A DNA stretch of 64,000 nucleotides, taken from positions 65,699 to 129,698 of the forward strand of contig CAYOTT010000001.1 of assembly GCA_964406965.1 (NCBI GenBank), in the 5' to 3' direction. Of the stretch, positions 1-64,000 are shown in pieces; position 1 is the first letter of the stretch; each line of letters opens with the position of its first letter. This stretch comes from an uncultured Desulfurococcales archaeon (GTDB lineage: Archaea > Thermoproteota > Thermoprotei_A > EX4484-217-1). The notes below the pieces were generated by a model, which saw only the letters and a list, made by a program, of their open reading frames with translations, did no database searches and was not told the origin of the DNA. The translations under genes were made by a program, and so were the position numbers.

Positions 1-419
1 AGAGCGATACTTATTAAATCACTTAAAGTTAAGCCTTTCTTCACAACTGTTTCCGGAGAAATACGGTAGTTTCCTGCAGGAGTGATTTCCAATTTCTCTA
101 TGGGAATAAATCTCCACCCTGAACCACCCATGTACTTAATAGCTACTAGGGCTAAGCCACCAGCTCTTTTAGAAAATTCAAGAAGCCTCTCAATTTTTGA
201 CTTTTCAACATATATGGTCTCTCGTTTCTCTCGCGTCTTCACTTCAATTACAAATATTTTCCCATTTTTCATAGCTACGAGATCAGGATAAACTACTTTT
301 TTAGCTTTAGCTCCACTTGCCGGCCCCCTGATGCATGCGAAACCTTTCTTCCAAAATAACCTAGCTAAATCTCTTTCTCGAGAGAACCCTAGCCTTCTTC
401 TACGTGATTTCTCCGTCAT
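1..419 (-). CDS. hjc: Holliday junction resolvase Hjc. C-terminus is cut by the window edge, so no stop is visible; for that reason it is absent from the ORF track.
   Basis: Minus-strand translation from the ATG at 419..417 reads MTEKSRRRRLGFSRERDLARLFWKKGFACIRGPASGAKAKKVVYPDLVAMKNGKIFVIEVKTREKRETIYVEKSKIERLLEFSKRAGGLALVAIKYMGG... This has the archaeal Hjc signature (RAPASG..., D..A..NG...IEVK, nuclease fold). About 139 aa are visible. Confidence 0.8.
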   Translation of the reverse strand, partial: MTEKSRRRRLGFSRERDLARLFWKKGFACIRGPASGAKAKKVVYPDLVAMKNGKIFVIEVKTREKRETIYVEKSKIERLLEFSKRAGGLALVAIKYMGGSGWRFIPIEKLEITPAGNYRISPETVVKKGLTLSDLISIA

Positions 420-503
420 TTAAACACACACCTATTGGTATTTCCAAGTAGAATATTATATCCTCGTTAAATATTTAGTTCACCTAGAATAGTAGGGGAA
501 AGA

Positions 504-1709
504 GTGATGATAAGGATCATAGTTAGAGCTAAGAGGGATGCTGATGCTATTAAAGCAATGTTGAATCTCTTCTATCCAAATTGGAATGTAGTTGTTAAAA
601 CATTGAAGGGAGCTAGAGGAAGTGTAGGAATAAATAAGTTAAGAGAGATAATTGATGAAGGAAATTACAATATTGTACTTGTAGGTAAACAAGATAGTAA
701 TTTCTTAAAATTAAACGAAATTTTAGGGCCAAATACTGTAATTCATCTTGTACCTAGAGAGAAAATTAGAAACACTAGACTAAGCCAACTAGCTTATGAG
801 TTTGAAAAGGCAAAGGCAAGGTTTAGATTAGAAACTTCATGGAATAATGGAGGATACATATTCGGAATAACTCCCCAGGGTTTTAAGCTTCCTATAGAAA
901 TAAACCCTGCTTACGACGTTTTTCTTGAAACTAAGGATGTTGTGAAAAAATATTTAGACATAGAAACCAATGCATGTGAGCTTTTTGTTTTTGTTAGGAA
1001 ACTTGGTGGCGAGCATGATGTCTTCTGCGGTTTTAAACATGTAGCCAAGATAAAGATACCTAATAGAGGTAGGATTCAGATAATAGAAAAGCACATATTA
1101 TCTAGAGAATGTACGGTAAGTTTAAAGAAGACATTAAGTGAAAATGTGAGGATCTTAGAAGAATTAGAGAAGATAAGTGTCAAATACCTAATGAAGCTTA
1201 GGAATAAGTTTGACATATTCTTCGTTCCTTGGAGTGGGGGTAAGGACAGTACTGCTACACTTATTTTAGCTATTAAAGCTTTAGGTAAGAAGAGAGTTAA
1301 GGCAGTATACGTTGATACAGGAGTAGACTTCCCAGTGAATAGGGAATATGTTGAGAAAATTGCTAAAAAACTTGGTGTTAACCTCATAATTGAAGAAGCA
1401 GGGGTAGATAAGGAACTTGCGTGCGGGAAACCTTTTCCTACAAACGATAATAGATGGTGTACTAAACTCAAAATAACTGCTCTTTATAGGGCCATAAGCA
1501 AGAATTTTGATAGTAAAGAAGAAATAGCTGCAATTGTTGGTGATAGGGATGGTGAATCAGAGTTACGGTCCAAAAGGCCGCCCCTTAGAACCCATGAAGG
1601 CTTCACCCAGATAGCACCCATTAAGCTATGGAGTGCAGCACATACACAACTTTACCTATTATGGAACAATATTCCACTTAATCCACTCTATGAACTAGGC
1701 CTTTTATAG
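504..1709 (+). CDS. PP-loop ATP pyrophosphatase domain protein of the PAPS reductase/CysD-like family, with an N-terminal domain of unknown function.
   Basis: The C-terminal half contains SGGKDS (PP-loop), DTGVDFP, RWCTK and GDRDGESELR (the G.R..ES..R motif of the PAPS-reductase family). GTG start. Confidence 0.6.
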   Translation: MMIRIIVRAKRDADAIKAMLNLFYPNWNVVVKTLKGARGSVGINKLREIIDEGNYNIVLVGKQDSNFLKLNEILGPNTVIHLVPREKIRNTRLSQLAYEFEKAKARFRLETSWNNGGYIFGITPQGFKLPIEINPAYDVFLETKDVVKKYLDIETNACELFVFVRKLGGEHDVFCGFKHVAKIKIPNRGRIQIIEKHILSRECTVSLKKTLSENVRILEELEKISVKYLMKLRNKFDIFFVPWSGGKDSTATLILAIKALGKKRVKAVYVDTGVDFPVNREYVEKIAKKLGVNLIIEEAGVDKELACGKPFPTNDNRWCTKLKITALYRAISKNFDSKEEIAAIVGDRDGESELRSKRPPLRTHEGFTQIAPIKLWSAAHTQLYLLWNNIPLNPLYELGLL

Positions 1710-1874
1710 GATAGGGTGTTACATTTGCCCAGCCCTTAGAAGTTGGGAGATAATGATTATGCAAGCAAGTCCTCTAAGTGAAATTCTAAAGAACGAACTT
1801 TTCTACAAAGAGTTTATTACTCGCTTTCGGGAAATTGGGAATAATAGAGAATAGTTAGAGTAGGTGTTTAGTAG

Positions 1875-2651
1875 TTGCAGCTCATAGACTTTCTAATATA
1901 CTTTGGTATACCTTTACTAATAATCTTAATAATACTTTCAAAAAGCATTAAGATAGTTAAGGAGTATGAAAGAGCCGTTATATTCAGACTTGGTAGGCTC
2001 TTAGGTGCTAAAGGTCCCGGACTCTTCTTCATAATACCTTGGGTTGATAGTGTAAGAATAGTTGATCTAAGAGTTGTTTCAGTAGACGTTCCAGAGCAAA
2101 GAATAATAACAAAAGATAATGTAACCGTAGGAGTCGATGCTGTAGTTTACTATAAGGTTTTTGATCCCATAAAAGCTGTTGTTGCTGTAGAAAACTATTC
2201 ATATGCTGTTCTTCTCTTGGCACAGACAACTTTAAGAGATGTTTTAGGCCAAGTTGAACTAGACGATTTACTTACTAGAAGAGAAGAGTTGAACAAAAGG
2301 TTAACCAGCATATTAGATGTAGCAACAGATCCTTGGGGAATAAAGGTGACAGCGGTTACTATGAAGGAAGTTAAGCTACCGGAAACAATGCTTAGAGCTA
2401 TGGCGAAGCAAGCTGAAGCTGAGAGGTGGAGAAGAGCAAGAGTAATAGAGGCTGAAGGTGAGAGGCAAGCAGCAAAGATTATGGCTGAAGCTGCAGGTTT
2501 TTACGAGAAACATCCTGCAGCACTTAGGTTAAGAGAACTGCAGACAATGGTTGAAATAGCTAGAGAGAAGAACTTAGTAGTTATATCGGAAGCTGGTAGG
2601 GGAATAGGGGAAGTAGTAGGGTTAATTAAAGGCGTTAAGGAGGGGAAGTAG
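1875..2651 (+). CDS. SPFH/band-7 (stomatin/prohibitin-like) membrane protein.
   Basis: N-terminal TM segment; stomatin-like core (RAVIFRLGRL..., ITKDNVTV, DAVVYYKV); Ala/Glu-rich coiled-coil tail. Directly followed by an NfeD-like gene. Confidence 0.85.
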   Translation: MQLIDFLIYFGIPLLIILIILSKSIKIVKEYERAVIFRLGRLLGAKGPGLFFIIPWVDSVRIVDLRVVSVDVPEQRIITKDNVTVGVDAVVYYKVFDPIKAVVAVENYSYAVLLLAQTTLRDVLGQVELDDLLTRREELNKRLTSILDVATDPWGIKVTAVTMKEVKLPETMLRAMAKQAEAERWRRARVIEAEGERQAAKIMAEAAGFYEKHPAALRLRELQTMVEIAREKNLVVISEAGRGIGEVVGLIKGVKEGK

Positions 2652-2658
2652 TACAGCA

Positions 2659-3978
2659 ATGAAAAAAGTCTTCGTTAAAAAAATAATAATTTTTCTCTTA
2701 GTAGTAACACTTACTTTATCATATGTTACTAAAGCTGAAACAACTGTAGGTCCTAAAGTTTACATGTTCAAATTTGACGGTAAAATAATAAACCAAGGTC
2801 TTGCTGCAGCCCTTATTAATGCATTAAATAAAGCAGAAGCAGAAAACGCAATACTACTCCTCATAATAGATACTCCAGGAGGAGAACTTGACGCTACAGA
2901 ACAAATAGTAAAAGCCATTTTAAACTCTAAAGTTCCAGTTGTAGGCTACGTTTATCCTAGAGGCGCTACCGCATGGAGTGCTGGAACAATAATCTTACTT
3001 TCATGCCACATTGCAGCTATGGCGCCCGGTACAGCCATAGGAGCAGCACAACCAGTAATGTATGGTCCTGAAGGATTTCAGCCTATAAATTATAGTAAAA
3101 TAATAAATCCTGTTGCAGAACTAGTGCAGACTGTTAGTAAGGAGAGAGAAAGAAATGAAACAGCAGCTTACGAATTTGTGACTAAGAATTTAACGTTAAA
3201 CTACGAAGAAGCGTTGAAGAACAATGTAATAGACCTCATTGCTGACAATATTTATGACTTACTTTACAAAATAAATGGTATGGTTGTAAAGACCCCTTAT
3301 GGTAACGTCGTAATAAGTACTAAGGGTTATTCTCTTGAAGAATACGGGTGGAGTATAGGTGAAATTCTTTCTAATACTTTAGCTGATCCATTGCTTGCAA
3401 ACATACTTTTAATGCTAGGCTTTTACATATTACTAATAAGCTTATTTACTGGGCATTACCCCTTAATAGCCATAGGGTTATTGTTGTTCATACTAGGGCT
3501 TTTTGGCATGGGCTTCACAATAAACACCATTTCATCAGTACTAATAATTGCTGGCGTAATATTATTGGTAATAGAGCTTGTAACACCAGGTTTTGGAATA
3601 TTGGGAACAACAGGCGTTGTAATGATAGCGTTAGGATTCATTCTCCTCCCAATATACCTACCTGAGTCATGGTACATTACTCCTGAATTTTACTTTAGAT
3701 TCCTTATAGCAGGGCTCATAATAGGCTTTCTTGCTTCAGGATTTTTCGCATTCATAATATACAAAGTTGTTAAAGCTAGAAGAGCGAAACCTATGATATG
3801 GTCTATCGTAGGGGTTAAAGGTAAAGCACTTGACGATATTTCGCCAGATAAGGAAGGATTCGTTTTAGTTGAAGGAGAATATTGGATGGCTGTATCGGAT
3901 GAAGAAATAAAAGCTGGTGACGAAATAGTTGTTGTTGAAAAAATAGGGCCTCGGCTTAAAGTTAAAAAAGCTAAGTAA
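2659..3978 (+). CDS. NfeD-like membrane-bound protease (stomatin operon partner): ClpP-class serine protease domain, TM region and C-terminal OB domain.
   Basis: 8 bp downstream of the SPFH gene. N-terminal signal/TM, a ClpP-like region (TPGGELDAT, GYVYPRGATAWSAGT), multiple TM helices in the middle, and a C-terminal beta-rich domain. Confidence 0.75.
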   Translation: MKKVFVKKIIIFLLVVTLTLSYVTKAETTVGPKVYMFKFDGKIINQGLAAALINALNKAEAENAILLLIIDTPGGELDATEQIVKAILNSKVPVVGYVYPRGATAWSAGTIILLSCHIAAMAPGTAIGAAQPVMYGPEGFQPINYSKIINPVAELVQTVSKERERNETAAYEFVTKNLTLNYEEALKNNVIDLIADNIYDLLYKINGMVVKTPYGNVVISTKGYSLEEYGWSIGEILSNTLADPLLANILLMLGFYILLISLFTGHYPLIAIGLLLFILGLFGMGFTINTISSVLIIAGVILLVIELVTPGFGILGTTGVVMIALGFILLPIYLPESWYITPEFYFRFLIAGLIIGFLASGFFAFIIYKVVKARRAKPMIWSIVGVKGKALDDISPDKEGFVLVEGEYWMAVSDEEIKAGDEIVVVEKIGPRLKVKKAK

Positions 3979-3991
3979 TGAAACCTTACTA

Positions 3992-4549
3992 TTATGGCAT
4001 TAAATTGTAGAGTTCCTCCTTTCTCTTAAGATTTTTTCCATAAAGTTCATAACTAATTAGCTTAATTTCATTTAAATTTTTAAAGAAACCTATAATCATT
4101 GACGGTCTCATTGAAGCGTATCCTCCACTCCACACTCCTGTAACGGATCCCGGATTCGCTAAGAGCACTCTGTTTACCTTAATTATTCTTAAGTAATGTG
4201 TATGGCCATTTATTAAAATGTTTACTTTAAGATTCTTAGCTACGTTCAATAATCCTTCAACGTCTCCTCTAGGATATACTTGATCGCCATGTATTAAACC
4301 TACACGTACATCGTTAATTTCTTCAATAACATACTCTGGTAAGCTTAAGTAATCCATGTTGCCTCGTACAAAAAACGACTTACGAGCGAGGTTCTTAAAA
4401 AACTCTAAAACCCTTTCTGAAACAAGATCGCCCGTAAAGAATAGGTAATCGTAAGGTGAATTGCTCTCTATGATTTCAAGCATGACTCTAGGTATGTTTT
4501 TAGCTCTCGTAGGAATATGTGTATCACCTGTTATAAGCACTTTATACAT
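3992..4549 (-). CDS. Metallophosphoesterase of the MJ0936/YfcE/Vps29 family.
   Basis: Calcineurin-like motifs GDTH, GDLV, GNMD and GHTH in the expected order. Confidence 0.75.
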   Translation of the reverse strand: MYKVLITGDTHIPTRAKNIPRVMLEIIESNSPYDYLFFTGDLVSERVLEFFKNLARKSFFVRGNMDYLSLPEYVIEEINDVRVGLIHGDQVYPRGDVEGLLNVAKNLKVNILINGHTHYLRIIKVNRVLLANPGSVTGVWSGGYASMRPSMIIGFFKNLNEIKLISYELYGKNLKRKEELYNLMP

Positions 4550-4610
4550 TAATGTTTAGCCTCCTTAAAGAAATTTAAAATTCTATCTTAAAAATTTATA
4601 ACACACTATT

Positions 4611-5030
4611 TCAATCGTCTGCAGAGGGTTTTTGAGATAAAATTATGGGGCTTGACCTATCAGTGTAGTTTACGCTAAAGTTCTTAGGTTTCAATTGCGA
4701 AACTATATATCTAAATGCTTTCCAAGGATCTGTATGTGCACCACATGTATAAACATCTACTGTTGCAAATTTATACTTAGGCCAAGTATGAATTGCTATG
4801 TGGCTTTCAAGAACTAAGCCTATAACACTTACACCTCCCTTGCTTCCACCAAACTTCCACACCTTTAATTCGTAAAGTATGGCGTTTGCTAACTCAGCTG
4901 CTTTTTTAACTATTTCGCTTAATTTTTTCTCATCCGATATGACACTTACATTGCACTCGTAAAGATTCGCATATATGTGTTTACCTACTACTCTATCTTC
5001 CTCAGCAATTTGTTCAGCATATTTTTGCAT
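4611..5030 (-). CDS. speH: Pyruvoyl-dependent S-adenosylmethionine decarboxylase proenzyme family (SpeH-type), paralog 1.
   Basis: GKHIYANLYEC..., FGGSKGGVSV, and [24 protein letters not shown], which carries the E-S self-cleavage site. Confidence 0.8.
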   Translation of the reverse strand: MQKYAEQIAEEDRVVGKHIYANLYECNVSVISDEKKLSEIVKKAAELANAILYELKVWKFGGSKGGVSVIGLVLESHIAIHTWPKYKFATVDVYTCGAHTDPWKAFRYIVSQLKPKNFSVNYTDRSSPIILSQKPSADD

Positions 5031-5143
5031 AGTCTAAATCCTCTTACGTCTTTGTAAGAGTGTTATTGAAGGGGTTTTTAAACATTTAGTACTTGAAAGC
5101 CTTTCAAATAATAAAGAATACGAAATAATTAAGACTTTAAACC

Positions 5144-5965
5144 GTGGTGCTATGTAATATAGCGGGTGCAATTAAAATGTTTACAGCTGAGATAATTAGT
5201 ATAGGTAACGAATTATTGATAGGAAAAACTGTAAATACTAATGCAACATGGTTAGCTAGAAAACTTACACTCTTGGGATTTAGTGTCAGAAGAATAACAA
5301 CAGTGCCTGATGAAATAAGTGAAATAGTTTCAGCAATAAGAGAAGCCATAAGCAGGGGAACTAAAATTATAGTAACAACAGGAGGTCTCGGACCAACATT
5401 CGATGATAAAACAAGCGAAGCCCTCGCAAAGGCTCTTAATAGAAAATGGGTTATAAATAATGAAGCTTTAGAACTGGTCCGTAAAAAATACTCTAGCATG
5501 GGTTTCGAAATAACTGAGCATCGTTTAAAAATGGCTAAAATGCCGGAAAAAGCTAAGCCTATACCAAATCCCATAGGTTCAGCCCCCGGAATACTTGTTG
5601 AAGAAAATAACTCGCTAATTATAGCTCTACCTGGAGTTCCTAAGGAAATGAAAGCTATTTTTGAAGAATACGTTGAATCAATCCTAAAGAAGAAAGGGCC
5701 AAACATAGTTTTCTACGAAGACACCTTGGTACTCAAAGGGATGCCTGAATCCAGTTTAGCACCATTCCTTGAACAAGCCATGAAGAGAACGGTTAAAACA
5801 TATATAAAAAGTCATCCTAAAGGTTCTGAGAGTAAAGAGCCAGTAATAGAGATACACATCACTTCGTCGGGTAAATCGCTTGAAGAAGCAAGGAAGCTAG
5901 TAAATGAGGCAAAGGAAATTATTAAATCTCTTATTAAGGGTAAAGTCGATATTATAGAACACTAA
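5144..5965 (+). CDS. CinA-like / molybdopterin-binding (MoCF_biosynth) domain protein.
   Basis: TTGGLGPTFDDKT and the PGVPKEM motif typical of the CinA N-terminal domain. Confidence 0.7.
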   Translation: MVLCNIAGAIKMFTAEIISIGNELLIGKTVNTNATWLARKLTLLGFSVRRITTVPDEISEIVSAIREAISRGTKIIVTTGGLGPTFDDKTSEALAKALNRKWVINNEALELVRKKYSSMGFEITEHRLKMAKMPEKAKPIPNPIGSAPGILVEENNSLIIALPGVPKEMKAIFEEYVESILKKKGPNIVFYEDTLVLKGMPESSLAPFLEQAMKRTVKTYIKSHPKGSESKEPVIEIHITSSGKSLEEARKLVNEAKEIIKSLIKGKVDIIEH

Positions 5966-6017
5966 AATATATGTTTCTGGAGATCCCTAAGAGAGTAATG
6001 GTTTAAACAGGGGTAAT

Positions 6018-7094
6018 ATGGATATGGCATTGAAAACAGTAAGTGAAATGTTAACAGTAAAGAAAGGAGTTGTTAATGGTGAAGTAACCTTAATCTCAGC
6101 TGGACCTTTAAAACTAGGAATTTCATATGGTAACAGAAGCGGAAGCCTTCCATTTCAGTTACCTATTCCGGCAGACGCTAAAGTAAAGGAGTTAACTCTT
6201 GAAATAGCCGTTACGCATAGAAGCGAACCTTACAATGTTAAGTGGAGATTATGGTTTAATGGCTTCCCTCTCACAAGAGAGTTTAAGCCCCAAATAACCG
6301 TTGAAGCGAAGGAGAAATTTTTCAGTAAAGTTCTTTTTGACGTAACTCCAGTTCTACATGCAAAGGGCTTTAAGGAGGAAGCAATGCTTACAGTAAAATA
6401 TGATGGCAATGAAAACTTAATTATAGACCATGCAAACCTCATTGTAACCTATGAAACACCTGAGGCAAAATCTTCTTACATTTACTGTTCTGGAGCATTC
6501 CTTATACCTCCAAATACCTCAGCATCATATAGTTTCGATATTTCCGGGGTCGCAGAAGGCTTCGGTGAATTAAGGGGAATCATTATACTTCCCTCTAAAC
6601 TTTCTAAAGCCGAACTTTTCCTCAACGACAAAAGCATTTATAATGCCATAAACATTACTGGTGCTGAAGAATTTTACATAGAGAATGTTGATTTGAAAGA
6701 GAAAAACACCATAAAATTAGTGCATGAAGCACAAGAAAAAGTTCATCTTAAAGACTACGTTAACCTGTCAACAATGTTAGCCTCAATAACTTATATGCTA
6801 AAGCCTAAACTAGACATAGTTAAAGCGCAACTAGTTGCAGTAGATAATAAGGAGAAAGTTGTAGCGAAAATAAGGAATAATGGATACTCTAAGCCAGATA
6901 AGGCTTGGTTATTGATTATAGACACAGGAGTAGTTGTTTCAAGACAAAAACTTCCCCCGCTAAATCCAGGGGAGGAAATAGAACTCGAAATACCATGTAA
7001 AAAGCAGACGTTAACAAAACATGGTATAGTGTTTATTAGAGCCGTATGGACTAAACTCAGTAGAACATTTACTAGTGAAGTAAGAATAAGGTGA
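6018..7094 (+). CDS. Hypothetical protein.
   Basis: Long uninterrupted ORF in a gene-dense region. No motif recognised. Confidence 0.4.
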   Translation: MDMALKTVSEMLTVKKGVVNGEVTLISAGPLKLGISYGNRSGSLPFQLPIPADAKVKELTLEIAVTHRSEPYNVKWRLWFNGFPLTREFKPQITVEAKEKFFSKVLFDVTPVLHAKGFKEEAMLTVKYDGNENLIIDHANLIVTYETPEAKSSYIYCSGAFLIPPNTSASYSFDISGVAEGFGELRGIIILPSKLSKAELFLNDKSIYNAINITGAEEFYIENVDLKEKNTIKLVHEAQEKVHLKDYVNLSTMLASITYMLKPKLDIVKAQLVAVDNKEKVVAKIRNNGYSKPDKAWLLIIDTGVVVSRQKLPPLNPGEEIELEIPCKKQTLTKHGIVFIRAVWTKLSRTFTSEVRIR

Positions 7095-7757
7095 TTAAGT
7101 AGTTTTTGACGGGCAAAAAGTATTTGCTGGACATTCACTACATAAAGGCTTTCTTGCTTTGCATATTTTTCTACCGAAGCTTATTAATTGAAAATGTGCT
7201 TTAAGTCTATATTTTGCAGGTATATTCTTCTCCAAGCATTCTTTAATTTCTTCATAATTGCTTGAACTAACTAAGCCTATTCTTTTAGCTATTCTTCTAA
7301 TGTGCGTATCTACAGGAATTATAGGTTCATTAAATGAAAAAGCAAGTACCACATCGACTGTTTTAGGACCTATGCCTGGTATTTTGATGAGCATCTCTCT
7401 TAACTTCTCACTGTCTAGTGTTTCATGTAGGCGTTGTTCAAGGAATACTTTAGCTACATTCTTTATGACCTTACTTTTCGCTCTATAAAGCCCTGCAGGT
7501 TTAAGCATGCTCCTTAACGCTTCTTCAGAAGTACTTAATATTTTCTCAGGACTTATTCCTCCAAAAGCTTTCTTTAGATTAATGTAAGCTTTCCAAGTAT
7601 TTTTCCAATTAGTATTTTGGGAGATTATAGTTATTATAAGCTGTTCGAAAACATTTCTGCTTTTCACTTCACCAAGTATCTTATTAACTTCATTACCGAA
7701 ATGCTTTTCACAAAATGTTAAAATAGAAGCCAAAGCGAGAAGGGATTTATTCTGCAC
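7095..7757 (-). CDS. nth: Endonuclease III (HhH-GPD DNA glycosylase/AP lyase with a 4Fe-4S cluster).
   Basis: HhH motif IPGIGPKTVDVVL followed by a conserved Asp; C-terminal C-x6-C-x2-C-x5-C cluster (CKARKPLCSECPANTFC). Confidence 0.85.
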   Translation of the reverse strand: MQNKSLLALASILTFCEKHFGNEVNKILGEVKSRNVFEQLIITIISQNTNWKNTWKAYINLKKAFGGISPEKILSTSEEALRSMLKPAGLYRAKSKVIKNVAKVFLEQRLHETLDSEKLREMLIKIPGIGPKTVDVVLAFSFNEPIIPVDTHIRRIAKRIGLVSSSNYEEIKECLEKNIPAKYRLKAHFQLISFGRKICKARKPLCSECPANTFCPSKTT

Positions 7758-7829
7758 GTATGTTTCCTCCTCTTAGGGATAAAATATTAAAATGTAATTT
7801 TAAAAGCTTCTTTTAGAGGAAGGTGATAA

Positions 7830-8552
7830 GCCTTTACAATATCTTCGAAAGCCAAGTGGAGAAGCAGTGAAAGAATAGCTCTTTCGACTCTTGAAAGTTT
7901 AGGGTATAGAATAGTCGATATTCATAGGAAAGTTACTTTAAAAGGTATAGACGTTGCTGAAGTAGATGCTATAGCTGAAGATCCTAACGGAATTAAATAT
8001 GCCGTAGAAATAAAAGCTGGTAGACTTGATGTTTCAGGTGTAAGGCAAGCATATATTAATGCGAAACTTTTAGGTTTAAAACCTCTTGTAATATGTAAGG
8101 GCTTTGTTGATGAAGCTGCAAAGGCTACTGCTGAAGAATTAGGCGTAAAGGTAATCGAATTAAGTGATCAATTCCTTGTAGATTCCGAGGAATTAGAGAT
8201 TATTGTAAGGGAATCTGTGGAGACAATTATTGACGATTATCTAGCTTCCTTACTAACACCTCCACCTATTCTCGAAGATAGCGATGTAAAAGTTTTAAAA
8301 GCTATAGCTGAAAACCCAACATTAGCCGATGCTGCTGAAAGTTTAAACCTTGACCTTACACAATTTCTGGAAAAAATAAATGTACTTAAGAGAAAAAATA
8401 TTCTTCCAAAAACTAGAAATTATAGAGCTTTAAGGAGAAGAGCCAAAATACTACTTTACAAACTCTTATTTGAAAAAAGAACTAGTGAAGTCCTAAATAA
8501 GCTCGAAGAGGCAATAAATGAAATAAGATCTTTACGTAATTTAGAAAAGTAG
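7830..8552 (+). CDS. PD-(D/E)xK nuclease-like domain fused to a C-terminal winged-HTH. The reading frame is open from 7830, but the first in-frame canonical start is the GTG at 8217. Possible frameshift or pseudogene.
   Basis: In-frame translation upstream of the tracked ORF 8217..8552 reads ...RIVDIHRKVTLKGIDVAEVDAIAEDPNGIKYAVEIKAGRLDVSGVRQAY... (D...EVD...E.K nuclease motif). There is no ATG/GTG/TTG in frame between 7830 and 8217. A GTG at 7823 sits in another frame and terminates at 7868..7870. Confidence 0.45.
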   Translation, partial: AFTISSKAKWRSSERIALSTLESLGYRIVDIHRKVTLKGIDVAEVDAIAEDPNGIKYAVEIKAGRLDVSGVRQAYINAKLLGLKPLVICKGFVDEAAKATAEELGVKVIELSDQFLVDSEELEIIVRESVETIIDDYLASLLTPPPILEDSDVKVLKAIAENPTLADAAESLNLDLTQFLEKINVLKRKNILPKTRNYRALRRRAKILLYKLLFEKRTSEVLNKLEEAINEIRSLRNLEK

Positions 8553-8559
8553 TGTTACA

Positions 8560-9438
8560 ATGTTCCTAGAAGTTTACGAGTTTCATTATAAACAAGTCCC
8601 CCTACTGGCGGGAGCAGCACTCAAGAAGCTAAGTCATGTAAGTAGCTTTGAAACCTACATATCATTAGATCTAGGTCTTTCTCTTTCACGAGTAACTATA
8701 GATGAAACCTGCATTATTTTAGAAGACTACGGGATAAAGCTTCCACTAAGTAAAATATTAGAAAGTAAGGTGAAAGAAAACTCAGTATATGCAATAATAA
8801 ATGAAAACATACAAGAGCTATCGCTAATAACAAAAAACAAATACTATAAGCTTAAGGCACCTTACCTCAATAAAGCACCAACATTGGAAATTAGCGGAAT
8901 ACATATGCATAGAATTAAAGGTATCGACCCTTGGAAGGACTCGTTACTAAAGGTCAAAAAAGCGCGCATTAAAAAAGGAAGCATTGTTTTAGATACATGC
9001 ACTGGTTTGGGATATACAGCTATAGGTGCTTTAAGGTTTGGAGCAAAACATGTTTTTACCGTTGAAAATGATGAAAATGTGTTAGCGCTTAGCCAATATA
9101 ATCCTTGGTCTAAGTTTCTTGAAGACAATAGAATAACCGTACTTTTAGGTGACGTTTTTGAAGTAATTGATTTCTTCCAGGACGGAGTATTTGATAGAAT
9201 AATTCATGACCCCCCAAGATTTTCGCTTGCAGGCCACCTCTACAGTAGAGAATTCTATAGGAAGCTTTACCAGAAACTCAAACCAGGTGGAATACTTTTT
9301 CACTACATAGGTTCACCAGGTCAGAGACGTAGGGTAAATATGGTAAAAGGTGTTATGAATAGACTTAGAGAAGTAGGTTTCTACGTAAAAACAGAACCTA
9401 AAGCCCAAGGGGTTATTGCTTTTAAGCCAAGAATTTAA
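8560..9438 (+). CDS. SAM-dependent methyltransferase with a DPP(R/F) motif (RsmD/N6-N4 amino-methyltransferase-like).
   Basis: Motif I VLDTCTGLGYTA; motif IV DPPRF; order I then IV. Confidence 0.65.
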   Translation: MFLEVYEFHYKQVPLLAGAALKKLSHVSSFETYISLDLGLSLSRVTIDETCIILEDYGIKLPLSKILESKVKENSVYAIINENIQELSLITKNKYYKLKAPYLNKAPTLEISGIHMHRIKGIDPWKDSLLKVKKARIKKGSIVLDTCTGLGYTAIGALRFGAKHVFTVENDENVLALSQYNPWSKFLEDNRITVLLGDVFEVIDFFQDGVFDRIIHDPPRFSLAGHLYSREFYRKLYQKLKPGGILFHYIGSPGQRRRVNMVKGVMNRLREVGFYVKTEPKAQGVIAFKPRI

Positions 9439-9532
9439 GCAATTGTTAGCAATGACTTCTTTAATCTTATAGCTTAAATATTCTCAGCCTTTTTAAAGCA
9501 ATAATCAGTGGTTAATTTACTGGTGAAAAATT

Positions 9533-11104
9533 TTGGACAAGCATGAAGAACAATCAACAATAGATGAGTTAATAGAGGAACTTAAGAGATTAAAGGCTTT
9601 AGCTAAGCAAGGAGGAGGACCTGAGAAGATAAAGCGTCAAAAAATGAAGGATAAACTTACAGCTAGAGAAAGAATAGAAAAACTTCTTGACCCAGGATCT
9701 TTTGTTGAACTCCAACCATTCGTTATACACAGGAGTACGTATTTCGGCATGGATAAGGTAAAGTACTTAGGTGATGGCGTCATTACAGGGTTCGGTACAA
9801 TAAATAGTAGGAAGGTTTACATATTCTCTCAAGACTTCACAGTAATGGGAGGCTCACTTGGCGAAATGCATGCTAAGAAAATAGAGGCATTAATAGATCT
9901 TGCGTTAAAAACCGGTGCACCTCTAATAGGACTTTACGATTCCGGAGGTGCACGAATTCAAGAAGGTGTTGCAGCATTAGACGGTTTTGGTAGAATTTTT
10001 AAAATGAATGTTAAAGCCTCAGGGATAATACCTCAAATATCTCTTATTCTTGGACCTTGTGCTGGAGGAGCTTCTTATTCCCCATCTCTTACAGATTTCA
10101 TAATAATGGTTAAGAAAATATCCTACATGTTCATAACAGGGCCTCAAGTTGTAAAAGCTGTAACAGGCGAGGAAGTCACGTTTGAAGAGCTAGGAGGAGC
10201 TGAAGTACATGCTTCAAGAAGCGGTGTAGCTCATTTTATTACGGAAACAGAAGAAGAAGCTTTTGAAATAGTTAGGGAGCTTCTATCCTATATACCATCG
10301 AATAATATGGAGGAACCACCTTATGTTGAGACAGACGATCCTGTTGAAAGAGAGAGTGACGAGTTAAACAACATAGTCCCTACTGACCCTTCAGAACCAT
10401 ATGATGTCAGAGACGTTATATTTAGAATAGTGGATGACGGTAAATTCCTTGAAGTACATAAAGATTATGCACTAAATATTGTAATAGGCTTTGGTAGATT
10501 TGGAGGTTATTCAACATGCATTGTCGCTAATCAGCCAAAATATTTAGCTGGCGTTCTTGATATAGATGCTTCAGCAAAAGCAGCTCGCTTCATAAGATTT
10601 TGCGATTCATTCAACATACCTATATTGATGCTTGTAGATGTACCAGGTTACATGCCCGGAATAGATCAAGAGCATGGTGGAATAATAAAGCATGGTGCAA
10701 AACTTGTTTACGCGTATGCTGAAGCCACTGTACCTAAAGTAACTGTTGTTCTCAGAAAAGCATATGGTGGCGCCTATATTGCCATGGGTTCAAAGAGTCT
10801 GGGGGCAGATATTGTTTTAGCATGGCCTACAGCGGAAATAGCTGTTATGGGACCTGAAGGTGCTGTTAAAATAATTTTCAAAAAGGAACTCAAGGCTTCA
10901 GAACATCCGGAGGAACTCTTTAAGAAAAGATTAAGAGAGTATAGAAGTGTGTTTGCTAATCCTTATAGGGCAGCTGAACTAGGCCTAATAGACGATGTAA
11001 TAGAGCCTAGAAGAACCCGACCTATGGTGATTAAAGCATTTGAAGCTCTTAGAAATAAGAGGGAAATTAAGCTTCCAAGAAAACACGGCAATATACCGCT
11101 TTAA
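9533..11104 (+). CDS. pccB: Acetyl-/propionyl-CoA carboxylase carboxyltransferase subunit (beta).
   Basis: Carboxyltransferase domain throughout (GGARIQEG, GPCAGGASY, AWPTAEIAVMGPEGA); TTG start. Confidence 0.9.
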   Translation: MDKHEEQSTIDELIEELKRLKALAKQGGGPEKIKRQKMKDKLTARERIEKLLDPGSFVELQPFVIHRSTYFGMDKVKYLGDGVITGFGTINSRKVYIFSQDFTVMGGSLGEMHAKKIEALIDLALKTGAPLIGLYDSGGARIQEGVAALDGFGRIFKMNVKASGIIPQISLILGPCAGGASYSPSLTDFIIMVKKISYMFITGPQVVKAVTGEEVTFEELGGAEVHASRSGVAHFITETEEEAFEIVRELLSYIPSNNMEEPPYVETDDPVERESDELNNIVPTDPSEPYDVRDVIFRIVDDGKFLEVHKDYALNIVIGFGRFGGYSTCIVANQPKYLAGVLDIDASAKAARFIRFCDSFNIPILMLVDVPGYMPGIDQEHGGIIKHGAKLVYAYAEATVPKVTVVLRKAYGGAYIAMGSKSLGADIVLAWPTAEIAVMGPEGAVKIIFKKELKASEHPEELFKKRLREYRSVFANPYRAAELGLIDDVIEPRRTRPMVIKAFEALRNKREIKLPRKHGNIPL

Positions 11105-11112
11105 ACTAGAAG

Positions 11113-11652
11113 CTAGGATGATGGGTTTATTCTTATTAGAAGCTGATTCTTTTTTACAACATTCCCCTCCCTTATAGCTACCTCCTCAACAATGCCGTCA
11201 TATTGCGACTTTATCTCATTTAACATTTTCATAGATTCCATTATTAGAAGTGTTTGACCTTTATGTACTTTATCGCCAACCTTCACTTTTACTGAAATTA
11301 TCTTTCCACTTAAAGGAGCCCTTATTTCGCCTCTTTCTACTTTAGAGTTATCATTGTTCTTAAGTAAAAAATCGCTTAAGTCATTAACTAAAGTTTTCGT
11401 TATTAAATGCTCACTAATAGAAATTTTTAAAGGCACTCCATTAACGTAGGTTAAGTTTGCTTCCGGATCGATAACAACAACATATTTCTTGCCATCAATT
11501 TCTACTTCTACTCTTGAATCGTCAGAATACAGTATTTTAGCCTTAATTTTCCCTAGTTTATCATCGGTAATTACGTATTCTTTATTGTCGATATTCTTTT
11601 CTATTTCAAACGAAACCTCTTCATCAAATCCTTTAGCTACTATTTTACGCAT
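11113..11652 (-). CDS. accB: Biotin carboxyl carrier protein.
   Basis: C-terminal biotinyl domain with the EAMKM-type motif (LIMESMKMLNEI). Confidence 0.85.
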   Translation of the reverse strand: MRKIVAKGFDEEVSFEIEKNIDNKEYVITDDKLGKIKAKILYSDDSRVEVEIDGKKYVVVIDPEANLTYVNGVPLKISISEHLITKTLVNDLSDFLLKNNDNSKVERGEIRAPLSGKIISVKVKVGDKVHKGQTLLIMESMKMLNEIKSQYDGIVEEVAIREGNVVKKNQLLIRINPSS

Positions 11653-11682
11653 ATCTTCATTCCCTCGTCCTCGAGATACTAA

Positions 11683-13179
11683 TTATGTTTGATATAAACC
11701 ATAGAGTGTTGACACTTTCCATAAGCTCATGGTTTGTAAAGGCCTTCTCTCTTTAACGACTTTACTCATAGTTCTTCTTACGGACGTCTTTTCTCTAAGC
11801 GCTAATGCTGCCGCTATGATTCTTCTTCTTTCTTCAATGCTTAATTCACTTATAAACTTGGGGAGTTTTTCGTCGAGATACTTAGTATGTATGTTTCCTT
11901 CAAGAAAGTCTTTATCATTGACTATTTTCTTGTATAAAGGTATTGTTGTTCTAATACCTTCAATAATGTATTCGGAAAGAGCTCTTCTAAGTCTCTGTAT
12001 AGCTTCCTCTCTACTTTCACCCCACACAATAAGCTTTGATATGAGCGGATTATATGTCTGCGGAACATTGAATCCCTCATAAACCCCACTATCGACTCTA
12101 ACACCTAGTCCTCCAGGTTCATGATATTTAACTATTTTTCCTGGGGTAGGTGCGAATTCTCTTAGCGGATCTTCAGCGTTTATTCTAACTTCAATAGCCC
12201 AGCCTTTTAAAGAGACCTGCCCCTGACCTATATTTAATGGTTTATCCGCAGCTATTCTTATTTGGGCTTTTACAATATCTATCCCAGTTACCATTTCGGT
12301 AACTCCGTGTTCGACTTGTAACCTAGCATTTATTTCGATAAAGTAGTATCTACCATCCTTATAAAGAAACTCTACTGTACCAGCATTCGTATAACCTATT
12401 TTTTCCGCAAGTCTTAAAGCGTCAGACGCTATTTTTACTCTTTCATCCCACATTAGGGCTTTTGAAGGTGCTTCTTCTACGAGTTTTTGAAAACGCCTTT
12501 GAATTGAACATTCTCTTTCATAGAGATGTATGATATTACCGTAATTATCGGCGATAATTTGGACTTCAATGTGCCTAGGTTTTTCAATGTATTTCTCAAT
12601 ATATACGTCTGCCATTGCGAAGGCTTTATATGCTTCTTGCTGAGCTAATTTAAAGTATCTATGAAGCTCATCTCTATTTCTCACTATTCTCATTCCTATG
12701 CCTCCACCACCACCAACAGCCTTCAGTAGAATAGGGTAGCCTAGTTTTTCAGCTACTCTTTCAGCTTCGTTAATGCTTGTAATAGGCTTTAAAGGACCAG
12801 GTATTACGGGTACTTCTGCTTTTTCAGCAGCCTTCTTAGACTCAAGCTTATTACCAGCGAGAATCATAGCTTCCGGCTCAGGACCTATGAAAACTATTCC
12901 CTCCTTAACCACTTTACTCGCAAAAATAGGGTTTTCGGCTAAGAAACCATAGCCTGGATGTACCGCATCAGCTTTAGACTTTAACGCTATATCAACTATT
13001 TCATCTATACTTATGTAGCTAGAAACCCTATAGGCTTCATCTGAGAGAATTGCGTGAAGAGCAGAAGAATCCTCTTTAGTATAAATTACTGCCGTCCTTA
13101 TTCCAAGTTCTCTTGCCGCCCTTATGATCCTTACAGCTATTTCTCCCCTATTTGCCACCAATATTTTATCAAATAGCAA
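11683..13179 (-). CDS. accC: Biotin carboxylase subunit.
   Basis: ATP-grasp biotin carboxylase motifs (KILVANRGEIA, GGGGIGMR, EMVTGIDIV). Confidence 0.9.
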   Translation of the reverse strand: MLFDKILVANRGEIAVRIIRAARELGIRTAVIYTKEDSSALHAILSDEAYRVSSYISIDEIVDIALKSKADAVHPGYGFLAENPIFASKVVKEGIVFIGPEPEAMILAGNKLESKKAAEKAEVPVIPGPLKPITSINEAERVAEKLGYPILLKAVGGGGGIGMRIVRNRDELHRYFKLAQQEAYKAFAMADVYIEKYIEKPRHIEVQIIADNYGNIIHLYERECSIQRRFQKLVEEAPSKALMWDERVKIASDALRLAEKIGYTNAGTVEFLYKDGRYYFIEINARLQVEHGVTEMVTGIDIVKAQIRIAADKPLNIGQGQVSLKGWAIEVRINAEDPLREFAPTPGKIVKYHEPGGLGVRVDSGVYEGFNVPQTYNPLISKLIVWGESREEAIQRLRRALSEYIIEGIRTTIPLYKKIVNDKDFLEGNIHTKYLDEKLPKFISELSIEERRRIIAAALALREKTSVRRTMSKVVKERRPLQTMSLWKVSTLYGLYQT

Positions 13180-13330
13180 TCTCCATTTTCTCCTCTACTC
13201 ATCCTCTTAAGCTGCATGTTTCAAAAAAATTTTTTCGTGGAAACCAATGTATTACTCCTAGTAAAAAACAGTTTAGCTTAATTTGATAATTTTCGACAAA
13301 TGACGTAAAAAAATGAATATTAGGTGACGA

Positions 13331-14107
13331 ATGATTAGTCTTGAAAATATAGAATACGATAGAGAATTACGTGATCTTGGTTTCGAAGTTTTCTATTTGA
13401 GAAAAACTTTCTCAACAATGGATTATGCTAAAGAAGCACTGACTTACGGAGGTTATCTTAAGGCAGTTATTGTTACAGAAGAACAAATTAAAGGAAGAGG
13501 AAGAAAAGGAAGAAAATGGGTCTCACCCAAAGGGGGTCTTTGGGTAACTATTGTGACACCTGTACCTCAGAGTATGTTAGAATTAATAAGTATGATAGCT
13601 GGGTTATCCGTAGTTCTCACCATAAAGGAACTCTATGGATTAAACGTTAAACTTAAGTGGCCAAACGACATTGTGTATTTAGGCTTTAAACTAGGTGGTA
13701 TACTTATTGAAAACGAATTACATGGCAGTAAGGTAGTGAGCCTAATAGGTATAGGGTTAAACTGCAACAATAACTCATTAAGTATAGGGGTTCCAGGAGC
13801 AATATCTTTACGAGAAATTCTTGGGCGGAAAATCTCTCGTATAGCATTGCTTAAAGGTATTATTAAGAACTTAGTAGCATTACTTAACAATTACTTACCT
13901 CATGATATCATACAAATATATAAAAGTCATAGCTTTACATTAAACAGGAAGGTGAAAATATTTAATGGTGAAAAAACTATTGAAGGAATTGCTGTAGACA
14001 TTACCGCTAATGGAAAATTAGTAGTTAAAACCTACGAGAATAATTTCATTACCGTAGAATTTGGCGAAATTATAGAGCATGAGGGCCTTCATTATAAGCC
14101 CGGTTAA
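13331..14107 (+). CDS. birA: Biotin-[acetyl-CoA carboxylase] ligase, monofunctional (no HTH).
   Basis: GRGRKGRKW biotin-protein-ligase motif and KWPNDI; divergent from accC-accB. Confidence 0.85.
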
Positions 14108-14409
14108 AATCTAAAACGTGTTTTATGTGTTCTCTTAAGTTTAAAAACTTCCTCCCTGATGCCCCTAGCTAAATTATAGCATCCTTCACCTCGCTCTAAA
14201 ACTCCCTTTAAAATGAGGCTCTTTATTACTTTCAACGGATTTTTTATACCTAAAGCTCTAAGTTCTCTTTCAGCAAGTATTTCTCCTACTGAAATGTGTT
14301 TCACAAAATAGTAAGTAACAAGCTTTTCTTCATCAGTTAATTCTAAGTTATTTAAAGAACTTATTGTTGAAAGCACTCTAACGGCATCCTCTAGCTTAAG
14401 CATTAGCAT
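14104..14409 (-). CDS. Small putative winged-HTH regulator.
   Basis: 101 aa with a helix-rich HTH-like segment; overlaps the birA stop by 4 bp. Confidence 0.4.
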
Positions 14410-14518
14410 CTCTAATCACTTTACATAATAACTCACGTTAGGTCAGTGAAAGACTATGTCTAGTATTGGGATAAAAGCTTATTTGCAAAATGGTTAGTAA
14501 TTAAGCACATTACATATC

Positions 14519-14680
14519 TTAGCTTAAGGCTTCAACACTATTATAATTCCGTATTAGTAACGCTATTCCTCTACGTATTGCTTCGCTTCTTGATGTAAAA
14601 ATTCCCTTCTCAACAAGGCGGTCTATTTCTTTAAGTAACTCTTTTGGCATTTTTACTGAAACAACAACAACCTTGCCCAT
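14519..14680 (-). CDS. Ribbon-helix-helix (CopG/NikR-like) small DNA-binding protein, 53 aa. Too short for the ORF track.
   Basis: Hand translation of the minus strand gives MGKVVVVSVKMPKELLKEIDRLVEKGIFTSRSEAIRRGIALLIRNYNSVEALS*. It is paralogous to the product of 39030..39278 (FKVRRELLDRLDELVKNGYFSSRSEAIRTAIIMLI). Confidence 0.55.
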   Translation of the reverse strand: MGKVVVVSVKMPKELLKEIDRLVEKGIFTSRSEAIRRGIALLIRNYNSVEALS

Positions 14681-14760
14681 ACCAGAACTTCCTCAAGCAC
14701 TTTACTTTTCTTCGTAATTATACTTCGTTTTAATGGAAGGTTTAAAAGACTATTCCCTCA

Positions 14761-15738
14761 TCAATAATACCATGTGTTAATGAATAAGTGTTCTGATAAG
14801 CTTCTTTCAATATTTCCCTTAAAAGCTTCACAAACCCTATAGAATGGGCATGGTATAGTTTCCTTCCAATTTAAACATCGTGGCAAGGGTTTTATGCAAC
14901 ATGTTCTACCGAGGTTCCAAAGTACATCATCAAGTATTAATGGTGAAATATTTGCTTTTTCTGAAAGAATTTTGTAAGCTTTCCTAACAGTTAATCTTAT
15001 GATAACGTCTTCTTCCCAAGAGAATTCTTTACCATAAGAAATTCTTTGAATAATGTCTTTGCTAAGTTTAACTATACCTAAACGAAAAGCTATCCGTACT
15101 AAGTGGTTATCTACAGGTACTTGCAAATTCTCTTTATCTATGGGAATAAATATTCCTCTTCTTTCAAGAAATTTTACAAGTAAGTAAGGTTTTTTCTCAA
15201 CAGGATCCTCATAGGCTCTAAAAACTTTAAGCCTATCTATGAATCCTCCTTCAATGTTTTTCAACATGTTCTTGCTTTCACGGATAAGGTTCATAACACT
15301 ACCATCGTATAGTTTAACCAGTTTCCTCCCTAAATCTCTAAGAAGCATTACTCTTACATTTAAATCCCATATTTTAGCGTCATTAGTATTAAGCCACTTT
15401 CTAACATCGTTAACACTTATTTTGACAAGATTTTTAGGGTCAAAGAAATCAGGGTTGTTAACATACATTATTTTACCTAACCTGTAAAGTAAGTCAGCGC
15501 CATGGTACAGTTTACCATGCAATATTGTTTCATAGGGTTTTCCTTTATAACTTGTTCTATGATCAATAGCTACCATAGTTATGAAGTATTGAGCTACTTT
15601 TTCAGGTAAGTCATTTTTACTTGGATAATACTCTGGATTAGTAAAAGTGTCTATGTTTGAACTAAGCCCCCTAATTATTTTGCTCTTAACTAAGTAATTT
15701 GCTACCTCTGAAATTTTATCGTAATCTACCATTATCAT
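14761..15738 (-). CDS. Hypothetical protein with weak EndoIII-like (HhH-GPD-like) similarity and a C-terminal Cys4 cluster.
   Basis: VPVDNHLVRIAFRLGIV resembles the EndoIII VDTHV.RV..RLG segment; C-terminal CC-x6-C-x9-C-x5-C. Overlaps the downstream dUTPase-like gene by 4 bp. Confidence 0.35.
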   Translation of the reverse strand: MIMVDYDKISEVANYLVKSKIIRGLSSNIDTFTNPEYYPSKNDLPEKVAQYFITMVAIDHRTSYKGKPYETILHGKLYHGADLLYRLGKIMYVNNPDFFDPKNLVKISVNDVRKWLNTNDAKIWDLNVRVMLLRDLGRKLVKLYDGSVMNLIRESKNMLKNIEGGFIDRLKVFRAYEDPVEKKPYLLVKFLERRGIFIPIDKENLQVPVDNHLVRIAFRLGIVKLSKDIIQRISYGKEFSWEEDVIIRLTVRKAYKILSEKANISPLILDDVLWNLGRTCCIKPLPRCLNWKETIPCPFYRVCEAFKGNIERSLSEHLFINTWYY

Positions 15739-16211
15739 ATATTTTCACCCTTGTACTTACCATTATATTTTTTCAAAGGCTTAGAAGCCATTTTTACAAA
15801 AATTAATTGTGCTATTCTCGCATTCTTTTCAATAACTACTTCATCGACGTGTACGATCATTAAAACCTCGCTTCTACCGTAGTACCCAGGATCCCATAGT
15901 GCGCATCTAACATCTACACCCATCCTTAAAAGTGTTGAACGTGGAAAACAGAGTGCAACAGCATCTTCTGGTACGTACACGATTTCATTAATTACCACTT
16001 TGTATGCTCCTTTTTTAAGTTTCCATACATCATTCTTTAAAGGAACCTCCTCATACTTAGGCATTCTTCTTTCTTCGAAACCTACATAACCTTCAGTCAC
16101 TATTTTGAACACATGCCTTACTGTTAAATCAATACCAGCTGGTTGTACTTGCATGTTTTCGTTAATAATATTTTGTAAGTAATTTTTAGCTATATGTCCA
16201 GGCAATACCAA
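15735..16211 (-). CDS. dUTP diphosphatase / dCTP deaminase family protein.
   Basis: dUTPase-fold motifs (AGIDLTV, RSTLLRMGVDV, DPGYYGRSE). Confidence 0.7.
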   Translation of the reverse strand: MVLPGHIAKNYLQNIINENMQVQPAGIDLTVRHVFKIVTEGYVGFEERRMPKYEEVPLKNDVWKLKKGAYKVVINEIVYVPEDAVALCFPRSTLLRMGVDVRCALWDPGYYGRSEVLMIVHVDEVVIEKNARIAQLIFVKMASKPLKKYNGKYKGENI

Positions 16212-16275
16212 CTTTCATCACTTAAGGATGCTTGTATTTAAGTTCCGAAAAATATTTTATCATTTCAAAAATTTT

Positions 16276-16314
16276 AAGGGGGTAAAGCTTAAATTTTATG
16301 ATGTTTACCCCCTT
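16276..16314. promoter_or_regulatory. 11-bp inverted repeat AAGGGGGTAAA / TTTACCCCCTT (spacer 17 nt) bracketing a TATA-like box immediately upstream of the 16337 gene.
   Basis: Left arm 16276..16286, right arm 16304..16314, spacer gcttaaattttatgatg. G5 tracts at 16278-82, 16320-24 and 16330-34. Confidence 0.4.
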
Positions 16315-16336
16315 TTAAAGGGGGTGTTAGGGGGCG

Positions 16337-16723
16337 ATGACTGGGCTGGTAACTTTAGAGTATCAAGAACAGCAACCGAAAGTTATAGGACGCCATGTTT
16401 ATGGTAACCTATATGGATGCGATGAAGAAGTTCTTATGAACGAGGAGCTCCTTAGGGAAATAGTTGTTAATGCTGTAAAAATAGGTAACATGACTCTTCT
16501 TGATGTGAAATCATGGAAAATAGGGTTAGGTGTAAGTGTTCTTGCAATAGTTCTTGAAAGCCACATAGCGGTTCATACCTGGCCTGAGCATAAATTTGCA
16601 ACAGTAGATGTATACTCATGTGGTTCACATACAGATCCTGAAAAAGCATTTGATTACATAGCTAAAATGTTGAAAGCTGAGAGAGTTATTAGGAATTATG
16701 CTGATAGATCATATCTGGAATAG
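16337..16723 (+). CDS. Pyruvoyl-dependent decarboxylase of the AdoMetDC family, paralog 2. Candidate arginine decarboxylase or second AdoMetDC.
   Basis: [11 protein letters not shown] and [24 protein letters not shown]; paralogous to 4611..5030. Confidence 0.8.
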
Positions 16724-16773
16724 GGATTAGCGTTCAAAAACTTCTTGAGTTTAAGCGCTTTTTTACTGAACAA

Positions 16774-17208
16774 TCATTCTTCGGCCAGAAGCTTCTCGAC
16801 TTTTGAAAGATATCGTGATGTCTTTACTGCTCTTTCGGAAACTTCAATAACATTACCCTTGTATATGACATAGTGCTTAACATTTATGTTAGGAATTATT
16901 TTCTTGCACTCCTCAACCATCATGTGTAGTTGAACACAATGAGGACTACCGTCAACTGTAAGTACACTTATTTCCTCAAGCTCGCAAGACTTAATCATCG
17001 TAATAAGTTTGAACCCTACCATGTTCATATGTTCCCATTCTAAACAAACAGCTAACGGAACTTTGTCTTCAACGTATTTCCTCAATATTTCAGGATGTTC
17101 GTCTTTAACGCATGTCCCATAAATGAGAAGTTTCTTTTTCTCCCTAATCAGCTTGGAACATGCGTTAGTATCTATAAGTCTTCTAAATTTAAAACCCTCA
17201 TACCCCAT
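16774..17208 (-). CDS. Hypothetical Cys-containing protein.
   Basis: 144-aa ORF with six Cys; no recognised family. Confidence 0.35.
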   Translation of the reverse strand: MGYEGFKFRRLIDTNACSKLIREKKKLLIYGTCVKDEHPEILRKYVEDKVPLAVCLEWEHMNMVGFKLITMIKSCELEEISVLTVDGSPHCVQLHMMVEECKKIIPNINVKHYVIYKGNVIEVSERAVKTSRYLSKVEKLLAEE

Positions 17209-17255
17209 ATACTATACCCCGAGATAACAACTAATGAGGTGCCATATTTTAAACT

Positions 17256-18422
17256 ATGCACAAATATGATATTGCAATTATTGGCTTAGGACCAGCAGGA
17301 TTATCTCTCATACATTTCCTTATGGAGGAGTCTTTCAATAAGGGCATAGTAGCGTTTGAAGCAAAGAAACATGCTGGACTAAATAATCACTGTGCAGGTC
17401 TAGTTAGCTCAACTTTTATTAGGTTAATGTGGCCTTTTACTAGAGACATAATAATTAATAGCTTTAAAGGATTTTACGTAACAACTCTTTCATCAAATAA
17501 GAGTTTACATGTTAAATTAAATAATAAAGCTTATGTCATAAACCGTGTTGAGTATGAGAGAAAAATCTTTGAAAAGATAAAGGACTCAATAACCTATAGG
17601 CTAAGAGAACCCGTTATTGATATATGGAAGAATAAAATTATTTTAAGGAAAAATAGGAGTGTTGAAGCGAAAACAATAATTATTAGTGAAGGTTCTACGC
17701 ATAAACTAAGAACCAAGATTTTAGGGAGAGGAGGCAAGGACAGAGTATATGGTATTCAAGAGGATGTTAAAGCAAAACCTGAGTACATCAATGATTTTAC
17801 GGTAATATTTTCTGACAAATACGCGAAAGAATTCTTCGGATGGCTTATACCTCTTTCAACAAATAAAGCTAGGATAGGTATTGCTGGGAATAAAGTATCA
17901 TTAAAAATGCTTCGTTTATTTGAAAAACATATTGTGAAAAAGAAGCTTATTACGGAAATCGTAGATCGCAGTAGACCTTTTGGAGGAAGCATTCTCATAA
18001 AACCTCCTAATAAAATAGACCATGTAAACTCATTAATTTTCTTGGGAGACTCAGGATACCATGTAAAACCACTTACGGGAGGAGGACTTTTTATACTTAC
18101 TCTCTTTTCTAAAGCCTTAGCTAAGGCTTTAGCATCAGTGCATAATCATGAAGAAGCCCTTAACTTGTACTATAAAGAAACGTCGATGATTCGTAAGAGG
18201 CTCCATGTACAGAACATTATTTCACGAATTATTCATAAACTAAGTGAAAGAGATAAGGCAATGATTATAGAAGCCCTATATCAAAATGAAATATTTTTAA
18301 AAGATTATGATTTTCACGAAGTAAGTTTATTATCTCTACTAGCTAATAGCAACATTTTACTCAAGATCCTTGCAAGTTCCCCCTCGATCATAAAGGAGTT
18401 TCTAAAAAGTAGGGCTCAATAA
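17256..18422 (+). CDS. FAD-dependent oxidoreductase of the geranylgeranyl reductase family (short paralog).
   Basis: N-terminal Rossmann IAIIGLGPAGLS; GGR-like length and composition. Confidence 0.65.
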   Translation: MHKYDIAIIGLGPAGLSLIHFLMEESFNKGIVAFEAKKHAGLNNHCAGLVSSTFIRLMWPFTRDIIINSFKGFYVTTLSSNKSLHVKLNNKAYVINRVEYERKIFEKIKDSITYRLREPVIDIWKNKIILRKNRSVEAKTIIISEGSTHKLRTKILGRGGKDRVYGIQEDVKAKPEYINDFTVIFSDKYAKEFFGWLIPLSTNKARIGIAGNKVSLKMLRLFEKHIVKKKLITEIVDRSRPFGGSILIKPPNKIDHVNSLIFLGDSGYHVKPLTGGGLFILTLFSKALAKALASVHNHEEALNLYYKETSMIRKRLHVQNIISRIIHKLSERDKAMIIEALYQNEIFLKDYDFHEVSLLSLLANSNILLKILASSPSIIKEFLKSRAQ

Positions 18423-18990
18423 TGCATGAAGCTATTGTTGAAACGTAGCTCACAATAATTATTCCAATTAAGCCAGCGAATGCTATGATATAAGTGTATT
18501 CTCCTACAGGTTTATTTCTAAATCTGGAAATTATTATTTGAAAAATGCCTCCTTGAAGAAGGGATATTGAGATCATGTCTCCGATTATTAGTGGAATATA
18601 CATTGCAACAACACCATAGCTTTCCATTTCAAGTAGTCCAAGAAATAAACCCTCAGCAAAATATGTATATGCAACATACGGCGGAATAAGGGTTGACATT
18701 ATAGTTGTTGAAATACGTGATAAACTAACAATGTTAAAAAGATAAAATGAATTCCCTTGACTAACACCTCTAACTGTGTCATAAAGATTGCTGCATAATT
18801 TTGTCATAGGAGACTCCTTTACCTCCTCATATAGTGGTGTAACTATTGAGCTTGCATATGAGGGATTCGTTATTGATATGGAAAAACCAAATGCTATGGA
18901 TAGAACATATATTACCATAAAAACTATTGGCAGCACTTTACTCCATATTTCAAGCTCGGCTTTTAGGAAAAGCGCTCCTCTATTTAACAC
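18388..18990 (-). CDS. Hypothetical integral membrane protein.
   Basis: Several hydrophobic helices. Confidence 0.4.
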   Translation of the reverse strand: MLNRGALFLKAELEIWSKVLPIVFMVIYVLSIAFGFSISITNPSYASSIVTPLYEEVKESPMTKLCSNLYDTVRGVSQGNSFYLFNIVSLSRISTTIMSTLIPPYVAYTYFAEGLFLGLLEMESYGVVAMYIPLIIGDMISISLLQGGIFQIIISRFRNKPVGEYTYIIAFAGLIGIIIVSYVSTIASCIIEPYFLETPL

Positions 18991-19069
18991 TTCTCCCTCC
19001 TCTTAGTAAATTTGGATAGAATATCACTATATAAATGTGGAGTTTCAGAATGATAGACGGTAAAAACCA

Positions 19070-19348
19070 ATGGTTCTTTGCGAAATTTGCGAAGAAAATG
19101 AAGCTACATTAACATGTAATCTTTGTGGTAGAAGAGTATGCAGAAAACATATTAATGTAAACCATGTTTGCTCAGTATGTGAAATAACTCTTTGCGAAAG
19201 ATGCCATAAGTACCATGCAATAGGCTATTGTAAAATATGCGGAAGAAGCCTCTGTGAAGACTGCCTTATACAGTTGTCTCCCGTAGAGTATATATGTATT
19301 GATTGCCGCAATAAACTCTCCTTAAGGAAACTAAAAGCTAGGTTTTAG
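19070..19348 (+). CDS. Cys-rich zinc-finger (B-box-like) protein.
   Basis: Eight or more CxxC pairs in 92 aa. Confidence 0.45.
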   Translation: MVLCEICEENEATLTCNLCGRRVCRKHINVNHVCSVCEITLCERCHKYHAIGYCKICGRSLCEDCLIQLSPVEYICIDCRNKLSLRKLKARF

Positions 19349-19613
19349 TTTCCCCTAATTCCTTAAGAAAATCTTTAAGAATTTTAACATTAATTTCATG
19401 TTTAGATCTCCTACGCTTGTCAACGAATATGCCAAGCTTTCTTGCTTTATCTATCGTTAAACCTGCTTCCTTAATCTCTAATATACTAAAACCCCTTCCA
19501 ATTCTCCACTTAGGCGGTAATTTCCCTTGGCTTATTAATCTAGGTGTTTTTACTAGAGCCTTAGGGGGTTTCTGATTCTTCAACTTCAACCCCCCTGATT
19601 TAGGTTTTTCCAT
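19338..19613 (-). CDS. rpl13e: Ribosomal protein L13e.
   Basis: GRGFSILEIKEAGL...ARKLGIFVDKRRR matches the archaeal L13e pattern. Confidence 0.7.
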   Translation of the reverse strand: MEKPKSGGLKLKNQKPPKALVKTPRLISQGKLPPKWRIGRGFSILEIKEAGLTIDKARKLGIFVDKRRRSKHEINVKILKDFLKELGETKT

Positions 19614-19642
19614 AGTTAAAATGTAGTGTGGATATTTTAATT

Positions 19643-20122
19643 TTAAGGTACTTTGAGCCGGAAATCTTCTTTAACAACATTTAGAGCAATACTTGTGTTT
19701 GTGCTTAAAACATACGGTTTAGCCAGGAGGCTTTTTATGAAATCGTTGAGTTCTTTTATTGACTTAAACTTTGCAACAACAATTACGTCAAACTCTCCTG
19801 TAACATCATATACTGCACATACGTTAGGATATTTTGCGACATCTCTTTCAACATTAATTATATGCTTGCCATCAACTTTTATTAAGACAAGAGCGGTTAC
19901 ATCATACCCTACTCTTCCGTAATCAATTTGCACAGTAAAGCCCTTAATTATTCCCTTAGTTTGCAGCTTCCTTACTCTTAAGTGTACTGTGCCAACAGAA
20001 ACCCCAAGTCTTCTAGCTAATTCCCTATATGTTATTCTAGGATTCTCTATAAGCTCATTAAGTATTTTCTTATCTAGCTCATCAAGCACTTTTGTAGACG
20101 TCATTTTCTTCACGAGCATCAC
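19643..20122 (-). CDS. Lrp/AsnC-family transcriptional regulator.
   Basis: N-terminal HTH (LDKKILNELIENPRITYRELARRLGVSVGTVHLRVRKL) plus a C-terminal RAM domain. Confidence 0.85.
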   Translation of the reverse strand: MMLVKKMTSTKVLDELDKKILNELIENPRITYRELARRLGVSVGTVHLRVRKLQTKGIIKGFTVQIDYGRVGYDVTALVLIKVDGKHIINVERDVAKYPNVCAVYDVTGEFDVIVVAKFKSIKELNDFIKSLLAKPYVLSTNTSIALNVVKEDFRLKVP

Positions 20123-20229
20123 TCTAAATTTCTCATCTATCTTAAGCGTTTCTCACATAGGTATTTTTATTAAATGCTTATAAGCTAATTTTTTATAAAA
20201 ATAGTGTTGAATGGGTGGTTTAGTAAGAT

Positions 20230-20526
20230 ATGGCTAAAATAAGACGTTTAGTTTTAGACGTACTTAAACCATTAAAGGATCCTTCAGTTATAGAAGTAGC
20301 CAAAGCATTAGCTAATGTAAAAGGAGTTTCTGCTGTAAACGTTACAGTAAATGAAGTTGATGTTGAAACTATGGGTTTAATAATAACTATTGAAGGAGAG
20401 GATATTGATTATAGAGAAGTAGAGGATGTACTCAGGAATGTTGGTGCTGTAATACATAGTGTAGACCAGGTGGTTGTTGGAGAAAAAATTATTGAAACAG
20501 CAGCTACTATTCAAAGCAGAACTTAG
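20230..20526 (+). CDS. Small hypothetical protein.
   Basis: 98-aa ORF; no motif recognised. Confidence 0.4.
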   Translation: MAKIRRLVLDVLKPLKDPSVIEVAKALANVKGVSAVNVTVNEVDVETMGLIITIEGEDIDYREVEDVLRNVGAVIHSVDQVVVGEKIIETAATIQSRT

Positions 20527-20873
20527 CATACCTTAGTGCCAGGCTCTGGTTCATTATCAACTGTTAGAACTCTTGGCTTACCTTTAGGACAGCCTGCCGC
20601 CAATATCATACCTTGGCTAACGTAACCTCTAATAACTTTAGGTTTAAGATTAGCTACAACGATGAGTCTTCTATTAACAAGGCTTTCAGGAGTATATACA
20701 TCACCTATACCAGCTATTATTTGTCTTTCCCCAAGCTTCCCAAGATCTACTATTAGCCTTATAAGCTTAGTTCCAGGAATTCGTTCAGCATGTTTCACTA
20801 AACCAACTCTCAAATCTATTTTAGAAAAGTCTTCTATCGTTATTTGTTCAGATTCAGACAAAGCTACTAACAC
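20523..20873 (-). CDS. tRNA-binding domain protein (EMAP/CsaA/Trbp111-like OB fold).
   Basis: DLRVGLV...E..P...KL....VDLG......I..G motif of tRNA-binding domains. Confidence 0.75.
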   Translation of the reverse strand: MLVALSESEQITIEDFSKIDLRVGLVKHAERIPGTKLIRLIVDLGKLGERQIIAGIGDVYTPESLVNRRLIVVANLKPKVIRGYVSQGMILAAGCPKGKPRVLTVDNEPEPGTKVC

Positions 20874-20960
20874 CCAAGCATTTGTAATCTAATTATTAAG
20901 AAATGAGTGTGACTTATAAATTTAGTTAATTATTCAAATATTAAGTAAGGTTGAAGCTCT

Positions 20961-21566
20961 ATGATAGTTAATGAGAAAATATGGTACAATAGGAAAAATG
21001 CATTCATGAAACGTCTCGAAAGGGATAAGAAGACAGGGTATTTCGATAAGGAGCTTGAAGGCTTAGTAAAGCTGCTAAACAGTTTCAATGACATGTTTAC
21101 AACAAGTAGCTGCGCTGGGCGTATCATGATTTTTTCATCTAAGAGGCCTTGGGATAAGAAATCAATAAAAATTTATTTGAAATCCCATAATTTTTTAAAG
21201 ACAGATGATGTTAAGAAAGCTATTGAGAAATCTTCAGATGGAAACTTATGGTTTGTTATGCAGCCACCAATAATACATGTTTCATGCTTAAATCCCGAAA
21301 GAGCACAGGAACTTTTAAAGATAGCTAGAAATGTTGGGTTTAAACACAGCGGCATTATAAGTTTTTCAAGAAAAGGCATTCATGTCGAGCTTCAAGGTGA
21401 TGAGCATTTAGAATTCCCCTTAAAGGTTAATGGAAGAATAGTTATTAGAAAACATAGTTTAAACAGACTTGTAAAATGGGCCAATGGCCTTCTTCTCGAG
21501 TCTAAAAAGAAGATATTTAAGTTAGAATCAGTAATCAGAAGAAAATGGTTAGAAAAGGGTGGTTGA
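20961..21566 (+). CDS. taw3: tRNA wybutosine-synthesizing protein 3 family (TYW3/Taw3) methyltransferase.
   Basis: TSSCAGRI motif (the TYW3 SSCxGR signature); about 200 aa. Confidence 0.65.
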   Translation: MIVNEKIWYNRKNAFMKRLERDKKTGYFDKELEGLVKLLNSFNDMFTTSSCAGRIMIFSSKRPWDKKSIKIYLKSHNFLKTDDVKKAIEKSSDGNLWFVMQPPIIHVSCLNPERAQELLKIARNVGFKHSGIISFSRKGIHVELQGDEHLEFPLKVNGRIVIRKHSLNRLVKWANGLLLESKKKIFKLESVIRRKWLEKGG

Positions 21567-21569
21567 ATA

Positions 21570-22724
21570 GTGTCAGCCGTAAAAACGCCTCTTGACATAA
21601 TAAAACCGTTAAGCCCTGGACAAGAGGAATTACTTAATGTACTTAAGGATAAAAGCTATGATATCATAGGAGTTTTTGGACCTACAGGAACGGGTAAAAG
21701 TCTACTTTCCATAGCTTATGGAATCTCTGAGGTTATTAAAGGGAATTATAGGAGATTCATTATAGCACGCCCATTAATAGACATAGTTTCTGAACGTGAA
21801 GTAACAGCTATAGAGCTAGGCAAGCTCTACTATGAGCTTTCAGCTGCCTATATTAGGGATATTTTATCAGAGTTCATAGAGTGGAATATAGTGGAGAGCC
21901 TAGTTAAGGATAAAAAAGTTCTCTTAGTAGATATTCATTTCTTAAGAGGAAGAACATTTGATGACACAATAATATTTCTAGACGACGCACAAAATGTTCC
22001 TCCAGAAAGCTCATTGGAGCTTCTTATGAGAATGGGTAATAAATCTAGGATGATAATCGCTGGAGATCCTGTCTTCCAGAAAAACCCGGAGATCCACTTA
22101 GACGGAGCAACATTGCTTAGAGAAGCACTGATAGGTGAGGAAAGAGCAGCAGTAGTGGACCTAGGAATTAAAGATATTGTAAGAATGGGTGCTAAGAGAG
22201 GAATAAAGCTTCTTCTTGAAGTCAGGATGAGGAAGAGAAAACTTAGCGATTTAGAATCAAAAATACTTGATGCTGCTAGAACCTATGCTCCCGACGCAGA
22301 CATAGTTACAGTAATAGAGTTTCTTGAAGAGAAAAAGAAATTTGAAATCACAAGCGAACATACACCAGATGCATTAATTATAGTTAAAGAAGGACATTTA
22401 GGTAGGCTTGTCGGAAGAGGCGGAGAGAGAATAAATAAAATTGAAGGAGAAGTAGGTCTTAAAATAAGGAGCATCGAGCTCACATTAGACTTTAGAGAGC
22501 TTGTTAGAGCAATTCATCCGGTAAGCTGGGTACATAAGCACGTTGTTGATGCTGACTTTGCAGGGCCCAATATGGTGTTTAAAGTTAGAAGCGAAGAGTT
22601 CGGTCCATTCGTTGGGCAGAAAGGATTCTATGTTAAGTTCATGGATGCTGTGCTAAAGAAATTAGTAGGTGTTGGTGCTAGAGCTTTTGAGGTAGAGGAG
22701 AGAAGGCGGAAGCGCAGAAGATAA
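21570..22724 (+). CDS. PhoH-like ATPase with a C-terminal KH domain.
   Basis: P-loop GVFGPTGTGKS; KH-like GRLVGRGGERINKIEGEVGLKI. Confidence 0.75.
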   Translation: MSAVKTPLDIIKPLSPGQEELLNVLKDKSYDIIGVFGPTGTGKSLLSIAYGISEVIKGNYRRFIIARPLIDIVSEREVTAIELGKLYYELSAAYIRDILSEFIEWNIVESLVKDKKVLLVDIHFLRGRTFDDTIIFLDDAQNVPPESSLELLMRMGNKSRMIIAGDPVFQKNPEIHLDGATLLREALIGEERAAVVDLGIKDIVRMGAKRGIKLLLEVRMRKRKLSDLESKILDAARTYAPDADIVTVIEFLEEKKKFEITSEHTPDALIIVKEGHLGRLVGRGGERINKIEGEVGLKIRSIELTLDFRELVRAIHPVSWVHKHVVDADFAGPNMVFKVRSEEFGPFVGQKGFYVKFMDAVLKKLVGVGARAFEVEERRRKRRR

Positions 22725-22725
22725 G

Positions 22726-23592
22726 TTACTTTTCCACATAATAATCTATTACTACCTGGTACTTCTTAGTACCAACAGATCTTATAACCCTTACCTCTCT
22801 TACGTGAGCCTTTTCTACATGCTTCTTAAGAAACTGCGTATAATCACTAATAGCATTCATCTTAGCTTCTCCTCTATTGCGACCTTTTACGAAGAGGTAT
22901 ACGTGGAGAAAACCCTTGGATTTCAGCGCATACAAAGCATATTTCAAATAATCATATACAAGTTCAGGCAAAGGCATTAAAACCCTATCAGCTATTCCAC
23001 TAAGTTCTCTTTCAATAACATCTTTAGCGTCTCCTAAGATCGGTATAACCTTGCCTTTTAACCTATTTAACCCAATACTTTTTACCATGTAATAATATGC
23101 GTAAGGATTAACATCTATGGAGTACACAGTAATTTTCTTTCTTAAAGCAGAGACTATAGAAAACAACCCTATTCCAGCAAACATATTAACTACGGTTTCG
23201 TTGTCGCGTACCTTCTCAGATACTCTCCTGTGTTCATAATTTAGCGCAGGTGAAATGTAAACTCTCGTAATATCAACAAGAAAGCGGGCACCGTGCTCAA
23301 CGTAAATAGTTTCACTCCTATATTCTCCACAGAGAAAAACGTAGTCTCTAACCCTATGCTTACCTTTAATTTCTGAAATAGAACACCAAGCGGACTTTAT
23401 ATAAAATAAACAATCCATAATATGAGCTGCAAGTCGTCTTAACTTTTCTAATTCAACATTTAAGGGTTTTCTTAAAACTAAAATGTCACCTATGATTTCC
23501 ATTCTTTTCCATATCCTTCTTGAAAAATCTTCTCCGAAAAGTTTTCTAGCAAGTTCTCTTAGGAAAACACCGTGAACCATAGAGGACACCAC
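22726..23592 (-). CDS. Trm5/Taw2 (Met-10+) family tRNA methyltransferase.
   Basis: VVNMFAGIGLFS and the DxNP region (IDVNPYAY). Confidence 0.8.
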   Translation of the reverse strand: MVSSMVHGVFLRELARKLFGEDFSRRIWKRMEIIGDILVLRKPLNVELEKLRRLAAHIMDCLFYIKSAWCSISEIKGKHRVRDYVFLCGEYRSETIYVEHGARFLVDITRVYISPALNYEHRRVSEKVRDNETVVNMFAGIGLFSIVSALRKKITVYSIDVNPYAYYYMVKSIGLNRLKGKVIPILGDAKDVIERELSGIADRVLMPLPELVYDYLKYALYALKSKGFLHVYLFVKGRNRGEAKMNAISDYTQFLKKHVEKAHVREVRVIRSVGTKKYQVVIDYYVEK

Positions 23593-23607
23593 ATAATGTG
23601 AGGTATT

Positions 23608-24048
23608 ATGAGTAAACGTATTATGATACCTTGGGGTGGTAAGGCTAAGAAGTCTTTAGCACTAATACTTAAGCCGTATGAAGCATCTGTAGTTTCAAAG
23701 AACATACTCATAATCCTTACATCTCGAGAAATCAGAATATCTGACTATGTTAAAAAATATTCTGAAGAAGAATCTACAAGAAAAAGATATATTAGAGTAT
23801 TTTTTAGTGAACCAATAACACCTTTAAATGAAGAACCGTATCCCAGATTCCATGGTGGTATTATTGAAAATTTCGATGTAAGATATACTAATCTAGGTTT
23901 CTCGAAGTATTTAACATTAATAGTTCCCGGAAGTTTCCTTTACAACTATATAGTGCTTACGGAAAACAGCCTCTCAATAGAGTGTTCAGTTAAGAAAAGT
24001 GTTTATTTTGAAGAATATAAAACCTCACTTACCATATATTTTGTTTAA
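23608..24048 (+). CDS. Hypothetical protein.
   Basis: ORF only. Confidence 0.3.
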   Translation: MSKRIMIPWGGKAKKSLALILKPYEASVVSKNILIILTSREIRISDYVKKYSEEESTRKRYIRVFFSEPITPLNEEPYPRFHGGIIENFDVRYTNLGFSKYLTLIVPGSFLYNYIVLTENSLSIECSVKKSVYFEEYKTSLTIYFV

Positions 24049-25326
24049 CTTACTTTCCAATATTTTCCTTGCCTTTCGAATTTCTCCGCTATCTATGGTT
24101 AAAACTTCTCCGCTATCCATAAGTACTTCGCCTCTTACAATAACTGTCTCTATAGCAGCATTCGAGAATAGTACTGCATTATAAACATTTGTTTCTAAAG
24201 GCCATCCTCTTACATCGGAAAAGTCCATAACTATGATGTTTGCATCATACCCTTTCGATATTTTACCATGGTTTTCTATTCCTTTAAACTTAGCTCTATT
24301 GCCTGTTGCTAATTCTAAGAGCATATATGAGCTTATTCTTGATGGTACACCATAAAGAGTATTTACTGTAAAATAGGTTAATTTGGCTTCTGAAAGAACA
24401 TCCCATGATGGATTTATATCTGTTCCAAACCCTACCTTAACATTTTTAGCTAGCATATCAACTATGGGCATGGCTCCTGAAAGCAAGATATTATTAGATG
24501 TTGGACAATGTGCAACATTTGCCTCGCTTTTAGAAAGATAATTTATCTCTCTTTCCGTAACCCATACTGCATGCGCTACTAGTGTTTTACTTGAGAGAAG
24601 ACCGTAGTCTCTCAGAACCCCAATAGGCCTTTTACCATATGCTTCCTTAACCTTCCTGACATCATCTAGAGTTTCTGCTGCGTGAACATGTATACCTATG
24701 TTCTCTTCCTTAGAAATCAGTGATATTTCATTTAGTTGTTCTCTTGTAAGGTATCTTAAACAACATGGACCCAAATATACATTTATTCTTCCATCGTCAA
24801 CTCCGTCCCATTTACGATGAAGCTCAAGGTTTTCTTTAAGCGTTTTCTCATACTCGAATCCAGCTGTTTCCAAAATGGCTACCGAAAGGTTAGCTATAAG
24901 TCCTGCTTCTTTAGCAGCTTTAGCTACGGAATCCATGTTAAAGTGCATGTCGGCAAAAGCAACTATGCCATTCTTTATGAAAACATACATGGCAAGTTTT
25001 GATGCATAATAGGATTCCTCAGGACTCAATGTGGTTTCGTAAGGCCAAGCTACTGCTTCCTCCCATTCACTAAGTGTTAATCCTAAACCCATGAACCTTA
25101 GAGGAAAAAGTCCTAAATGACTGTGGTAACTTACGAAGCCTGGTAAAATGATTTTTCCCTTTAAATTAAGCACTAATTCTGAGTACTTGTAGTCGTAAGG
25201 TAGCTTATCTGCTTGTCCTACATCAACTATTTTTCCATTCTCTATGTATACATATCCTTCTTTTATTACTGAATCCCTGCTTTCCATAGTAATTATGGTT
25301 GGATTGAGCAATAGTATACTGACCAA
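24025..25326 (-). CDS. Amidohydrolase-superfamily deaminase, MTA/SAH deaminase (MtaD)-like.
   Basis: Metal-binding HSH motif (YHSHLG), conserved HxxE and an Asp near the C-terminus; length typical of MtaD/chlorohydrolases. Confidence 0.7.
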   Translation of the reverse strand: MVSILLLNPTIITMESRDSVIKEGYVYIENGKIVDVGQADKLPYDYKYSELVLNLKGKIILPGFVSYHSHLGLFPLRFMGLGLTLSEWEEAVAWPYETTLSPEESYYASKLAMYVFIKNGIVAFADMHFNMDSVAKAAKEAGLIANLSVAILETAGFEYEKTLKENLELHRKWDGVDDGRINVYLGPCCLRYLTREQLNEISLISKEENIGIHVHAAETLDDVRKVKEAYGKRPIGVLRDYGLLSSKTLVAHAVWVTEREINYLSKSEANVAHCPTSNNILLSGAMPIVDMLAKNVKVGFGTDINPSWDVLSEAKLTYFTVNTLYGVPSRISSYMLLELATGNRAKFKGIENHGKISKGYDANIIVMDFSDVRGWPLETNVYNAVLFSNAAIETVIVRGEVLMDSGEVLTIDSGEIRKARKILESKLNKIYGK

Positions 25327-25423
25327 TTTTAAGCCTCGCGGGAAGTGGTGGAGAATAATTTATACGTAGTGGCATAAAAAATTTGGTATTTTAAGCGTGT
25401 TTTTCAATCTTATTCTTTATTTT

Positions 25424-25996
25424 CTACTCTGAAAGAATCTCCTTTATTTTTTCAATTTTCTTCTTATACTTTTCAAGTTCACTTTTTACTTTCTCGTTTT
25501 CACTACGTAGCTTATTTACTTCATCTTCTAGGACTCTAACTTTATTTGCTAAATTATTTTTCTCTTCTTCAAGAGCCTTTATTCTATCATTTAAGGTTCC
25601 TATTTCTTTCTTGTATTTCTCTATTTCAGGAGGTGAAGCTAATTTAGCTACTGCTTCAGGTACTTCTATTCTTACACCTTCTCTTAGAAATCTTTGATAA
25701 GTTTCCTGAATGAGCTTTCCCGCTTTTGTCTTCGCTTGTAAGTGGTTTCTTATTGTTCCCTCACTTCTACCTAGTTCTTCAGCTATTTGCGAAACAGTCA
25801 TGCCTGCTTTTGATCTAGCTAAAGCAGCTGCTGCAACAGCTAAGCTGTCAACCCATGTTAATCTCTCCTCAGCTTTTCTAATTTCCTCTATAACATCAGG
25901 CCTCAGCAGTGTAGCTATGAGTAATGCGGTCTCTAACTTATGAATATCCTGTCTACCTACAGGCCTTAGAGGAATTTCCTCAGACACTTTCCTCAC
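25424..25996 (-). CDS. HTH-containing protein with a long C-terminal coiled coil.
   Basis: HTH-like MTVSQIAEELGRSEGTIRNHL; heptad-rich Lys/Glu tail. Confidence 0.45.
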   Translation of the reverse strand: MRKVSEEIPLRPVGRQDIHKLETALLIATLLRPDVIEEIRKAEERLTWVDSLAVAAAALARSKAGMTVSQIAEELGRSEGTIRNHLQAKTKAGKLIQETYQRFLREGVRIEVPEAVAKLASPPEIEKYKKEIGTLNDRIKALEEEKNNLANKVRVLEDEVNKLRSENEKVKSELEKYKKKIEKIKEILSE

Positions 25997-26071
25997 CCTA
26001 AAGTATTAATATTTGAGAATAATATTTAACTAAATCTTAATGAGCTAATATTTAGAGGTAAAATCGTTAAC

Positions 26072-26563
26072 ATGATAGCTCTTGAAATAACTATTAGTAA
26101 TATTCAAAAACCCACTTATAGGGAGCATATTTTAGGTATAGTTTTAAGCGGAAAAGGCATGTTTAAACTAGCATTAACATGTAGAGAGGATATTCCAGGT
26201 GGAAGAGTTTTCGAGCTTTATCTTCTCGTTGATAAGTATAATGAATTTCTCGTGAAAAAATACTTTGAAGCAGGGGGCGACGTAGGATATGCCAACATTA
26301 GTAATGCTGAAAAACTATTGAATATGGTTAAAGAGAAAATTCCCATAGAAAAGTACTATGTGAGCCCATGGAAAATTATACCTGCATTAATAGCCTATGT
26401 TGAAGGTAAAGTCTATAGTGAAAAAGAATTCTTGCAGAGAATTAAGTTAAGAGACAATAAATACTCCAAAGGCTGGCATAATTTCTTCAAAAAACATAGA
26501 GATATTAGTTTAGAAAAAATAGTTAATAAATTAAATGTTGAACTAATAGTTAAAGTAGTTTGA
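26072..26563 (+). CDS. Hypothetical protein.
   Basis: ORF only. Confidence 0.35.
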   Translation: MIALEITISNIQKPTYREHILGIVLSGKGMFKLALTCREDIPGGRVFELYLLVDKYNEFLVKKYFEAGGDVGYANISNAEKLLNMVKEKIPIEKYYVSPWKIIPALIAYVEGKVYSEKEFLQRIKLRDNKYSKGWHNFFKKHRDISLEKIVNKLNVELIVKVV

Positions 26564-26569
26564 AATTTG

Positions 26570-27511
26570 CTAAGCTATTAATTCTTTTTCAAGTTTTGAT
26601 TTCACTTTCTCAAATATCTCCAAAACCTCATGTTCATAGGGTATTCCATTTCTTGCCCCCTTTCTCTCAACCTTAATACCAGCTGCAACACTTGCAAATA
26701 ATGCACTATCCCATAAGCTATATCCTTTTAAAAGACTGGCTGTAAGCGCTGCTGCGAAAACATCTCCCGCTCCCGTAGTGTCAACCACTCTCCTAGGCTT
26801 GTATGGTGGAACCCTTATTCTTGCTTCACTCAATACAAGATATGACCCTTTAGAACCCATTTTAACAACAATAAGTTTCGGCCCATATTGCAGAAGTTTA
26901 GAAGCTGATTCAGGATCTTTTACTTTAGTTAAACACTCTAGTTCTCTTAAATTTAGGTAAAGTATTTTTACGTGTGAAAAAATGGGTTTTAGCTCTTCTA
27001 TGCTGTAATGGCATACTATGGAACCTGGATCATAACTAAACGTCATACCGTATTTTGAAGCTATTTCAGCAATAGCTTCTGCAAGCTTCTTTCTTATGCT
27101 TGCAGCATGAATTACTTTCGCTTTTGAAACATATTTTTCATCTATGTCCTCTTTTGAAACATAGGCATTTGCTCCTCTATGTGCTATCATTCTTCTTACT
27201 CCATTTCTAGTGACTATTATGAAGACTTTTCCTGTGGGATGTTCATTATCTATGATAAGGTTTGTTATGTCTACACCTTCCTTTTCAAATTCTTTTTTAA
27301 TAAATTCTCCAAAACTATCTTTACCTATTCTTCCTATGAAACCGCTCTTCATTCCTAATCTAGCTAAAGCTACAGCGTAATTTGATGCCGAACCCCCCGC
27401 TGAAATTATTGAATCATAAGCTTCAATAGCTTCGTCCTCATCAGGAACCCTATCGACATACATTATTATATCTACGTTGGCATTGCCTATAGCTACAACA
27501 TCTAGTACCAT
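26570..27511 (-). CDS. PfkB-family (ribokinase-like) sugar/nucleoside kinase.
   Basis: DTTGAGD motif and an N-terminal GG dipeptide region; 10-bp overlap with the upstream gene. Confidence 0.8.
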   Translation of the reverse strand: MVLDVVAIGNANVDIIMYVDRVPDEDEAIEAYDSIISAGGSASNYAVALARLGMKSGFIGRIGKDSFGEFIKKEFEKEGVDITNLIIDNEHPTGKVFIIVTRNGVRRMIAHRGANAYVSKEDIDEKYVSKAKVIHAASIRKKLAEAIAEIASKYGMTFSYDPGSIVCHYSIEELKPIFSHVKILYLNLRELECLTKVKDPESASKLLQYGPKLIVVKMGSKGSYLVLSEARIRVPPYKPRRVVDTTGAGDVFAAALTASLLKGYSLWDSALFASVAAGIKVERKGARNGIPYEHEVLEIFEKVKSKLEKELIA

Positions 27512-28506
27512 TCCTCATACTCCTCCTTTACTGTTTTGAATTCTTTCATGAAGTAATCTTGAATTACCCAACCATACTTTTCTATTAAGACAAGGAATGC
27601 TGCTTGTGGAGGTATTAATCCCTCTTCAGTTATTATCGCATCTATATACTCTGAAGGAGTTACATCGAACGCAGGATTCCTAACTCTAACATTAGGATGC
27701 TCTCTAAGATATTCTTCACTTACAACTTCTAATGGGCTTCTCTCTTCTATTTGAACAAGTTCGCCTATTACCGTTGCTGGACTGAACTTATATGTTTCAG
27801 CGGCGACAAACATTCTTACTCTAGCTTCCTTAGCTGCCAAGGCAATATTAGAAGTACCTATTTTATTAACTACAGCTCCATTAGCTGCTACAGTATCTGC
27901 ACCAACAATTACCTTATCCACCTTCTTCATAATGTACCTCACTGCAGAATCCGGTATTAGTGTTACATCTACGCCTTCAGATAAAAGAGCCCTGGCTGTA
28001 ATGTGCCCTTGAAACCTAGGTCTAGTTTCTGTAGCATAAACCCTAATTTTCTTTCCCTGTTTATGAGCATTAATTATTATGGAAACTGCTGCTGAACTAT
28101 TACAATGTGTTAAAATAACGTCTCCGTCCTGAATTCTTTTAGAACCTATTATACCTATTTTTTCCGTTGCTACTTTAGAGTACTCTACGAACTCATTAGA
28201 TAGCTTAACTACAAGTGAAATAGCCTCATCTATTGTTTTCACTTTTGCTCTCTTTAGTCTCGATGTAATATACATTACAGCATTAGGTAGAGATACAGCT
28301 GTAGGTCTAGTAGATAGTAGGAGTTTAGCTACTTCATCAATGTATTTTATGAACTCTGTGAGATCTTCTTTCTCGACATATTTTTCAGCAGCAATTTTGA
28401 GTGCTTGAGCTGCAGCTCTTGCTATCCTGCCTGCGCCCCTTATTCTCATAGCTTTTATGTCTTCAGCTATCTTCACTACTTCGAAAGGTATAACTAATTT
28501 ATCCAT
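27502..28506 (-). CDS. eIF-2B-like family sugar-phosphate isomerase (MTR-1-P / R15P isomerase type), catalytic paralog.
   Basis: LTHCNSSA (catalytic Cys motif) and GADTVAANG (catalytic Asp motif). Confidence 0.7.
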   Translation of the reverse strand: MDKLVIPFEVVKIAEDIKAMRIRGAGRIARAAAQALKIAAEKYVEKEDLTEFIKYIDEVAKLLLSTRPTAVSLPNAVMYITSRLKRAKVKTIDEAISLVVKLSNEFVEYSKVATEKIGIIGSKRIQDGDVILTHCNSSAAVSIIINAHKQGKKIRVYATETRPRFQGHITARALLSEGVDVTLIPDSAVRYIMKKVDKVIVGADTVAANGAVVNKIGTSNIALAAKEARVRMFVAAETYKFSPATVIGELVQIEERSPLEVVSEEYLREHPNVRVRNPAFDVTPSEYIDAIITEEGLIPPQAAFLVLIEKYGWVIQDYFMKEFKTVKEEYEEWY

Positions 28507-29495
28507 GACCTCATCTCACCTATTAAAACTTGCAAATCAGGATATTCCGGAGGCCATTTACCATAAATTTCTTTCATCAAAATAGGTAAGGCTTGAGGAG
28601 CTATAACGCCATACTCCGTTATTATTGCGTCAACGTATTCTGGAGGTATTACATCTAAAAGCGGTATTTCGACTTTTAGGCCTTTACCTATTTTTGCTTT
28701 TGCTTTCTCATTTAATATGGTTTTTTCGGGAGCATGAGGTATTTTAACGAGTTCTCCGAAAATTGTTTCATAACTAAACTTTAGGGTAGAAGATGCTACA
28801 AAAACTCTAACCCTTGCTTCATGCGCTACTAAGGCAAGTAATGATGAGCCCACCTTACTTATGACTGCTCCATTAGCAGCTACCGCTTCTGCGCCTAAAA
28901 ATGATTTTGTAGCGTCCTTCATGAAGAATCTTATGGCAGAATCTACAATAAGTATTGTTGGTATATTCATTTTCGAAAGTTCTGAAGCAACAATCTTACC
29001 ATCATCGCCAGGCCTTGACTCAGCAACATATACTTCAAATCTCTTTCCCTGCTTCAAAGCTTTCTCAAAAATCTTCATTATGGTTTTACTGTAAGTAGCA
29101 GTTATTATAATGTCCCCATCAACTATTCTATTAGCACCTATTGTGGCTATTTTCTCTATGTCACTTCGTGACTTAGCAATAAGGTAGTTTATTCTGCGAA
29201 GAAGTATTTCAACCATTTCCTCATGTTTCATGCGTTCCTTAAGACCTTGTTTAAGATTTAAAAGTATTTCTCTAAAGGAATTAATGAGCATAGCGGATGT
29301 AGGTCTTGAAGCTACTATTTCACGCATAGCATACATTACATTATTTACTAATTCATTCATCGATGAACTTAGTTTAATTATTTTAGCTAATGTTTCAAGA
29401 GCTGCTTCAGCCACACCTGACGAGCTTCTAATGCTCCATTCCTTAATGTTTTTAACAACACTAGAAACTAATAGTACTATATCTTTTTTAGCCAT
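28494..29495 (-). CDS. eIF-2B-like family protein, apparently non-catalytic paralog (aIF-2B subunit-like).
   Basis: Same fold as 27502..28506, but the Cys motif is replaced (ITATYSK) and GAD becomes GAE. Confidence 0.65.
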   Translation of the reverse strand: MAKKDIVLLVSSVVKNIKEWSIRSSSGVAEAALETLAKIIKLSSSMNELVNNVMYAMREIVASRPTSAMLINSFREILLNLKQGLKERMKHEEMVEILLRRINYLIAKSRSDIEKIATIGANRIVDGDIIITATYSKTIMKIFEKALKQGKRFEVYVAESRPGDDGKIVASELSKMNIPTILIVDSAIRFFMKDATKSFLGAEAVAANGAVISKVGSSLLALVAHEARVRVFVASSTLKFSYETIFGELVKIPHAPEKTILNEKAKAKIGKGLKVEIPLLDVIPPEYVDAIITEYGVIAPQALPILMKEIYGKWPPEYPDLQVLIGEMRSWIN

Positions 29496-29511
29496 AACCT
29501 ACTATTGCACC

Positions 29512-30345
29512 TCAAATTAGTAATGATGGGAAGAAATGTTTCCTCCCTTTCTTTAGCTTAATTTCATCCCATTCGTAGAGTATTTTAACTGCTTCATTAG
29601 CTACACGTATGGCATCTTCGACTCCGACCTCCGGTAAAAGTTCATCAGTAACTCTGTTTGCTATAGCAGCACATACTGAACCCGCCCTAGCTCCGTAAAT
29701 ATTAGCTAACGTGAAAATTGTTGAAGCTTCCATTTCGAAATTAATAACTCCTATTTTTTGAAGATCAGGGATTATGTTCTTCATCCAGCTCGGCACGTAG
29801 CCTTTAAAACCTGGTCTACCTTGCCCCGTGTAAAAGGAGTCCGTAGATGCCGTAATTCCAACATGGTATTTTACGTTAAGGTTTTCTGCTGCCTCAATAA
29901 GAGCTAAGACAACTTCATAACTTGCTATAGCAGGGTATTCTGGAAACACATACTGTTTGGTTACGCCATCAAACCTTATAGCGCCTAATGAAATAACTAA
30001 GTCTCCAACATTAACTTCTTTCTGAATAGCGCCCGTTGTGCCAACTCTAATGAATGTGTGAGCGCCAACTCTTAAAAGCTCTTCAATGGCTATTGCAGTT
30101 GCTGGACCTCCTATTCCTGTACTTGTAGCTGAAATGGGCACGCCTTTATACTTGCCCGTGTAAGTTACATATTCTCTATGTTCAGCTACCTTCCTAAAAC
30201 TATCCCAGAAACTCGCTATCTTAGGTACCCTTTTAGGATCTCCTGGAAGAAGAACGTATGGAGCAACATCTCCAAGTTTACATGCTATATGATATTGCTT
30301 ACCTTCACTTGTCTGAGGGATAGATGCGGAGACCTTATTTTTCAA
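29512..30345 (-). CDS. Purine nucleoside / 5'-methylthioadenosine phosphorylase (PNP/UDP family 1, DeoD-like).
   Basis: GDPKR and the STGIGGPATAIA motif; first gene of a 4-gene overlapping operon. Confidence 0.8.
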   Translation of the reverse strand: MKNKVSASIPQTSEGKQYHIACKLGDVAPYVLLPGDPKRVPKIASFWDSFRKVAEHREYVTYTGKYKGVPISATSTGIGGPATAIAIEELLRVGAHTFIRVGTTGAIQKEVNVGDLVISLGAIRFDGVTKQYVFPEYPAIASYEVVLALIEAAENLNVKYHVGITASTDSFYTGQGRPGFKGYVPSWMKNIIPDLQKIGVINFEMEASTIFTLANIYGARAGSVCAAIANRVTDELLPEVGVEDAIRVANEAVKILYEWDEIKLKKGRKHFFPSLLI

Positions 30346-30451
30346 GGAACACCACCTACTTTAGAAACTTTTTGCACATAAGAAACATTATTTTGCAAGT
30401 TTTGTTATTAATTAAATACTGTGGGCTTACTAATAAAGGTAACATTGAGTT

Positions 30452-30503
30452 GTGATGAACCTTTCCCTCACTGAGTTTCCGTGACGAAAACGGTCGCCGC
30501 TGA
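30452..30503 (+). ncRNA. C/D box sRNA (2'-O-methylation guide).
   Basis: C box GTGATGA (30452-58), 12-nt guide, D' CTGA (30471-74), C' GTGACGA (30481-87), 12-nt guide, D box CTGA (30500-03). Intergenic. Confidence 0.7.
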
Positions 30504-30527
30504 TAAAGTTTAGGGTTAAGATAGGAA

Positions 30528-30914
30528 ATGAAGATGAAAATAATACATGGTGCAAAACTACTCCCTAAAATTAGAGAGAGATTGGCTAAATTAATTATGA
30601 GAAACAATGAGTTAGCGAGAGGAGAAAAACTCTACTTGAAACCTGTTCATATAGTTATAGTTAAAAAAGGAAGCACTGTCAAAAAATATGTTTATATCAG
30701 TAGGTACTGGTGGAGGATCAAGTATAAGGGGAAGAAAAACAAGGTATCTCAAATAAAGTGGAAGTATTTAGGTAAAAACATATCTCAAGCAAACTTTAAT
30801 ATAAAGTTCAAAGTGGAAAACAACGACATAATAATTGATGAAGAAAATTTGGAAAAACTTAAAGAGCTCTTAAACAGCGAACTTAAAAAATACATTATAG
30901 TGAAGGAAGATTAA
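30528..30914 (+). CDS. Hypothetical Lys-rich protein.
   Basis: ORF only. Confidence 0.35.
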   Translation: MKMKIIHGAKLLPKIRERLAKLIMRNNELARGEKLYLKPVHIVIVKKGSTVKKYVYISRYWWRIKYKGKKNKVSQIKWKYLGKNISQANFNIKFKVENNDIIIDEENLEKLKELLNSELKKYIIVKED

Positions 30915-30917
30915 AAA

Positions 30918-32639
30918 CTATTTCAATACACTGGGCCTCTTCACTGTAGCACGAGCCCTAAACAATATCTCCTCCGCCTTCTCGAGAAAATCAGGTGGCA
31001 ATTTTTTAAATACAGGTTTGGGTCTTCTTATTTTATGCCCTGGCTTTACAAATAATTCCCTCATTAAACTCCATTTTTCACGTGTAACATCAGTTTCCAT
31101 GCCGAGCATTTTCCATATTTTTTGCGCATACTTAGGAATAAATGGGGCTAGCATTAGTGCTAAAAACCCTACAGCATTCGCTGAAAGCCATAGGGTCGTT
31201 TTTGCATTCTCTAAAGTTTCTGCCTTTTTAACTTTATCCCAAGGAGCTTTTCTGTTTAAATATTGATTACCTGATCTAGCTAACTCAATGATATGGTGGA
31301 GAGCTTGTTTAAGTCTAACTTCTTCAAAGAATTTACTTACGATATCTGGTGTTTGAAGAATTTTTTCTTTAAATTCATAATCAACTTGGCTTAAAATCCC
31401 TGGCTTAGGAACTTTTTGATCAAAATATTTACTTATAAAGCTTAGTGTCCTATGTATGAAGTTTCCTATATCATCATTTAAATCACTATTTACTATCCTA
31501 TAGAATTCCTTCCATGTGAAATTGGTGTCCTTTACTTCAGGTCTCATAGAGATTAACGCGAATCTCCAATAGTCAGCATCTAGCATTTCTAGAGCTTCAT
31601 CGATCCATACTCCTATTCCTCGACTCTTACTGAACTTCTCTCCTTCAAACGTTAAGTACTCTGTAGCGGCTATTTGCCAAGGGAGAACTAATTTTTCTCC
31701 GGAAGCAAGTATTAATGCAGGCAATATTATTGTATGGAAGGGAATATTGTCTTTCCCTATGAAATACACTGTCTTTGTTTTACTGTCTTTCCAATATTTT
31801 TCCCAGAACTTCTCGTCTCCCTTTTTTACGCCATACTCTATTGTAGCTGAAATATATCCTAAAAGAGCATCAAACCACACATAAACAGTTTTATTCTCAG
31901 CATCAGGGAAGGGTGCGGGTATTCCCCATTTATTATCTCTAGTTATGGCTCTAGGTTTTAATCCCTCCTTAATCCAGTTTAGAGAAAACTTCTTTGCATT
32001 ATCTGGGAAGTTTTCATGTTCTCTTATGAATTTATTAAGAGCATCCGTTAGTTTAGGTAAGTCGAAGTACCAGTGCTTAGTTAATTTAAATATTGGTTTT
32101 GAACCACAAAACACGCATTTAGGGTTTATTAATTGCCAAGGTTCTAGTAGTCTCCCACATTTATCACATTGGTCACCACGTGCTCTTTCATAGCCACAAT
32201 AGGGACATGTTCCTTCAATAAATCTATCCGGTAAAAACATTTTATCTTTAAGACAATAAGGCATTCGTATTTCTTGAGTAAAAATGTAACCATTATTATA
32301 AACTTTAAGTAGAAATTCTCTAACAAACTTAATATGAATAGGATTCTCTGTTCTCGTATAGTTATCAAAGCTTATTTCAAAAGCTTCAAATAGTTTAGAC
32401 ACATACTCATGAACCTGGTCCGTTAACTTCTTTGGTTCTACATTTCTCTTTTTAGCCTCAACCTCTATAGGTGTTCCATGCTCATCACTTCCACTAACAA
32501 AAATTACGTCTTCACCTTTCATTCTAAGATATCTTGCAAAAACATCTGCTGAAAGAACGGAGCCTATGAGCGTTCCTAAGTGAGGTACAGAGTTAACATA
32601 GGGCCATGCTGAACATACAACCCATCTACCCATGCTCAT
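30918..32639 (-). CDS. metG: Methionyl-tRNA synthetase.
   Basis: HLGT (HIGH-like), KFSKSRG (KMSKS), and Zn knuckles CPYCG / CDKCG. Confidence 0.9.
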
Positions 32640-32754
32640 TAACCCCCTATTCCTTTAACTTTAAAATTTTAACGTTAAATAAGGTTTACCGAAATTGCAA
32701 TATACGAGCCCTAACATAGTTGGTTGCGAGAGCATTCCTTCAAACAGGTAAGAG

Positions 32755-33312
32755 GTGGTTTCCTCTATGGTTAAGAGGAGAAAAAGCATTTGGGATTTAT
32801 TTGATGAGTTCTTTGAAGACATTTTTGAGAACATAGATAGGGAATTTAGAGATTGGATGAAAAGGTTTGAACATATAGAAGAGGAAATGGCTAGAGCTAC
32901 TCGTGAGGGAAGAATTATAGGACCTTATGTTTACGGTTTCAGCATAACTATAGGTCCCGATGGAAGACCAGTAATTAAGGAATTTGGTAACATACGTAGG
33001 GAGGCAGGTAGACCTAAAATTGCTGAAGAAAGAGAGCCTCTCGTAGATGTTTTGGAAGACGAAAACACGGTAACTGTTGTAGCTGAAGTACCAGGAGTTA
33101 ATAAGGAGGATATCGATATAAGGATTAAGGACAACACATTAGTAATATCAGCTCAAAGTGGAGATAGAAAATACTATAAGGAAATACAGCTTCCCGCCAA
33201 GGTAAAGCCTGAAACAGCCAAGGCTACATATAAGAATGGTGTTTTAGAGGTCAGACTAGAGAAGGAGAAGAGAGAAAAGAAGGAAGAAGGAATTAAGATT
33301 AAAGTAGAGTAG
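32755..33312 (+). CDS. Small heat shock protein (Hsp20/alpha-crystallin).
   Basis: Alpha-crystallin domain (VTVVAEVPGVNKEDIDIRIKDNTLVISA...GVLEVRLEK). Confidence 0.85.
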   Translation: MVSSMVKRRKSIWDLFDEFFEDIFENIDREFRDWMKRFEHIEEEMARATREGRIIGPYVYGFSITIGPDGRPVIKEFGNIRREAGRPKIAEEREPLVDVLEDENTVTVVAEVPGVNKEDIDIRIKDNTLVISAQSGDRKYYKEIQLPAKVKPETAKATYKNGVLEVRLEKEKREKKEEGIKIKVE

Positions 33313-33370
33313 CGTTTAGAGAAATAATGTAAAAACATTGGTATTCAATTAAGACTACAGAAGATGCATT

Positions 33371-34495
33371 ATGAAACCAAAAATAGTCTTTATTGACTAT
33401 TCAAAATACCCATTTCTCACATCTCCGCAAAAATATTTTGAGGAAAAATATGGTTACTCCCTAAGTTTATCAGAAATTTTTGAAATACACTTAACATCGC
33501 TTGTAGAGAAACGAGTAATTGAAAGAATAATTGGTGCAGTAAGGGGAAAAATATCAGAGCCAAAAGGACTTACTGATGATGAGGAAATAGTGTCTTTTTA
33601 TCTTTCACTCATAGTTTTAGGGGGAATAAACGATAAATGGCTTACATCACGTTATAGTGTCTTTGAAGCTAAAAGAATAAAGAAACATTTAGATAAAGAA
33701 AAGCCGGAGATTTTAGAAGCCATAGGTAAAATTTTAGGTTTAAACATACAATACTTAGGATCTAACAAAGCCTATAAAGTACTTCATGATATTAGAAAGG
33801 GGAGAGCAATTTACACTTACCTCCCATTTAAAGTAACAGTATATGATTACTTAAAATCCTTAAGATTACATACTGATCTCTCATGGAAGCTTTCAAACCA
33901 AATAGTAAGTGAAGGCTACATATACCTCACTCATCAACGGGTAAGTAGATTTTTGGAAGAAATAATATCACAAAAAATAGCTGAAATGGTTAAGCCCATT
34001 GAAATCGATGTGTTACCTGAGAAAATTAAAAAACTTGTAAAAGCAGTCTCCAAAGAGTACTACATCGTTAGAAAGGAACATGTAAAGGAAGCACTAAAAT
34101 TTAGTTTACGAGAGAAATTTGAAGAACTAAAATCTCTGGAGATAATTGAGCCGGAAGCATTTCCTCCATGTATTAAAACATTATATGATGAAGCAATAGA
34201 GGGAAAACATCTATCACACCATGCAAGATTTGCGTTAGCATCGTTTCTTCTTAACATAGGTTTAAATGTTGACTCGGTAGTTAACGTCTTTAGAAAACTG
34301 CCTGACTTTAACGAAACAATTGCAAGATACCAAGTTGAACACCTAGCTGGCCTTAGAGGGTCAAGAAAGAGATATAAACCTTATAACTGCGACACTATGA
34401 GAACATTAGGCCTTTGTGTTTCTGAATGCAGAGTGAAAAATCCCTTAGTATACTATTATAGAGAAGTTTTAAGAAGAATGTCAAAGAGAAGTTAA
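33371..34495 (+). CDS. priL: DNA primase large subunit PriL.
   Basis: C-terminal Fe-S domain pattern PPCIKTLYDEA...HHARFALASFLLNIG plus additional Cys. Confidence 0.65.
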   Translation: MKPKIVFIDYSKYPFLTSPQKYFEEKYGYSLSLSEIFEIHLTSLVEKRVIERIIGAVRGKISEPKGLTDDEEIVSFYLSLIVLGGINDKWLTSRYSVFEAKRIKKHLDKEKPEILEAIGKILGLNIQYLGSNKAYKVLHDIRKGRAIYTYLPFKVTVYDYLKSLRLHTDLSWKLSNQIVSEGYIYLTHQRVSRFLEEIISQKIAEMVKPIEIDVLPEKIKKLVKAVSKEYYIVRKEHVKEALKFSLREKFEELKSLEIIEPEAFPPCIKTLYDEAIEGKHLSHHARFALASFLLNIGLNVDSVVNVFRKLPDFNETIARYQVEHLAGLRGSRKRYKPYNCDTMRTLGLCVSECRVKNPLVYYYREVLRRMSKRS

Positions 34496-35016
34496 ATTTC
34501 AAAAACTATTTTTTCATATCCGCTTATTTTATCGCCTTTCCTTGTCCAAATGTAAAGTATATTTGGTTTCACTAGGTCGAAATCCCCTGAAACATATACC
34601 TCCTTTACTTTTGCTTTTTCGGGAAAGAACCAGTATATTTCATAATCGTACTCTGCTACTTCTTCTTCATAAAAGTCTTCAAAAACGTTTTCTCCTCTCC
34701 TTAAATTACCTTTGAAACGTATAAAGTAGAGTACATATGGATGATCTCTATAACCAGCAAAGTCTATATTGACCATGAGAACTCTAGGTTTAACTCTTAC
34801 ACTGTTCACGAATATTTTTTCTCTTGAAAGAAAATTCTCCATAGCGTTATGAAGCCTACTTATTTCGACATAGTATTCTTCAGGCTTATGTATTAAGTGA
34901 TAATAGTATTCGTCCTCATCATAATAAATAAACCTTAGTATTTGATTAAACATTCCTTTACGTTCAACTATAAAGTAGGATTCTCCATGAATAGGTATGA
35001 GGTTCAACAGCATCAT
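34492..35016 (-). CDS. Hypothetical Tyr-rich protein.
   Basis: ORF only. Confidence 0.35.
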   Translation of the reverse strand: MMLLNLIPIHGESYFIVERKGMFNQILRFIYYDEDEYYYHLIHKPEEYYVEISRLHNAMENFLSREKIFVNSVRVKPRVLMVNIDFAGYRDHPYVLYFIRFKGNLRRGENVFEDFYEEEVAEYDYEIYWFFPEKAKVKEVYVSGDFDLVKPNILYIWTRKGDKISGYEKIVFEI

Positions 35017-35046
35017 CCTCTACATTGAAAAGGAGAAGAAGAGTAT

Positions 35047-35132
35047 ACGGGGGGCCATGACGCCTAGGGGTGGAGTCTCCCGTGTTCACCCCTACCCGCG
35101 ACACGGGTTGAGGTTACACGGGCCGTGGATTC
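35047..35132. ncRNA. GC-rich (about 65% GC) ~86-nt structured element in an AT-rich intergenic region. Candidate stable ncRNA or structured leader of unknown class.
   Basis: Sharp compositional island. 8-bp stem AGGGGTGG/TCACCCCT; CCCGTG...CACGGG pairing; direct repeat ACACGGG x2. No tRNA cloverleaf, 5S or C/D motifs could be fitted. Confidence 0.4.
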
Positions 35133-35152
35133 CATTATTATTTACTAAAGTA

Positions 35153-36994
35153 TTACTTTTTTATTTGTTTCTCTTGTGTCTCCATGGGTTCGGGCCTTAT
35201 TTTAACCCATAATGGCCGTGGGTCTCCGATTACTCGAATAAGGACCTCTCCTGTTCTTAACCATGTCATTCTCTCTTTTTCTGCCTCATTTAGTTTCATA
35301 AACTTACTTACGCTTTCAATATAATCTTTGCTATTTGACCCGAAAACGGCGATTGTTCCAGCATTATCTAGGATTTCCTTTGGAAAATCAGTTATATCTT
35401 GGGAAGCTAAAGCTACTGCGAGTCCGTAGCCTCGTCCCTCCTTTACCAGGGACTTAATAATTTTTGTCCCAGAACGTGTATCCATAAAGCGCCATGCTTC
35501 ATCAAGTATTACTAAGCAACGTATAGTATTTGTTGGCGTTAGCGTTAAAATATAGTTAGCTAAGATCTGAAGTAATGCTAGAGTGTATAATTTACGGTAC
35601 TCCTCAGGCAGCCTATGTAAAAGAAATATTAGAGGCTTCTTAAAGTTAAGAGTATATACGTTACCGTTGAAGAATATCTTTGATCTTAAAGACTCAAGCT
35701 TTGTTAGTAAACTAAACTCAACATCCTTATCACCATAATTCTTAGAGACTTCGGCAACTGTTGATATTAAGTATTTGAAGCTGGGATTATTTGTTGATTC
35801 ATACGTTTTTATAAGTGACATGTATAGTAGATATTCCTCCTTGGAAGTTAATGATGATGCGCTTTTAATAAGCTCAATTATTTGCTTCGCTCTTATTCTA
35901 GGGCTTGTAAACCATGTGTATAATATGTTAACATTGTTTCTTTCAGGATCTATTATTTCAAAAGCACCTGTAGACTTTAAACCGATAAATTCCCCCCTCA
36001 AGTCGAAAATCCATACTGGAATTTCATATTCCTCAATAGCCCTTTTCGCTATTGTGTAAAGGAATGTTGTCTTACCCCTACCTGTAGGCCCTACTATCAC
36101 TATATGTTTAGTTAAGTACTTTTCGAAATCATAAAAGACCGGTGTACCATAGTCTATGTCTTCACCCAAATAAATACCCTTACCGGAAATCTTAGGTCTT
36201 TTAACATATCCTATGGGCATCATGAAGCCTATGTCAGACTCCAACATAATCTTATGTTTAGTTTCTTTAAGAACGCCTAAACTTATTGCTTCTAAAACTT
36301 CATCTTCAGTTGCTTTTCTAACTTCAAAACCCATTGAGGCTTTAAATGACGTTATCACTGTACGTGCTCTTTCCTGAATAGCCTTCATTAACCCCTTTTC
36401 CGACGAAGCATGTGCTTTAACTATTATGTAGTACTTTATACTAATGGGTTTTTCACCCTTAACTATCCTATCATATATTTTTTCTAATCTTCTAAGTTTC
36501 TTTAAAATCTGAGGATTTGCGGGATCTGTTGTAACCATTATCTTATAATTTATAAGTTGTCTTTCTAAGTTCTTCACATATGATGTTGCATTTGCTTTTT
36601 TCTTCAGTAAAACTATTGAAACATCATTTTCGGTTGCTGTAATAAATCCTGTAAAGGATTTAATTTGTTGTATAAGGAAATCCGAAGCCACATCTTTGTA
36701 ACTATAAGGAACATCATCAACCACATATACTGCTAAGCCACTTATGATTTTATCCTTTTTCACAACTAAGATGTTACCTTTAACCACAATATTTGCTTCA
36801 CTAAACTCTAGTTTACGAGGCATTATTTTTGATGAAAGCTTTGGAAAAATCAGTGGTATGTTATAAGCGAAGATGAACAATAAGAACAAGATTATGTAAT
36901 GTTCTAATGCAACAAAATCCCTCAAGAAAACATAAGCTAAAACAAACGCTCCAATAACAATTATGAGCACTGGTATTTTTTCATTATACTCCAT
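35153..36994 (-). CDS. Membrane-anchored VirB4/TrbE-like AAA ATPase (CedB-like).
   Basis: Two N-terminal TM helices; Walker A GPTGRGKTT; Walker B ILDEAWRF (the DEAW of VirB4); GRGYGLAVALASQ. Confidence 0.6.
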   Translation of the reverse strand: MEYNEKIPVLIIVIGAFVLAYVFLRDFVALEHYIILFLLFIFAYNIPLIFPKLSSKIMPRKLEFSEANIVVKGNILVVKKDKIISGLAVYVVDDVPYSYKDVASDFLIQQIKSFTGFITATENDVSIVLLKKKANATSYVKNLERQLINYKIMVTTDPANPQILKKLRRLEKIYDRIVKGEKPISIKYYIIVKAHASSEKGLMKAIQERARTVITSFKASMGFEVRKATEDEVLEAISLGVLKETKHKIMLESDIGFMMPIGYVKRPKISGKGIYLGEDIDYGTPVFYDFEKYLTKHIVIVGPTGRGKTTFLYTIAKRAIEEYEIPVWIFDLRGEFIGLKSTGAFEIIDPERNNVNILYTWFTSPRIRAKQIIELIKSASSLTSKEEYLLYMSLIKTYESTNNPSFKYLISTVAEVSKNYGDKDVEFSLLTKLESLRSKIFFNGNVYTLNFKKPLIFLLHRLPEEYRKLYTLALLQILANYILTLTPTNTIRCLVILDEAWRFMDTRSGTKIIKSLVKEGRGYGLAVALASQDITDFPKEILDNAGTIAVFGSNSKDYIESVSKFMKLNEAEKERMTWLRTGEVLIRVIGDPRPLWVKIRPEPMETQEKQIKK

Positions 36995-37003
36995 AGCTTA
37001 CAC

Positions 37004-37186
37004 CTATTTTAAAATGCCCCTGTAATATATGATGAGTGTAATCGTAGGGATTATGATAAGCATTACTAGTAAAATAGTTAGCATGATATTCAAGTTGGCA
37101 CTATTCTTTACGATAATGTAAGTTACGTAAAGTACGTTAATTAAGTATAGTATTAGCATTGTTTTAAAATTAAAAGGATTCACCAT
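37004..37186 (-). CDS. Small two-TM membrane protein (CedA1/A2-like).
   Basis: 60 aa, two hydrophobic helices, tightly packed between the neighbouring genes. Confidence 0.4.
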   Translation of the reverse strand: MVNPFNFKTMLILYLINVLYVTYIIVKNSANLNIMLTILLVMLIIIPTITLIIYYRGILK

Positions 37187-37194
37187 TAACCACC

Positions 37195-38643
37195 TTACAC
37201 TCTATCTCTTATCGGTAAACGTAATTTTCTACCTCCAAGAGTATATGCGAAAGAGTAAGTTATCGAAACAAGAATCGTTAAATAAGTTACAGGTAATATT
37301 ATCCATTGAAAGAACACTTTACCTATGGCTTCACCTAAATTTTGAACATTAATATTAGAGTTTAAAGAGTTATCTATACCGCTAAAATACCCTTTATCTA
37401 CGAGTTGAATACTTTCTTTACCAACTACAACATAGGATACCTCTATAACCGTAGATCCTTTAGGTAAGTGGAAGCTTATGGTTGAAACATTTACATTGTT
37501 CCAAGTATAGCTTCTACTGGTAAATTTAATTTCATCATTGTTCACCTTCAACTTTGTTAATTTCGCAGCTTTAGGGATGTAGGCGATTACTGCTTCTTGT
37601 GGTTCATTCAAAACTATATTAAGAACGTACGTGTTTCCTTGTTCATAGACTTCAGCATTATTTACTTCATTCTGTAATATTAAAAGAACTGTATGGCCAA
37701 AATAAATAACATTATTTAGTGTAAAGTCATGTATGTAGTCTGCGTCGGGATCCAAATAGGGATTGTAGAGAAATTCGTTCATAGATATGTTCATAGAGCT
37801 TATGCTAATACCTAAGTAGCTGAGCTTAACGTAAAATCCGTTTACTTTTGCAGGTAATCCTCCAAAGGGTCTTCCAGCATTATAAAAGCCATTTTCGTCA
37901 GTATAGTATATAGCTATAGGATCTATGCTACTTTCTTTAAGAAACCATTCCGTTTTAATATACGGTATAGGCTTCCCCATAATATCTTTAACTAATCCCT
38001 TAGCAAAAAATACTCCAAGATCCTCCCTAGGCTTAAGTGAACTACTTATACTCGTATTTGAAAGGGGATTATCTCCGCCTACACTCATAACATTTACAAA
38101 TGTTGGAAGAAGCGGGAGAGCTATTGTGAAAACTATAGACATAGCTATTAATGATGCCCCTGCGCTTCTAGCTAATCTAAATGGTACTGCATAAAGTAGT
38201 ATTCCGAAGGCAAGTATTTTTGCAAAATACCCTTTAAACACTAATCCTAAAACAAAGAAAAACTCCATAACTATAAGCGTATATGTAGCTATACTAGTTA
38301 TTGGTCCTAAGAAAGATGCAACTAAAGCTCTTCCTCCAGCTTGAGATATAGCTAAAGAAATACTTATTAGCAGTGAAATAAATGAACCTAAAATAGCTAT
38401 TCTTTCAATAAGCCAGTTAAAGTAAAGGTTCCAACTAACTCCCAAAATACCTCCAAAATAGGATGTAGCTTCAATTATCGATGTAAACAATAAAACTAAA
38501 ATCGTTACTGCAAACGAATCGTAAATTAAAGTCGGCGCCCATTTCTTAATGCTCCAAACAGGTATAGGTAACAAGTATATAAGTACACCTAGGTAGTAAG
38601 TTAGTATAGCTAATGAATAGGCGATTATTAGAAACTCGTCCAT
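37195..38643 (-). CDS. Polytopic membrane protein with a large extracytoplasmic domain (CedA-like candidate).
   Basis: About 6 N-terminal TM helices, a soluble domain of about 240 aa rich in Asn/Tyr, and a C-terminal TM. Confidence 0.45.
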   Translation of the reverse strand: MDEFLIIAYSLAILTYYLGVLIYLLPIPVWSIKKWAPTLIYDSFAVTILVLLFTSIIEATSYFGGILGVSWNLYFNWLIERIAILGSFISLLISISLAISQAGGRALVASFLGPITSIATYTLIVMEFFFVLGLVFKGYFAKILAFGILLYAVPFRLARSAGASLIAMSIVFTIALPLLPTFVNVMSVGGDNPLSNTSISSSLKPREDLGVFFAKGLVKDIMGKPIPYIKTEWFLKESSIDPIAIYYTDENGFYNAGRPFGGLPAKVNGFYVKLSYLGISISSMNISMNEFLYNPYLDPDADYIHDFTLNNVIYFGHTVLLILQNEVNNAEVYEQGNTYVLNIVLNEPQEAVIAYIPKAAKLTKLKVNNDEIKFTSRSYTWNNVNVSTISFHLPKGSTVIEVSYVVVGKESIQLVDKGYFSGIDNSLNSNINVQNLGEAIGKVFFQWIILPVTYLTILVSITYSFAYTLGGRKLRLPIRDRV

Positions 38644-38677
38644 TACTTAACCCTTATAGTACCACTCATTATATTGA

Positions 38678-38992
38678 CTAAGTTGATGAGGCTATGTACT
38701 TTATTAAAGCAAAAATGCTTGTTCCTACAGCTAGCCAGAATGCACCTAAAATAGCATCTTCAACTATGTCCTGTCCAAACCTTTTTACTCTATATATTGG
38801 AATAGGTGAGCCCTTTAGAAGCCACCCAATGGCCCATGAAAGCATGAAGAGAGCCCATGCTGCAATAACTACTCTGTTAGTTAAATCATTGATTAGCGCT
38901 TCTATATCCACAACTATCCCCCCTAAGAATATATTGCTTTTTAAAAGGCTTTTTTGGGCTTTTAAAAAGCAATTATTTAAGATGATTCTCAA
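38678..38992 (-). CDS. Small membrane protein.
   Basis: 104 aa, two or three hydrophobic helices. Confidence 0.4.
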   Translation of the reverse strand: MRIILNNCFLKAQKSLLKSNIFLGGIVVDIEALINDLTNRVVIAAWALFMLSWAIGWLLKGSPIPIYRVKRFGQDIVEDAILGAFWLAVGTSIFALIKYIASST

Positions 38993-39029
38993 AATACTTT
39001 TATAGTTGCTACTACGGTAATACTTTTGG

Positions 39030-39278
39030 GTGATAATTCTTTTGAGTGTATTATGTCTTAACGATACAGTTGTTGTGACTTTTAAAGTAAGACGTGAACT
39101 TCTCGATAGACTTGATGAATTAGTAAAGAATGGATACTTTTCCAGTAGAAGTGAAGCAATAAGAACAGCAATAATAATGTTAATAAATAGTTATAGTAAA
39201 GGAGAAGGAAATGGGGAAAAACTTAGTAAAAGAAATTTAAAGGAGATTTTTGGTCCTAGACTTACTGTTTTAGGCTAA
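39030..39278 (+). CDS. Ribbon-helix-helix (CopG-like) protein; the true start is probably internal (GTG near 39075).
   Basis: VVVTFKVRRELLDRLDELVKNGYFSSRSEAIRTAIIMLI, paralogous to the product of 14519..14680. Confidence 0.5.
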   Translation: MIILLSVLCLNDTVVVTFKVRRELLDRLDELVKNGYFSSRSEAIRTAIIMLINSYSKGEGNGEKLSKRNLKEIFGPRLTVLG

Positions 39279-39471
39279 TAATTTTCCCTCTAAAGGCAAT
39301 TTTAATCCTACTTAAGCTTGGTCTCTCCAATTTTGCGTTACACTTCGGACACACTCCACTATACCAGTTCATAATTTCGCTAGGTGTAGGTAAACCATAG
39401 TAATCTTGACCTACACGTTCAAACCTATATAATTCAAAACCACAGTTTTTACAGACATATATTACAGGCAT
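39262..39471 (-). CDS. Zinc-ribbon protein.
   Basis: CKNC...CPKC within 69 aa. Confidence 0.45.
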   Translation of the reverse strand: MPVIYVCKNCGFELYRFERVGQDYYGLPTPSEIMNWYSGVCPKCNAKLERPSLSRIKIAFRGKIISLKQ

Positions 39472-39492
39472 TCTTAATACACACCTACATGG

Positions 39493-39504
39493 GTAATACC
39501 GACG
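39493..39504. repeat. Direct repeat GTAATACCGACG, copy 1.
   Basis: Exact 12-mer also present at 39629..39640 in the same divergent intergenic region. Confidence 0.5.
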
Positions 39505-39628
39505 TCAAGCAAAAATATGTAGAAAAAAGTATTTACCATCTACTCCTAAGTAATACCCAACAATTTCTTTAAATAATTATTTAAAAATATCAAGAAATTA
39601 TAGTCATAATTTTTAATCAAATATTTAA

Positions 39629-39640
39629 GTAATACCGACG
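39629..39640. repeat. Direct repeat GTAATACCGACG, copy 2.
   Basis: Exact 12-mer repeat of 39493..39504. Confidence 0.5.
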
Positions 39641-39744
39641 GTTAAAAATATATAATTGTTTTATTTGCTTAACTAGTGCATCGTATATGTAAAACGCTAA
39701 ACAGTAATGTAATTTAACTATGTCTTATATATTACATATCATTA

Positions 39745-40464
39745 GTGATCAAAATGGCTTATATTTCTAAGAAGGCGAAAATAGGGGAGAAAGTTGCCGT
39801 TGAAGGAAACGTTATAGTGCTAGGACGCTCCATTATTAAGGACAACACTATATTAGGCCTTGGAGTTATAGTGGGCTATCCTACTAAAGCTAAAATACTT
39901 AAAGTAATGAGTAATAAAGGGAATATAAGTTTTAAGACCTATGATGAAATAAGTTCTGGAGCAACAATAGGAGCAAACTGCATTATCAGGTCGAACAGCA
40001 TATTATATGAAAACACTTTCATAGACAACAATGTTGAAACAGGACACAATGTCTTAATAAGAGAAAATACAAGGATTGGTGAAAACACTAAAATAGGGAC
40101 TGGAACAATAATTGACGGCCACGTTTTAATAGGTAGAAATGTCAGTATTCAATCATCAGTTTATATTCCTCCTGAAACAATAGTTGGAAACAACGTATTC
40201 ATTGGGCCTCGGGTTATAATAACTAACGATAAGTATCCGCCAAGTAGACGTTTAGTAGGCGTTAAAATATGTGATGGAGCAGTAATAGGGGCAAATGCGA
40301 CATTAATTGCAGGAATAGAAGTAGGTGAAAAAGCAGTAGTAGCTGCAGGAGCCGTAGTTGCAAAAAACGTACCACCTCATACAGTAGTTGCTGGTGTACC
40401 AGCAAAAATTATAGGTACCTACGAAGACTATGTGAAAAAGAGAGAAAAGTATGAAAAAGAGTAA
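39745..40464 (+). CDS. Hexapeptide-repeat (left-handed beta-helix) acyl/acetyltransferase.
   Basis: Repeated [LIV]G.... hexapeptides throughout. Confidence 0.8.
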   Translation: MIKMAYISKKAKIGEKVAVEGNVIVLGRSIIKDNTILGLGVIVGYPTKAKILKVMSNKGNISFKTYDEISSGATIGANCIIRSNSILYENTFIDNNVETGHNVLIRENTRIGENTKIGTGTIIDGHVLIGRNVSIQSSVYIPPETIVGNNVFIGPRVIITNDKYPPSRRLVGVKICDGAVIGANATLIAGIEVGEKAVVAAGAVVAKNVPPHTVVAGVPAKIIGTYEDYVKKREKYEKE

Positions 40465-40470
40465 GAAACC

Positions 40471-42504
40471 ATGCTGAAAAAGCATTGGCCAAAAATAGCT
40501 AAAGTATTTTGGTGTCCGAACTGCAATATTCCACTCATCAGTAGTAAATGCTACAAATGTGGAGGTGAAGGTATAGAAGTTAAACTTAGAGAACCAGCAG
40601 ATGCAAGAATAGCCTTCCCAAGAGATATAGAAACAGTAAAGGAAGCGTTTAAAGAAAAATTTGGTACAGAGAAAGGTTTTGAAAAGATAGCTAATTCCTC
40701 AAAAATAATTTTACTAAATAAAACAACCCACATAGATGATGCTAAAGAAATGGTAATTAATGGCAATAACGTTGGAATTCTACTGTTTAATCCCTTCACT
40801 TCAAAGTGGGGGTTTAGACCATCATATTATGGCTCTCTCAAAATATTGGAAGAAAACGAAGTGGAAACAGTAGCTGTTAGAGGCAATATTAAAGAGAACG
40901 AAGTATTGCCCTTCAGAAAACAAAGCATAAATGAGAACCAGTATGTTATCATAACAAATCTTAATGGAGAACCATTAGGTTTAGGTGCTGTACTCCGAAA
41001 CGGAAAAATTCGGGTAATTAAGAAGTATAGACAGAAGTTTATTTATGAAACATCAGAAAAATCAGCAACAATAAATGAGGTAATTAAGGGAAACATTGAT
41101 AAATTAGAGAGACAAGTTGAAGAAGCAAAAACCTTTCTTAAAAAAATGAATTCAAAAGCAAGGACGCCTGTTGTTGTCTCGTTCTCAGGGGGTAAAGATA
41201 GTTTAGTATCACTTCACTTAGCACTAAATAGCGTTAGCGAAATAACGTTGCTTTTCAATAATACAGGTATAGAGCTTCCAGAAACTTTAGAGACGGTTTT
41301 AAAAGTTTCTGAAGAATACGGATTAAAGCTTGAAATAGCTGATGCGAAAAACGCTTTTTGGGAATCTGTGAATGTTTTTGGACCGCCAGCAAGAGACTAT
41401 AGATGGTGCTGTAAAGTTGCAAAACTTGTTCCTTTAGCTAAGAAAATGCTTAAAAAATGGCCCTCTGGCGCGTTAAACATTGTTGGTCAAAGAGCATACG
41501 AGTCCCTCGAAAGAGCTAAGAGTACTAGAATTTGGCGTAACAAATGGGTTCCCATGGTAATAAGTGTCTCACCTATACAGTATTGGAGCCAGCTTTCAAT
41601 ATGGCTTTACATATTTAAAGAGAAACTTACCAAACATGTTAACCCATTATACTTTAAAGGTTTTGAAAGAATAGGATGCTTCATGTGCCCCGCCAGTAGA
41701 TTAGCTGAATTTGAAGAGGTTAAGAAAGCCCATCCTAACTTATGGAACAAATGGGAGAATTTCCTTTATAAATGGGCTCAAAGAATAAATGCACCTAAGG
41801 AATGGGTAACGCTGGGCTTATGGAGATGGCTTGGACCTGCAGCACCTAAGAAAGTTCTCTCAAGAAAAACCCAGTTTAATGCTTACGATTGGATTAGCAC
41901 TTATGAAAAATGGGTAGATACAAAGATATATTCATTTGAAAAAGAAGAAAAAGAAGACTCCATCATCGCTAAGGTAAAGTTAAGCAAGAAAATAGACTTA
42001 GATAGAGTCTTAAGAATCCTCACTATTTTGGGAAAAATAGCTAAAAAACATGCTGATGAGGTAATAGTATATAGCGGTGAAACTAAAACCCACTACATTC
42101 TTAGAAGAAGTGGTGAAATACTTGTTAAAACACAAGCTGGCAAGAGATGGGTTGAGGAGTTTTTAGATGCAGTAAAGCTTGCCTATAGAGCACATTACTG
42201 TGTAGAATGTGGTTCTTGCGAAGCCCTTTGTCCCTCTGGAGCGATCAAAGTAATTAATGCGAAACCAATAGTCCAAGAGCTGCTATGCCTTAAATGTAAG
42301 GCATGTAATGATGTGTGCCCTATAGCTGATGTTATGGTGGAGAAGTTGGTTTCAGCTATAATCTTTAATAGATACGATGCATGGAGAAGAAAGACTAAAA
42401 GAAGTAGAGAATACACTGCAAAATTACTTGCAGAATTAATGTTCAAAACAAAGTTTTTCTCTAAACACTTAGCTCTTCCAGAATCTCCTTGTTCTAATAA
42501 ATAA
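40471..42504 (+). CDS. Multidomain protein: N-terminal Zn ribbon, PAPS-reductase-like PP-loop domain, and C-terminal 2x[4Fe-4S] ferredoxin domain.
   Basis: CPNC...CYKC; VVVSFSGGKDS, NNTGIELPET, RDYRWCCK, GQRAYESLER; CVECGSCEALCP and CLKCKACNDVCP. 6 bp downstream of the acyltransferase. Confidence 0.65.
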   Translation: MLKKHWPKIAKVFWCPNCNIPLISSKCYKCGGEGIEVKLREPADARIAFPRDIETVKEAFKEKFGTEKGFEKIANSSKIILLNKTTHIDDAKEMVINGNNVGILLFNPFTSKWGFRPSYYGSLKILEENEVETVAVRGNIKENEVLPFRKQSINENQYVIITNLNGEPLGLGAVLRNGKIRVIKKYRQKFIYETSEKSATINEVIKGNIDKLERQVEEAKTFLKKMNSKARTPVVVSFSGGKDSLVSLHLALNSVSEITLLFNNTGIELPETLETVLKVSEEYGLKLEIADAKNAFWESVNVFGPPARDYRWCCKVAKLVPLAKKMLKKWPSGALNIVGQRAYESLERAKSTRIWRNKWVPMVISVSPIQYWSQLSIWLYIFKEKLTKHVNPLYFKGFERIGCFMCPASRLAEFEEVKKAHPNLWNKWENFLYKWAQRINAPKEWVTLGLWRWLGPAAPKKVLSRKTQFNAYDWISTYEKWVDTKIYSFEKEEKEDSIIAKVKLSKKIDLDRVLRILTILGKIAKKHADEVIVYSGETKTHYILRRSGEILVKTQAGKRWVEEFLDAVKLAYRAHYCVECGSCEALCPSGAIKVINAKPIVQELLCLKCKACNDVCPIADVMVEKLVSAIIFNRYDAWRRKTKRSREYTAKLLAELMFKTKFFSKHLALPESPCSNK

Positions 42505-45303
42505 TGTTTCAGCTTCTATGAGCGCTTTATAGAATTCGCTTTCATTTTCGAAAAACTTTCCAACTATTCTTGCCGCAGTTTTGTATCCCACACCAAATGT
42601 TGATAGAGCAATTATGGCTGGCTTACCAAACCTCAACACAAGATCAGCCTTTAACTTTTCCTCTCTTAACATAGCTTTCTCAGCAAGACTAAGTTTAAGA
42701 TTTCTTAGCATCTTACGCACAATAACTTCTATATCCCTTGATCCTATAGATGTTGTTGTTAAAAAACCTGACCCGCAAATATTACACTTAGGATAGTTCG
42801 GAAGATCGGCGATCCTAACATTGTCCATAACATTACCGCACATCAAACATATAAGCCTAACCCGCTTTTCTACAGCCCTACGCTTAAATAACTCTATTAT
42901 TTCCATTAAGGGAGTGAGTTTTACTGAAACATCATAGTAAGAATAAGCTGTTAATGCTTGCATAGTTAACGGTGAATAGTTCTCTAAGTAAACAAATTTC
43001 ACTTTAACCTTGCCTTTTCTAATTGAGTCAATGAATTTGAAAATAGCATTTAAATCTATTTTATCAACAGCTATTTCATTAAATGCCTCATAACCTATAG
43101 GTGTATCAACATAGTATGCTAAAATGTTTGAAACTTTTTTTACACTAACATCTTTCCTTATAGCTCCAAACCTTTTTGCCACATTATACAAGCGCCATTT
43201 AAATACATTACTTCTCTTAATATTTTCTCTTAGTAAGTACTTTAAATCCTCAACATTAACACTAACTAGGTCGTTAATTACTTCCTCAAAATGCACTATT
43301 GAGTTGCTCATCAGAATTACCCTATATGGGTCGCTTTTGCTTACAACATTTACTCCTCGCTTTCTTAGAAAGTATGTAAGTAGCATCATTAAGCCAAAAT
43401 TTCCTTTACTACCTAGGTGCGAATTTACAATAATATTTTTGCCTCCAATAATTTCAACTATAACCTCTTTATCCGTAGGAATCCACCCCGTTTTAGAATA
43501 ATGTTCCTTAATTTGCTTTCCAATGGAATTTAGAAGAGATTGTGAAGTTGGATATTTTTTAAGGATTGCAAGTCCCTTCTCTATTATTCTACGCTTTAAA
43601 GCACCTACTTCCCTGGAAACTTTATAATCAACAGGTATAAGTTCACCCTCCCATTTAGGAAGGGCGCCCCAAGAATCTTCAGCAGGCTTAACATAAACGT
43701 ACTTTTCATCATAATCTAACGTCTCCCAAACCTTTCCTGAAAGTAAAAATTTAGCTCCTACATTAAGTGATGAAACCACAAAGTCTTCGTCAAGCTGTCC
43801 TATTATAGTATTATCTATAATATTTTTAACTAGAAAATGTCTCGCATCAGGTATCATCGAAACATCATAATAGTAAATCTTAGTTCTCTTAGTTTTTCTC
43901 AGCATTTTTCCATCGAAAGAAATAACACCTATTGTTGAAGCAAAACTTAACGTTTCAATAAGGGTAGCATAGCTTAACTTTCTATAGTAAAAAGACCTCC
44001 TCAATAACTTAAAGACTTCGTCTACGGAGACTTCTCCGTATTCAAGAAGTAACCCGGCAGTTTCATAAACTATAATGTCAAGTGGATTTTCATAAATGCT
44101 TTCACTTTCTAAATTCTTATCAATAACTCTTCTTGCCAGTACAAGAGATTCTAATGCATCATCTACGTTAGCTAAGGCTATAACATACCCTTTTGACTTC
44201 TCAGTTTCTCTATGGCCAGATCTACCTACTCTTTGTAAAAGCTTTATTGCCTGTCTTGGAGAACCGTATTGAATAACTAGATCTACTTCACCTACATCTA
44301 TACCTAATTCTAAAGATGATGTTGCTACCACGTACCTTATAATGCCCCGTTTAAATTCTGATTCAAGAGTTAATCTAACATTTCTTGACAAGCTACCATG
44401 GTGCACTCCTACACTAATATTAAATATTCTCTTTAATCTTGAGGATAAGAGCTCAGCTAAATCTCTCGTGTTAGTGAAAACTATACCTGATTTAGATTTT
44501 TCAAGGATCTCAACTATCCTTCTCAATCTAGCCATGGTGCTAGGCGAGATACCTTCACGTAAAGCAATTATTTCATCTTCACTTGTAGGCTGAGGAACTT
44601 CAACAATAATCTCATATGGCTTCTGATAATATACTTCAACAACTTCAACATATCTAGGTCCCCCTAAAAACCTTTTAGCTGCTTCAACATTTCCTATAAC
44701 CGCCGAAAGCCCTATTCTTTGAAATTCCCTTCCGCAGAGCCTAACAAGTCTTTCCAAAGCTACTGAAAGTATTACACCCCTCTTACTACTCATTAGCTCG
44801 TTTACTTCGTCAACAATAACCCACTTAATATTTTTAAGAACCTTTCTCATAATAGCGTGAACTAGAAGGTAATGAAGGGTTTCAGGAGTTGTTATTAGCA
44901 TATGTGGTGGATTTTCTGCTATCTTTCTTCTAAAATAGTAAGTTGTATCGCCATGTCTTACAGCTATATTTAAACCTATATCTTTAGCTATTTTCCCCAT
45001 TCTTACTAAAATATCTCTATTTAAAGCTCTAAGAGGTGTTATGTAAAGTGCTTGAATTCCACTTGTAAAATTCTTTTCAACAATTTTCGAGTATATGGGG
45101 AATAATGCTGCCTCGGTTTTTCCCGCCCCTGTTGGGGCTACGATTAACGTATTATAACCTTTAAGTATGAGTGGTATAGCTTTACTCTGAACTTTTGTAG
45201 GCTCTAAATACCCATATTTTTGAATAACACTTTTGAGTTTAGGGTTCAGCATGTTAAATACGTTCTTCTCATTTAAAGCGTACTTGTTTTTACTGCCAAG
45301 CAT
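42469..45303 (-). CDS. lhr: Lhr-like large ATP-dependent helicase (DEAD/DEAH box, superfamily 2).
   Basis: Motif I APTGAGKT, DEVNE, helicase C motifs (QRVGRSGHR); about 940 aa. Confidence 0.85.
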   Translation of the reverse strand: MLGSKNKYALNEKNVFNMLNPKLKSVIQKYGYLEPTKVQSKAIPLILKGYNTLIVAPTGAGKTEAALFPIYSKIVEKNFTSGIQALYITPLRALNRDILVRMGKIAKDIGLNIAVRHGDTTYYFRRKIAENPPHMLITTPETLHYLLVHAIMRKVLKNIKWVIVDEVNELMSSKRGVILSVALERLVRLCGREFQRIGLSAVIGNVEAAKRFLGGPRYVEVVEVYYQKPYEIIVEVPQPTSEDEIIALREGISPSTMARLRRIVEILEKSKSGIVFTNTRDLAELLSSRLKRIFNISVGVHHGSLSRNVRLTLESEFKRGIIRYVVATSSLELGIDVGEVDLVIQYGSPRQAIKLLQRVGRSGHRETEKSKGYVIALANVDDALESLVLARRVIDKNLESESIYENPLDIIVYETAGLLLEYGEVSVDEVFKLLRRSFYYRKLSYATLIETLSFASTIGVISFDGKMLRKTKRTKIYYYDVSMIPDARHFLVKNIIDNTIIGQLDEDFVVSSLNVGAKFLLSGKVWETLDYDEKYVYVKPAEDSWGALPKWEGELIPVDYKVSREVGALKRRIIEKGLAILKKYPTSQSLLNSIGKQIKEHYSKTGWIPTDKEVIVEIIGGKNIIVNSHLGSKGNFGLMMLLTYFLRKRGVNVVSKSDPYRVILMSNSIVHFEEVINDLVSVNVEDLKYLLRENIKRSNVFKWRLYNVAKRFGAIRKDVSVKKVSNILAYYVDTPIGYEAFNEIAVDKIDLNAIFKFIDSIRKGKVKVKFVYLENYSPLTMQALTAYSYYDVSVKLTPLMEIIELFKRRAVEKRVRLICLMCGNVMDNVRIADLPNYPKCNICGSGFLTTTSIGSRDIEVIVRKMLRNLKLSLAEKAMLREEKLKADLVLRFGKPAIIALSTFGVGYKTAARIVGKFFENESEFYKALIEAETLFIRTRRFWKS

Positions 45304-45389
45304 TATTTCACTTAACCTAAGTGTAAGTATTCCGGTTAAGCTTAAAAATTAAATATAACTTTTAAATTTAATCTAGGACATGGTAGAGT

Positions 45390-47204
45390 ATGCGTATTAA
45401 TAAAGTTATCTTAGTAGTAAACTTTGTTTTCATTGTAGCATTATTCTTATTGCTAGCTTTAATAAGTAATGTTGGTTCTTTAATTATAGTACCAATTCTT
45501 TATACGGTGCTAATAATATTCCAACTAATTACAGCTACACTTTTAGAATCTCCAATGCTGGCTTTTATAAACACCTTAGCGTTAACGTTTGGAATGAACA
45601 TTTTAAAGAGGTATGTACTCCTCATAGCGTTTTTAATGAGAAACGCATTACTCTATTATTTAGTTTTCTCAATAGACTCCTTCATAAGAAACCCTATAAC
45701 CTATCTAACTATATTTGCAACTTACATAACATTATATTATTCATGGACCTTCATAGTTAAGAAGGGAGATTCCCTCATAGAAAGTATCAAGAGAAGAAGT
45801 TTTAACATTGAAATAAAGCCTAAGAACGTACTTATAATAATGCTTCTTTCACTACTATTAATAATTTTAAGACCACTAACTTTACTTGACGAAATAATAT
45901 ATTTAACAGGAGTCTTAATTTCCTCATTATTCATACGTGAGCTAAGTCAAATAGCTATTTTATCACCTCTTCTCTCATGGATACTAATACCTTATACAAT
46001 ACATATCCCGCCAAGGGAGGTCTCGAGAGGAAAGAAGTTAGAAATCGTAAGGGAGGGTATTGTCTTAGGAAAACTTATAGCATCATTAACTTATGGTAAA
46101 CCTGTTAATGAATGGTTAAAGGACAGAGTATCAGCAACAAAATCGCCTTCATGGTATTGGCGAATAGAAGATGAAAAGTACGTTTTTAACCCATATGTGC
46201 AGGTTAATTACCATGTATTAATTGCGGGAACTAGCGGCACAGGCAAGTCTAGCTTAGCTAAAAAGCTAGTGAAAGAACTTTACCTTACATGGGGCATTCC
46301 TTCATTAATACTTGATCCTCATAATGAGTACGTGAATTTAATCAAACAACTAAATGGCGTAATTGTGGATGCTTCTAAAATATCAATTAATCCTCTAGAG
46401 CTTGATGGAGCATCACCGAGAGAGAGAACGGTTCAAGTAGCTGATACATTACAAAGAGTTTTTAAGCTAGGAAACCTTCAAAGAACTGTTCTTGAAGACT
46501 TAATTGAAGAAGCTTACGCGGAAAAGGGAATACTAATAGACGATGAAGAATCTTGGAATAATACTCCTCCGACCTTCCAAACATTACTTAGGGTTGTCGA
46601 GAAAAGAATAGAATATGCGAGAACTTCAGCTGAAAGAGCTAGATATGAAAGTTTAAAACCATATTTAAGAACTCTCTCCATCACCATATTTAGAAATACT
46701 ACAATAGAGTTTCAAAAACTCCTTGAAAAACCAAGTGTAATAGCTATGGCTAATTTGCCAGGAGAATACGTTAAATCTATTCTTGCTGAAACTGTTCTTA
46801 GAAAAATAGCTCATAAAATGTACGCTGCTGGTGAGAAGCAAAGACTTCTAAACTATATAGTAATAGATGAGGCGCATAGATTATGCAGGAGAGGAGTTGA
46901 ACCATCGCTTGTAGCAAAGCTAATGATGGAAAGTAGAAAATATGGTATAGGCTTCATAATTATAACTCAGCAACCATTAGACATTGACGAATCCATAGTT
47001 GCAAATGCAGCTACCAAAATATCTTTCAAACTCGCAGAACCGGAGAATTTAGATTATATAGCTAAAACGTTTGCAGGATTCGTTACTGATAATAGATATG
47101 ATATGGTGAGAAAGGCATTATACTATTTACCAATGTTTCATGCCATAATTAAAGATAGTGTAGTGAACGATCCTATCATAGTTAGAATAGATATTTCAAG
47201 TTAA
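45390..47204 (+). CDS. Membrane-anchored HerA/FtsK-superfamily (DUF87-like) ATPase.
   Basis: About 6 N-terminal TM helices; Walker A AGTSGTGKSS; Walker B VIDEAHRL; RKYGIGFIIITQQP. Confidence 0.65.
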   Translation: MRINKVILVVNFVFIVALFLLLALISNVGSLIIVPILYTVLIIFQLITATLLESPMLAFINTLALTFGMNILKRYVLLIAFLMRNALLYYLVFSIDSFIRNPITYLTIFATYITLYYSWTFIVKKGDSLIESIKRRSFNIEIKPKNVLIIMLLSLLLIILRPLTLLDEIIYLTGVLISSLFIRELSQIAILSPLLSWILIPYTIHIPPREVSRGKKLEIVREGIVLGKLIASLTYGKPVNEWLKDRVSATKSPSWYWRIEDEKYVFNPYVQVNYHVLIAGTSGTGKSSLAKKLVKELYLTWGIPSLILDPHNEYVNLIKQLNGVIVDASKISINPLELDGASPRERTVQVADTLQRVFKLGNLQRTVLEDLIEEAYAEKGILIDDEESWNNTPPTFQTLLRVVEKRIEYARTSAERARYESLKPYLRTLSITIFRNTTIEFQKLLEKPSVIAMANLPGEYVKSILAETVLRKIAHKMYAAGEKQRLLNYIVIDEAHRLCRRGVEPSLVAKLMMESRKYGIGFIIITQQPLDIDESIVANAATKISFKLAEPENLDYIAKTFAGFVTDNRYDMVRKALYYLPMFHAIIKDSVVNDPIIVRIDISS

Positions 47205-47278
47205 ACAAGGTTTTTAAATACCTCCACAAACTACTATTTCCTCGATCCTAACCTCGTTATTCACATTGGTGATTCCTT

Positions 47279-47509
47279 TTGTCTGAAGAGGGTGTTGTCG
47301 AAGAAAAAACCGAGGAAGCTCCAGTAAAAGAGGAGGAAATTGTCGAAGAAGAGGAATACAGCGAAGAACTTTCTGTGCAAGATTTAGAATTCTTTGTGGA
47401 AATAACGGAGCTTTGGGAGAAAATGCTTAGAGGAGAAGCAACGCTTCAAGATATAGCTAAGCTTGAGCGAAAGAAAATTAGAGTAAGGGCTAGAAAGAAG
47501 AGGAAATAG
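47279..47509 (+). CDS. Small highly acidic protein with a basic C-terminus.
   Basis: Glu-rich N-terminus and a KKRK tail; GTG/TTG start; weak. Confidence 0.3.
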   Translation: MSEEGVVEEKTEEAPVKEEEIVEEEEYSEELSVQDLEFFVEITELWEKMLRGEATLQDIAKLERKKIRVRARKKRK

Positions 47510-47520
47510 TAGCTTATTAG

Positions 47521-47913
47521 CTATAGTTCACTTTTAACAATGTTTACACTATAACCTAACTCCTCCAATACTTTCATAACATTTTCAAGGGAAATCGAAC
47601 GGTCAAAAATTAAACCTACTTTCTTTCTACCGTTTTCACCGATAAGAAGCTTCACTTTATCGAAGAGAATTGTTCCTTTAAGCATATCACTTGAGTCATG
47701 AGGTATTAAAATATAGTTTTTAAACTTTTTGCGAGCTATGTCATAAAATACATCAAAATTACGTATGATCCTAAGTACTTCTTTAATATCTTTATTCTTA
47801 CTTGGAAATCTTTTGGAAAGCATTCGTAAAAATTCTTCAGAATCCTCTAAGGGAATCTCAATGTATTTATAGTTTCCCAACATAACTTTTACCGTAATTT
47901 CCTTAGACATCAC
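47521..47913 (-). CDS. Hypothetical protein.
   Basis: ORF only. Confidence 0.35.
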   Translation of the reverse strand: MMSKEITVKVMLGNYKYIEIPLEDSEEFLRMLSKRFPSKNKDIKEVLRIIRNFDVFYDIARKKFKNYILIPHDSSDMLKGTILFDKVKLLIGENGRKKVGLIFDRSISLENVMKVLEELGYSVNIVKSEL

Positions 47914-48016
47914 ATCATACCTCCTAGTTCTGTTTAAAATTCCTTATAGATACTTTAGTTAAAAGTAACATTATAAAGTTTGGTTTGTAAATATTCTAGA
48001 GTGTGGTGTAGTAAAA

Positions 48017-48778
48017 ATGAGTTTTAGAGCACTCTATCCCTCAGCATCGAAATTTAAGTATATAGCCCAGACATTAGCTAAAATCGCCGATGAAATCCCG
48101 TTTACAGTAAATGAAAATGGCCTATTTGTTAAAACATTGAGTCCCGATAAAACAACTATGATATCATTAAATATTCCATCATTAGCTTTCGACGAATTCG
48201 AGTGCCCGGAGGAAACAACGTTTATCGTAAGTAGCGATGAATTCAATAGAACAGCTAGAAGAGGTTCAAGAAACGACATGGTTGAGCTCGTTCTTGAAAG
48301 GGAAAATAGGAGATTAAGGATGGCGTTTATTGATAAGAAACTTGGTTATAAAAGAACATTTTATGTTCAGCTTAAAGAGGGCATAATAGAGAAATTACCT
48401 GAACCTAAGCTGAAGCTTCCTGCAATAGTTAGAATGGTTAGTGATGATTTCAAAAACATAATTAAAGATGCAAAGATAGTAGGTGATGAAATAGAATTCG
48501 TAGCGACTTCTGATAAACTAGAAGCAAGGACAATAACTCCTCAAAAAGAATACTACAACATTATGAAGCCTGACAGACCGTTAATATCCTTAATGGTTGA
48601 AGAATCTGAAGTCAGATCCACTTATGGAATAGACTTATTGGAAATAACATTAAAGGCTATCGCAGCTTCTGAAACAGTAACTTTAGAATTCGGCTCATCA
48701 ATGCCTATGAAAGTGACCTTTGACGTTCCAGGTGGAGGGACTTTAGTTTACTGGGTGGCACCCAGAGCCCAAGCATGA
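48017..48778 (+). CDS. pcn: DNA polymerase sliding clamp (PCNA) subunit.
   Basis: About 250 aa; C-terminal GGGTLVYWVAP pattern and overall PCNA-like beta-rich composition. Confidence 0.7.
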   Translation: MSFRALYPSASKFKYIAQTLAKIADEIPFTVNENGLFVKTLSPDKTTMISLNIPSLAFDEFECPEETTFIVSSDEFNRTARRGSRNDMVELVLERENRRLRMAFIDKKLGYKRTFYVQLKEGIIEKLPEPKLKLPAIVRMVSDDFKNIIKDAKIVGDEIEFVATSDKLEARTITPQKEYYNIMKPDRPLISLMVEESEVRSTYGIDLLEITLKAIAASETVTLEFGSSMPMKVTFDVPGGGTLVYWVAPRAQA

Positions 48779-48782
48779 CTAC

Positions 48783-49034
48783 CTACTCTAATTTGCCCAA
48801 AAGCTCCTCAAGAACTTTCTGAATCTTTTCCTCTGCTACCTTCTTTTCCTTCACCTTAACTTCCTCTATACTTTTCACCCTAAGTTCAGAAAACCACACA
48901 GGTTTTGGACAACGGCTCCTTTCAGGACATATTAGACAACAAGAAGAACAAACCTGTCTCTCTGGATGAAGCCAACATGTTAATGTTGGTATATAATGCC
49001 CGCAGGTATAGCATCTTTCCCAATACATTGTCAT
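48783..49034 (-). CDS. Cys-rich zinc-binding protein.
   Basis: C..C...C....C..CC..C within the N-terminal 45 aa. Confidence 0.4.
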   Translation of the reverse strand: MTMYWERCYTCGHYIPTLTCWLHPERQVCSSCCLICPERSRCPKPVWFSELRVKSIEEVKVKEKKVAEEKIQKVLEELLGKLE

Positions 49035-49058
49035 GAATTATTTCCCCCAAACTGCTTA

Positions 49059-50420
49059 CTATTTGCTTATTTTCGCTTTAAATTCACTATATATTTTTAA
49101 TAGTTCATTCTCCCATTTGGGTAAAAATCTTGGATTTTCAGGGTACCTATAGTAATGTTCTTTTACTTTATTCATATAGTCTGCTAAACTCCTAAGTTTC
49201 AAAAGTAGACTAGGTCGACTTACGAATTTTAATGCATTAACTATTTTCTCAGCAATACTTACTCTTAAGTTGCCTGTTGTGCTTATTTCTAGAAGTTCAA
49301 CGCCTGAAACAACTTTTTTCTTAATTATAAACGTCAAATCTTCATCACTAAGTTTTTGCAAAAATAATCTAAGAATATCGAGAGAAGCTTGCTTTGCTCC
49401 ATAATTCTCTATGTATAGTTTATTAGCAGGCCAAAGAGATTCTATTGTAATTTCCCCTTTTTCCAAAGATTCTATTGATGCCTTAGCTGCAGCCCAGGCT
49501 GAAATTAGCGATGAACCTATACCACCTCCATGTATTGGATTAGCTGTAAAAGCAGCATCTCCTATTGCAATGAAATTGGAGTAAACTAGGGTTCTAAGAG
49601 GGCGCCTCGTAGGTACAATACCTCCTCCAGCATGAATTAATCTTGAATTTCTAAATTCGCTTCTAGATAAAATGTATGTTCTAAAATTCTTTGCAGGACT
49701 AGGGTTACCAACACCTCCCTGAACACCTAATCCAACATTAACCTTATTTTTACCCTTAGGGAAAAACCACCAATAACCTCCGGGAGCTATTTTCGGTGAC
49801 AAATATATTCTAAGGTATTCTGGTCTTTCGATATTTGTACTTAAAATTCTTATTTCCCTATACGCTATTGCTGCATCTTCATAACTAAGTTTCTCAGACA
49901 CCCACCAGTTCTCAGGAAGCTTGTTTCTTATTACGGCCGCAGCTCCTGATGCATCAACAATTATTTTTCCTTCTAACACTCTGCTCCTCTTAGCTTTATC
50001 ATCATAAATTAGGATTCCTTTAACGAGGCCTTTTTCTAAAATAGGTTTTTTGGCAAAACTATTATCGTAAACAAGAACACCCCTAGAAATAGCCTCTTTT
50101 AAAAGTCTTTGTCCAAAATTCTTCCTATTTAGCTCATAGCCTTCGCCTTTAACCAATAAACTATGTTTCTCATTAGGTGCTATAATTTCTATACCTTTAA
50201 CAACATTTTCTACTTCATTACCTGAGGGCTCTTTAAGACCAAGCTTTTTAAAATACTCTTTACTTATTGCATCGCCACATACTTTCTCTCCTATTTTATC
50301 TAATGGCTTCATCTCAACTAAAGCTACTGAAAACCCCTTTTCCGCAACAAGTCGAGAGTAAAAAAGGCCTGCAATACCACCTCCAACAACTACAACATCA
50401 AAATTCTCATAACTTTCCAT
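49059..50420 (-). CDS. Geranylgeranyl reductase (digeranylgeranylglycerophospholipid reductase-type).
   Basis: FDVVVVGGGIAGL Rossmann motif; 453-aa GGR-family length. Confidence 0.85.
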   Translation of the reverse strand: MESYENFDVVVVGGGIAGLFYSRLVAEKGFSVALVEMKPLDKIGEKVCGDAISKEYFKKLGLKEPSGNEVENVVKGIEIIAPNEKHSLLVKGEGYELNRKNFGQRLLKEAISRGVLVYDNSFAKKPILEKGLVKGILIYDDKAKRSRVLEGKIIVDASGAAAVIRNKLPENWWVSEKLSYEDAAIAYREIRILSTNIERPEYLRIYLSPKIAPGGYWWFFPKGKNKVNVGLGVQGGVGNPSPAKNFRTYILSRSEFRNSRLIHAGGGIVPTRRPLRTLVYSNFIAIGDAAFTANPIHGGGIGSSLISAWAAAKASIESLEKGEITIESLWPANKLYIENYGAKQASLDILRLFLQKLSDEDLTFIIKKKVVSGVELLEISTTGNLRVSIAEKIVNALKFVSRPSLLLKLRSLADYMNKVKEHYYRYPENPRFLPKWENELLKIYSEFKAKISK

Positions 50421-50444
50421 AACATAGACACCTTTGAGAGCTTA

Positions 50445-50496
50445 TCACGAGCACCAGCTTTCATCATCTTTCAGACGCGGGTTCGACGCTCATCAA
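50445..50496 (-). ncRNA. Candidate C/D box sRNA (non-canonical D box).
   Basis: Minus strand: C TTGATGA, 15-nt spacer, D' CTGA, 3-nt spacer, C' ATGATGA, 12-nt guide, D-like GTGA. Confidence 0.35.
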
Positions 50497-50523
50497 GTTA
50501 TGTAGGTTACTCTATGCCCTTTC

Positions 50524-51939
50524 TTATACTTTTCCTCTAAATAGCATGTTTGCAGAGTAAACTATTGAAAGTAACTGTAAAGTGTACCAGAGTGTAACCG
50601 TAGCATAACCATAAATGTAAGATACTAGTATGGTCAAGAAAAAGAAAACAAGTAGAAAAGAGATTTCATAAACATGTTTCTCCATAGAAACCTTATGTAA
50701 CCCTTTAGGCGTTACATGCCATTTAAAAGGCAAATTAAGTAACCCCTTAATAACAGAAAAAGTAAGTAGCGGAGCCAACATGAAGGTTAAACCGGTGGTT
50801 CTTCCAAGAATTCTTAGGGTTCTAAAATACCCGACTTTTCCTTTAAAATACTTAGTGAAGATTAAAGCATAAGAACCTGAAACAATAAGCCAAAAACTAA
50901 ATGCATAGTTAAATATGTAGGATATAATGTTCCTTTCCGGCATGAAAGCTAATAGCAAAACAAGAATATTAAGCATTATGAGGAAGAATGGTGAAAGATA
51001 CTGTGAAAGATAGGTTAAGTTTTCAATTTTCTTAATAAAACCTATTTTAGATTTAAGAATCTTAGTAAAATACTCCCTTAAAAGCTGTGATGAACCATAA
51101 GCCCATCTTTCCTGCTGAATCTTATAAGCGTAAAAAGTTGAAGGCACTTCTAAGTATGTTGATACACTTTCACAAAAACACACTTTTAACCCTGAAACTA
51201 ACATTTTTAAACCTAGTTCAACATCTTCGAGCATAGATTTTTCATTGAATCCTCCGAGTTTAAAAAGAACATTTTTCTTGATGATAAATCCTGAGCCAGC
51301 GATACTACAGTATCCTAAGCTCATAAACCTTCTTTTAAAAAGGGTTTCAACAACAAATTTCTTAATGCACCCTAAAGCTTCACTTAGTAATGAAATGTCC
51401 GCGTTTGAAGGTTCCCACTTACTCATTACTGCGTCACATTTGCTCTCATGAGCCACTTTAACAAGTTTAAGTAGGTAGTCGCTGCTAAATCTAGAATCTG
51501 CATCTAAAACAACAATGTACTCCCCCTTAGAAAATTTCAGAGCATAATTTAATGCTCCAGCTTTGTATCCAACATTAACAGGTCTTCGAACAATAGATAA
51601 CTTAACCTTTTCGCCCCTTATTTTCTTAGATACGGCTTCTCTGATGACTTTAAAGTATTTTTCATCATCATCGCTTACTATGACGACTTCAAAACATTCC
51701 CTAGGATAATTTAGTTTTAAAATGTTGTCTACGAGGCCTAAGATGGTGTCTAAATTTTCATTACGTATAGGGACTATTATAGTAATTTTAGGATGAATCT
51801 TAGTAACGATGGTTGAAAAGTACAGTTTATGTCTCCATTTCGCTATGTAATATGTTATTTGAAGAAGTAAAGGTAAAAGTATGCCCGTCATTAACATTAG
51901 TACTACTACCATTATTAACGAGTACATTATAGTGCTCAT
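50524..51939 (-). CDS. Family 2 glycosyltransferase (processive type, QxxRW), integral membrane.
   Basis: VPIRNE, VLDADS and the QQERW motif; TM helices at both ends. Confidence 0.8.
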   Translation of the reverse strand: MSTIMYSLIMVVVLMLMTGILLPLLLQITYYIAKWRHKLYFSTIVTKIHPKITIIVPIRNENLDTILGLVDNILKLNYPRECFEVVIVSDDDEKYFKVIREAVSKKIRGEKVKLSIVRRPVNVGYKAGALNYALKFSKGEYIVVLDADSRFSSDYLLKLVKVAHESKCDAVMSKWEPSNADISLLSEALGCIKKFVVETLFKRRFMSLGYCSIAGSGFIIKKNVLFKLGGFNEKSMLEDVELGLKMLVSGLKVCFCESVSTYLEVPSTFYAYKIQQERWAYGSSQLLREYFTKILKSKIGFIKKIENLTYLSQYLSPFFLIMLNILVLLLAFMPERNIISYIFNYAFSFWLIVSGSYALIFTKYFKGKVGYFRTLRILGRTTGLTFMLAPLLTFSVIKGLLNLPFKWHVTPKGLHKVSMEKHVYEISFLLVFFFLTILVSYIYGYATVTLWYTLQLLSIVYSANMLFRGKV

Positions 51940-52190
51940 TTCAGCGCTTTCTCCCTATATTTAACTATTAAGAAGAACCATAGAAGAAGCCATAGAAGCG
52001 CAATAGTAGCTGATAATACTAATCTAATTAAACTAGCTACTAATTTCTCTAACGGGCTCTCTCCGGAGGGAAAATACATTATTAAACTATTTACAATATA
52101 TAGTACACTAAGCATGCCAAGCCAAGCGATAATCATTATTAAAGCTACTGGAATAACAGCCTTTATTATCCTAATAAATCTCATATGCAT
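51936..52190 (-). CDS. Small membrane protein co-transcribed with the GT2 gene.
   Basis: Two TM helices; 4-bp overlap with the GT2 start. Confidence 0.4.
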   Translation of the reverse strand: MHMRFIRIIKAVIPVALIMIIAWLGMLSVLYIVNSLIMYFPSGESPLEKLVASLIRLVLSATIALLWLLLWFFLIVKYREKALK

Positions 52191-53005
52191 AGCCCTTTAA
52201 ACTCAGTACTACATCTATTTTTGAAGCTTAAAGAATCATTATACATGAAAATATTGTTAAACATAACATATACTATATTAGCGCCTTTTTCAATGTAGTT
52301 TCTTATTTTTAAGATTAGGAAGTTAAAGTCTTCTTCACAGTACCTATATTTATAATTTGGCCATTTTCCGTTTCTACCATGCAATCTCAAATAAACTATG
52401 TTGCCCACGTAGGCAGGATCTATAACGAATGGATCAACACAGTGAATAATTTCTGTTTTTAAAACTATAGCTTTAATGCTCTCCACTTTTTTAATCCAAT
52501 CCCCCCTAGGTTCCCAAGCAATTTCTACATTTCCTGCAATAGACTTAGCATTTCTAAAGAATTCAAGCGCATTTTTAATGTTAACGTCCGATACCTTAAA
52601 TGATGGAGGAGTTTGAACAACTATAATAGTTGACTTTAAAATTTCCGCTATTTCAACCATTTTTTCCCATGCCTTAAAATTCTCTGGAGTCGGTTTAAGA
52701 AAACCATAATTTTCACTTTTCTCTACCTTTATTCCTGCTTTTCTCCATGTAGGGCTCTTAGGAGAATGCGTAATTAGCTGCCAAGCCTTAATTGTGAATT
52801 CAAAAGTTCCTGGAGCTTCGTTACGCCATCTTCTCAACGTTTTTATAGAGGGAGGCTTGTAGAATGTCTGCTGAATCTCAACTATATTATGTGTTTTAAA
52901 ATATTTGCTTCTAGAAACTGGAAAGCCACAGCATCCAACCTTTACTCCCAATTCAGTCACCATAGCGTTCTCTAAATAAAATGCTACATTAAGTTTATTA
53001 AGCAT
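52181..53005 (-). CDS. DUF72 (YecE-like) family protein.
   Basis: VGCCGFP...VEIQQTFYKPP pattern resembling the DUF72 GTSGW...VE.N.TFY..P motif. Confidence 0.6.
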   Translation of the reverse strand: MLNKLNVAFYLENAMVTELGVKVGCCGFPVSRSKYFKTHNIVEIQQTFYKPPSIKTLRRWRNEAPGTFEFTIKAWQLITHSPKSPTWRKAGIKVEKSENYGFLKPTPENFKAWEKMVEIAEILKSTIIVVQTPPSFKVSDVNIKNALEFFRNAKSIAGNVEIAWEPRGDWIKKVESIKAIVLKTEIIHCVDPFVIDPAYVGNIVYLRLHGRNGKWPNYKYRYCEEDFNFLILKIRNYIEKGANIVYVMFNNIFMYNDSLSFKNRCSTEFKGLCI

Positions 53006-53064
53006 TTACCTAATGATTGCTATAATAGCTTGTATTCAGAAATCTGAGCACCCAAGAAAACAAG

Positions 53065-53715
53065 GTGTTCGAAATAGCAAGTAGTATTCCTGACTATTTT
53101 ACATGTCTTATGTGTGGAGACTGTTGCAGAGCAAGCCCTATATCGTTGCTTCCTCATGAGAAATTATTTATTGAAGAACTAGCGAAGAAATTAAATGTAA
53201 AAGTAGAATTCGCTAGAGGCTATACTGTCCATGACAGCTTAAGTAACATTAATATTGTTCTCACATATCACATGCAGCTTAATGATAAAGGGGAATGCCC
53301 ATTTTTAAGTAAAGATAATAAATGTAAAATACATCATGCATATAAACCATTAATTTGTAGAAGCTTCCCATATACTATAAAGAACGTTAACTACTATTTT
53401 GACCCTATAACGAAAGCAGCTATTCATAGAAGCGAATACACTATTTCAAGTGCTTGTAGATTTGTAAGGAAAAACATAGATAAATTAGAACTTAAATTAA
53501 GAAGCGAGGCCTTTGTTAAAAAATTCTTCAAGGAAGAGGTTAATGCAGGCTATTTAATGGAAAAATATAGGAGCATGTATATGGTGGCACTTACTTATCT
53601 TTGGAAAATGGGCCGCATATATTTAGTTTCAACCGAAAGAAAAGGCAGCATTTATATGAACGCATACACCTTCATAAGGCGATTTATACCGTACTTTGTA
53701 ATAGTTCCATATTAA
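53065..53715 (+). CDS. YkgJ-family (CxxCxxCC) putative Fe-S / zinc cluster protein.
   Basis: N-terminal CLMCGDCC motif. Confidence 0.6.
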   Translation: MFEIASSIPDYFTCLMCGDCCRASPISLLPHEKLFIEELAKKLNVKVEFARGYTVHDSLSNINIVLTYHMQLNDKGECPFLSKDNKCKIHHAYKPLICRSFPYTIKNVNYYFDPITKAAIHRSEYTISSACRFVRKNIDKLELKLRSEAFVKKFFKEEVNAGYLMEKYRSMYMVALTYLWKMGRIYLVSTERKGSIYMNAYTFIRRFIPYFVIVPY

Positions 53716-54413
53716 TTAAAATTCTTAATCCACAGAGGCCCTAATTCTAAGGCTTTCTCTATAATTACCTTGCCTTCATTTCTAACGTAGTCATGTCCGG
53801 TTAAAAGTAGTTCAAAATCATATGAAAGTATTTTTTCTAAACTTTTTCTCCATAATTTCTCATCAGAACTCCATTCCTTACATAATGGACCTAATGCATC
53901 ACCTATGATCATTATTTTTCTCCCATTAAGCTCGAAATAAATAGATAACGACCCTAAGGTATGTCCTGGCGTATGTATAAGCTCGAAACACACACCACTT
54001 ACTGATATAGTTTCAACACTTTTCCTTAAATTAACTGTTATTGGTGATGAATCATAGTGTAATCCATACTTTTTTGCTAAAGTCTTTTCCTCATCACCTA
54101 TACGTATATAAGTAGAGTCTGGTTCATGAGCTACTGTTTTTAAACCTACTCTATAGTATAGTTTACTAGCTCCACCAGAATGTCTCACATGACAATGAGT
54201 TAATATTACATACTCTATGTTTTTTGAGGGGATAATGCCTAGTTCTAGGATGTTTCTCAAAACATTTTTGTAACCTAATCCTGTACCTGAATCTATTAGA
54301 ACGCCTTTGCTTCTATTTCCTGATAATATTAAGTAGATATTAGCATCTAAGGGGTGGGAAAGTTGCTGGCCCCCTACCAAGTATATTCCACGGGATATTC
54401 CTATTATAGGCAA
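53712..54413 (-). CDS. Metallo-beta-lactamase-fold hydrolase.
   Basis: THCHVRHSGG (HxHxDH-type) and downstream His residues. Confidence 0.75.
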   Translation of the reverse strand: MPIIGISRGIYLVGGQQLSHPLDANIYLILSGNRSKGVLIDSGTGLGYKNVLRNILELGIIPSKNIEYVILTHCHVRHSGGASKLYYRVGLKTVAHEPDSTYIRIGDEEKTLAKKYGLHYDSSPITVNLRKSVETISVSGVCFELIHTPGHTLGSLSIYFELNGRKIMIIGDALGPLCKEWSSDEKLWRKSLEKILSYDFELLLTGHDYVRNEGKVIIEKALELGPLWIKNFN

Positions 54414-54427
54414 TTTTTAAAGTAACC

Positions 54428-54865
54428 CTATTTCTTCATAAGTTTTCTTATTTCCACATATTTTACTACAGGTATTTCATTAAGGACAATTTTTAGCTTA
54501 TTTGCCTCCCTTACTAAAGCCTTTGAGACATCAACTATTATTAAACACTCAGCAGTTTCACCCTTTTTTACTGTAGCACATCTGTTAGTTACCATGTCTA
54601 TTTTTAAGTTTGCAAGCTTCGTAGCTACTTTAGCTAAAGCTCCTGGCTCATCTTTTATTTCAACCTTTAGCTCTAAGAGCTCAGCTGATGGAGGAAGCAC
54701 AGGGGTAAGGATTATTTCCCTAGACTCTGTATCTGCAAGTAAAAGAACATACATCCCCTCTAAAAGACCTAAGGATTCCCTCATGACTAAAGGTATGGTT
54801 ATCCTTCCCTTACTATCTATTTTAGCTATTTCCGATATTTTCAACTTACAACACCCATTGACCAC
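54428..54865 (-). CDS. AbrB/SpoVT-like swapped-hairpin DNA-binding domain protein with a C-terminal regulatory domain.
   Basis: KIDSKGRITIP motif at the N-terminus. Confidence 0.45.
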   Translation of the reverse strand: MVNGCCKLKISEIAKIDSKGRITIPLVMRESLGLLEGMYVLLLADTESREIILTPVLPPSAELLELKVEIKDEPGALAKVATKLANLKIDMVTNRCATVKKGETAECLIIVDVSKALVREANKLKIVLNEIPVVKYVEIRKLMKK

Positions 54866-54938
54866 GAGTAAATTTAAATATTCAGCTTAGCGAGGACCTC
54901 ATCATTTTTATCTATTTGGCATAACTCTTCTCTAATAA

Positions 54939-55853
54939 TTACTTACTCCTAACGAATTTAATAACATATTCGCCTAAACCCACATTTAAGGAGGATGCTA
55001 TAACTGAACACTTAGCTCTAAGAATGAATACCATATTTTTCTTAAGTGGAAAATCTTCTGAAGCTAAATATTCATAATGAGCCATACCCTTAGATATTAT
55101 TAAATCAGCTTCCTCCACTACCTCACGGAGTTCTGGGTTTATTTCGTCTAAGAAAATAGTGGAAGCATCAGTACCTGTTTCTATTAATTTAACATTTTTT
55201 CCGATATCAGTAAACCTTAACTCCTTAGCTTCCCCATAAGTTATATCATTTTGGAAACTTCCTGACTTAGCCACAACATAAGTTACGGCATTTACGTAGT
55301 TTTTAGAAATAGCTCTAATGAGTTCCCTATCGAAAACAGCTTCACCTGCATTATCAAGCAAATAAATGATTGTTCTTACGCTTTTTAATGTTTCTAGAAG
55401 CTTATCAGTATCGTCTATTTTAAAAATAGCTTTCTTAACCTCGTTAAGAATATTTTCAGCATCAAATTCATAGCCTAAGACGCCGAAATCTATTGAATTC
55501 CCTATAGCAGCAAGTTTAATTAAAAACTTTATGTCGTCAAGATACTTCGAATTCAAGTCCTTAAGCGCTTTTTCAGCGAGAAAATTTGCTTCCCTCTTAA
55601 CTCTACTGTAAGGATCATTATTTTCAATAGTCTCTTTAAGACGCCTAAAAGTTAACGTAGCTATTTTAGTAATGTTAGCATCTTTTAACGCCTCATTAGC
55701 TACCAATGCAGCTAATTCACTTATCAGTTTAACTCTAATTCTCCTATCCCTAATAAAATTAGCAATCTCTCTAGCCCTAACATGCAGTATGCATGGGATA
55801 CATTGAGCATCTACAAAAATCATTACAAAAACCACCAAGAAAAAATAATTCAT
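54939..55853 (-). CDS. DUF89 (ARMT1-like damage-control phosphatase) family protein.
   Basis: DNAGE motif (LLDNAGEAVFD). Confidence 0.65.
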   Translation of the reverse strand: MNYFFLVVFVMIFVDAQCIPCILHVRAREIANFIRDRRIRVKLISELAALVANEALKDANITKIATLTFRRLKETIENNDPYSRVKREANFLAEKALKDLNSKYLDDIKFLIKLAAIGNSIDFGVLGYEFDAENILNEVKKAIFKIDDTDKLLETLKSVRTIIYLLDNAGEAVFDRELIRAISKNYVNAVTYVVAKSGSFQNDITYGEAKELRFTDIGKNVKLIETGTDASTIFLDEINPELREVVEEADLIISKGMAHYEYLASEDFPLKKNMVFILRAKCSVIASSLNVGLGEYVIKFVRSK

Positions 55854-56362
55854 TTACTCTTAAGTAGCTTAAGAAATTCTCTCATAAATGCCGGCAAATC
55901 AGGGGGATGCCTTGACGTTACTAAATATTCGTCAACAACAACTTCTCTATTTTCATAAAGACCTCCTGCAGCAATAATGTCGTCCCTTATACCTATGTAA
56001 GATGTTACTTTTTTGCCCTTAACAACACCAGCTGAAATAAGGACTTGAGGTCCATGACATATTGCAGCAATAGGTTTATTGTTTTCGAAGAAGTGTTTAA
56101 CAATGCTTATAACTTTAGGTATTATTCGTATTTTCTCAGGCGCTTTACCTCCCGGAATTATTAATCCATCATATTCCTCGGGGTTTACTTTGTTAAATGT
56201 TATGTCAACTCTCATTTCATACCCATGTTTACCTTTTATAACGCCTCTATTTTTTGATGCTACATGGACTTGGTATCCTTCTTCAATAAGTCTATAGTAA
56301 GGGTATAGTAGTTCTATATCCTCCACGTCATCGAATGATATTATTAATACCTTTTTACTCAA
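55850..56362 (-). CDS. pfpI: DJ-1/PfpI-family intracellular protease.
   Basis: AAICHGPQVL nucleophile elbow; about 170 aa. Confidence 0.85.
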   Translation of the reverse strand: MSKKVLIISFDDVEDIELLYPYYRLIEEGYQVHVASKNRGVIKGKHGYEMRVDITFNKVNPEEYDGLIIPGGKAPEKIRIIPKVISIVKHFFENNKPIAAICHGPQVLISAGVVKGKKVTSYIGIRDDIIAAGGLYENREVVVDEYLVTSRHPPDLPAFMREFLKLLKSK

Positions 56363-56398
56363 TAAATACTCGCCTCCTAATGGTTATTTATTTTGAGA

Positions 56399-56454
56399 TC
56401 AGTGTTTAGCCTGATCATCATCCCTTATAGGTCATTTCGTGGTCCTATCATCAA
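56399..56454 (-). ncRNA. Candidate C/D box sRNA in the Mrp 3' region.
   Basis: Minus strand: C TTGATGA (overlapping the Mrp stop), 13-nt guide, D'-like TGAC, C' ATGATGA, 12-nt guide, D CTGA. Confidence 0.4.
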
Positions 56455-57344
56455 CTCTCCTCTAACTTCTTAACTATTTTTTCAGCTATTTTAAGAATTT
56501 CCTTAGCGCCTTCTTCATTAGCGTAAGCTTTCACAAAAGGAATGCCTTTATCATTTGCTTCAGCTATCTTTGAACTTAACGGTATTTTGCCGAGAAGATC
56601 AACATTTAAGTGTTTAGCTAGGAATTCTCCACCGCCTTTACCGAAAACATAGTCTACATGACCACACTTAGGACATTTATAATAACTCATGTTTTCCACA
56701 ATACCTAAAATCGGGAGGTTAAGTTTCTTTGCGAAACCCGCAGCCCGTTTAACATCAAGTAAGGAAACTTCTGATGGAAGAGTTACTAAAATTATCCCTG
56801 AGGGATTAGGCATTTCTTGAGCAACACTTAAAGGTTCATCACCTGTACCTGGAGGTAAATCAACAATGAAATAATCAAGCTCTCCCCAATTAACTTCTCC
56901 TAACAACTGCCTTATAGCAGAAATTTTTAAAGGACCTCTCCATATAACAGGAGTTTCATCGTCTGGAAGCATGAAGTCTAATGACACTACCTTTATACCA
57001 TCCCTTGAAGTAACAGGTATTATTCCCTGAGGGCTTGCTAAAAGAGGAGTACCCCTTAAGCCGAGAATTTTAGGGATATCAGGGCCATGAAAGTCCGCGT
57101 CAAGTATCCCAACCTTCTTTCCAAACATAGTTAAGGCTACAGCTAGGTTTGCAGCGATAAAACTTTTTCCTACACCTCCCTTACCGCTACCTATAAGTAT
57201 TTTATACTTTATTTTCTTAAAGCGTCTAAGGATAAGTTCTTTCTGCTTCTCAATAAAACTTGGAACCCTAAGGTTTCTCAGCCCTTGTGAACTCATCATA
57301 AGTAACCTCTGTATTTCCTTAACAATGTTAGAAAAGACTTCCAT
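56451..57344 (-). CDS. Mrp/NBP35/ApbC-family Fe-S cluster carrier ATPase.
   Basis: GKGGVGKS P-loop; CPKCGH motif. Confidence 0.85.
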   Translation of the reverse strand: MEVFSNIVKEIQRLLMMSSQGLRNLRVPSFIEKQKELILRRFKKIKYKILIGSGKGGVGKSFIAANLAVALTMFGKKVGILDADFHGPDIPKILGLRGTPLLASPQGIIPVTSRDGIKVVSLDFMLPDDETPVIWRGPLKISAIRQLLGEVNWGELDYFIVDLPPGTGDEPLSVAQEMPNPSGIILVTLPSEVSLLDVKRAAGFAKKLNLPILGIVENMSYYKCPKCGHVDYVFGKGGGEFLAKHLNVDLLGKIPLSSKIAEANDKGIPFVKAYANEEGAKEILKIAEKIVKKLEES

Positions 57345-59103
57345 ATATAAAAACTATTGGTGTAGAAACTAAAATATACGAGGAAAAGTTCAAGGCAAAA
57401 AACAAGGAAACAGTTATTTTAAGATCTTTCACTATACCCTCTAAAACCCTATATCCTAAGGAACCTAAAATCTTAGTTTTAATGTTAACCCTAAAGTATT
57501 TTAGCTTACATTCACTTATGGAACTTAATGCTTTCTTAACAGCATCAACGGTTAATTTAAGAATTACACTCCTACACTTACTTGCTCCCACAGGAACATA
57601 TGTTTGCCCACCAAAATAACCCGTCTTTTCATGGTTATCTGTGGTAGTAATTTCAGCAAACACTATGTTCTCATTTAGTTTCCTAACTTCATCTTTCACA
57701 ATGTTTCTAAAATCCTCTAAAGCATTATTTCCATCATAAACTACAAGAACAGATATGCGATCATTATGTTCAAACGCTATTGCGTTTATTGCTGGCGAAC
57801 ATAAATCACGACATCCGATAAGTTCTGCATCCACTACCTCTGCTATACCTATCTTAAGGGATTTTTTGGACTCATCATTGAGAAATATTTTTGGTAATGC
57901 TTCTTCAATAAGCTTCCTATAATAGTTCATCTCTTTTGCAACATTTCTTATGCCTTCCGGCTTAGAATTATGAGCTTCAATTAAGAAAATATCCTTTAGC
58001 TTCTCGATTTTACGGATTTTTCTTTCTAATGCATCATTAAGGTATGTTGGTAAGTCATCAATACCGTTCTTAGAGTTATAAAGCAAAATTAAAGGAACTT
58101 TATCTAACCCTATTATATAAGCACATTGGTTATCTATGCATAAGTTAAATAAACCATGTATTTTTTCTATGGTGTCATAGCTGTTTGCCTTTAAAGTTCT
58201 CACTAACTCTTCAAGCGCCTCCTTAAGATAGCGTGAAGAAACTAAGTCCTTTTCATGAGTGGTTGTTGTGTGAAATATTGCCACAGGTACATTTCCGTAA
58301 ATTTTCTTTAATGTATTACGTAGGTTTGCAATAACCTTGGAACTACCAACATTTCTGAAGGGACCCGCATGAATAGATGTTAATGCTATAACTCCCTTAA
58401 CATTTCCTGAACACTTATCAACTATGGTGAAAACTTTTACCCAAACTTCATCATTAACGGAGTTTTTCTCCAATACCTCCTCGAGAGGCTTCTTGTTATT
58501 TGCAAACCAAAGTTCCAAGAAAGCCTCTGAGAATTTAAGGGTAAAATCTCCCATTTTCGAATATTTTCTCAAAGTTAAAAAATAAAGTTCTCCCATAAGA
58601 GCTGATACCAAAGATCCTAAAGCAAGCAGCAATAATATAAGATCTTTAACGAAAACACTCACAAACACATAGTATGCTACTACAGGAATTGAAGCTTCAA
58701 TAATACTTTCTAAAACCTTACGCTTAGGCCTTATTAAAAGATAGTGAATAAAGGAATAACCACAATAAGTGATTAAGAATGGATATTTTAAACCAAAAAC
58801 AATAGCTAATAATGATTCAAAAAGTAGTAAGTGTAATAGAACAAAATTAAGCAGTACAAGAACTCTTCTTAAAAAATTTTTAGCTCTTAAAACACTTCTT
58901 TTAAGCATTATAAATGTTAAGATATTTGACGCTAATAAGGCAACAATAATTAAGTAAAAAACACTCTCTACATAACCCATAGAAGCTTTCAAAATGCATA
59001 ATAAAGTAAGTAAAAGGACATATGCAGCAATTAAGCTAGTAAGCTTAGGAGAAGTAAATACAAATCTAGAGTAATACTTTGATACATAAGCCTCAGTATC
59101 CAT
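57328..59103 (-). CDS. Large integral membrane protein of unknown function.
   Basis: Multiple N-terminal TM helices followed by a soluble domain. Confidence 0.4.
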   Translation of the reverse strand: MDTEAYVSKYYSRFVFTSPKLTSLIAAYVLLLTLLCILKASMGYVESVFYLIIVALLASNILTFIMLKRSVLRAKNFLRRVLVLLNFVLLHLLLFESLLAIVFGLKYPFLITYCGYSFIHYLLIRPKRKVLESIIEASIPVVAYYVFVSVFVKDLILLLLALGSLVSALMGELYFLTLRKYSKMGDFTLKFSEAFLELWFANNKKPLEEVLEKNSVNDEVWVKVFTIVDKCSGNVKGVIALTSIHAGPFRNVGSSKVIANLRNTLKKIYGNVPVAIFHTTTTHEKDLVSSRYLKEALEELVRTLKANSYDTIEKIHGLFNLCIDNQCAYIIGLDKVPLILLYNSKNGIDDLPTYLNDALERKIRKIEKLKDIFLIEAHNSKPEGIRNVAKEMNYYRKLIEEALPKIFLNDESKKSLKIGIAEVVDAELIGCRDLCSPAINAIAFEHNDRISVLVVYDGNNALEDFRNIVKDEVRKLNENIVFAEITTTDNHEKTGYFGGQTYVPVGASKCRSVILKLTVDAVKKALSSISECKLKYFRVNIKTKILGSLGYRVLEGIVKDLKITVSLFFALNFSSYILVSTPIVFIYGSLF

Positions 59104-59163
59104 TACTTCTTATCCTCAAATATATTGGAGATTGTAATGTTGTAACATTAATTTAAGAAAAAC

Positions 59164-59895
59164 CTAGATTTTTAAATTCTCGGGAAGCTGGACTATAGTC
59201 TGCACTGGAATGTTTATTTCCTTCTTCCAACTATCGCCTATGGCTACTAAAACTACTGCACCACTTATTATAGCTTTGACTTTTTCAATAATTCTTACCA
59301 TAGTCCTTAATGTTTTCCCTGTTCTAATAATATCGTCTATTATAAGCACTTCATCCTTTCTTTTAATCATTCTCTTTGGAACGTAGAAAGTAACAATGTC
59401 TGCTGATGGAGCTATATATGATCCTTCAATATAGTCAATAGCGTTAATATGTCTTGTTCTTCTAGCAATAACCAGTGGTACTTGAAATGTTAAAGATATT
59501 GCTGCAGCTAATGGTATACCATTAACTGCTGGTGCAAGTATTTTTGTTACTCTTTTTCCAGCGAACATCATGTAAACATGTTGTGCTATGTATTGTAACA
59601 TGTAAGGATCTGATAGTATTTGTGAAAGGTCTACGAATCCCTCCCCTGTTATTTCAAGTTTTTCTAGAATAAGTTTTCTAATATCAACCATTCTATTTAA
59701 TGCATTCCATATTCTTTCTGCTTGATCGTAACTTGGAATAATAGATCCCTTAATATATCTACAAAGCACTGTTTCCGGAACGCCAGTAATTGAAGACAAC
59801 TCCTTGTACGAGAACATTCTTTTAAGAAGTTTTAACCTCTCAATTACCATGAGACGAAATCTCAATGCCTCGTATTTATCTGCGGATATGCTCAT
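59164..59895 (-). CDS. HTH plus phosphoribosyltransferase-like domain protein (GfcR / PyrE-like regulator family).
   Basis: N-terminal HTH; PRTase signature VLIIDDIIRTGKT. Confidence 0.6.
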   Translation of the reverse strand: MSISADKYEALRFRLMVIERLKLLKRMFSYKELSSITGVPETVLCRYIKGSIIPSYDQAERIWNALNRMVDIRKLILEKLEITGEGFVDLSQILSDPYMLQYIAQHVYMMFAGKRVTKILAPAVNGIPLAAAISLTFQVPLVIARRTRHINAIDYIEGSYIAPSADIVTFYVPKRMIKRKDEVLIIDDIIRTGKTLRTMVRIIEKVKAIISGAVVLVAIGDSWKKEINIPVQTIVQLPENLKI

Positions 59896-59994
59896 GTTCT
59901 TTCCCTTAACTTTCAGCTTTTTCTAATAATTTTTCAACACAGATTTAAAAATCTTTTTTAATATGTCAGTAATGCGGGAAAACCATCATCAATA

Positions 59995-60249
59995 TCAGGT
60001 CCGAGTGCCTTCATCACCATATAATTTCTTTTCTAACCCTGCCTCTTTAGCTTTATAGTACTTCACTAACAAGTGAGCTTCATATGAGCTTCTAGCGTAA
60101 GCTAGCGCTTTTAGCTCATAAACTTTAAGCTTCCTTCCACAGTAAGTGCATAACTTAGTTTTCTGTTTAATCTTAACTACAAGGATGTTTTTACAGTAAG
60201 GGCATTTCACTATCTTATATTCATAAGCTATGCTCATTTTCACAATCAC
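59995..60249 (-). CDS. Zinc-ribbon protein.
   Basis: CPYC...CTYC. Confidence 0.4.
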   Translation of the reverse strand: MIVKMSIAYEYKIVKCPYCKNILVVKIKQKTKLCTYCGRKLKVYELKALAYARSSYEAHLLVKYYKAKEAGLEKKLYGDEGTRT

Positions 60250-60349
60250 TTATAGCTTCTTAGTAATTAATATTTATTTAGGAGGATGGATGAAGAGGGA
60301 TTTAAGTACTGATATGTTGATGACAAACCCACGCGACGACATCCTCGCT

Positions 60350-61819
60350 TTAAACTTTAAATTCACCTCTTTTGACTTTCTCAAGCATCTCTAATACTAT
60401 CCTATGTGTTATTTCGGGATCAGCCTTTCCTCCAGTTTTACGCATGACTTGACCTATCAGATAATGTATTGCTTTCTTATTAACTAATGCGTCATGAACT
60501 GATTTCTTATGTTCAACAAATACCTGCTTAACTACCTCCCTAATAATGTTCTCGTCTGATATTTTTAGTAAATTCTTTTCCTTAATTATTTGATAAGGAT
60601 GTTTACCATACACTATTATTTCGGGAAGTATTTTCTTCAATATTTTAATACTTATTACCTTCTCATCAAGTAACTTTAAGAGTTCAGCAATATGTTGAGG
60701 TGTAGCTTTAACTTCACTATGGCTTAAACCTTTATCGTGAATCCATCTTAAGAAGTCATTTATTAGTATGTTAGCAAGTTTCTTAGGATCTTTATCATAG
60801 TATTTTAAGGTCTCCTCAAAAAAGTCTGCTAACCACTTGTTAGAAACTAAAACTAACGAATCATACTCAGTAAGTCCGTAGGTTTCCATGAATCTCTTGG
60901 CTCTAACATCGGGAAGTTCTGGCATAGATTCACGAATCTTTTCTATGTAATCACGAGTTATCACTATCGGCGGTATGTCAGCTTCTGGGAAGTATCTGTA
61001 ATCTTGCTCTTCCTCCTTTACCCGTAAGGGAACAGTAACTTTCCTTAAGTCATCCCAATGTCTTGTTTCACTTTTAATGCTGAGCCCTTTAGAAATAGCT
61101 TGTTTCTGCCTAATAATTTCATAAGCTAGCGCTTTTTCTACATCTTTAGGAGAACTTATATTCTTAATTTCAACTCTATTTCCACCAGCTATAGAGATGT
61201 TAGCATCAGCTCTCATGGAGCCTTCTAATTCACAATTACATACACCTAAATGCTCAAGTATGGACCTTAACTTATTTAAGAAAGCTCTTGCTTCAGCTGG
61301 ACTACTCATATCAGGTTCAGTAACTATTTCAAGAAGAGCTATACCTGATCTATTATAATCAACTAAGGTGTACGGGCTTGTCATTATAGAACCTGTTGGA
61401 TAAACAAGTTTCCCGGGGTCTTCTTCAATATTGATTCTTCTAATTCTAATTCTTTTCTCTTTGCCGTTAATGGTTATTTTTAAGAATCCTCCAATAGCTA
61501 TAGGAGCTCCGCCTGCTTTATCATATTGTGTTATTTGGAAGTTCTTTGGTAAGTCAGGATAAAAATAGTGTTTCCTAAAGAAGATTATTTTTTCATTCAC
61601 TTTAGAATTTAAGGCTAAAGCCACCATTATTGCATAATCTATTGCCCTCTTATTAACTACGGGCAATGCTCCAGGAAGGCCTAAACATACAGGACATACA
61701 TGCGTGTTTGGAGGTTTTCCACGATAATCTGATGAACATGAGCAAAAGAGCTTTGTTTTTAAAGTCGTCAATTGTACATGTACTTCTAAACCTATTTTAA
61801 TATCACCTGACGTTTCCAT
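60350..61819 (-). CDS. gatB: Aspartyl/glutamyl-tRNA(Asn/Gln) amidotransferase subunit B.
   Basis: GLEVHVQL start and a GatB/YqeY C-terminal domain. Confidence 0.9.
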   Translation of the reverse strand: METSGDIKIGLEVHVQLTTLKTKLFCSCSSDYRGKPPNTHVCPVCLGLPGALPVVNKRAIDYAIMVALALNSKVNEKIIFFRKHYFYPDLPKNFQITQYDKAGGAPIAIGGFLKITINGKEKRIRIRRINIEEDPGKLVYPTGSIMTSPYTLVDYNRSGIALLEIVTEPDMSSPAEARAFLNKLRSILEHLGVCNCELEGSMRADANISIAGGNRVEIKNISSPKDVEKALAYEIIRQKQAISKGLSIKSETRHWDDLRKVTVPLRVKEEEQDYRYFPEADIPPIVITRDYIEKIRESMPELPDVRAKRFMETYGLTEYDSLVLVSNKWLADFFEETLKYYDKDPKKLANILINDFLRWIHDKGLSHSEVKATPQHIAELLKLLDEKVISIKILKKILPEIIVYGKHPYQIIKEKNLLKISDENIIREVVKQVFVEHKKSVHDALVNKKAIHYLIGQVMRKTGGKADPEITHRIVLEMLEKVKRGEFKV

Positions 61820-61830
61820 GGGCCACCCTC

Positions 61831-63309
61831 TTAAATTTTTGCTATGAGATTTCTTAGTCCAGTTAATTTCTCAATAAAAGCAGCTATAGACAATAAAAGA
61901 TCTTCTCTGAGATGATCAGCCATAAGCTGTATTCCTACAGGCAAATTGCCGCTAACAAAACCTGCTGGAAGCGATATTGCAGGAATCCCTACAATGTTTG
62001 CGACAACTGTTTCTACATCACTCATATACATTGCGAGAGGATCTTTTATTTTCTCACCTATTTTGAAAGGTGGAGTAGGCATTGTTGGCGAAATTAAAAT
62101 ATTGTATTTTCTAAAAGCATTTTTAAACTCCCTTAATATAAGGGTTCTAACTTTTAAAGCCTTTAAATAATATTGGTCAAAATATCCTGCACTTAAAGTA
62201 AAAGTGCCCATAATTATTCTCCTTTTAACCTCCTTTCCGAAACCCTCTTTGCGGGTTTCTGAAAATACCTCATTCCAGTTTCCCGAGATTTTAGCTCTAA
62301 AACCATAACGTATGCCATCGTATCTAGCTAGGTTTGAACTTGCTTCAGACATAGCTATAATGTAATATGCGGGTAAAGCATATTTTATTATTGGAATTGA
62401 TATTTCGTCTACTAAGAATCCTTCGCTAACTAATTTATTAACAACGTTCTTCACTATTAAAGCAACATCTTTACTTACACCTTCCTCAAACATTTCCTTA
62501 ACTAAAGCTACCCTTACTTTTCTGTGTAAGTCGTTGACATTATATGTGGATGCTAAATAATTAGGTCTTTTAACGTTAAGCGAAGTAGCATCATTAGGAT
62601 CGTACTTCGCTATTACATTGAGCAGAAGCGCAGTATCTCGAACGCTTCTGCCCATGGGCCCTATTTGTTCTAAACTGTTAGCATAAGCTATTAATCCATA
62701 CCTACTAACTAAGCCGTAAGTCGGCTTCAGACCCACTGTTGCAGTAAAGCTTGCTGGTGCACGAACTGAACCCCCTGTGTCTGAACCTAAAGCCAAAGGT
62801 GCTTCACCAGATGCTAATGCTGCTGCACTTCCTCCCGATGATCCTCCTGGAACCCTACTTAAGTCCCAAGGATTTCTTGTAGGTCCGAAAAAGCTAGTCT
62901 CCGTCGATGACCCCATAGCGAACTCGTCCATGTTTGTTTTACCCAAAATTATCGCTCCCTCTCTCTTCAAAAGTTTAATAACTGTTGCATCATATGGCGG
63001 GACATAGTTGTAAAGCATTTTAGAACCACATGTTGTCCTAATATTTTCCGTTGAAATATTATCCTTCACAGCGACTGGTAATCCAAAAAGAACACTTTTT
63101 GCTTGTCCTCGTCTCAGTACCCCATCTTTCTCCTTCGCTTCCCTTAATATTTCTTCCCTGTCCCTTAAAGTTATAAACGCGTTTATCTTAGTCTCTACTT
63201 TCTCTATTCTTTCCAAGAATTCCTCAACTACTTCGTAAACCCTAAGATTTCCTTCTTTAATGTTTTTAATTAGCTCTAATGCTTCAAGCTCATAAATATG
63301 TTTAGGCAA
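61831..63309 (-). CDS. gatA: Aspartyl/glutamyl-tRNA(Asn/Gln) amidotransferase subunit A (amidase).
   Basis: Amidase signature GGSSGGSAAALA and the Ser-cisSer-Lys region. Confidence 0.9.
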   Translation of the reverse strand: MPKHIYELEALELIKNIKEGNLRVYEVVEEFLERIEKVETKINAFITLRDREEILREAKEKDGVLRRGQAKSVLFGLPVAVKDNISTENIRTTCGSKMLYNYVPPYDATVIKLLKREGAIILGKTNMDEFAMGSSTETSFFGPTRNPWDLSRVPGGSSGGSAAALASGEAPLALGSDTGGSVRAPASFTATVGLKPTYGLVSRYGLIAYANSLEQIGPMGRSVRDTALLLNVIAKYDPNDATSLNVKRPNYLASTYNVNDLHRKVRVALVKEMFEEGVSKDVALIVKNVVNKLVSEGFLVDEISIPIIKYALPAYYIIAMSEASSNLARYDGIRYGFRAKISGNWNEVFSETRKEGFGKEVKRRIIMGTFTLSAGYFDQYYLKALKVRTLILREFKNAFRKYNILISPTMPTPPFKIGEKIKDPLAMYMSDVETVVANIVGIPAISLPAGFVSGNLPVGIQLMADHLREDLLLSIAAFIEKLTGLRNLIAKI

Positions 63310-63321
63310 AATTAATATTCC

Positions 63322-63618
63322 TCATAAGATTTTTGGAGCCCTAAAGTACTCTTTCTCCTTCTCTGAGGCGTTACGAAGAACTTTCTCTAAGGGTAAAGAT
63401 TCTCTAGGAACATCATCCCTAAGGACGTTCGTTAAAAGCGCAGTATGTGTTGTTGGTTCAATGTTCTCCACATTAACTTCATCTATTTCATTGAAAAACT
63501 CAAGAACCCTATTAAGATCCTTTATAAATTCCCTTTTTTCTTCCTCAGTAAGTCTTATTCTTGCAAGCCACGATAAATGCTCAATAAGTTTCTCCGTAAT
63601 CACTATTTTTCTACGCAT
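63322..63618 (-). CDS. gatC: Aspartyl/glutamyl-tRNA(Asn/Gln) amidotransferase subunit C.
   Basis: About 98 aa, directly upstream of gatA on the same strand; GatC-like helical composition. Confidence 0.75.
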   Translation of the reverse strand: MRRKIVITEKLIEHLSWLARIRLTEEEKREFIKDLNRVLEFFNEIDEVNVENIEPTTHTALLTNVLRDDVPRESLPLEKVLRNASEKEKEYFRAPKIL

Positions 63619-63863
63619 ATATTAAGACACCATAGCTTTCAGTTTCTTATTGATCAAATTCTTATTCGCCGATATCTGCTATAAAACTTTATTTTTTAAT
63701 TTCAAAGAATTTGTTGAAACTATTTTAGCGAATCATAAATTCATCTTAAATTTTTTCATAACCTTTAACTATAAGTAATGCTATTACTTCAGAAACATCA
63801 TAGCTGTGAATCTCCTTTACTTTATTAACTAATTTTTCAATTTTTCTTCAAGTGTCTTGGCGA

Positions 63864-64000
63864 TTAATAAGCACTCAAAAGATTCGATTCTACAACTCCT
63901 CCTTTCCATAAATAAACTGAGTGGATATTGCTAACGATGTTTACGCATGCTACAAGTTTATTAATAATAAACTCCTTAGCTCTTTTCCTAGTCTCCTCAA
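63864..64000 (-). CDS. cutA: CutA1 divalent-cation tolerance protein, C-terminal fragment (N-terminus lies beyond the window).
   Basis: Minus-strand translation ...LVACVNIVSNIHSVYLWKGGVVESNLLSAY* matches the CutA AACVNI...SIY.WKG motif. Confidence 0.5.
   Translation of the reverse strand, partial: EETRKRAKEFIINKLVACVNIVSNIHSVYLWKGGVVESNLLSAY

Follow-up and report, generated by a model that had tools for sequence, protein, structure and literature searches.

The bacterial infC gene starts at an AUU codon and is autoregulated through IF3, and programmed +1 ribosomal frameshifting is known from prfB, which slips on CUU-UGA with an upstream Shine-Dalgarno (SD) stimulator, and from Ty1, which slips on CUU-AGG-C. 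In E. coli reporters, an AUA start codon yielded 238 CAT units versus 7314 for AUG, or about 3% (Arora et al. 2013, PMC3643588), and initiation at AUA rose about 2-fold on ribosomes lacking the helix-31 m2G966 modification, the increase being 2- to 3.6-fold across AUA, CAC, and CAU (PMC3643588). In Archaea, aIF1/aIF2 are considered to select start codons stringently, and S. solfataricus aIF1 was reported to discriminate against non-canonical starts. About 30% of the putative alternative starts in an H. volcanii ribosome-profiling paper were near-cognate codons, which were not analysed there, and no documented AUA-initiated archaeal gene was found in the literature searched. Helix 31 is also modified in Archaea: TK2045 of T. 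kodakarensis, the 16S rRNA m4,2C918 synthase (PDB 8VYD; Fluke et al. 2024, PMC11551388), adds two methyl groups to a cytidine of the 16S rRNA helix-31 loop, beside the P-site tRNA, and the catalytic role of its DPPR motif (D205) has been described (PMC11551388).

Here, we analysed a 64,000-nt stretch of DNA (the window) from an uncultured Desulfurococcales archaeon of low GC content (35%), in which a nuclease-HTH gene (gene 1) precedes a methyltransferase gene (gene 2); the features of the locus are summarized in Table 1. The nuclease frame, which holds the listed ORF 8217..8552, is open from 7830, right after TGA 7824-7826 and TAA 7827-7829, and its translation runs AFTISSKAKWRSSERIALSTLESLGYRIVDIHRKVTLKGIDVAEVDAIAEDPNGIKYAVEIKAG...RQAY..., followed by the C-terminal helical/HTH part. 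On direct reading, this frame contains no ATG, GTG, or TTG codon from 7830 up to GTG 8217, and the GTG at 7823 belongs to another frame, which ends at TGA 7868-7870 (MISLYNIFESQVEKQ). The sequence thus confirmed what the initial annotation had described, namely a PD-(D/E)xK and HTH frame open from 7830, devoid of a start before 8217 and preceded by an out-of-frame GTG. At genome codon frequencies, a run of 126 codons without a canonical start codon has a probability of about 0.014, and the whole nuclease CDS contains 1 canonical start codon versus 7.8 expected. When every window frame running 150 codons or more from stop to stop was examined, a single further one (38678-39190, minus strand) had no canonical start near its 5′ end; no family match was found for it, and it may be a shadow frame. 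Genome-wide usage of odd start codons was not seen, all other window ORFs of at least 150 codons, bar this doubtful one, having a canonical start close to the 5′ end. A search for known RNA families and tRNAs found none within the window.

Table 1. Features of the nuclease-methyltransferase locus (window coordinates)
Feature	Position	Strand	Remark
Endonuclease III gene	7095-7757	minus	divergent from nuclease gene
A/T-rich region between the genes, containing the TATA-like boxes ATAAAATATTAAAA and TTTTAAAAGC	7779..7807	.	read from sequence
Shine-Dalgarno element GGAAGGTGAT	7818..7827	+	conserved motif
Proposed ancestral start codon position, decayed	7833..7835	+	aligns with homologues' M
ATA, proposed non-canonical initiation codon	7839..7841	+	invariance, coding-onset pattern
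Nuclease-HTH gene, 237 codons counted from ATA	7839..8552	+	
GTG, first in-frame canonical start	8217..8219	+	
Junction from nuclease stop to methyltransferase ATG, 7 nt	8553..8559	+	
Methyltransferase ORF, relative of the TK2045 family (COG2521/arCOG00054)	8560..9438	+	

The nuclease gene is without a normal start codon throughout a group of related archaea. The leader was compared between the window and 22 close-relative loci (L001 to L022). None of the 8 distinct leader sequences of the window clade, which comprises related uncultured Desulfurococcales (groups L001/11/13, L002/3/16, L004/5, L012, L014/15/17/18, L019, and L020), has an in-frame ATG, GTG, or TTG. The sister clade L021/L022 likewise lacks an in-frame canonical start, its frame opening only at AAT-ATA with a TGA immediately before. 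Since the leaders were drawn from independent ENA, JGI, Logan, and NCBI assemblies that agree in this arrangement, a sequencing error was rejected, and the proposal that the gene is frameshifted here did not hold, the start-less state recurring with the reading frame intact. The combination that would have turned the initial annotation into a sequencing artefact was found by half: the methyltransferase is of the rRNA type, as described below, but orthologues with a normal start did not turn up among the close relatives, which lack one too.

As for the place where a start would be expected, position 7833 corresponds in the alignment to the initial M of homologues opening with M-T-I-S or M-S-I-S. 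The D. amylolyticus homologue starts with GTG-AGT-ATT, the start region of L009 reads TTG-AGC-ATA, and L010 has an in-frame GTG giving the product M-V-K-L-S-I-S. The codon at 7833 is TTT in the window and L001 and TTA in L010 and in 6 of the 8 distinct leaders of the window clade; the codon aligned to it reads CGA in L006, and L021/L022 have a TGA stop there. An ancestral start codon thus appears to have stood at 7833, two codons 5′ of a conserved Ile, and to have decayed to TTT/TTA. Further downstream, the first in-frame canonical start lies 25, 27, 49, 73, or 77 codons past a conserved Trp in relatives versus 120 codons in the window; because of this shifting position, GTG 8217 is to be seen as an artefact of ORF calling, and a conserved start there as excluded on comparative grounds.

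The N-terminal half of the gene (ATA to 8216) exhibited dN/dS values of 0.014 to 0.099 with synonymous sites near saturation (pS 0.6 to 0.77), was the more constrained of the two halves in 10 of 11 comparisons, and contained 0 stops and 0 frameshifts across 12 lineages. On its dN/dS, a pseudogene was rejected. From 7836 on, the variable codons of the nuclease frame were synonymous-only in 10 of 11, the four codons of that frame 5′ of 7836 carried non-synonymous changes or stops, and both other frames showed non-synonymous changes and stops. This substitution pattern shows that coding begins at 7836/7839. The nuclease gene is intact, strongly conserved, and under purifying selection exactly where the canonical start is missing, and with the start-less state conserved and the N-terminal half under selection, the non-standard initiation that the initial annotation had mentioned in passing became the favoured explanation.

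The nuclease protein is closest to NucS/EndoMS and other RecB-like PD-(D/E)xK nucleases. Its N-terminal domain is folded like the C-terminal nuclease domain of NucS/EndoMS (Foldseek E = 3e-6), with D...ExK and QxxxY motifs that are invariant or nearly so. Unlike NucS, it has no NucS N-terminal domain and ends instead in an HTH plus a long helix, and the identity is only 16 to 19%. In the AlphaFold model (pLDDT 92.8), the core elements are ordered H-E-E-E-H-E, and taken together with the homologue alignment the model reveals an alpha-beta-beta-beta-alpha-beta core that carries the D...(D/E)xK residues. The PD-(D/E)xK residues are encoded at 7959-7967 (E41/D43), 8007-8015 (E57-x-K59), and 8043-8054 (RQAY). 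E41, D43, E57, and K59 are invariant in 50 of 50 homologues, and judged only from these intact catalytic residues, the nuclease domain is probably active. Pfam matches were at or below threshold, including a weak one to Mrr_cat (E = 2e-4), and a sequence search against the PDB returned no matches. Homologues are named “predicted RecB family endonuclease” in databases, and by such source names alone the protein is assigned to COG4998, a family grouped with UPF0102 (YraN) (Steczkiewicz et al. 2012, PMC3424549).

The methyltransferase (292 amino acids versus 290 for TK2045) matched PDB 8VYD with E = 3.9e-62, residues 64-291 aligning with 54-281 (envelope 17-282) and its first ~60 residues remaining unaligned to 8VYD by phmmer. 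Motif I (VLDTCTGLG) is encoded at 8986-9012 and DPPR at 9208-9219 (residues 217-220), and the block IIHDPPRFSLAGHLYS, which holds the DPPR catalytic motif, is identical in the two proteins. It thus shares with TK2045 the DPPR motif, a near-equal length, and an N-terminal extra domain; unlike TK2045, it comes from Thermoprotei, not Thermococci, and its activity and target are predicted from sequence. These comparisons identify it as a clear, near full-length relative of TK2045, an rRNA-modifying enzyme rather than a DNA methyltransferase. The two genes form one operon; in 11 loci their junction measures between −11 and +10 nt. The 7-nt junction of the window shows no evident SD for the methyltransferase, and gene 2 is therefore probably translated by coupling to gene 1. 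The adjacency is confined to this clade, the nuclease homologues in D. amylolyticus and L024 adjoining unrelated genes (cysS, HAD hydrolase), and the pair is flanked by housekeeping genes whose synteny is conserved. The 8VYD match and the lack of linkage outside the clade bear out the second option of the initial annotation, an RNA methyltransferase beside an unrelated Mrr/NucS-like nuclease-regulator.

Upstream of gene 1, ATAAAATATTAAAA and TTTTAAAAGC, the two TATA-like boxes, may be divergent archaeal promoters serving endonuclease III and the nuclease gene, and TTTAAAAGC is kept in all window-clade loci. The SD of relatives reads TGAGGTGAT or TGAGGTGGT, with up to 9 nt complementary to the crenarchaeal 16S 3′ end (anti-SD). 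The motif is present in all clades, with A/G variation that preserves A-U or G-U pairing, and the same GGTG/GAGGTG motifs precede other window genes. The out-of-frame GTG 7823 falls within this element, and because the GGTG-to-ATA distance is 7, 8, 12, or 13 nt depending on the clade, the SD-internal GTG occurs in three different frames. Indels are tolerated 5′ of ATA and not 3′ of it. Measured from the SD, the spacing to ATA is 5 to 6 nt in L006/L009/L021 and 10 to 11 nt in L010 and the window clade (11 in the window), and that to 7833 is 5 nt in the window clade, the genome's modal spacing being 4 to 6 nt; the two strongest other SDs in the window (at ATGs 17256 and 29495) likewise lie 10 to 12 nt from their ATG. 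RNAalifold gave the leader only −11.7 kcal/mol with almost no covariation, and the one stable hairpin (about 7868-7886) is located ~34 nt past a candidate slip site, inside conserved coding sequence; leader RNA structure was rejected as a frameshift stimulator on its weak energy, scant covariation, and hairpin position. Stop readthrough from an upstream in-frame mini-ORF, ATG-AGG-TGA, was also rejected, as this mini-ORF, though present in L002, L004, L012, L014, and L019, is missing in L001, L020, and the window itself. Transcriptional slippage was rejected too, all homopolymers between 7823 and 7857 being 4 nt or shorter.

We consider it reasonably probable that translation of gene 1 depends on conserved non-canonical initiation at AUA 7839. 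The ATA is invariant in 23 of 23 sequences (the window and L001 to L022) and is the sole near-cognate codon in frame within 7830-7853, and an in-frame stop lies 3 to 4 codons 5′ of it in the window clade and 1 codon 5′ in L021/L022. Homologues start 6 to 8 residues before the conserved Trp, matching an ATA start in the window. The initiator tRNA would read AUA with a third-position mismatch, and the strong SD GGTGAT, whose presence in the transcript is inferred, would position initiation from 11 nt 5′ of the AUA (5 to 6 nt in the sister clade). Low-level expression of gene 1 would be expected, since AUA is a poor start, at ~3% of AUG in the E. coli reporters. Like infC and those reporters, the locus has a conserved near-cognate AUN codon behind a good SD, with low expression expected. 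Unlike infC, it would use an archaeal initiation system (aIF1/aIF1A/aIF2) and AUA rather than AUU, and has no known regulatory factor. Some observations run counter to the AUA start, as do the reported discrimination by S. solfataricus aIF1 and the lack of an archaeal precedent in the literature searched. The SD of the window clade has the ideal spacing (5 nt) to the decayed codon at 7833, and the 11 nt to ATA exceed the modal 4 to 6 nt. Invariance of the ATA alone is weak evidence, because Ile is conserved there in canonically started homologues and ATA makes up ~83% of the other conserved Ile codons. Furthermore, an ATA start explains neither why CTT 7832-7834 is invariant nor why 7836 varies synonymously (ACA/ACC), and these fit a +1 frameshift.

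In such a programmed +1 ribosomal frameshift, the main rival, which we regard as unlikely, translation would start at GTG 7823 (frame f0: GTG ATA AGC CTT), the peptidyl-tRNA-Leu would slip on CUU-U, or on CUU-A in relatives, and decoding would resume at ACA 7836 to yield M-I-S-L-T-I-S-S-K-A-K-W.... The CTT is shared by 8 of 8 window-clade leaders with a variable skipped base (T/A), the codon following that base varies only synonymously, and the predicted M-[IVM]-x-L-T-I-S matches the L010 product in length and pattern, the window clade having a 1-nt insertion relative to L010 in just this stretch. As at the prfB and Ty1 sites, there would be a CUU-U/A heptamer-like site, with the SD-like GGTGAT 4 nt 5′ of CUU resembling the prfB stimulator, and a +1 shift joins GTG 7823 to the nuclease frame. 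Unlike those sites, however, this one presents in its A site TAC/AAC, which are not stop codons and not obviously rare, its “start” is inside the SD, and it is absent from the start-less sister clade, where L021/L022 would need a different shift on a different sequence from a TTG/GTG without proper spacing. GTG 7823 is the centre of the 9-nt anti-SD match (TGAGGTGAT in L004/L012) and lacks an SD upstream of itself, and a leaderless start at it is at odds with the 15 nt that L004/L005 have inserted between TATA box and GGTG. Codons 2 and 3 of f0 are under no coding constraint, and a keyword search of one review brought up no archaeal case of +1 frameshifting. Rather improbable, in our judgement, is initiation at some other non-canonical codon, mainly the decayed one at 7833 (UUU here, UUA in relatives), with ACA 7836 as a second candidate. 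Its SD spacing equals the genome's modal value, the TTA is found in most distinct window-clade leaders and L010, the Thr codon varies synonymously, and homologues open with M-T-I-S; against this, UUU and UUA pair with the initiator anticodon at one position only, and the 7833 codon is as variable as described above, down to CGA and a stop.

Production of only the C-terminal HTH part from an internal start such as GTG 8217, with the nuclease part an untranslated relic, is very improbable: ORF callers return exactly such shortened products, but the low dN/dS at saturated synonymous sites, the absence of stops and frameshifts in 12 lineages, the invariant catalytic residues, and the widely differing position of the first internal canonical start all speak against it. 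The initial annotation had proposed a degenerate restriction-modification pair with an inactivated nuclease, and such a decaying system or orphan DNA methyltransferase, or else a sequencing or assembly frameshift, is now scarcely credible. The weak Mrr_cat match, the D-P-P motif of the methyltransferase, a partial PADLOC mad2 match (E = 5e-19, profile positions 275-421 of 492), and a match of only 32 residues to the Type II MTase model (PADLOC MTase_II, E = 1e-5) point that way. However, the methyltransferase is near full-length to the rRNA m4,2C synthase 8VYD (E = 4e-62) and matches Pfam N6_N4_Mtase only at E = 0.05, below threshold; the nuclease is under purifying selection; independent assemblies are identical in arrangement; and the pair sits within conserved housekeeping synteny in one clade only rather than in a mobile or variable unit, the nuclease homologue lying beside cysS or HAD hydrolase elsewhere (D. 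amylolyticus and L024). The locus is neither a defence nor a restriction-modification locus.

Returning to the AUA start, its recognition would depend on P-site strictness at the third codon position, and the helix-31 loop cytidine, the predicted target of the gene 2 enzyme, would contact the P-site tRNA's anticodon loop. By analogy, the AUA could act as a sensor in a feedback loop, in which under-methylation of helix 31 would increase translation of the operon and thereby the supply of methyltransferase, and fully methylated ribosomes would shut the operon down; we offer this as a long shot. If true, it would be an infC-like homeostatic loop for rRNA modification, the first such in Archaea. 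Coupling to a predicted helix-31 methyltransferase gene would also offer a way to test P-site rRNA modification against start-codon fidelity. For an obligatory near-cognate (AUA) start in Archaea, a start-less state kept across lineages that are saturated at synonymous sites would provide comparative evidence of a rare kind, and a programmed +1 frameshift, if true, would be rarer still. Annotation is affected as well: gene callers shorten the proteins of start-less relatives (P0001, P0005-7, P0022, P0027, and P0049), every pipeline leaving 151 to 206 residues, or a 111-residue HTH fragment in the window, and the nuclease domain is consequently lost from annotation across the whole Desulfurococcales clade.

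The nuclease frame, preceded by the stops TGA (7824-7826) and TAA (7827-7829), ran without interruption from 7830 up to TAG 8550-8552, and its translation from 7830 read AFTISSKAKWRSSERIAL...IDVAEVDAIAEDPNGIKYAVEIKAG...RQAY..., with a helical C-terminal part thereafter. The earliest in-frame ATG, GTG or TTG was the GTG at 8217, and a mechanical ORF list therefore gives 8217..8552 only. The GTG at 7823 lies in a different frame, ending at TGA 7868-7870; reading the sequence thus confirmed the initial annotation's description of a start-less nuclease frame beside an out-of-frame GTG. The methyltransferase ORF, carrying VLDTCTGLG and DPPR, starts 7 nt past the nuclease stop. When every stop-to-stop frame of 90 codons or more in the window (G+C, 35%) was scanned, no other convincing gene-sized frame lacked a canonical start close to its 5′ end. 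Elsewhere, a 170-codon minus-strand frame, with its first canonical start at codon 66, overlaps a 107-codon plus-strand frame, and neither had a Pfam match; the former may be another gene that starts unusually, or the plus-strand frame may be the real one.

Coordinates of features at the locus and in relatives (window positions unless a locus is named)
Feature	Coordinates	Strand	Remark
358-aa protein	6018-7094		DUF3344 and CARDB matches only below threshold; unannotated counterpart of 356-360 aa at the same position in L001 and L006
Endonuclease III		opposite	upstream side; P-type ATPase inserted in some lineages
P-type cation ATPase	L006 2318-2872; L009 2-502; L010 133-2832; L021 1-1043
Nuclease-HTH gene	7839-8552	plus	counted from ATA; lies between endonuclease III and carboxyltransferase in window and relatives
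Methyltransferase gene	8560-9438	plus	follows the nuclease-HTH gene within the same interval
Acyl-CoA carboxylase carboxyltransferase	9533-11104	plus	Carboxyl_trans E=1e-197
Biotinyl/lipoyl-domain protein	11113-11652	minus	convergent with carboxyltransferase
Hairpin GAAAGA-ATAGC-TCTTTC	7866-7886		inside the conserved SERIAL coding stretch
ATG mini-ORF at SD	L002 447-458; L004 1325-1333; L012/L014 2486-2497
170-codon open frame	38678-39190	minus
107-codon open frame	38682-39005	plus

We compared the DNA of the 22 closest loci (L001-L022), which come from assemblies in ENA, JGI, Logan and NCBI; among named relatives, an uncultured Desulfurococcales MAG was nearest (94% identity). The window clade (74-94% protein identity) contained eight distinct leaders: window, L001/11/13, L002/3/16, L004/5, L012, L014/15/17/18, L019 and L020. 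In all eight, the nuclease frame opened just 9-10 codons ahead of a conserved Trp, and the next canonical start lay 25 to 120 codons past it, at a place that differed by lineage. The sister-clade loci L021 and L022 also had no canonical start, their frame opening at AAT-ATA directly after TGA, and gene callers reported shortened proteins (151-206 aa) for all start-less relatives. For the part from ATA to 8216, dN/dS against the window (Nei-Gojobori) was 0.014-0.099, with pS at 0.6-0.77 except in the closest relative; the C-terminal half gave 0.07-0.28, and the N-terminal part was the more tightly constrained in 10 of 11 comparisons. The low dN/dS of the N-terminal part and the shared start-less state argue that the nuclease domain is translated in all of the start-less organisms compared. 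A sequencing error was excluded by these dN/dS values and by the same lack of a start in relatives from all four sources, a pseudogene by the dN/dS values, and an 'HTH-only' product by the constraint on the nuclease half. The suggestion that the nuclease was frameshifted or inactivated was thus not borne out, its close relatives having no normal start either.

The upstream protein gave a borderline Pfam match to Mrr_cat (E=2e-4), with UPF0102/YraN below threshold. Its 86 homologues (210-296 aa) carry source names such as 'predicted RecB family endonuclease', 'recombinase RecB' and 'restriction endonuclease'; those with an organism name were all from Thermoprotei (Desulfurococcaceae, Ignisphaera, Pyrolobus, Hyperthermus and Sulfolobales MAGs), except for one Promethearchaeota MAG. 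In an alignment of 50 homologues, E41, D43, E57 and K59 (counting from ATA) were invariant and Q70 nearly so. An AlphaFold2 model built on this alignment (mean pLDDT 92.8) resembled the NucS/EndoMS nuclease domain in its N-terminal domain (Foldseek E=3e-6 to 1e-5) and HTH domains of the FixJ/LuxR or MarR type in its C-terminal part. Together, the residues, the model and the Foldseek matches support a predicted PD-(D/E)xK nuclease plus HTH with intact catalytic residues, as initially assigned.

With general libraries alone, the downstream protein looked like a generic class I methyltransferase (Spermine_synth, 1e-7; RsmD-like Cons_hypoth95, 8e-6; N6_N4_Mtase, just 0.05). In a PDB search, a single entry, 8VYD, was far ahead of the rest (E=3.9e-62, residues 64-291 aligned), and the IIHDPPRFSLAGHLYS block was identical in the two proteins. 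This entry is TK2045, the 16S rRNA m4,2C synthase of T. kodakarensis, whose deletion abolishes N4,N4-dimethylcytidine at C918 (16S rRNA, helix-31 loop) and which, as a recombinant enzyme, methylates assembled ribosomes (PMC11551388). By close homology, the window protein is thus a predicted rRNA-modifying enzyme, a new member of a known family. A partial match to PADLOC 'mad2' (E=5e-19, profile positions 275-421 of 492) covered the catalytic domain and reflects the shared methyltransferase fold only. 'mad2' models a methylation-associated defence system, and the match suggests that this defence-system component has the same fold.

The two genes occupy a fixed housekeeping neighbourhood in the window and its relatives. 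The carboxyltransferase and biotinyl/lipoyl genes follow the pair in every relative (among them L001, L004, L006 and L010), a block that helps to anchor orthology. In sister clades, endonuclease III and the nuclease gene are separated by a full-length or fragmentary P-type cation ATPase gene; in these clades the divergent promoter region therefore differs from that of the window clade, with the SD-ATA arrangement still kept. Further from the window clade the association of nuclease and methyltransferase dissolves: the Desulfurococcus amylolyticus nuclease homologue (47% identity) overlaps the cysS end and is followed by a radical-SAM gene, and a HAD hydrolase gene follows the homologue in the more distant locus L024. 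The proposed restriction-modification-like pair, decaying or otherwise, was rejected on this housekeeping synteny, the missing linkage, the rRNA-type methyltransferase and the constraint on the nuclease. The fallback, an RNA methyltransferase with an unrelated nuclease-regulator as its neighbour, was supported.

When the eight leaders were compared column by column, nuclease-frame codons 7824-7835 were stops or changed non-synonymously (A/V/G/D/I; F/L), and 10 of 11 variable codons from 7836 on changed only synonymously (ACA/ACC, TCG/TCA, AAA/AAG, AAG/AAA, AGA/AGG, AGC/AGT etc.); the other two frames contained non-synonymous changes and stops. This sharp switch places the start of nuclease-frame decoding at 7836 or 7839. 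ATA 7839, the sole in-frame near-cognate codon, was the same in the window and in every one of the loci L001-L022. This invariance alone is weak evidence for an AUA start, because Ile is conserved at that position even in normally started homologues and ATA is the dominant Ile codon. Normally started homologues begin 6-8 residues ahead of the Trp (MSTQRRW, MVSPKRRW, MTISAKRKW, MSISPKTKW), and D. amylolyticus starts with GTG-AGT-ATT (M-S-I), which puts the ancestral start two codons before the Ile. That position now holds TTT in the window and L001, TTA in other window-clade lineages and L010, CGA in L006, TTG in L009 and TGA in L021. The probable reading is that, after decay of the ancestral start, initiation moved to the Ile codon, AUA 7839. 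The switch at 7836, the invariant ATA and the conserved start-less leaders support the earlier alternative of non-standard initiation; the start-less gene, conserved as it is, probably adds a further form of non-canonical initiation, a phenomenon with little documentation in Archaea.

A conserved SD element precedes the ATA (TGAGGTGAT in L004 and L012, TGAGGTGGT in L014 and L019, GGAAGGTGAT in the window), which we take to be complementary to the crenarchaeal 16S 3′ end; GGTG/GAGGTG motifs of this kind also stand ahead of many other genes in the window, and GTG 7823 is the centre of this element. The main rival, a +1 frameshift reading GTG ATA AGC CUU, skipping U/A and resuming at ACA, would account for two features that an ATA start does not predict: CTT 7832-7834 is invariant, and codon 7836 varies only synonymously (ACA/ACC). 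Its predicted product, M-I-S-L-T-I-S..., strikingly parallels M-V-K-L-S-I-S of L010, and CUU-U of prfB and CUU-A of Ty1 are slippery sites. However, GTG 7823 sits inside an SD with none of its own, a leaderless GUG is at odds with a 15-nt insertion in L004/L005, the A-site codons at CUU are ordinary, and L021/L022 would require a different solution. The GGTG-to-ATA distance was 7 nt in L009, 8 nt in L006 and L021, 12 nt in L010 and 13 nt in the window clade, so that the GTG within the SD shares the nuclease frame in L010 and needs +1 in the window clade and -1 in L006/L021; indels are thus tolerated between SD and ATA, as an untranslated spacer predicts. Judged from these spacings, one frameshift mechanism would not serve all clades, whereas initiation at ATA would, and we regard the frameshift as unlikely.

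Initiation at 7833/7836 appears somewhat less likely again. In its favor, and as a weak point of the ATA reading, the window-clade SD is 5 nt away from 7833, the decayed codon, and 11 nt away from ATA; window SDs are mostly 2-7 nt from the start, with the two strongest (TGAGGTG, ATGs at 17256 and 29495) 10-12 nt away. All remaining alternatives combined are more improbable than that. RNAalifold found no convincing conserved leader structure, and Rfam and tRNA scans were empty. The hairpin at 7866-7886, predicted in 8 of 8 leaders with one compensatory change (RNAalifold), is too distant from the candidate slip site for an obvious frameshift stimulator. Several relatives have a nuclease-frame ATG in or just before the SD, with a stop after 1-2 codons (ATG AGG TGA; ATG GGG TGG TAA), and the window, L001 and L020 have GTG instead; this ATG probably arises as a side effect of the SD sequence, and may form a start-stop mini-ORF.

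In CAT reporters in E. coli, AUA initiation via the initiator tRNA runs at ~3% of the AUG level (PMC3643588), and by analogy an AUA start would probably yield small amounts of the nuclease-HTH protein. At 11 loci, the methyltransferase ATG lay at -11 to +10 nt from the nuclease stop with no evident SD; the two genes are likely translationally coupled, which would also keep the methyltransferase level low. In E. coli, loss of m2G966 (RsmD, helix-31) approximately doubles initiation, specifically at AUA, and loss of m5C967 (RsmB) has little effect on it (PMC3643588). Here, a candidate AUA-started gene is in an operon with an archaeal helix-31 loop methyltransferase gene, and a feedback loop is conceivable in which ribosomes short of the modification would initiate better at AUA, thereby raising methyltransferase output. 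We rate this loop as highly doubtful, because only one clade pairs the two genes and because the position modified by the TK2045-type enzyme presumably matches E. coli 967, not 966.

The nuclease CDS contained 1 ATG/GTG/TTG in 236 codons, versus 7.8 expected from 41 other window genes; ATG was absent from this CDS in 7 of 8 window-clade lineages and occurred 1-4 times in the clades and homologues where a canonical start is kept or possibly kept. This depletion may reflect selection against internal starts competing with a weak real start, or merely a Met-poor family.

Follow-up and report, generated by a model that had tools for sequence, protein, structure and literature searches.

Archaeal core promoters have an AT-rich TATA box about 26–28 nt upstream of the transcription start, immediately preceded by a purine-rich BRE with an RNWAAW-like consensus. 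Several archaeal repressors act from operators that overlap the BRE/TATA or the start site, as in the MDR1, LrpA, Phr, NrpR and TrmB-family sites. In bacteria, the GC-rich discriminator of stringent and supercoiling-sensitive promoters makes opening rate-limiting and condition-sensitive. S-adenosylmethionine decarboxylase (AdoMetDC) catalyses the committed step for the aminopropyl donor, and in eukaryotes it is subject to post-transcriptional feedback through a uORF. To our knowledge, no regulator or cis element has been described for the control of polyamine synthesis in archaea, and in hyperthermophiles in particular; a search of the literature found none. In S. pombe, the 5'UTR of spe2 interacts with spermidine (PMC6961545). 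Proteins of the CsoR/RcnR family read G/C tracts by shape, at operators of type 1 (TACT-G6-N-AGTA) or type 2 (TAC-X9-GTA, with two G/C tracts 2–4 nt apart) (PMC3902906). In Sulfolobus, promoter DNA melts from −12 to +3, and promoter strength and TFE dependence are set by the sequence of that region (PMC8448881, PMC4495717).

We analysed a 64-kb stretch of archaeal DNA (hereafter the window) in which an AdoMetDC gene is preceded by an inverted repeat. Its arms are perfect over 11 nt: AAGGGGGTAAA (16276–16286) and the exact reverse complement TTTACCCCCTT (16304–16314), which reads AAGGGGGTAAA on the minus strand. The 17-nt spacer, GCTTAAATTTTATGATG (16287–16303), contains the hexamer TTAAAT (16289–16294). 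Three G5 runs (16278–16282, 16320–16324 and 16330–16334) and one C5 run (16308–16312) all lie at most 60 nt from the ATG at 16337. The repeat, the spacer, the TATA-like box and the runs had been reported in an initial annotation, and all of these statements on the sequence were reproduced. That annotation did not include a second palindrome, formed by ACCCCCTTT (16307–16315) and AAAGGGGGT (16317–16325) around a single T. The C5 run can thus pair with either of the flanking G5 runs. The runs define four boxes. Box 1 is the left arm (G5 followed by TAAA, plus strand), box 2 the right arm (minus strand), box 3 the sequence GGGGGTG (16320–16326, plus strand), which includes a Shine-Dalgarno-like GGTG at the 5' end of the predicted leader, and box 4 the last G5 run (plus strand), 3–7 nt upstream of the ATG. 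The tract centres (16280, 16310, 16322 and 16332) are spaced by 30, 12 and 10 bp, roughly on one helical face.

The gene at 16337–16723 (plus strand) encodes the 128-aa proenzyme of a class 1b pyruvoyl-dependent AdoMetDC, with a LESH processing site and the self-processing Glu-Ser motif. The product belongs to the AdoMet_dc family (PF02675, E = 3e-36), scores 126 bits against TIGR03330 (cutoff 75.65) and matches the AdoMetDC structures 1vr7, 1tlu and 2iii in the PDB, in agreement with its earlier assignment to the polyamine pathway as a pyruvoyl-dependent decarboxylase. A paralogue, 52% identical, is encoded at 4611–5030 on the minus strand, next to genes that are not polyamine genes. In UniRef, the Pyrodictium occultum orthologue of the 16337 gene (P0013) is named SAM decarboxylase and the homologues of the paralogue are named arginine decarboxylase. 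By homologue naming, the 16337 gene would therefore be of the genuine AdoMetDC type, and the paralogue of the arginine decarboxylase type. A C-terminal [KR]P[KR] motif is found in 102 of 120 proteins of the paralogue type versus 11 of 120 of the AdoMetDC type; the C-terminus of S. acidocaldarius argD, which we decoded from a published primer, also has it. The initial annotation had raised the recurrence of the palindrome at other polyamine genes. It is absent from the only other such gene of the window, the paralogue, whose promoter has an ordinary TATA and leader, zero G5/C5 runs and no inverted-repeat layout.

The hexamer TTAAAT, part of the box TTAAATTT (16289–16296, plus strand), is centred at −45 from the ATG. 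This matches the 'leadered' peak, at −42 to −46, of the TATA-like hexamers found upstream of the ORFs of the window. In most orthologues, TTAAA or TTTAAA is kept at −38 to −49 from the ATG, and in genomes of 65–69% GC it is the sole AT-rich patch upstream of the gene. Position and conservation thus uphold the earlier identification of TTAAAT as the TATA box of the 16337 gene. Directly upstream of GCTTAAAT, GGTAAA (16281–16286) has the position and the pattern of a BRE, and GGTAA(N) is found at the equivalent place in most orthologues. Taking the TATA centre plus about 26 nt, we infer that transcription starts at ~16316–16320, where the second palindrome is centred. The C5 run would then be at ~ −12 to −5, in the initially melted region. 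A literature search on SSO0585 for start-site data gave no match.

The divergent neighbour (15735–16211, minus strand) encodes a dUTPase (NF002598, E = 1.7e-52), which is probably outside the element and delimits the intergenic region. Between both genes, the arms are preceded by the block GAAAAATATTTTATCATTTCAAAAATTTTAA (16247–16275, plus strand), nearly invariant in the window, L001, L002, L003 and L084, while the sequence to its left diverges. Within this block, the AT-rich palindrome AAAATATTTT may serve the dUTPase gene as its TATA box, the AdoMetDC promoter as an upstream element, or both. The identical arms of the window, and the presence of a divergent gene upstream in almost all lineages, could suggest a symmetric promoter in which a BRE-like GGGGGTAAA on each side of a single TATA box also drives the divergent gene. 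We regard this as highly improbable. The downstream arm is 5–9 bp too far from the TATA box for a BRE; in P. occultum it lies 15 nt from the TATA hexamer, versus 6 nt on the upstream side. The dUTPase gene also has its own nearer TATA-like boxes (16237–16244 and 16248–16262). In other lineages a different gene is divergent (MTA-phosphorylase-like, aIF5A, DUF211), yet the element still accompanies the AdoMetDC gene.

The initial annotation described this sequence as very unusual for an AT-rich genome. This applies to the cluster of runs, but not to the length of the repeat. Markov simulations gave 0.92 perfect inverted repeats of at least 11 nt with a 3–30 nt spacer per 64 kb, and 61% of them had at least one, so that repeat length alone is unremarkable and not significant over the window. 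Requiring at least five G/C per arm lowers the expectation to 0.067 per 64 kb. The window has 33 G5/C5 runs in all, and four such runs within 60 nt were found in none of 150 simulations. In the window, L091, L092 and P. occultum, none of 500 composition-preserving shuffles of the flanks reached the observed perfect length of the dyad around the TATA box (11, 13, 13 and 11 nt, respectively, with different arm sequences). Dyad symmetry around the TATA box is in this sense beyond chance, with repeats of 11–13 nt in L091, L092 and L162. No other promoter of the window combines GGGGGT, GGGGTAA or GGGTAAA with a TATA box, and in ~770 kb (the window plus the orthologous loci) the motif made of a G-run, TAA and the TATA box is almost confined to the orthologous promoters. 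These observations rule out a generic promoter feature. The lack of a second promoter with the motif in the 64-kb window also means that no regulon is visible there. The density of G5/C5 runs per 102 nt is 1.94 in non-redundant promoters of the AdoMetDC type, 0.25 in those of the paralogue type and ~0.05 in the background of the window.

In the window and its close relatives (five genomes), positions 16247–16339 are almost invariant, although the flanking proteins are merely 48–68% identical; AdoMetDC itself is 93–97% identical. In these relatives the runs do not change and the AT spacer of the second palindrome does (TTTTAAA, TTAAAAA, TTTAAA). The layout is also present in Pyrodictiaceae, Ignicoccus, Acidilobaceae and Sulfolobaceae, at genomic GC of 34–69%; cultured carriers include Pyrodictium occultum, Pyrolobus fumarii, Ignicoccus, Sulfuracidifex and Metallosphaera. 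The upstream G-run ends 6 nt before the TATA hexamer in ~20 orthologous lineages. A C-run lies 13–24 nt past the TATA centre in 12 lineages, and a run of either C or G does so in most lineages, at ~ −12 to −2 from the inferred start. Pyrolobus, Sulfuracidifex and Metallosphaera have the G-run instead of the C-run. G-rich leaders are common to the orthologous promoters, many of which have double G-runs upstream of the start codon. In the clade with ~70% protein identity (L004, L005 and L007), GGGGG(G)TGTTAGGGGGCGATG is identical; the tract centres of L004 are at 12.5, 22, 31.5 and 42. The Pyrodictium relatives have perfect inverted repeats of 11–13 nt that bracket the TATA box. The initial annotation counted absence of the palindrome from the orthologous promoters of related species as evidence against its proposed role; we find that the TATA-bracketing repeat recurs there.

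Some parts of the element vary. The G-run and the C-run are kept across clades, but the TAAA/TTTA extension is not always so (L003): the TTTA part of the right arm is not kept in L003 and L083, which have TCCCCCCC. The gap between the G-run and the C-run ranges from 22 to 28 nt between lineages, and neither the spacing nor the orientation of the half-sites is constant. L008, L019, L022 and Ignicoccus retain the upstream G-run alone, and in the orthologues from Ignisphaera the motif is missing. Even where the genome is GC-rich, the tracts stay pure homopolymers, and each promoter has three to five G5WWA boxes in mixed orientation. This recurrence looks like binding-site turnover. Phase variation by slippage of the tracts is unlikely, since the runs are short and strains differ by only 1–2 nt (G5/G6, C5/C7).

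The inverted repeat is thus part of a set of G/C-runs at fixed positions relative to the TATA box. Since heat-loving archaea that are only distantly related share this set, it probably represents a hitherto undescribed site for the control of polyamine synthesis. The best current reading, to which we give a little less than an even chance, is that the boxes (consensus ~G5-W-W-A, in either orientation) form a cluster of operators for a candidate DNA-binding regulator, which would clamp the BRE/TATA and the start site and repress the gene. Tract 1 (16278–16282) abuts the BRE, tract 2 (16308–16312) would occupy the stretch to be melted between the TATA and the start site, and tracts 3 and 4 (16320–16324 and 16330–16334) would be in the first 15–20 transcribed bases. 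With a putative regulator bound over the start site and on either side of the BRE/TATA, both TBP/TFB and RNA polymerase would be kept out. The expected purpose of such repression would be feedback control of the supply of decarboxylated SAM and polyamines. The replacement of the C-run by a G-run in three lineages fits recognition of the DNA duplex better than RNA pairing.

This candidate operator cluster resembles the known archaeal repressor operators in that it is dyad DNA at a place where protein binding would keep TBP/TFB or RNA polymerase from being recruited, and in that it is gene-specific and conserved with the gene. Its homopolymer G5WWA tracts are not known to match any of those operators, and its arms straddle the TATA box, at ~30 bp centre-to-centre in a spacing that varies between lineages. 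The initial annotation had proposed a dimeric regulator site overlapping the promoter. A DNA-level operator remains the best reading, but a simple dimer with fixed spacing is doubtful given the 22–28 nt gap and the G-runs that take the place of some C-runs. Other observations also count against an operator cluster: the downstream arm is lost in some lineages, Ignisphaera has no motif, an ordinary BRE suffices to explain the GGTAAA of the left arm, and the G-runs near the ATG may be no more than Shine-Dalgarno-like sequences.

Among bacterial operators, those of CsoR/RcnR have a similar outline. The sequence TTTA-A-GGGGG-TAAA (16273–16286) may recall type 1 in outline, but AT-rich flanks of this kind are common at 35% GC. 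The sequence TAC-CCCC...GGGG-GTG (16306–16326) is similar to type 2, but its spacing is C5-N7-G5 and TAC-X15-GTG instead of 2–4 nt and X9. Some orthologues are nearer to type 2 (C5-aaga-G6 in L004; CCCCCGGGGG in L013). The CsoR/RcnR proteins are bacterial sensors of metals, persulfide or formaldehyde. The likeness is a resemblance only, and no DUF156/PF02583 regulator was found among the few neighbouring ORFs scanned. Across the loci, the neighbouring ORFs include no regulator conserved next to the AdoMetDC gene. We discarded three candidates in the window: nothing ties the genes of an RHH protein (14519–14680) and an Lrp/AsnC protein (19643–20122) to the element, and the ORF at 14104–14409 encodes a PBP2 instead of a regulator. 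The product of orf144 (16774–17208) has no family match.

The resemblance of some tracts to basal signals brings up a constitutive architecture, in which the upstream G-run would be an extended BRE (perhaps the preference of one TFB paralogue), the G-runs of the leader strong or tandem Shine-Dalgarno sequences that serve an essential, highly conserved enzyme, and the repeat incidental. The fit of GGTAAA to the position and pattern of a BRE and the presence of GGTG within GGGGGTG are consistent with this, as are the lineages with only the upstream G-run and G-rich leaders. The protein is also much more conserved than its neighbours, which is compatible with a constitutive promoter. Yet this leaves unexplained the C-runs between the TATA and the start in 12 lineages, as well as the perfect inverted repeats of 11–13 nt, and a BRE of this kind is found at no other promoter in the 64 kb. 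We consider such an architecture improbable.

The initial annotation also suggested that an 11-bp hairpin might sequester the translation start. We find no support for this. The left arm is upstream of the BRE/TATA, and should therefore not be transcribed from the AdoMetDC promoter; moreover, 22 nt separate the end of the hairpin from the ATG. Only the alternative pairing, between the C5 run and the G5 run at 16320, could hide the Shine-Dalgarno, and it requires a start ~10 nt upstream of the prediction. One can still conceive of an RNA switch, if transcription began upstream of the C-run (or of 16276) and the RNA folded either as G5UAAA:UUUACCCCC, with a free Shine-Dalgarno, or as ACCCCCUUU:AAAGGGGGU, with a hidden one. 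In this way translation would become sensitive to temperature or polyamines. Either pairing precludes the other, and the folds are predicted at −16.8 and −13.0 kcal/mol at 37 °C and at −3.1 and −1.7 at 90 °C, i.e. they are marginally stable when hot. Close relatives keep the stems while the loop varies in length and sequence, and the response of the S. pombe AdoMetDC mRNA to spermidine through its 5'UTR (PMC6961545) gives a precedent. We nevertheless give this switch a slim chance. The sole TATA box that is credible lies downstream of the left arm, and the orthologues of 65–69% GC leave no doubt about this box; the predicted start at ~16316–16320 leaves the C5 run untranscribed and a short leader that is predicted to be unstructured. 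The pairing is destroyed in L164, L168 and L169, where a G-run replaces the C-run, the C-run is missing in L008 and L019, and within the close clade the pairing is kept without informative covariation. Rfam gave no match at the gathering score over the whole window (around the element only E > 0.6), and ARAGORN found no tRNA. The locus shares with the control of eukaryotic AdoMetDC the enzyme and a cis element just upstream of the coding sequence. It differs from this RNA-level control because its conserved parts are mostly upstream of the inferred start. An upstream ORF that spans the element (16228–16407, 59 aa) was rejected, since 1-nt indels disrupt its frame in L001, L002 and L084.

The several runs of G5–7 with short loops just upstream of the ATG (G5-tgtta-G5, G5-a-G5, G6-c-G6-t-G6) might instead form non-B structures: a two-tetrad RNA quadruplex over the Shine-Dalgarno and the AUG, or a two-strand DNA quadruplex across the TATA box, which in the Pyrodictium relatives is flanked by double G-runs on opposite strands. 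Such structures are very unlikely to explain the element. In the window there is no motif of four runs (at least 3 G) with short loops on one strand, and joining the runs at 16278, 16320, 16330 and 16343 needs a 37-nt loop. Only two-tetrad arrangements can form, and these should be weak at 80–100 °C. Quadruplex-aware folding of the leader predicts none, and the RNA of the Pyrodictium relatives carries C-runs, not G-runs. Cruciforms with 11-bp arms and a 17-nt loop are poor candidates.

The location of the tracts is compatible with control of promoter opening in which no regulator takes part. Homopolymer G:C tracts in the melted region and next to the BRE would make the formation of the open complex costly and provide a built-in feedback, with an output that would follow temperature, supercoiling, the level of TFE and duplex-stabilising polyamines. 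In most lineages, a C- or G-run lies at ~ −12 to −2 from the inferred start, within the region (−12 to +3) whose sequence sets strength and TFE dependence in Sulfolobus (PMC8448881, PMC4495717). The strand of the tract can flip, as expected for a property of the duplex, no regulator was found, and AdoMetDC commits SAM to polyamine synthesis. However, stability requires neither pure homopolymers, nor an upstream G-run in fixed register, nor the long repeats of the Pyrodictium relatives. The invariance of the whole 90-nt block in close relatives, including its AT-rich parts, exceeds what a melting barrier needs, and the link to polyamines is one that we infer. We hold this protein-free tuning to be possible, though unlikely. 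The element resembles the bacterial discriminator in that G:C-rich sequence separates the upstream promoter element from the start site, but it differs in working with TBP/TFB/TFE rather than sigma-70, and in its homopolymer run, which has a partner tract on the upstream side of the BRE.

A bolder form of this idea, which strikes us as quite unlikely, would place a sensor in the promoter DNA itself. A-philic, hard-to-melt G:C tracts would flank the BRE/TATA and fill the opening region, so that polyamines would throttle initiation and heat would relieve it. In an exotic variant, for the Pyrodictium relatives, the double G-runs that opposite strands carry on the two sides of the TATA box could form a structure with each other. 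If such a sensor existed, the growth temperature of a hyperthermophile would be directly coupled to its supply of long-chain polyamines.

The promoter of this gene would offer a clear natural example of homopolymer G:C tracts that hold fixed places both around the TATA box of an archaeon and in the melted region, and it is relevant to the tuning of promoter opening in archaea. For the control of polyamine synthesis, a cis element tied to the AdoMetDC gene over Desulfurococcales-like lineages, Pyrodictiaceae, Ignicoccus and Sulfolobaceae, across a two-fold range of GC content, provides a concrete handle.

Upstream of the predicted AdoMetDC gene (16337-16723, plus strand), the initial annotation had described an inverted repeat around a TATA-like box, together with G5 and C5 runs. 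We confirmed their coordinates and the exact complementarity of the arms. On inspection of the sequence, the left arm AAGGGGGTAAA (16276-86) and its exact reverse complement TTTACCCCCTT (16304-14) flank a 17-nt spacer, GCTTAAATTTTATGATG, which contains TTAAAT (16289-94). Three G5 runs (16278-82, 16320-24 and 16330-34) and one C5 run (16308-12) each lie less than 60 nt from the ATG at 16337. A second palindrome, absent from that description (ACCCCCTTT at 16307-15 and AAAGGGGGT at 16317-25), lets the C5 run pair with the G5 run on either side. The region had been called very unusual, which holds for its composition and clustering of runs but not for the length of the repeat. First-order Markov simulations of the window give an expectation of 0.92 perfect inverted repeats of at least 11 nt (spacer of 3-30 nt) per 64 kb, and the window has two others. 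For arms with at least five G/C the expectation is 0.067 per window, and four G5/C5 runs inside 60 nt appeared in 0 of 150 simulations (the entire window has 33 such runs). Tract centres are spaced by 30, 12 and 10 bp, roughly on one helical face, to which we give limited weight because this phasing is missing in some lineages.

The longest perfect inverted repeat of the window (ATTGCTTTTTAAAAG and CTTTTAAAAAGCAAT, 38933-38973, 15-nt arms, 11-nt spacer) lies among short, mutually overlapping ORFs, in what is probably an intergenic region. A perfect 11-nt repeat (GGAAACTAAAA / TTTTAGTTTCC, 19326-19353) falls exactly at the junction of two convergent genes (19070-19348 on the plus strand, encoding a B-box zinc-finger-like protein; 19338-19613 on the minus strand) and could form a 3'-end hairpin common to both. 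The G5-N21-C6 arrangement occurs a second time (GGGGGTTTCTGATTCTTCAACTTCAACCCCCC, 19564-19595), within the coding sequence of ORF 19338-19613, with the runs as codons for Gly-Gly and Pro-Pro, and is probably coincidental there.

The gene encodes a class 1b pyruvoyl AdoMetDC-family proenzyme (PF02675, E = 3e-36; TIGR03330 above cutoff) with AdoMetDC homologues in the PDB. The other family member of the window (4611-5030, minus strand) is 52% identical to it, has homologues named 'arginine decarboxylase proenzyme' in UniRef, and belongs to a type whose C-terminal [KR]P[KR] motif is also present in S. acidocaldarius argD (C-terminus decoded from a published knockout primer). Pyrodictium occultum carries both genes, and UniRef names its orthologue of the 16337 gene SAM decarboxylase. 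Because of this naming and of the argD-like motif on the paralogue type, we treat the 16337 gene as a genuine AdoMetDC, at the level of annotation. Polyamine-linked neighbours fit this assignment. In Pyrodictiaceae and Ignicoccus the divergent gene is an MTA-phosphorylase-like PNP_UDP_1 phosphorylase (489-1290 in the P. occultum locus L162, 854-1639 in L011, 1998-2783 in L014, 2026-2856 in L008, 1-516 in L167), likely an MTA phosphorylase, which would recycle the aminopropyl-transfer by-product. In a Sulfolobales bin (L022) the upstream gene, about 600 nt away, is aIF5A (2010-2411, minus strand). In the window, where the source is uncultured and Desulfurococcales-like, with a GC content of about 35%, the divergent neighbour is a dUTPase (15735-16211). 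The element travels with the AdoMetDC gene irrespective of the neighbour.

The surroundings include a convergent, cysteine-containing ORF of 144 aa (16774-17208, minus strand) with no family match in Pfam or NCBIfam. It is the best-conserved neighbour, with 78-94% identity in the related loci L001-L003 and 68-73% in L004, L005 and L007; the dUTPase reaches only 56-68% there. A 53-aa ribbon-helix-helix (CopG-type) protein, a small stand-alone regulator (14519-14680, minus strand), adjoins PBP2 (14104-14409), upstream of the Q-salvage-like and dUTPase genes.

Loci of close relatives (L001-L003 and L081-L085) encode the same AdoMetDC with 92-97% identity. Neighbouring proteins are less alike in L001 and L003: 67-68% for the dUTPase, 62-65% for the Q-salvage-like protein and 48-49% for the FAD oxidoreductase. 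Despite these diverged neighbours, the 90-nt stretch between 16247 and the ATG hardly differs, and the DNA to its left varies freely, even within the dUTPase coding region. The few changes are G5 to G6 in L002, variation of the AT spacer between C5 and G5 (TTTTAAA, TTAAAAA or TTTAAA), and replacement of TTTACCCCC by TCCCCCCC in L003 and L083, which loses the TAAA/TTTA part of the repeat and keeps the runs. Indels of 1 nt in these genomes rule out an overlapping mechanical ORF (16228-16407). The AdoMetDC keeps 93-97% identity where the proteins next to it share 48-68% (L001, L003), which suggests that purifying selection is unusually strong, or possibly that the gene was recently exchanged together with its promoter.

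We then aligned on the TATA hexamer 35 non-redundant promoters of this gene type, obtained from genome and metagenome scans and from look-ups in cultured species. About 20 lineages have a run of four to seven G that stops 6 nt short of the hexamer (G-run, TAA, NNN, TTAAA), including P. occultum, Pyrolobus fumarii, Acidilobaceae, 'Calypsonella', several Desulfurococcales bins and some Sulfolobales bins; in Ignicoccus the distance is 7-8 nt. In genomes of 65-69% GC, TAACCCTTAAAG is the sole AT-rich patch upstream of the gene, which identifies TTAAA as the TATA box and would leave the G-run untranscribed. A C-run follows the TATA centre by 13-24 nt in 12 lineages, among them Sulfolobus sp., and is double in Pyrodictium relatives. 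AT-rich lineages have one to three G-runs in the leader (about +27 to +45), where GGGGG(G)TGTTAGGGGGCGATG is identical across a clade with 70% protein identity. A constitutive extended BRE combined with strong Shine-Dalgarno sites is an improbable account of such tracts, and a G-quadruplex-type structure a far-fetched one. In four Sulfolobaceae loci (L165, L166, L168, L169) the coding sequence starts with ATGATGGGGG, which gives a further G5 run immediately after the start codon(s).

The palindrome recurs in orthologous promoters. Pyrodictium relatives have longer repeats bracketing the TATA box, e.g. GGGGGGAGGGGGGTAACCC-TTAAAG-CTAAACATA-GGGTACCCCCCCTCCCCCC in L092, with perfect arms of 13 nt in L091 and L092 and 11 nt in P. 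occultum; for each of them, none of 500 composition-preserving shuffles attained that length. L013, L016 and L003 show a weak repeat. A symmetric bidirectional promoter is highly unlikely because its spacing fails: in P. occultum the upstream arm is 6 nt away from the hexamer and the downstream arm 15 nt.

Upstream of the window's 51 long ORFs, TATA-like hexamers peak at -26 to -28 (leaderless) and -42 to -46 (leadered), and the centre of TTAAAT is at -45 from the ATG. Given this position and the usual TATA box-to-start distance of 26-28 nt (PMC8553660), transcription is predicted to start around 16316-20, in TTTTAAAG, with a putative leader of 17-21 nt beginning at the GGTG-containing G5 run. 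Searchable literature yielded no 5'-end data for the AdoMetDC gene. If transcribed, the inverted-repeat hairpin (16276-16314; -16.8 kcal/mol at 37 C, -3.1 at 90 C) and the C5:G5 hairpin (16306-16326; -13.0 and -1.7) would form stably at 37 C and only marginally at 90 C, and the predicted short leader folds into no structure. The initial annotation's hairpin sequestering the translation start is untenable, since it ends 22 nt before the ATG and the start codon is out of reach. An RNA switch is in general very unlikely: the left arm is upstream of the BRE/TATA, the downstream arm is wholly absent in some lineages, and there is no Rfam match. Moreover, a G-run replaces the C-run at the equivalent place in Pyrolobus (relative to Pyrodictium) and in Sulfuracidifex and Metallosphaera (relative to Sulfolobus sp.), so that pairing is not maintained.

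GC-rich islands in AT-rich hyperthermophiles often mark structured RNA genes. The window has one of 135 nt (35017-35152, 55-57% GC in a 35% GC genome), intergenic between two minus-strand genes and beginning with GGGGGGCCATGACGCC; it has no match in Rfam (at gathering score or at E <= 1) or ARAGORN, and a fold z-score of only -1.75.

Promoter DNA melts from -12 to +3 in Saccharolobus (PMC8448881), a span which, counted from the predicted start, would place the C5 run (about -12 to -5) within the initially melted region. The sequence of this region sets promoter strength and TFE dependence (PMC4495717). An intrinsic, protein-free melting barrier, analogous to the bacterial discriminator, would account for the position of this tract and its indifference to strand, but leaves unexplained the purity of the homopolymers, the upstream tract and the long inverted repeats. 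We regard it as possible but unlikely.

The element is specific to the gene type. In about 770 kb searched, matches to a relaxed G-run-TAA-TATA pattern are almost confined to promoters of the 16337 type, which have on average 1.94 G5/C5 runs per 102 nt, against 0.25 in the paralogue type and about 0.05 in the whole window. The motif was not found in promoters of Ignisphaera orthologues: loci L028-L034, L106, L108-L113, L116, L117 and L120 lack G/C tracts in the roughly 100 nt upstream of the gene. Since they have in common a different conserved upstream sequence, GGTTTA[AT]ATAGGGTTT... and then TTATAAATA, control of the AdoMetDC gene may have been rewired in Ignisphaera.

A cluster of protein-binding boxes for a putative regulator is the best, if still tentative, fit, because it brings together pure homopolymer runs even in GC-rich genomes, their fixed register relative to the TATA box, a G5WWA box recurring 3-5 times per promoter in mixed orientation, dyad symmetry arising repeatedly and independently around the TATA box, and the 90-nt conservation. 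Such a regulator would grip both sides of the BRE/TATA, cover the start site and repress the gene in competition with TBP/TFB and RNA polymerase. Against this model, no conserved regulator was found next to the gene, no regulon is visible in the window, and the arm spacing is variable. Of the dimeric operator suggested by the initial annotation, binding around the promoter is retained as the best fit, but the arms do not keep a constant distance. Proteins reading G/C tracts by shape exist, such as CsoR/RcnR (PMC3902906), but the likeness of their operators to the element is in outline only: it departs from the type-2 spacing rule, and the few neighbouring ORFs examined include no CsoR/RcnR-type protein. 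What is left of the probability goes to chance or anything else.

The searchable literature, whose coverage is incomplete, yielded no account of a regulator or cis element controlling archaeal AdoMetDC. This is a real, conserved and gene-specific promoter element, which we class as a putative promoter-embedded operator and which has a minority chance of being something less conventional, a DNA-intrinsic sensor.

Follow-up and report, generated by a model that had tools for sequence, protein, structure and literature searches.

What is a short, strongly GC-rich segment doing between two genes of an otherwise AT-rich archaeal genome? Where a genome is AT-rich, a GC-rich island between genes is a recognised hallmark of a structured RNA gene (PMC6429828, PMC3124441). 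The window analysed here, by which we mean the whole 64-kb stretch of DNA, carries one such island at positions 35047..35132, a candidate small structured RNA in its long form that we tentatively assign to the plus strand. GC content was 0.60-0.625 in 80-nt windows over the island versus ~0.33 in the flanks. The 60-nt GC maximum of the entire window (0.717) fell at 35048-35107, about 5.9 standard deviations above the window mean (0.352, sd 0.062), while the second-best 60-nt island reached only 0.583. The island is single copy within the 64 kb and lies in the 136-bp gap between the end of cedB (35153) and the ATG of ORF 34492-35016 (at 35016). A preliminary description had reported this GC-rich island, the gap between the stop of an ATPase gene and the start of that ORF, and several stems with a duplicated ACACGGG; each was recovered at the same coordinates. 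One inverted repeat joins TAGGGGTG at 35065-72 to CACCCCTA at 35087-94, and CCCGTGT at 35079-85 is complementary to ACACGGG twice, at 35101-07 and 35116-22. Folded as a single sequence, the island has an unexceptional energy (z of -1.4 on the plus strand and -1.6 on the minus strand), and the case for structure therefore rests on comparison between genomes rather than on folding energy.

The gene order across the locus is MetRS (30918-32639, minus strand), Hsp20 (32755-33312, plus), PriL, the primase large subunit (33371-34495, plus), a conserved gene whose longest ORF specifies 174 amino acids (34492-35016, minus), the island, and a four-gene cluster on the minus strand. The cluster gene facing the island, cedB (35153..36994, minus), encodes the ATPase of the Ced DNA-import system: its 613-aa product has DNA_import_CedB as the top NCBIfam match (279 bits, end-to-end alignment). 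The 482-aa and 104-aa products of the cluster match CedA and CedA1, and a 60-aa gene stands beside these three. Judged by the matches, this is a complete chromosomal Ced DNA-import system. The earlier label of the 613-aa protein as a VirB4-like ATPase was right as to the ATPase and is corrected here as to its identity, which is CedB, with CedA1 and CedA adjoining. A conjugative-plasmid context is ruled out by the neighbours, as MetRS, Hsp20, PriL and the Ced cluster mark the locus as chromosomal. Relatives of the encoded proteins came solely from uncultured Desulfurococcales/Thermoproteota MAGs, with none from Sulfolobales, and many genes in the window, the 174-aa gene included, have GGAGG/GGTGA boxes 5-10 nt ahead of the start codon. 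The assumption of a Sulfolobales host with mostly leaderless mRNAs does not fit a Desulfurococcales-like MAG of this kind, and since the genome is not from Sulfolobales, the argument that a long leader would be unusual there is moot.

The 174-aa gene itself matches no family. Its probable start is a TTG at 35007-35005, behind a GAGG SD motif at 35017-35020, and its product had no sequence match in Pfam, NCBIfam or PDB. A structure model of the protein (pLDDT 94.9) is a beta-sandwich, and structural comparison of the model returned no informative neighbour (TM 0.3-0.44). Distant homologs of the gene lie in other neighbourhoods with no island upstream, which indicates that the island is not an attribute of this gene family. 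As to the ced side, the whole neighbourhood from PAPS reductase to PriL/Hsp20 is syntenic in related genomes, so the adjacency of island and ced genes may be historical rather than functional. Searches of the literature retrieved no description of an RNA near ced genes.

Orthologous loci were gathered through CedB, through the 174-aa protein and by one pattern scan of a metagenome collection. At every recovered locus with cedB/174-aa synteny the island was present in the same gap, yielding 13 distinct sequences, and a covariance model (R1) added a divergent 14th copy, also syntenic, in locus L010. CedB identity among the island-bearing loci extends down to ~54%. Half of the copies are long forms with ~86 nt of high GC (n=7; the window, L003, L001, L005, L018, L013 and L006), and half are short forms of ~65 nt (n=7; L002, L007, L016, L008, L009, L012 and L010). 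The conserved core common to both corresponds to 35057..35126 of the window on the plus strand, as delimited by its match to R1; the scores of that match, 92.1 bits on the plus strand versus 22.4 bits on the minus strand, differ through the construction of the model and serve only to delimit the core. Identity to the window sequence was 0.66-0.94 in the core versus 0.47-0.74 in the flanks.

Outside these loci the element was not encountered. The metagenome pattern scan returned syntenic copies only, plus 4 chance matches in contigs of 57-73% GC; R1, run over the window and 17 loci (232 kb), found no paralogs besides the syntenic copies; a scan of viral contigs found no copy of the island; and similarity searches against plasmids and phages gave chance AT-rich matches only. 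To judge from these sequences, and within the collections that were searched, the family occurs in a single lineage of uncultured Desulfurococcales-like archaea only, and its members always lie between cedB and the conserved 174-aa gene.

RNAalifold, applied to the plus strand, gave a consensus with a short hairpin on the 5′ side (d, 35061-64/35069-72) and, 3′ of it, a composite hairpin built from stems a, xy and b. Stem a joins CCCGUGU (35079..35085) to ACACGGG (35116..35122), with 93 of 98 cells of the alignment Watson-Crick; at its pair 35085/35116, 10 sequences have C-G and 3 have U-A, a swap of separate origin in the long clade and in the short one. Above it, stem xy pairs ACC (35088..35090) with GGU (35112..35114), and its middle pair, 35089/35113, occurs as C-G (6 sequences), U-A (7) or U.G (1). 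The apical hairpin b (35094..35108; 35094-98/35104-08) reads ACCCG, loop CGACA, CGGGU, and has 61 Watson-Crick, 1 G.U and 1 A.C cells, with a loop that differs in sequence and length between clades. In the trimmed alignment (A3), 97.3% of the cells of this nested structure were paired, versus 29-56% when the 3′ partners were slid by 1-3 columns. Four of its pairs had changed on both sides (compensatory C-G/U-A replacements), and the covariation score of A3 exceeded that of 500 of 500 shuffles. These controls are lenient, as many of the pairs are invariant and the structures were tested on the very sequences that had yielded them. The sample consists of 14 sequences in ~4 clades; we consider the main hairpin a/xy/b well supported, not proven. 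The comparative alignment that the preliminary description had proposed as a check thus came out in favour of a structured RNA: the island is kept in place in all syntenic genomes, with compensatory base changes.

Comparison with known RNA classes gave no identity. In Rfam 15 there was no match at the gathering threshold over the 64-kb window, none at E<=10 in 34900-35300, and none at E<=5 over the element in five orthologous loci, so that the covariance-model scan suggested earlier assigned no family to the island. ARAGORN found no tRNA in the window, the Rfam tRNA model did not match even at E<=10, and neither strand contains a T-loop of the GTTCRAATC type. By these negative results, and the lack of the box motifs considered below, the island is not a tRNA, 5S RNA or C/D sRNA, into none of which the preliminary description had been able to fold it. 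A box C/D sRNA has RUGAUGA close to its 5′ end and CUGA close to its 3′ end, keeps a 12-nt guide spacing and is ~50-60 nt long. In the island, neither strand of 35040-35135 contains TGATGA, CUGA is limited to L001 and L013, and the length and helices are unsuitable. An H/ACA sRNA, which would have an open pseudouridylation pocket between a lower and an upper stem, a K-turn or K-loop in the upper stem and an ACA box directly 3′ of the lower stem, was rejected. Stem a is followed by CCG, AUC or UUC on the plus strand and by AGA, AGG or GGG on the minus strand, never by ACA; the covarying xy helix closes what would be the pocket, and the upper stem has 4-5 bp and lacks a K-turn. Split tRNAs occur in Desulfurococcales, but the acceptor, D-arm and T-arm features of a split-tRNA half are missing here. 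A tRNA fragment or att site was likewise dismissed, there being no ARAGORN or Rfam signal and nothing beyond chance plasmid and phage matches. A riboswitch on the plus strand would have no downstream gene to act on, cedB being antisense, and on the minus strand no conserved pairing was found between the element and the SD of the 174-aa gene 26-38 nt downstream. Stem a and segment X (described below) lie too close together to accommodate the P3 of an HDV-like ribozyme topology, and a replication origin or ORB element does not agree with a single copy that lacks repeats.

Further helices flank or overlap the main hairpin. Hairpin d (35061..35072, plus strand) is formed by CGCC, loop UAGG and GGUG, with 39 Watson-Crick, 16 G.U and 0 A.C cells. 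In the short forms it is a 6-bp hairpin, GUUGCC-UAGG-GGCAAC; in the long forms it supplies the NC stem of a K-turn-like motif. The other helix of that motif, stem e, is restricted to long forms and pairs ACGGGGGGC at 35047..35055 with GUCUCCCGU at 35075..35083 (both plus strand). All 63 of its cells in the 7 long forms are paired over 9 bp (49 Watson-Crick, 14 G.U, 0 mismatches). Between stem e and hairpin d lies a bulge, CAU, followed by G-A (35056..35060, plus strand), and these residues together with G-A at 35073-35074 would form tandem G.A/A.G pairs adjoining a closing C-G pair. All 7 long forms keep the tandem GA/GA unchanged; the bulge is 2 nt long in L001 and L013 and 3 nt long in the other 5. 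In the published consensus that L7Ae recognises, a K-turn has a canonical (C) helix ending in C-G/G-C, then a bulge of 3 nt, tandem G.A and A.G pairs in trans, and a non-canonical (NC) helix (PMC4316175). By its C-G closing pair, 3-nt bulge and tandem G.A/A.G, the predicted 5′ helix (stems e and d) of the window and four other long forms fits this consensus. The motif is absent from all 7 short forms, L010 counted, and for that reason the K-turn does not define the family.

An alternative pairing, stem c, engages the 3′ part of hairpin d. Segment Z (35065..35073, plus strand) pairs with segment X, UCACCCCUA (35086..35094, plus strand), which overlaps the 5′ strand of stem xy. Over 126 cells (14 sequences), stem c has 99 Watson-Crick and 21 G.U cells, with 4 A.C, 1 other mismatch and 1 gap; one of its pairs varies from G-C through G.U to A-U. 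In L010 the sequence of hairpin d is missing, but GAGGUGA is kept and makes 7 bp with X. Stems c and a are interleaved and abut with 0 nt between them, the topology of an H-type pseudoknot, with candidate loops of 2-10 nt before stem a and a last loop of ~21 nt that carries hairpin b. The pseudoknot version (c plus a) was paired in 95.5% of cells versus 35-54% for slid partners, and the nested alternative (hairpin d plus xy) is conserved to an equal degree. The two cannot coexist: stem c is incompatible with hairpin d and stem xy, and stem e is likewise incompatible with stem a, with which its 3′ strand shares CCCGU at 35079-83. The comparative data thus suggest that two alternative folds are both conserved.

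Which strand would be transcribed? The additional helices argue for the plus strand, which we hold to be the transcribed one with somewhat better than even confidence. Helices d, c and e pair only in that orientation, because their G.U wobbles turn into A.C mismatches on the minus strand (16, 21 and 14 of them, respectively, where the plus strand has 0, 4 and 0). RNAalifold, with both strands treated alike, returned conserved helices beyond the main hairpin on the plus strand only, and the K-turn consensus is likewise present on the plus strand only. As for the pseudoknot, two nucleotides suffice to span the deep groove of the 7-bp stem a, though not its shallow groove, and by this established stereochemistry the loop lengths would be workable only in the plus orientation. 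Signals that might end a plus-strand transcript include a run of six T over the last cedB codons (T6, 35157..35162, plus strand), a possible archaeal oligo-T terminator ~35 nt past the last helix, and, in the short forms, U-tracts 5-10 nt past stem a. No intrinsic-terminator-like hairpin, with a T-run directly behind a GC-rich stem, was found on either strand of 34900-35300; across the copies, T-runs lie 5-35 nt from the stems. The promoter and terminator scan was of the sigma-70 type, which is uninformative for an archaeon. Ahead of the plus-strand 5′ edge, no consistent TATA-like box was seen by eye across lineages, and such by-eye promoter reading in an AT-rich genome is weak evidence.

The preliminary description had preferred a minus-strand transcript or leader. 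The structured-RNA part of that proposal holds, and its strand assignment is not supported by d, e and c. A minus-strand RNA is a serious, though less probable, rival: it could be the 5′ leader of the 174-aa gene, a separate sRNA or a protective 3′ end of cedB, in which case only hairpin a/xy/b would be structural and the CCCCUAGGC region would have another purpose. The main hairpin is strand-symmetric and does not discriminate; stem xy would even gain a fourth pair, as 35091/35111 is C.A on the plus strand in 7 sequences and G.U on the minus strand (G.U or A-U there). After realignment of the xy helix the nested consensus energies are nearly equal on both strands. Single-sequence folding z-scores are modest across the sequences (-1 to -4) and better on the minus strand for long forms, which as single sequences fold 2-6 kcal/mol better in that orientation. 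Both flanking genes lie on the minus strand, and the SD box of the 174-aa gene requires some leader. A TATA-like block had been noted to the right of the island; an A-rich putative box, AAATAAAAAAG, spans the cedB stop there (35156..35166, minus strand). In the minus-strand sense it precedes the edge of the island by 23-24 nt, and equivalents stand at 23-27 nt in all lineages. Against this, the 174-aa gene can use a TATA-like box of its own downstream of the island, putatively the palindrome GTATAC at 35043..35048 (not strand-specific) between island and gene, replaced in orthologs by ATTAAT, AAATTAG or AATTAAAG. The spacing from GTATAC to the SD matches that of other genes in the window (15-25 nt), and the gene therefore does not need the island as a leader; its distant homologs do without such a leader altogether. 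Most orthologs, moreover, have T-runs between the cedB stop and the island, and on the minus strand RNAalifold finds the main hairpin only, which gives no account of the GCCTAGGGG block, nearly invariant as it is, or of the extra sequence of the long forms.

Readings that involve no RNA are, even taken together, unlikely. The one we would weigh most among them, though improbable in itself, is a DNA-level element, either a site bound by a regulator of the adjacent or divergent genes or a ssDNA hairpin used by the Ced machinery. A nearly invariant CCTAGG palindrome at the island centre, the position directly upstream of the TATA-like box of the 174-aa gene and beside the ced cluster, and the symmetry of the main hairpin would suit it; compensatory changes over ~60 nt and helices that depend on wobble pairs are unexpected for a duplex protein site, and each genome has a single copy, which lacks both repeats and an origin-type AT-rich unwinding flank. 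Ced is not known to be linked to a specific DNA site, and none is mentioned in PMC11868833. Still less probable is a non-functional relic, such as a decayed tRNA, integration site or mobile element kept through kinship alone. The restriction of the family to one lineage, the lack of an Rfam match and the modest folding z-scores are what a relic would predict, but the island is retained at 54% CedB identity while the AT-rich flanks diverge, its substitutions and indels preserve pairing, it has no tRNA-like arm, and no copy was found in viral contigs, plasmids or phages. The least credible reading, to which we give almost no weight, is a small protein, encoded by the plus-strand ORF 34997-35212 or by a micro-ORF from the GUG at 35082. 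The ORF is present in the window, and the G-rich segment Z resembles an SD and is followed by GUG; in orthologs, however, ORF 34997-35212 is broken by frameshift or stop through 1-nt indels, ORF length and frame vary (9 codons in the window, 17-23 or more in orthologs), and the changes fall at first and second codon positions and are not synonymous.

The island is conserved, it varies in ways that preserve pairing, and it matches no known family. Our preferred reading, which we put at about an even chance, is that it encodes, on the plus strand, a small structured non-coding RNA of high GC content that belongs to a family not yet described. Transcribed toward cedB and away from the 174-aa gene, this RNA would be a stable stand-alone transcript of ~65-115 nt that ends at the U-tracts overlapping the cedB stop. 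Long forms might bind L7Ae at the K-turn. The product could be a ribonucleoprotein or a regulatory RNA that alternates between hairpin d plus xy and the pseudoknot stem c, and between stem e and stem a. Its nearest possible target would be the 3′ end of the convergent cedB transcript, and the most economical guess is a protein-bound structural or regulatory RNA acting near that end. A bolder version, which we regard as a long shot, makes it a conformational switch dedicated to Ced, with the K-turn/hairpin fold and the pseudoknot fold exchanged in response to L7Ae, temperature or a ligand; the fold would then set the reach of convergent antisense transcription into cedB, or the processing of the cedB-174-aa intergenic transcript. 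If that were true, DNA uptake of these archaea would be tuned by the island RNA.

Should the plus-strand RNA be expressed, it would represent a new structured RNA family in a hydrothermal-vent lineage that is known only from metagenomes and in which almost no non-coding RNAs have been described so far. For an RNA of 70-90 nt, two mutually exclusive conserved folds, a K-turn-like motif in one sub-clade and a fixed site beside the Ced genes are an unusual combination. With ~14 natural variants, the family offers a small, delimited test case in which pseudoknot and nested folds can be compared at high temperature. If it proves to be an ordinary orphan sRNA or leader, its value will lie mainly in annotation.

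Several known systems invite comparison with the proposed RNA. Archaeal cis-antisense and convergent sRNAs resemble it in that a plus-strand transcript would run toward, and possibly into, the 3′ end of cedB, with its start beside the 5′ end of the divergent gene. Unlike them, the conserved part of the island is a compact structure inside the gap rather than the complement of a coding region, and overlap with cedB would hinge on read-through of the U-tracts. The pseudoknot version recalls the preQ1-II riboswitch, in which stem 1, a short loop 1, an abutting stem 2 and a hairpin in loop 3 have counterparts here in Z-X (7-9 bp), the short loop before stem a, stem a (6-7 bp) and hairpin b. There is, however, no sequence similarity, no Rfam match and no plus-strand gene downstream of the island; preQ1-II is bacterial, and the island pseudoknot competes with a conserved nested fold. 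Among RNAs that bind L7Ae at K-turns (C/D and H/ACA guides, RNase P RNA), the predicted fold of the long forms has a like C-G pair, 3-nt bulge (in five of the seven) and tandem G.A/A.G; the long forms differ from the guides in having neither a C/D box pair (no RUGAUGA) nor an ACA box nor an open pseudouridylation pocket. The broadest likeness is to the Hgc RNAs of Pyrococcus and Methanocaldococcus, GC-rich structured non-coding RNA genes of AT-rich hyperthermophiles that Klein et al. reportedly found in 2002. The island differs from them in that it belongs to a Thermoproteota lineage and matches no Rfam family, the Hgc families included. Like them, it is a short intergenic island of ~65-70% GC in a genome of ~35% GC, and its base changes preserve pairing.

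Window positions 35153-38992 on the minus strand constitute a complete Ced DNA-import cluster in a Desulfurococcales-like MAG, encoding CedA1 (38678-38992), a product resembling CedA (482 aa, 37195-38643), one resembling CedA2 (60 aa, 37004-37186) and CedB (35153-36994), all on that strand. In orthologous loci, an RHH-domain gene is located upstream of the cluster.

The cedB stop codon is spanned by a hairpin composed entirely of A and T (ATAATA...TATTAT), with T-runs on both the plus and minus strands. It is found at 35136-35166 in the window and in loci carrying the short, ~65-nt form of the GC-rich island (e.g. ~5873-5900 in L002). This hairpin looks like a bidirectional terminator separating cedB from the proposed plus-strand RNA. 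The related locus L010, in its region 5851-6150, contains ~240 bp of additional DNA between the end of cedB and the RNA element, and the C-terminus of its CedB deviates. Because short repeats, TTAGAATAGTG, flank this DNA, it may be an insertion.

The 174-aa gene (34492-35016, minus strand) and proteins P0014-P0028 form one conserved family of ~171-194 aa, for which sequence searches of Pfam, NCBIfam and PDB returned no match. AlphaFold confidently predicts a beta-sandwich for the window protein (pLDDT 94.9), and the top TM-scores obtained with this model in Foldseek were only 0.3-0.44. The true start of the gene is probably the TTG at 35007-35005, following a Shine-Dalgarno (SD) sequence, GAGG, at 35017-35020. 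SD-like GGAGG/GGTGA boxes lie 5-10 nt 5′ of the start codons of many window ORFs (3992-4549, 7095-7757, 18388-18990 and 47521-47913, for example). At many ORFs, TATA-like boxes are just 15-25 nt upstream of the SD-like box, a spacing that suggests short leaders starting at the SD box itself.

The second-ranked GC island of the window (26738-26797, 0.583 in 60 nt) falls within ORF 26570-27511. At an identical intergenic position in L002 (8727-8787, minus strand) and L008 (8742-8802, minus strand), two loci sharing the cedB/174-aa gene synteny, weak, sub-threshold Rfam matches (18-25 bits) to the archaeal C/D-box sRNAs sR11, sR12 and sR39 mark a possible C/D sRNA gene.

What the first reader, a model, noticed from the sequence alone, without database searches (positions are those of the whole stretch)
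35153..38992. Ced-like DNA-transport module: small TM protein, polytopic membrane protein, small TM protein, membrane-anchored VirB4-like ATPase
Four tightly packed minus-strand genes with 9-35 bp gaps: a 104-aa membrane protein, a 482-aa protein (about 6 TM helices plus a large extracytoplasmic domain), a 60-aa two-TM protein, and a 613-aa ATPase. The ATPase has N-terminal TM helices, Walker A GPTGRGKTT and a DEAW Walker B typical of VirB4/TrbE. This architecture matches the crenarchaeal Ced DNA-import system (CedA1-CedA-CedA2-CedB) described in Sulfolobus acidocaldarius. No TraG/VirD4 coupling protein or integrase is present, which argues against an integrated conjugative plasmid. The 482-aa protein is larger than I would expect for CedA and carries a big Asn/Tyr-rich outer domain, so it may be a divergent variant. 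The genomic context is rich in DNA repair and replication genes (Hjc, Nth, PriL, PCNA, Lhr).
Basis: partly seen in the sequence, partly recalled or inferred. Interest (0 to 1): 0.6.

Follow-up and report, generated by a model that had tools for sequence, protein, structure and literature searches.

The report
Archaeal Ced DNA-import gene cluster
This is a chromosomal copy of the known archaeal Ced machine (pilin, membrane channel, small membrane protein, motor ATPase) that Sulfolobus uses to take up DNA from neighbouring cells, here in an uncultured hot-spring archaeon. Its channel protein carries a surface-exposed two-domain extension that is common outside Sulfolobus but that I did not find described in the papers I could search.

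Summary
Four co-oriented minus-strand genes with 8-34 nt gaps and SD-like motifs form an operon at 35153-38911. The pilin gene is 77 aa, not 104. It passes the NCBIfam CedA1 cutoff and matches the cryo-EM-solved Aeropyrum pernix Ced pilin (E 3e-23). The 613-aa ATPase aligns end to end with the CedB model (E 7e-83). The 482-aa protein is CedA (E 5e-48) with a 2-beta-sandwich ectodomain inserted between TM6 and TM7. That "oversized" CedA is not an oddity. An exhaustive profile search finds 107 long-form against 22 short-form 50%-identity clusters among the top 146 hits. One long form is in cultured Ignicoccus hospitalis. The short form is one Sulfolobaceae clade. The 60-aa ORF is real (syntenic, dN/dS 0.27) but shows no CedA2 or pilin homology. 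The integrated-plasmid rival is refuted: all 64 kb are housekeeping genes, synteny holds across genomes, and CedB scores only ~34 bits against pNOB8 ATPases. A nearby second membrane ATPase is not CedD. Verdict: a new member of a known system. Side finding: a conserved, covarying, unannotated GC-rich RNA element just downstream of cedB.

The parts
38678..38911 (-). cedA1: 77-aa VirB2-like Ced pilin (GTG start)
   Evidence: NCBIfam Ced_CedA1 120.6 bits, above the cutoff of 100. PDB 8DFU A. pernix Ced pilin, E 2.8e-23 over residues 1-73. 100% and 96% identical in L001 and L002, with dN=0 against 20 synonymous changes. GGGGGG SD-like motif 5 nt upstream.
38059..38643 (-). cedA, N-terminal membrane domain (residues 1-195, about 6 TM helices, VirB6-like). 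The first hairpin is homologous to the pilin.
37324..38058 (-). cedA ectodomain (residues 196-440): two tandem transthyretin/CarboxypepD_reg-type beta-sandwiches inserted between TM6 and TM7
37195..37323 (-). cedA C-terminal TM helix (TM7) and basic cytoplasmic tail
   Evidence: AF2 helix 433-469. 88-98% identical in relatives. Aligns to the C-terminus of the short CedA.
37004..37186 (-). 60-aa two-TM protein, at the CedA2 position, tightly coupled to cedB
   Evidence: Conserved position and length in L001, L002, L005 and L007. dN/dS 0.27. AGGTGG SD-like motif. No family hit. No similarity to the pilin.
35153..36994 (-). cedB: membrane-anchored VirB4/HerA-superfamily ATPase (2 N-terminal TM helices, NTD, P-loop domain)
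   Evidence: NCBIfam DNA_import_CedB E 7.1e-83, residues 10-599 matched to model positions 5-586 of 590. Pfam DUF87 and AAA_10. TM scan. Only 34 bits to the pNOB8 ATPases.
38912..39029 (.). Divergent promoter region between cedA1 and an RHH regulator gene. Contains a 15-nt perfect inverted repeat (38933-38947 / 38959-38973) made of two TATA-like boxes.
   Evidence: Inverted repeat found. About 75 nt are nearly invariant between the window and L002 although CedA is only 58% identical. A role as promoter or operator is inferred.

Best explanation
This is the chromosomal Ced (crenarchaeal exchange of DNA) operon of an uncultured Desulfurococcales-like archaeon. It is a domesticated, minimal type-IV-secretion-like machine.

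Proposed mechanism:
- CedA1 (77 aa) polymerises, together with membrane lipids, into a VirB2-like conjugative-type pilus.
- CedA (482 aa) is the VirB6-like polytopic platform or channel. Its pilin-like N-terminal hairpin probably docks the pilus base.
- CedA's two beta-sandwich domains, between TM6 and TM7, project into the space under the S-layer. They probably form a collar or stalk, or a contact module, around the pilus base.
- The 60-aa two-TM protein is a small membrane partner, translationally coupled to the motor.
- CedB (613 aa) is the membrane-anchored VirB4-like hexameric ATPase that powers pilus assembly and/or DNA translocation.

By homology with S. acidocaldarius and Sa. islandicus genetics, the machine imports chromosomal (probably single-stranded) DNA from a neighbouring cell for recombinational repair.

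Shown here: the identity and architecture of the four genes, the homologies, the chromosomal and non-mobile context, the fold of the ectodomain, and its distribution across the family.
Inferred: oligomeric assembly, the role of the ectodomain, the direction of DNA transfer, and damage induction.
For: - NCBIfam hits to CedA1 (above cutoff), CedA and CedB (full length).
- The pilin matches the solved A. pernix Ced pilus 8DFU, E 2.8e-23.
- The CedA N-terminus is homologous to the pilin, as published for CedA (PMC9905601).
- The gene order cedA1-cedA-small ORF-cedB is conserved down to 24-35% CedA identity.
- Short gaps and SD-like motifs before every gene.
- Purifying selection on all four genes.
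- All 64 kb are housekeeping genes, and the PriL-HSP20-MetRS flank is syntenic in L001, L002 and L005.
- The literature places Ced in Desulfurococcales and Acidilobales as well as Sulfolobales (PMC11823120, PMC11868833).
Against: - CedA (164 bits, cutoff 330) and CedB (279 bits, cutoff 700) fall below NCBI's equivalog cutoffs. By that standard they are homologs outside the Sulfolobales-trained equivalog, not certified equivalogs.
- No CedD, which is essential for import in Sulfolobales, is in the window. The nearby membrane ATPase failed the CedD test.
- The 60-aa protein has no CedA2 homology.
- Nothing in the sequence shows import rather than export, or damage induction.
Confidence: 0.85

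Rival explanations
1. The same Ced-type pilus machine is present, but in this lineage it is used for something other than damage-induced DNA import. Options are constitutive adhesion or biofilm pili, DNA export or bidirectional transfer, or cell-cell recognition through the CedA ectodomain.
For: A. pernix makes Ced pili without UV treatment and lacks Ups pili (PMC9905601). CedA1 and CedE also contribute to export in Sa. islandicus (PMC11868833). The ectodomain resembles adhesin and shaft-pilin modules. No CedD is found in the window.
Against: The only genetics available for CedA and CedB show import only (PMC11868833, PMC11823120). The pilin is under extreme constraint (dN=0), as expected for a conduit. 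Nothing here specifically supports export.
Confidence: 0.1
2. The cluster is a remnant of an integrated conjugative plasmid or ICE of the pNOB8/pING type, whose TrbE-like ATPase and membrane proteins were left in the chromosome.
For: CedB belongs to the same VirB4/HerA superfamily. Such plasmids do integrate into crenarchaeal chromosomes (established knowledge).
Against: - CedB against the pNOB8 TrbE-like and TraG-like ATPases gives about 34 bits, limited to the Walker motifs, compared with 279 bits full-length to CedB.
- The best plasmid hits overall are 20-26% identical bacterial TraC/VirB4.
- No integrase, transposase, tRNA or att-like repeat occurs in the 64 kb.
- The locus and its flanks are syntenic across genomes from 89% down to 35% CedA identity.
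- GC content is only slightly below the window mean.
Confidence: 0.02
3. The membrane proteins form a substrate transporter unrelated to DNA transfer, and the ATPase is a HerA-type repair helicase that happens to be adjacent.
For: The context contains repair genes (Hjc, Lhr, PCNA, XPB-like). The ATPase also hits HerA models weakly.
Against: There are specific hits to CedA and CedA1, and none to any transporter family. The pilin matches a solved pilus. CedB aligns full-length to the CedB model, including its NTD, whereas HerA hits cover only the P-loop region.
Confidence: 0.01

Closest known systems
Ced system of Sulfolobus acidocaldarius / Saccharolobus islandicus (CedA, CedA1, CedA2, CedB; later CedD and CedE)
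   Same: Homologous pilin, VirB6-like CedA membrane domain with the same signature motifs, and full-length CedB homolog. A small two-TM protein is present in the cluster. The locus is chromosomal.
   Different: - Here all four genes form one operon. From my own recollection, not checked here, cedB is unlinked in S. acidocaldarius.
- CedA carries a ~235-aa two-sandwich ectodomain that Sulfolobaceae CedA lacks.
- The small protein is not homologous to CedA2.
- No CedD or CedE is in the window.
- CedA and CedB score below the equivalog cutoffs.
Ced pilus of Aeropyrum pernix (PDB 8DFU; Beltran et al. 2023, PMC9905601)
   Same: The pilin aligns over its whole length without gaps (E 2.8e-23). The lineage is Desulfurococcales-type, and the published pilin carries no signal peptide.
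   Different: Only the pilin could be compared. I could not retrieve the A. pernix CedA, so I do not know whether it has the ectodomain.
Long-form CedA homologs, e.g. Ignicoccus hospitalis WP_011998750.1 (508 aa, 'hypothetical protein'), and MAG proteins that PGAP names 'carboxypeptidase-like regulatory domain-containing protein'
   Same: Same architecture: TM domain, two beta-sandwiches, C-terminal TM helix. They match end to end with the profile.
   Different: 19-35% identity. None is annotated as CedA, and I found no paper that describes the ectodomain (the library is limited).
Bacterial conjugative T4SS core (VirB2 pilin, VirB6/TrwI, VirB4/TrwK; R388 structure 7o3v/7o41)
   Different: No VirB3, B5, B7-B11 or VirD4, and no relaxase. 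Sequence similarity is marginal. Transfer direction is opposite in the studied archaeal systems (PMC9905601). The ectodomain has no VirB6 counterpart that I could identify.
Ted system of Thermoproteales (TedA/TedB/TedC)
   Same: It is also a domesticated VirB2/VirB6/VirB4 set (PMC9905601).
   Different: Ted components have no recognizable sequence similarity to Ced (PMC9905601). Here the proteins hit the Ced models directly, and VirB4_CagE scores only 31 bits.

Membership tests
Ced system (crenarchaeal exchange of DNA) | VirB2-like two-helix pilin CedA1 without a signal peptide | tested here: met
   NCBIfam NF041797, 120.6 bits, above the cutoff of 100. 8DFU, E 2.8e-23. Two hydrophobic helices.
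Ced system (crenarchaeal exchange of DNA) | Polytopic (6-7 TM) VirB6-like CedA whose N-terminus is homologous to CedA1 | tested here: met
Ced system (crenarchaeal exchange of DNA) | Membrane-associated VirB4/HerA-like ATPase CedB | tested here: met
   NF041017, E 7.1e-83, residues 10-599 matched to model positions 5-586 of 590. Two N-terminal TM helices. Walker A and B present.
Ced system (crenarchaeal exchange of DNA) | NCBIfam equivalog-level scores for CedA (at least 330 bits) and CedB (at least 700 bits) | tested here: not met
   164 and 279 bits. The models appear tuned to Sulfolobales. The CedA ectodomain has no counterpart in the 259-position model.
Ced system (crenarchaeal exchange of DNA) | CedA2 (second small two-TM protein; not universal, reported absent from A. 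pernix) | tested here: inconclusive
   A 60-aa two-TM ORF occupies the position next to cedA. It has no family hit at E<=1 and no profile similarity to CedA1. I did not confirm that the library holds a CedA2 model.
Ced system (crenarchaeal exchange of DNA) | CedD, the second (VirD4-like) membrane ATPase, essential for import in Sulfolobales | tested here: not met
   This holds for the window only. The one candidate (45390-47204) scores 67 bits against a cutoff of 600, in the P-loop domain only. Its full-length Sulfolobales orthologs P0228 and P0229 are not CedD. CedD may lie elsewhere in the genome.
Ced system (crenarchaeal exchange of DNA) | Chromosomal, not carried on a mobile element | tested here: met
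   Housekeeping genes throughout, no integrase or tRNA, and conserved synteny.
Ced system (crenarchaeal exchange of DNA) | Mediates DNA import; induced by UV or DNA damage | not testable with these tools
   Requires genetics and transcriptomics. A. pernix expresses Ced pili without UV (PMC9905601).
Sulfolobales conjugative plasmids (pNOB8 type) / integrated copies | TrbE-like and TraG-like ATPases closely related to the plasmid versions, plus an integrase and plasmid backbone genes | tested here: not met
   About 34 bits to both pNOB8 ATPases. No archaeal plasmid appears among the 15 best tblastn hits listed. No integrase or ParB/plasmid genes in the window.
Ted system / canonical VirB4-based archaeal T4SS | ATPase of the VirB4 (TedB) clade rather than the CedB clade | tested here: not met
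   VirB4_CagE 31 bits, TrbE 22 bits and TraC 26 bits, against CedB 279 bits.

The most novel reading that the evidence does not exclude
The two-sandwich ectodomain of long-form CedA is the ancestral state of the Ced channel. It acts as a built-in stalk that spans to the S-layer, or as a partner-recognition module, and does the cell-surface job that Ups pili took over in Sulfolobaceae, where the domain was then deleted.

Its fast divergence (37% identity where the pilin keeps 96%) would then reflect species-specific surface matching, and would make mate recognition in Ups-less archaea directly testable.
Probability: 0.2. Interest if true: 0.55.

Novelty: new member of a known kind. Interest (0 to 1): 0.3.

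Why it matters
The locus adds a clean, single-operon Ced system from an uncultured Desulfurococcales-like lineage, and it confirms that sequence-only reading identified it correctly.

The useful increment is comparative. Most CedA proteins in public data are about 450-510 aa and carry an extracellular tandem beta-sandwich module. The model-organism (Sulfolobaceae) CedA is the truncated exception. Databases name the long form 'hypothetical' or 'carboxypeptidase-like regulatory domain protein'. Anyone modelling the Ced channel, or asking how Ups-less archaea find mating partners, should use the long form.

This is not a new kind of system.

Tried and rejected
1. Second membrane ATPase (45390-47204) as CedD: rejected. 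It shows only P-loop-level similarity to the CedD model. Its full-length Sulfolobales orthologs score nothing (P0228) or 43 bits (P0229) on the CedD model.
2. 174-aa protein downstream of cedB as a Ced component: rejected. It follows PriL in L001, L002 and L005 and is absent near ced in L006 and L007.
3. 60-aa protein as a pilin paralog (the published idea for CedA2): hhalign probability 0.06%. No VirB3 or CedA2 hit.
4. Positive selection on the ectodomain: not seen. dN/dS is 0.16, against 0.09 for the TM domain. It evolves faster, but under purifying selection.
5. The search for homologous proteins with a 42-sequence alignment returned only the same 17 proteins, so the search was wasted.
6. 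The afdb50 fold library was unavailable. Organism names for long forms came from one cluster look-up instead.
8. The literature query for a CedA ectodomain was too broad to be informative. An accession search found nothing. The original Ced paper (PMC4780597) is not held. The supplements did not give CedA lengths.
9. Rfam and tRNA searches of the GC-rich element found nothing.
10. The sigma-70 promoter scanner was not used because it does not apply to archaea.
Full report
OBSERVATION. The ORF listing confirms four co-oriented minus-strand ORFs: 35153-36994 (613 aa), 37004-37186 (60 aa), 37195-38643 (482 aa) and 38678-38992 (104 aa). The gaps are 9, 8 and 34 nt. Each start is preceded by a GGTG/GGGG Shine-Dalgarno-like motif. 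The 104-aa figure is an artefact of taking the first possible start codon. The family model matches residues 30-103 only, the public gene call is 77 aa, the L002 ortholog begins at the corresponding GTG, and GGGGGG lies 5 nt upstream of that GTG. The 613-aa protein has GPTGRGKTT and LDEAW motifs and two N-terminal hydrophobic helices. Against the 89%-identical relative L001, all genes are under purifying selection. The pilin has dN = 0 against 20 synonymous changes, CedB has dN/dS 0.09, CedA 0.13 and the 60-aa ORF 0.27. These are therefore real genes.

IDENTITY. NCBIfam gives DNA_import_CedB at E 7e-83 with an end-to-end alignment (model positions 5-586 of 590). It gives Ced_CedA at E 5e-48 for residues 3-196 plus a second stretch, and Ced_CedA1 at 120.6 bits, above the curated cutoff of 100. 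The local Pfam copy sees only DUF87/AAA_10 in the ATPase. The precomputed newer Pfam labels both the pilin and the CedA N-terminus as PF27251 'CedA1'. The 77-aa protein aligns without gaps to the cryo-EM-solved Aeropyrum pernix Ced pilin, 8DFU (E 2.8e-23). A profile of the 482-aa family also hits that pilin with its first 68 residues. hhalign of the pilin family against the CedA family gives 92.6% probability. This reproduces the CedA/CedA1 relationship published by Beltran et al. (PMC9905601). CedA and CedB fall below NCBI's equivalog cutoffs (330 and 700 bits). I read this as divergence from the Sulfolobales sequences on which those models appear to be built, not as evidence against homology.

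HOW UNUSUAL IS IT? Not very. An exhaustive HMMER search of 1.84 billion representatives returned 257 proteins at E<=1e-3. Of the 146 top hits whose sequences I could measure, 107 are 425-525 aa, and most of those match the profile end to end. Only 22 are 250-300 aa and match in two stretches. The short ones carry the name 'DNA import protein CedA' from Sulfolobaceae. A direct alignment shows that they lack window residues ~214-447 and keep the membrane domain, the LPIPxxGxKKWAP and PFRxxRSxGA motifs, and TM7. Long forms include Ignicoccus hospitalis KIN4/I WP_011998750.1 ('hypothetical protein') and MAG proteins that PGAP calls 'carboxypeptidase-like regulatory domain-containing protein'. In a midpoint-rooted NJ tree of the TM domain, 16 of 19 short forms make one clade with long forms on both sides of the root. 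This suggests a single loss, but the internal branches are very short, so it is only suggestive. I found no paper in the held library that discusses this ectodomain.

DIVERGENCE PATTERN. Between the window and L002, the pilin is 96% identical, the CedA membrane domain 78%, TM7 88% and CedB 68%. The housekeeping PriL is 70% identical. The ectodomain is only 37% identical (its second sandwich 32%), and the 60-aa protein about 30%. dN/dS for the ectodomain is 0.16, so this is relaxed or lineage-specific constraint and not detectable positive selection.

THE 60-aa PROTEIN. The public contig does not call it. A 56-62-aa two-TM ORF nevertheless sits between cedA and cedB in L001, L002, L005 and L007. 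It overlaps the cedB start in L005 and L007, and in L007 CedB lacks its own TM helices. It has no CedA2, VirB3 or pilin similarity. I treat it as a lineage-specific small membrane partner of the motor. Calling it CedA2 is positional only.

CONTEXT AND RIVALS. Precomputed annotations and my own scans show only housekeeping genes across the 64 kb. These include Hjc and PINA, an HhH-GPD glycosylase, carboxylase subunits, MetRS, HSP20, PriL, Lhr, PCNA, a lipid reductase, GatCAB and an XPB-like helicase. There is no integrase, transposase or tRNA, and no Rfam hit. The cedB-(p174)-PriL-HSP20-MetRS flank is syntenic in L001, L002 and L005. CedB has no close plasmid relatives; the best are 20-26% identical bacterial TraC/VirB4. 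pNOB8 is in that collection, and its TrbE-like and TraG-like ATPases give only about 34 bits, confined to the Walker motifs. The integrated-plasmid rival is therefore refuted. VirB4/TrbE/TraC models score 22-31 bits against 279 for CedB, so this is Ced and not a Ted/VirB4-type system.

CedD. Two 2025 papers add CedD, a membrane VirD4-like ATPase essential for import that is also present in Desulfurococcales (PMC11823120, PMC11868833). The window has a second membrane-anchored DUF87 ATPase (45390-47204, 5-6 TM helices) placed divergently to Lhr. In L007 the orthologous ATPase-Lhr pair directly abuts cedA1. It nevertheless fails as CedD. It scores only 67 bits (cutoff 600), and only in the P-loop domain. 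Its full-length Sulfolobales orthologs (32% identity over 554 aa, including the membrane part) are not recognised by the CedD model. It is a third, uncharacterised family.

MECHANISM. By homology, CedA1 forms the lipid-containing pilus, and CedA forms the VirB6-like base or channel, with its pilin-like hairpin at the assembly site. CedB, tethered by its own two TM helices and probably by the 60-aa protein, powers assembly and/or ssDNA translocation. The ectodomain most likely forms a ring or stalk in the sub-S-layer space or contacts the partner surface. Import direction and damage induction are carried over from Sulfolobus genetics and are untested here.

SIDE FINDING. The 136-nt spacer after cedB contains the only strong GC peak in the window, 66% against a mean of 35%. 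It is nearly invariant in L001 and L002, and a diverged copy follows cedB in L005. A metagenome scan with its 20-base motif found 13 loci. Eight of them lie 75-110 nt downstream of cedB homologs (31-92% identity). The other five lie between rpl23 and rpl22. A nested hairpin with a GA/(U)GAUGA internal loop that resembles a K-turn is supported by covariation. Four pairs change on both sides, and the covariation score is 0.221 against 0.128 for shuffles (0 of 500 reach it), with slid controls at or below 0.096. There is no Rfam or tRNA match. Because the neighbours vary on both sides, an independent small RNA gene is more likely than a ced 3'UTR. Its identity is unknown.

VERDICT. This is a new member of a known system. 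The modest added value is the recognition that ectodomain-bearing CedA is the prevalent, under-annotated form.

Noticed in passing
window 35036-35142 (-), between the cedB stop and the next gene: This is the only strong GC island in the 64 kb (66% against a mean of 35%). It is a ~85-105-nt element, nearly invariant in related genomes, forming a covarying nested hairpin with a K-turn-like GA/(U)GAUGA loop and an invariant tail CUCCACCCCUAGGCGUCA. It has no Rfam or tRNA match. Of 13 metagenomic copies, 8 follow cedB homologs and 5 lie between rpl23 and rpl22. It is probably an unannotated small RNA gene.
   Followed up: yes
window 45390-47204 (+), divergent from Lhr at 42469-45303 (-): A 604-aa protein with 5-6 N-terminal TM helices and a HerA/VirB4-like P-loop domain. 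It is not CedD or CedB, but it has full-length orthologs in Sulfolobales chromosomes. The block PCNA-p130-Rpo13-ATPase-Lhr is conserved, and in L007 it sits directly next to cedA1. It is an uncharacterised third family of membrane HerA-like ATPases, possibly linked to DNA transactions.
   Followed up: partly
window 38933-38947 and 38959-38973 (cedA1 / RHH intergenic region): A perfect 15-nt inverted repeat (ATTGCTTTTTAAAAG / CTTTTAAAAAGCAAT, 11-nt spacer) lies 22-62 nt upstream of the cedA1 start. About 75 nt of this region are almost invariant between genomes whose CedA is only 58% identical. It is a candidate operator that overlaps TATA-like boxes.
   Followed up: partly
window 39030-39278 (+) and 39262-39471 (-): A ribbon-helix-helix protein, whose best NCBIfam hit is the aCcr1 cell-cycle regulator family (38.8 bits, below cutoff), and a 69-aa double-CxxC zinc-ribbon protein overlap tail to tail. 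They are conserved next to cedA1 in the close relatives (L001-L004) but not in the distant loci.
   Followed up: no
window 34492-35016 (-): A 174-aa soluble protein with no family hit. It is conserved (51-91% identity) between cedB and PriL in L001, L002 and L005 and absent near ced in L006 and L007. It seems to travel with PriL rather than with Ced.
   Followed up: partly
L006 (13543-15660), L007 (10961-12181), L020 (7399-): In more distant lineages the ced cluster lies next to fragments of the ribosomal-protein operon: L3-L4-L23 about 2 kb downstream in L006 and L020, and L2-S19 immediately after cedB in L007. In the loci where the GC-rich RNA sits between rpl23 and rpl22, rpl2 and rps19 are missing from their usual place.
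   Followed up: no
P0235 (Ignicoccus hospitalis WP_011998750.1), P0237 and P0245: Long-form CedA homologs are annotated in public databases as 'hypothetical protein' or 'carboxypeptidase-like regulatory domain-containing protein', never as CedA. The NCBIfam CedA equivalog cutoff excludes the commonest form of the family.
   Followed up: partly
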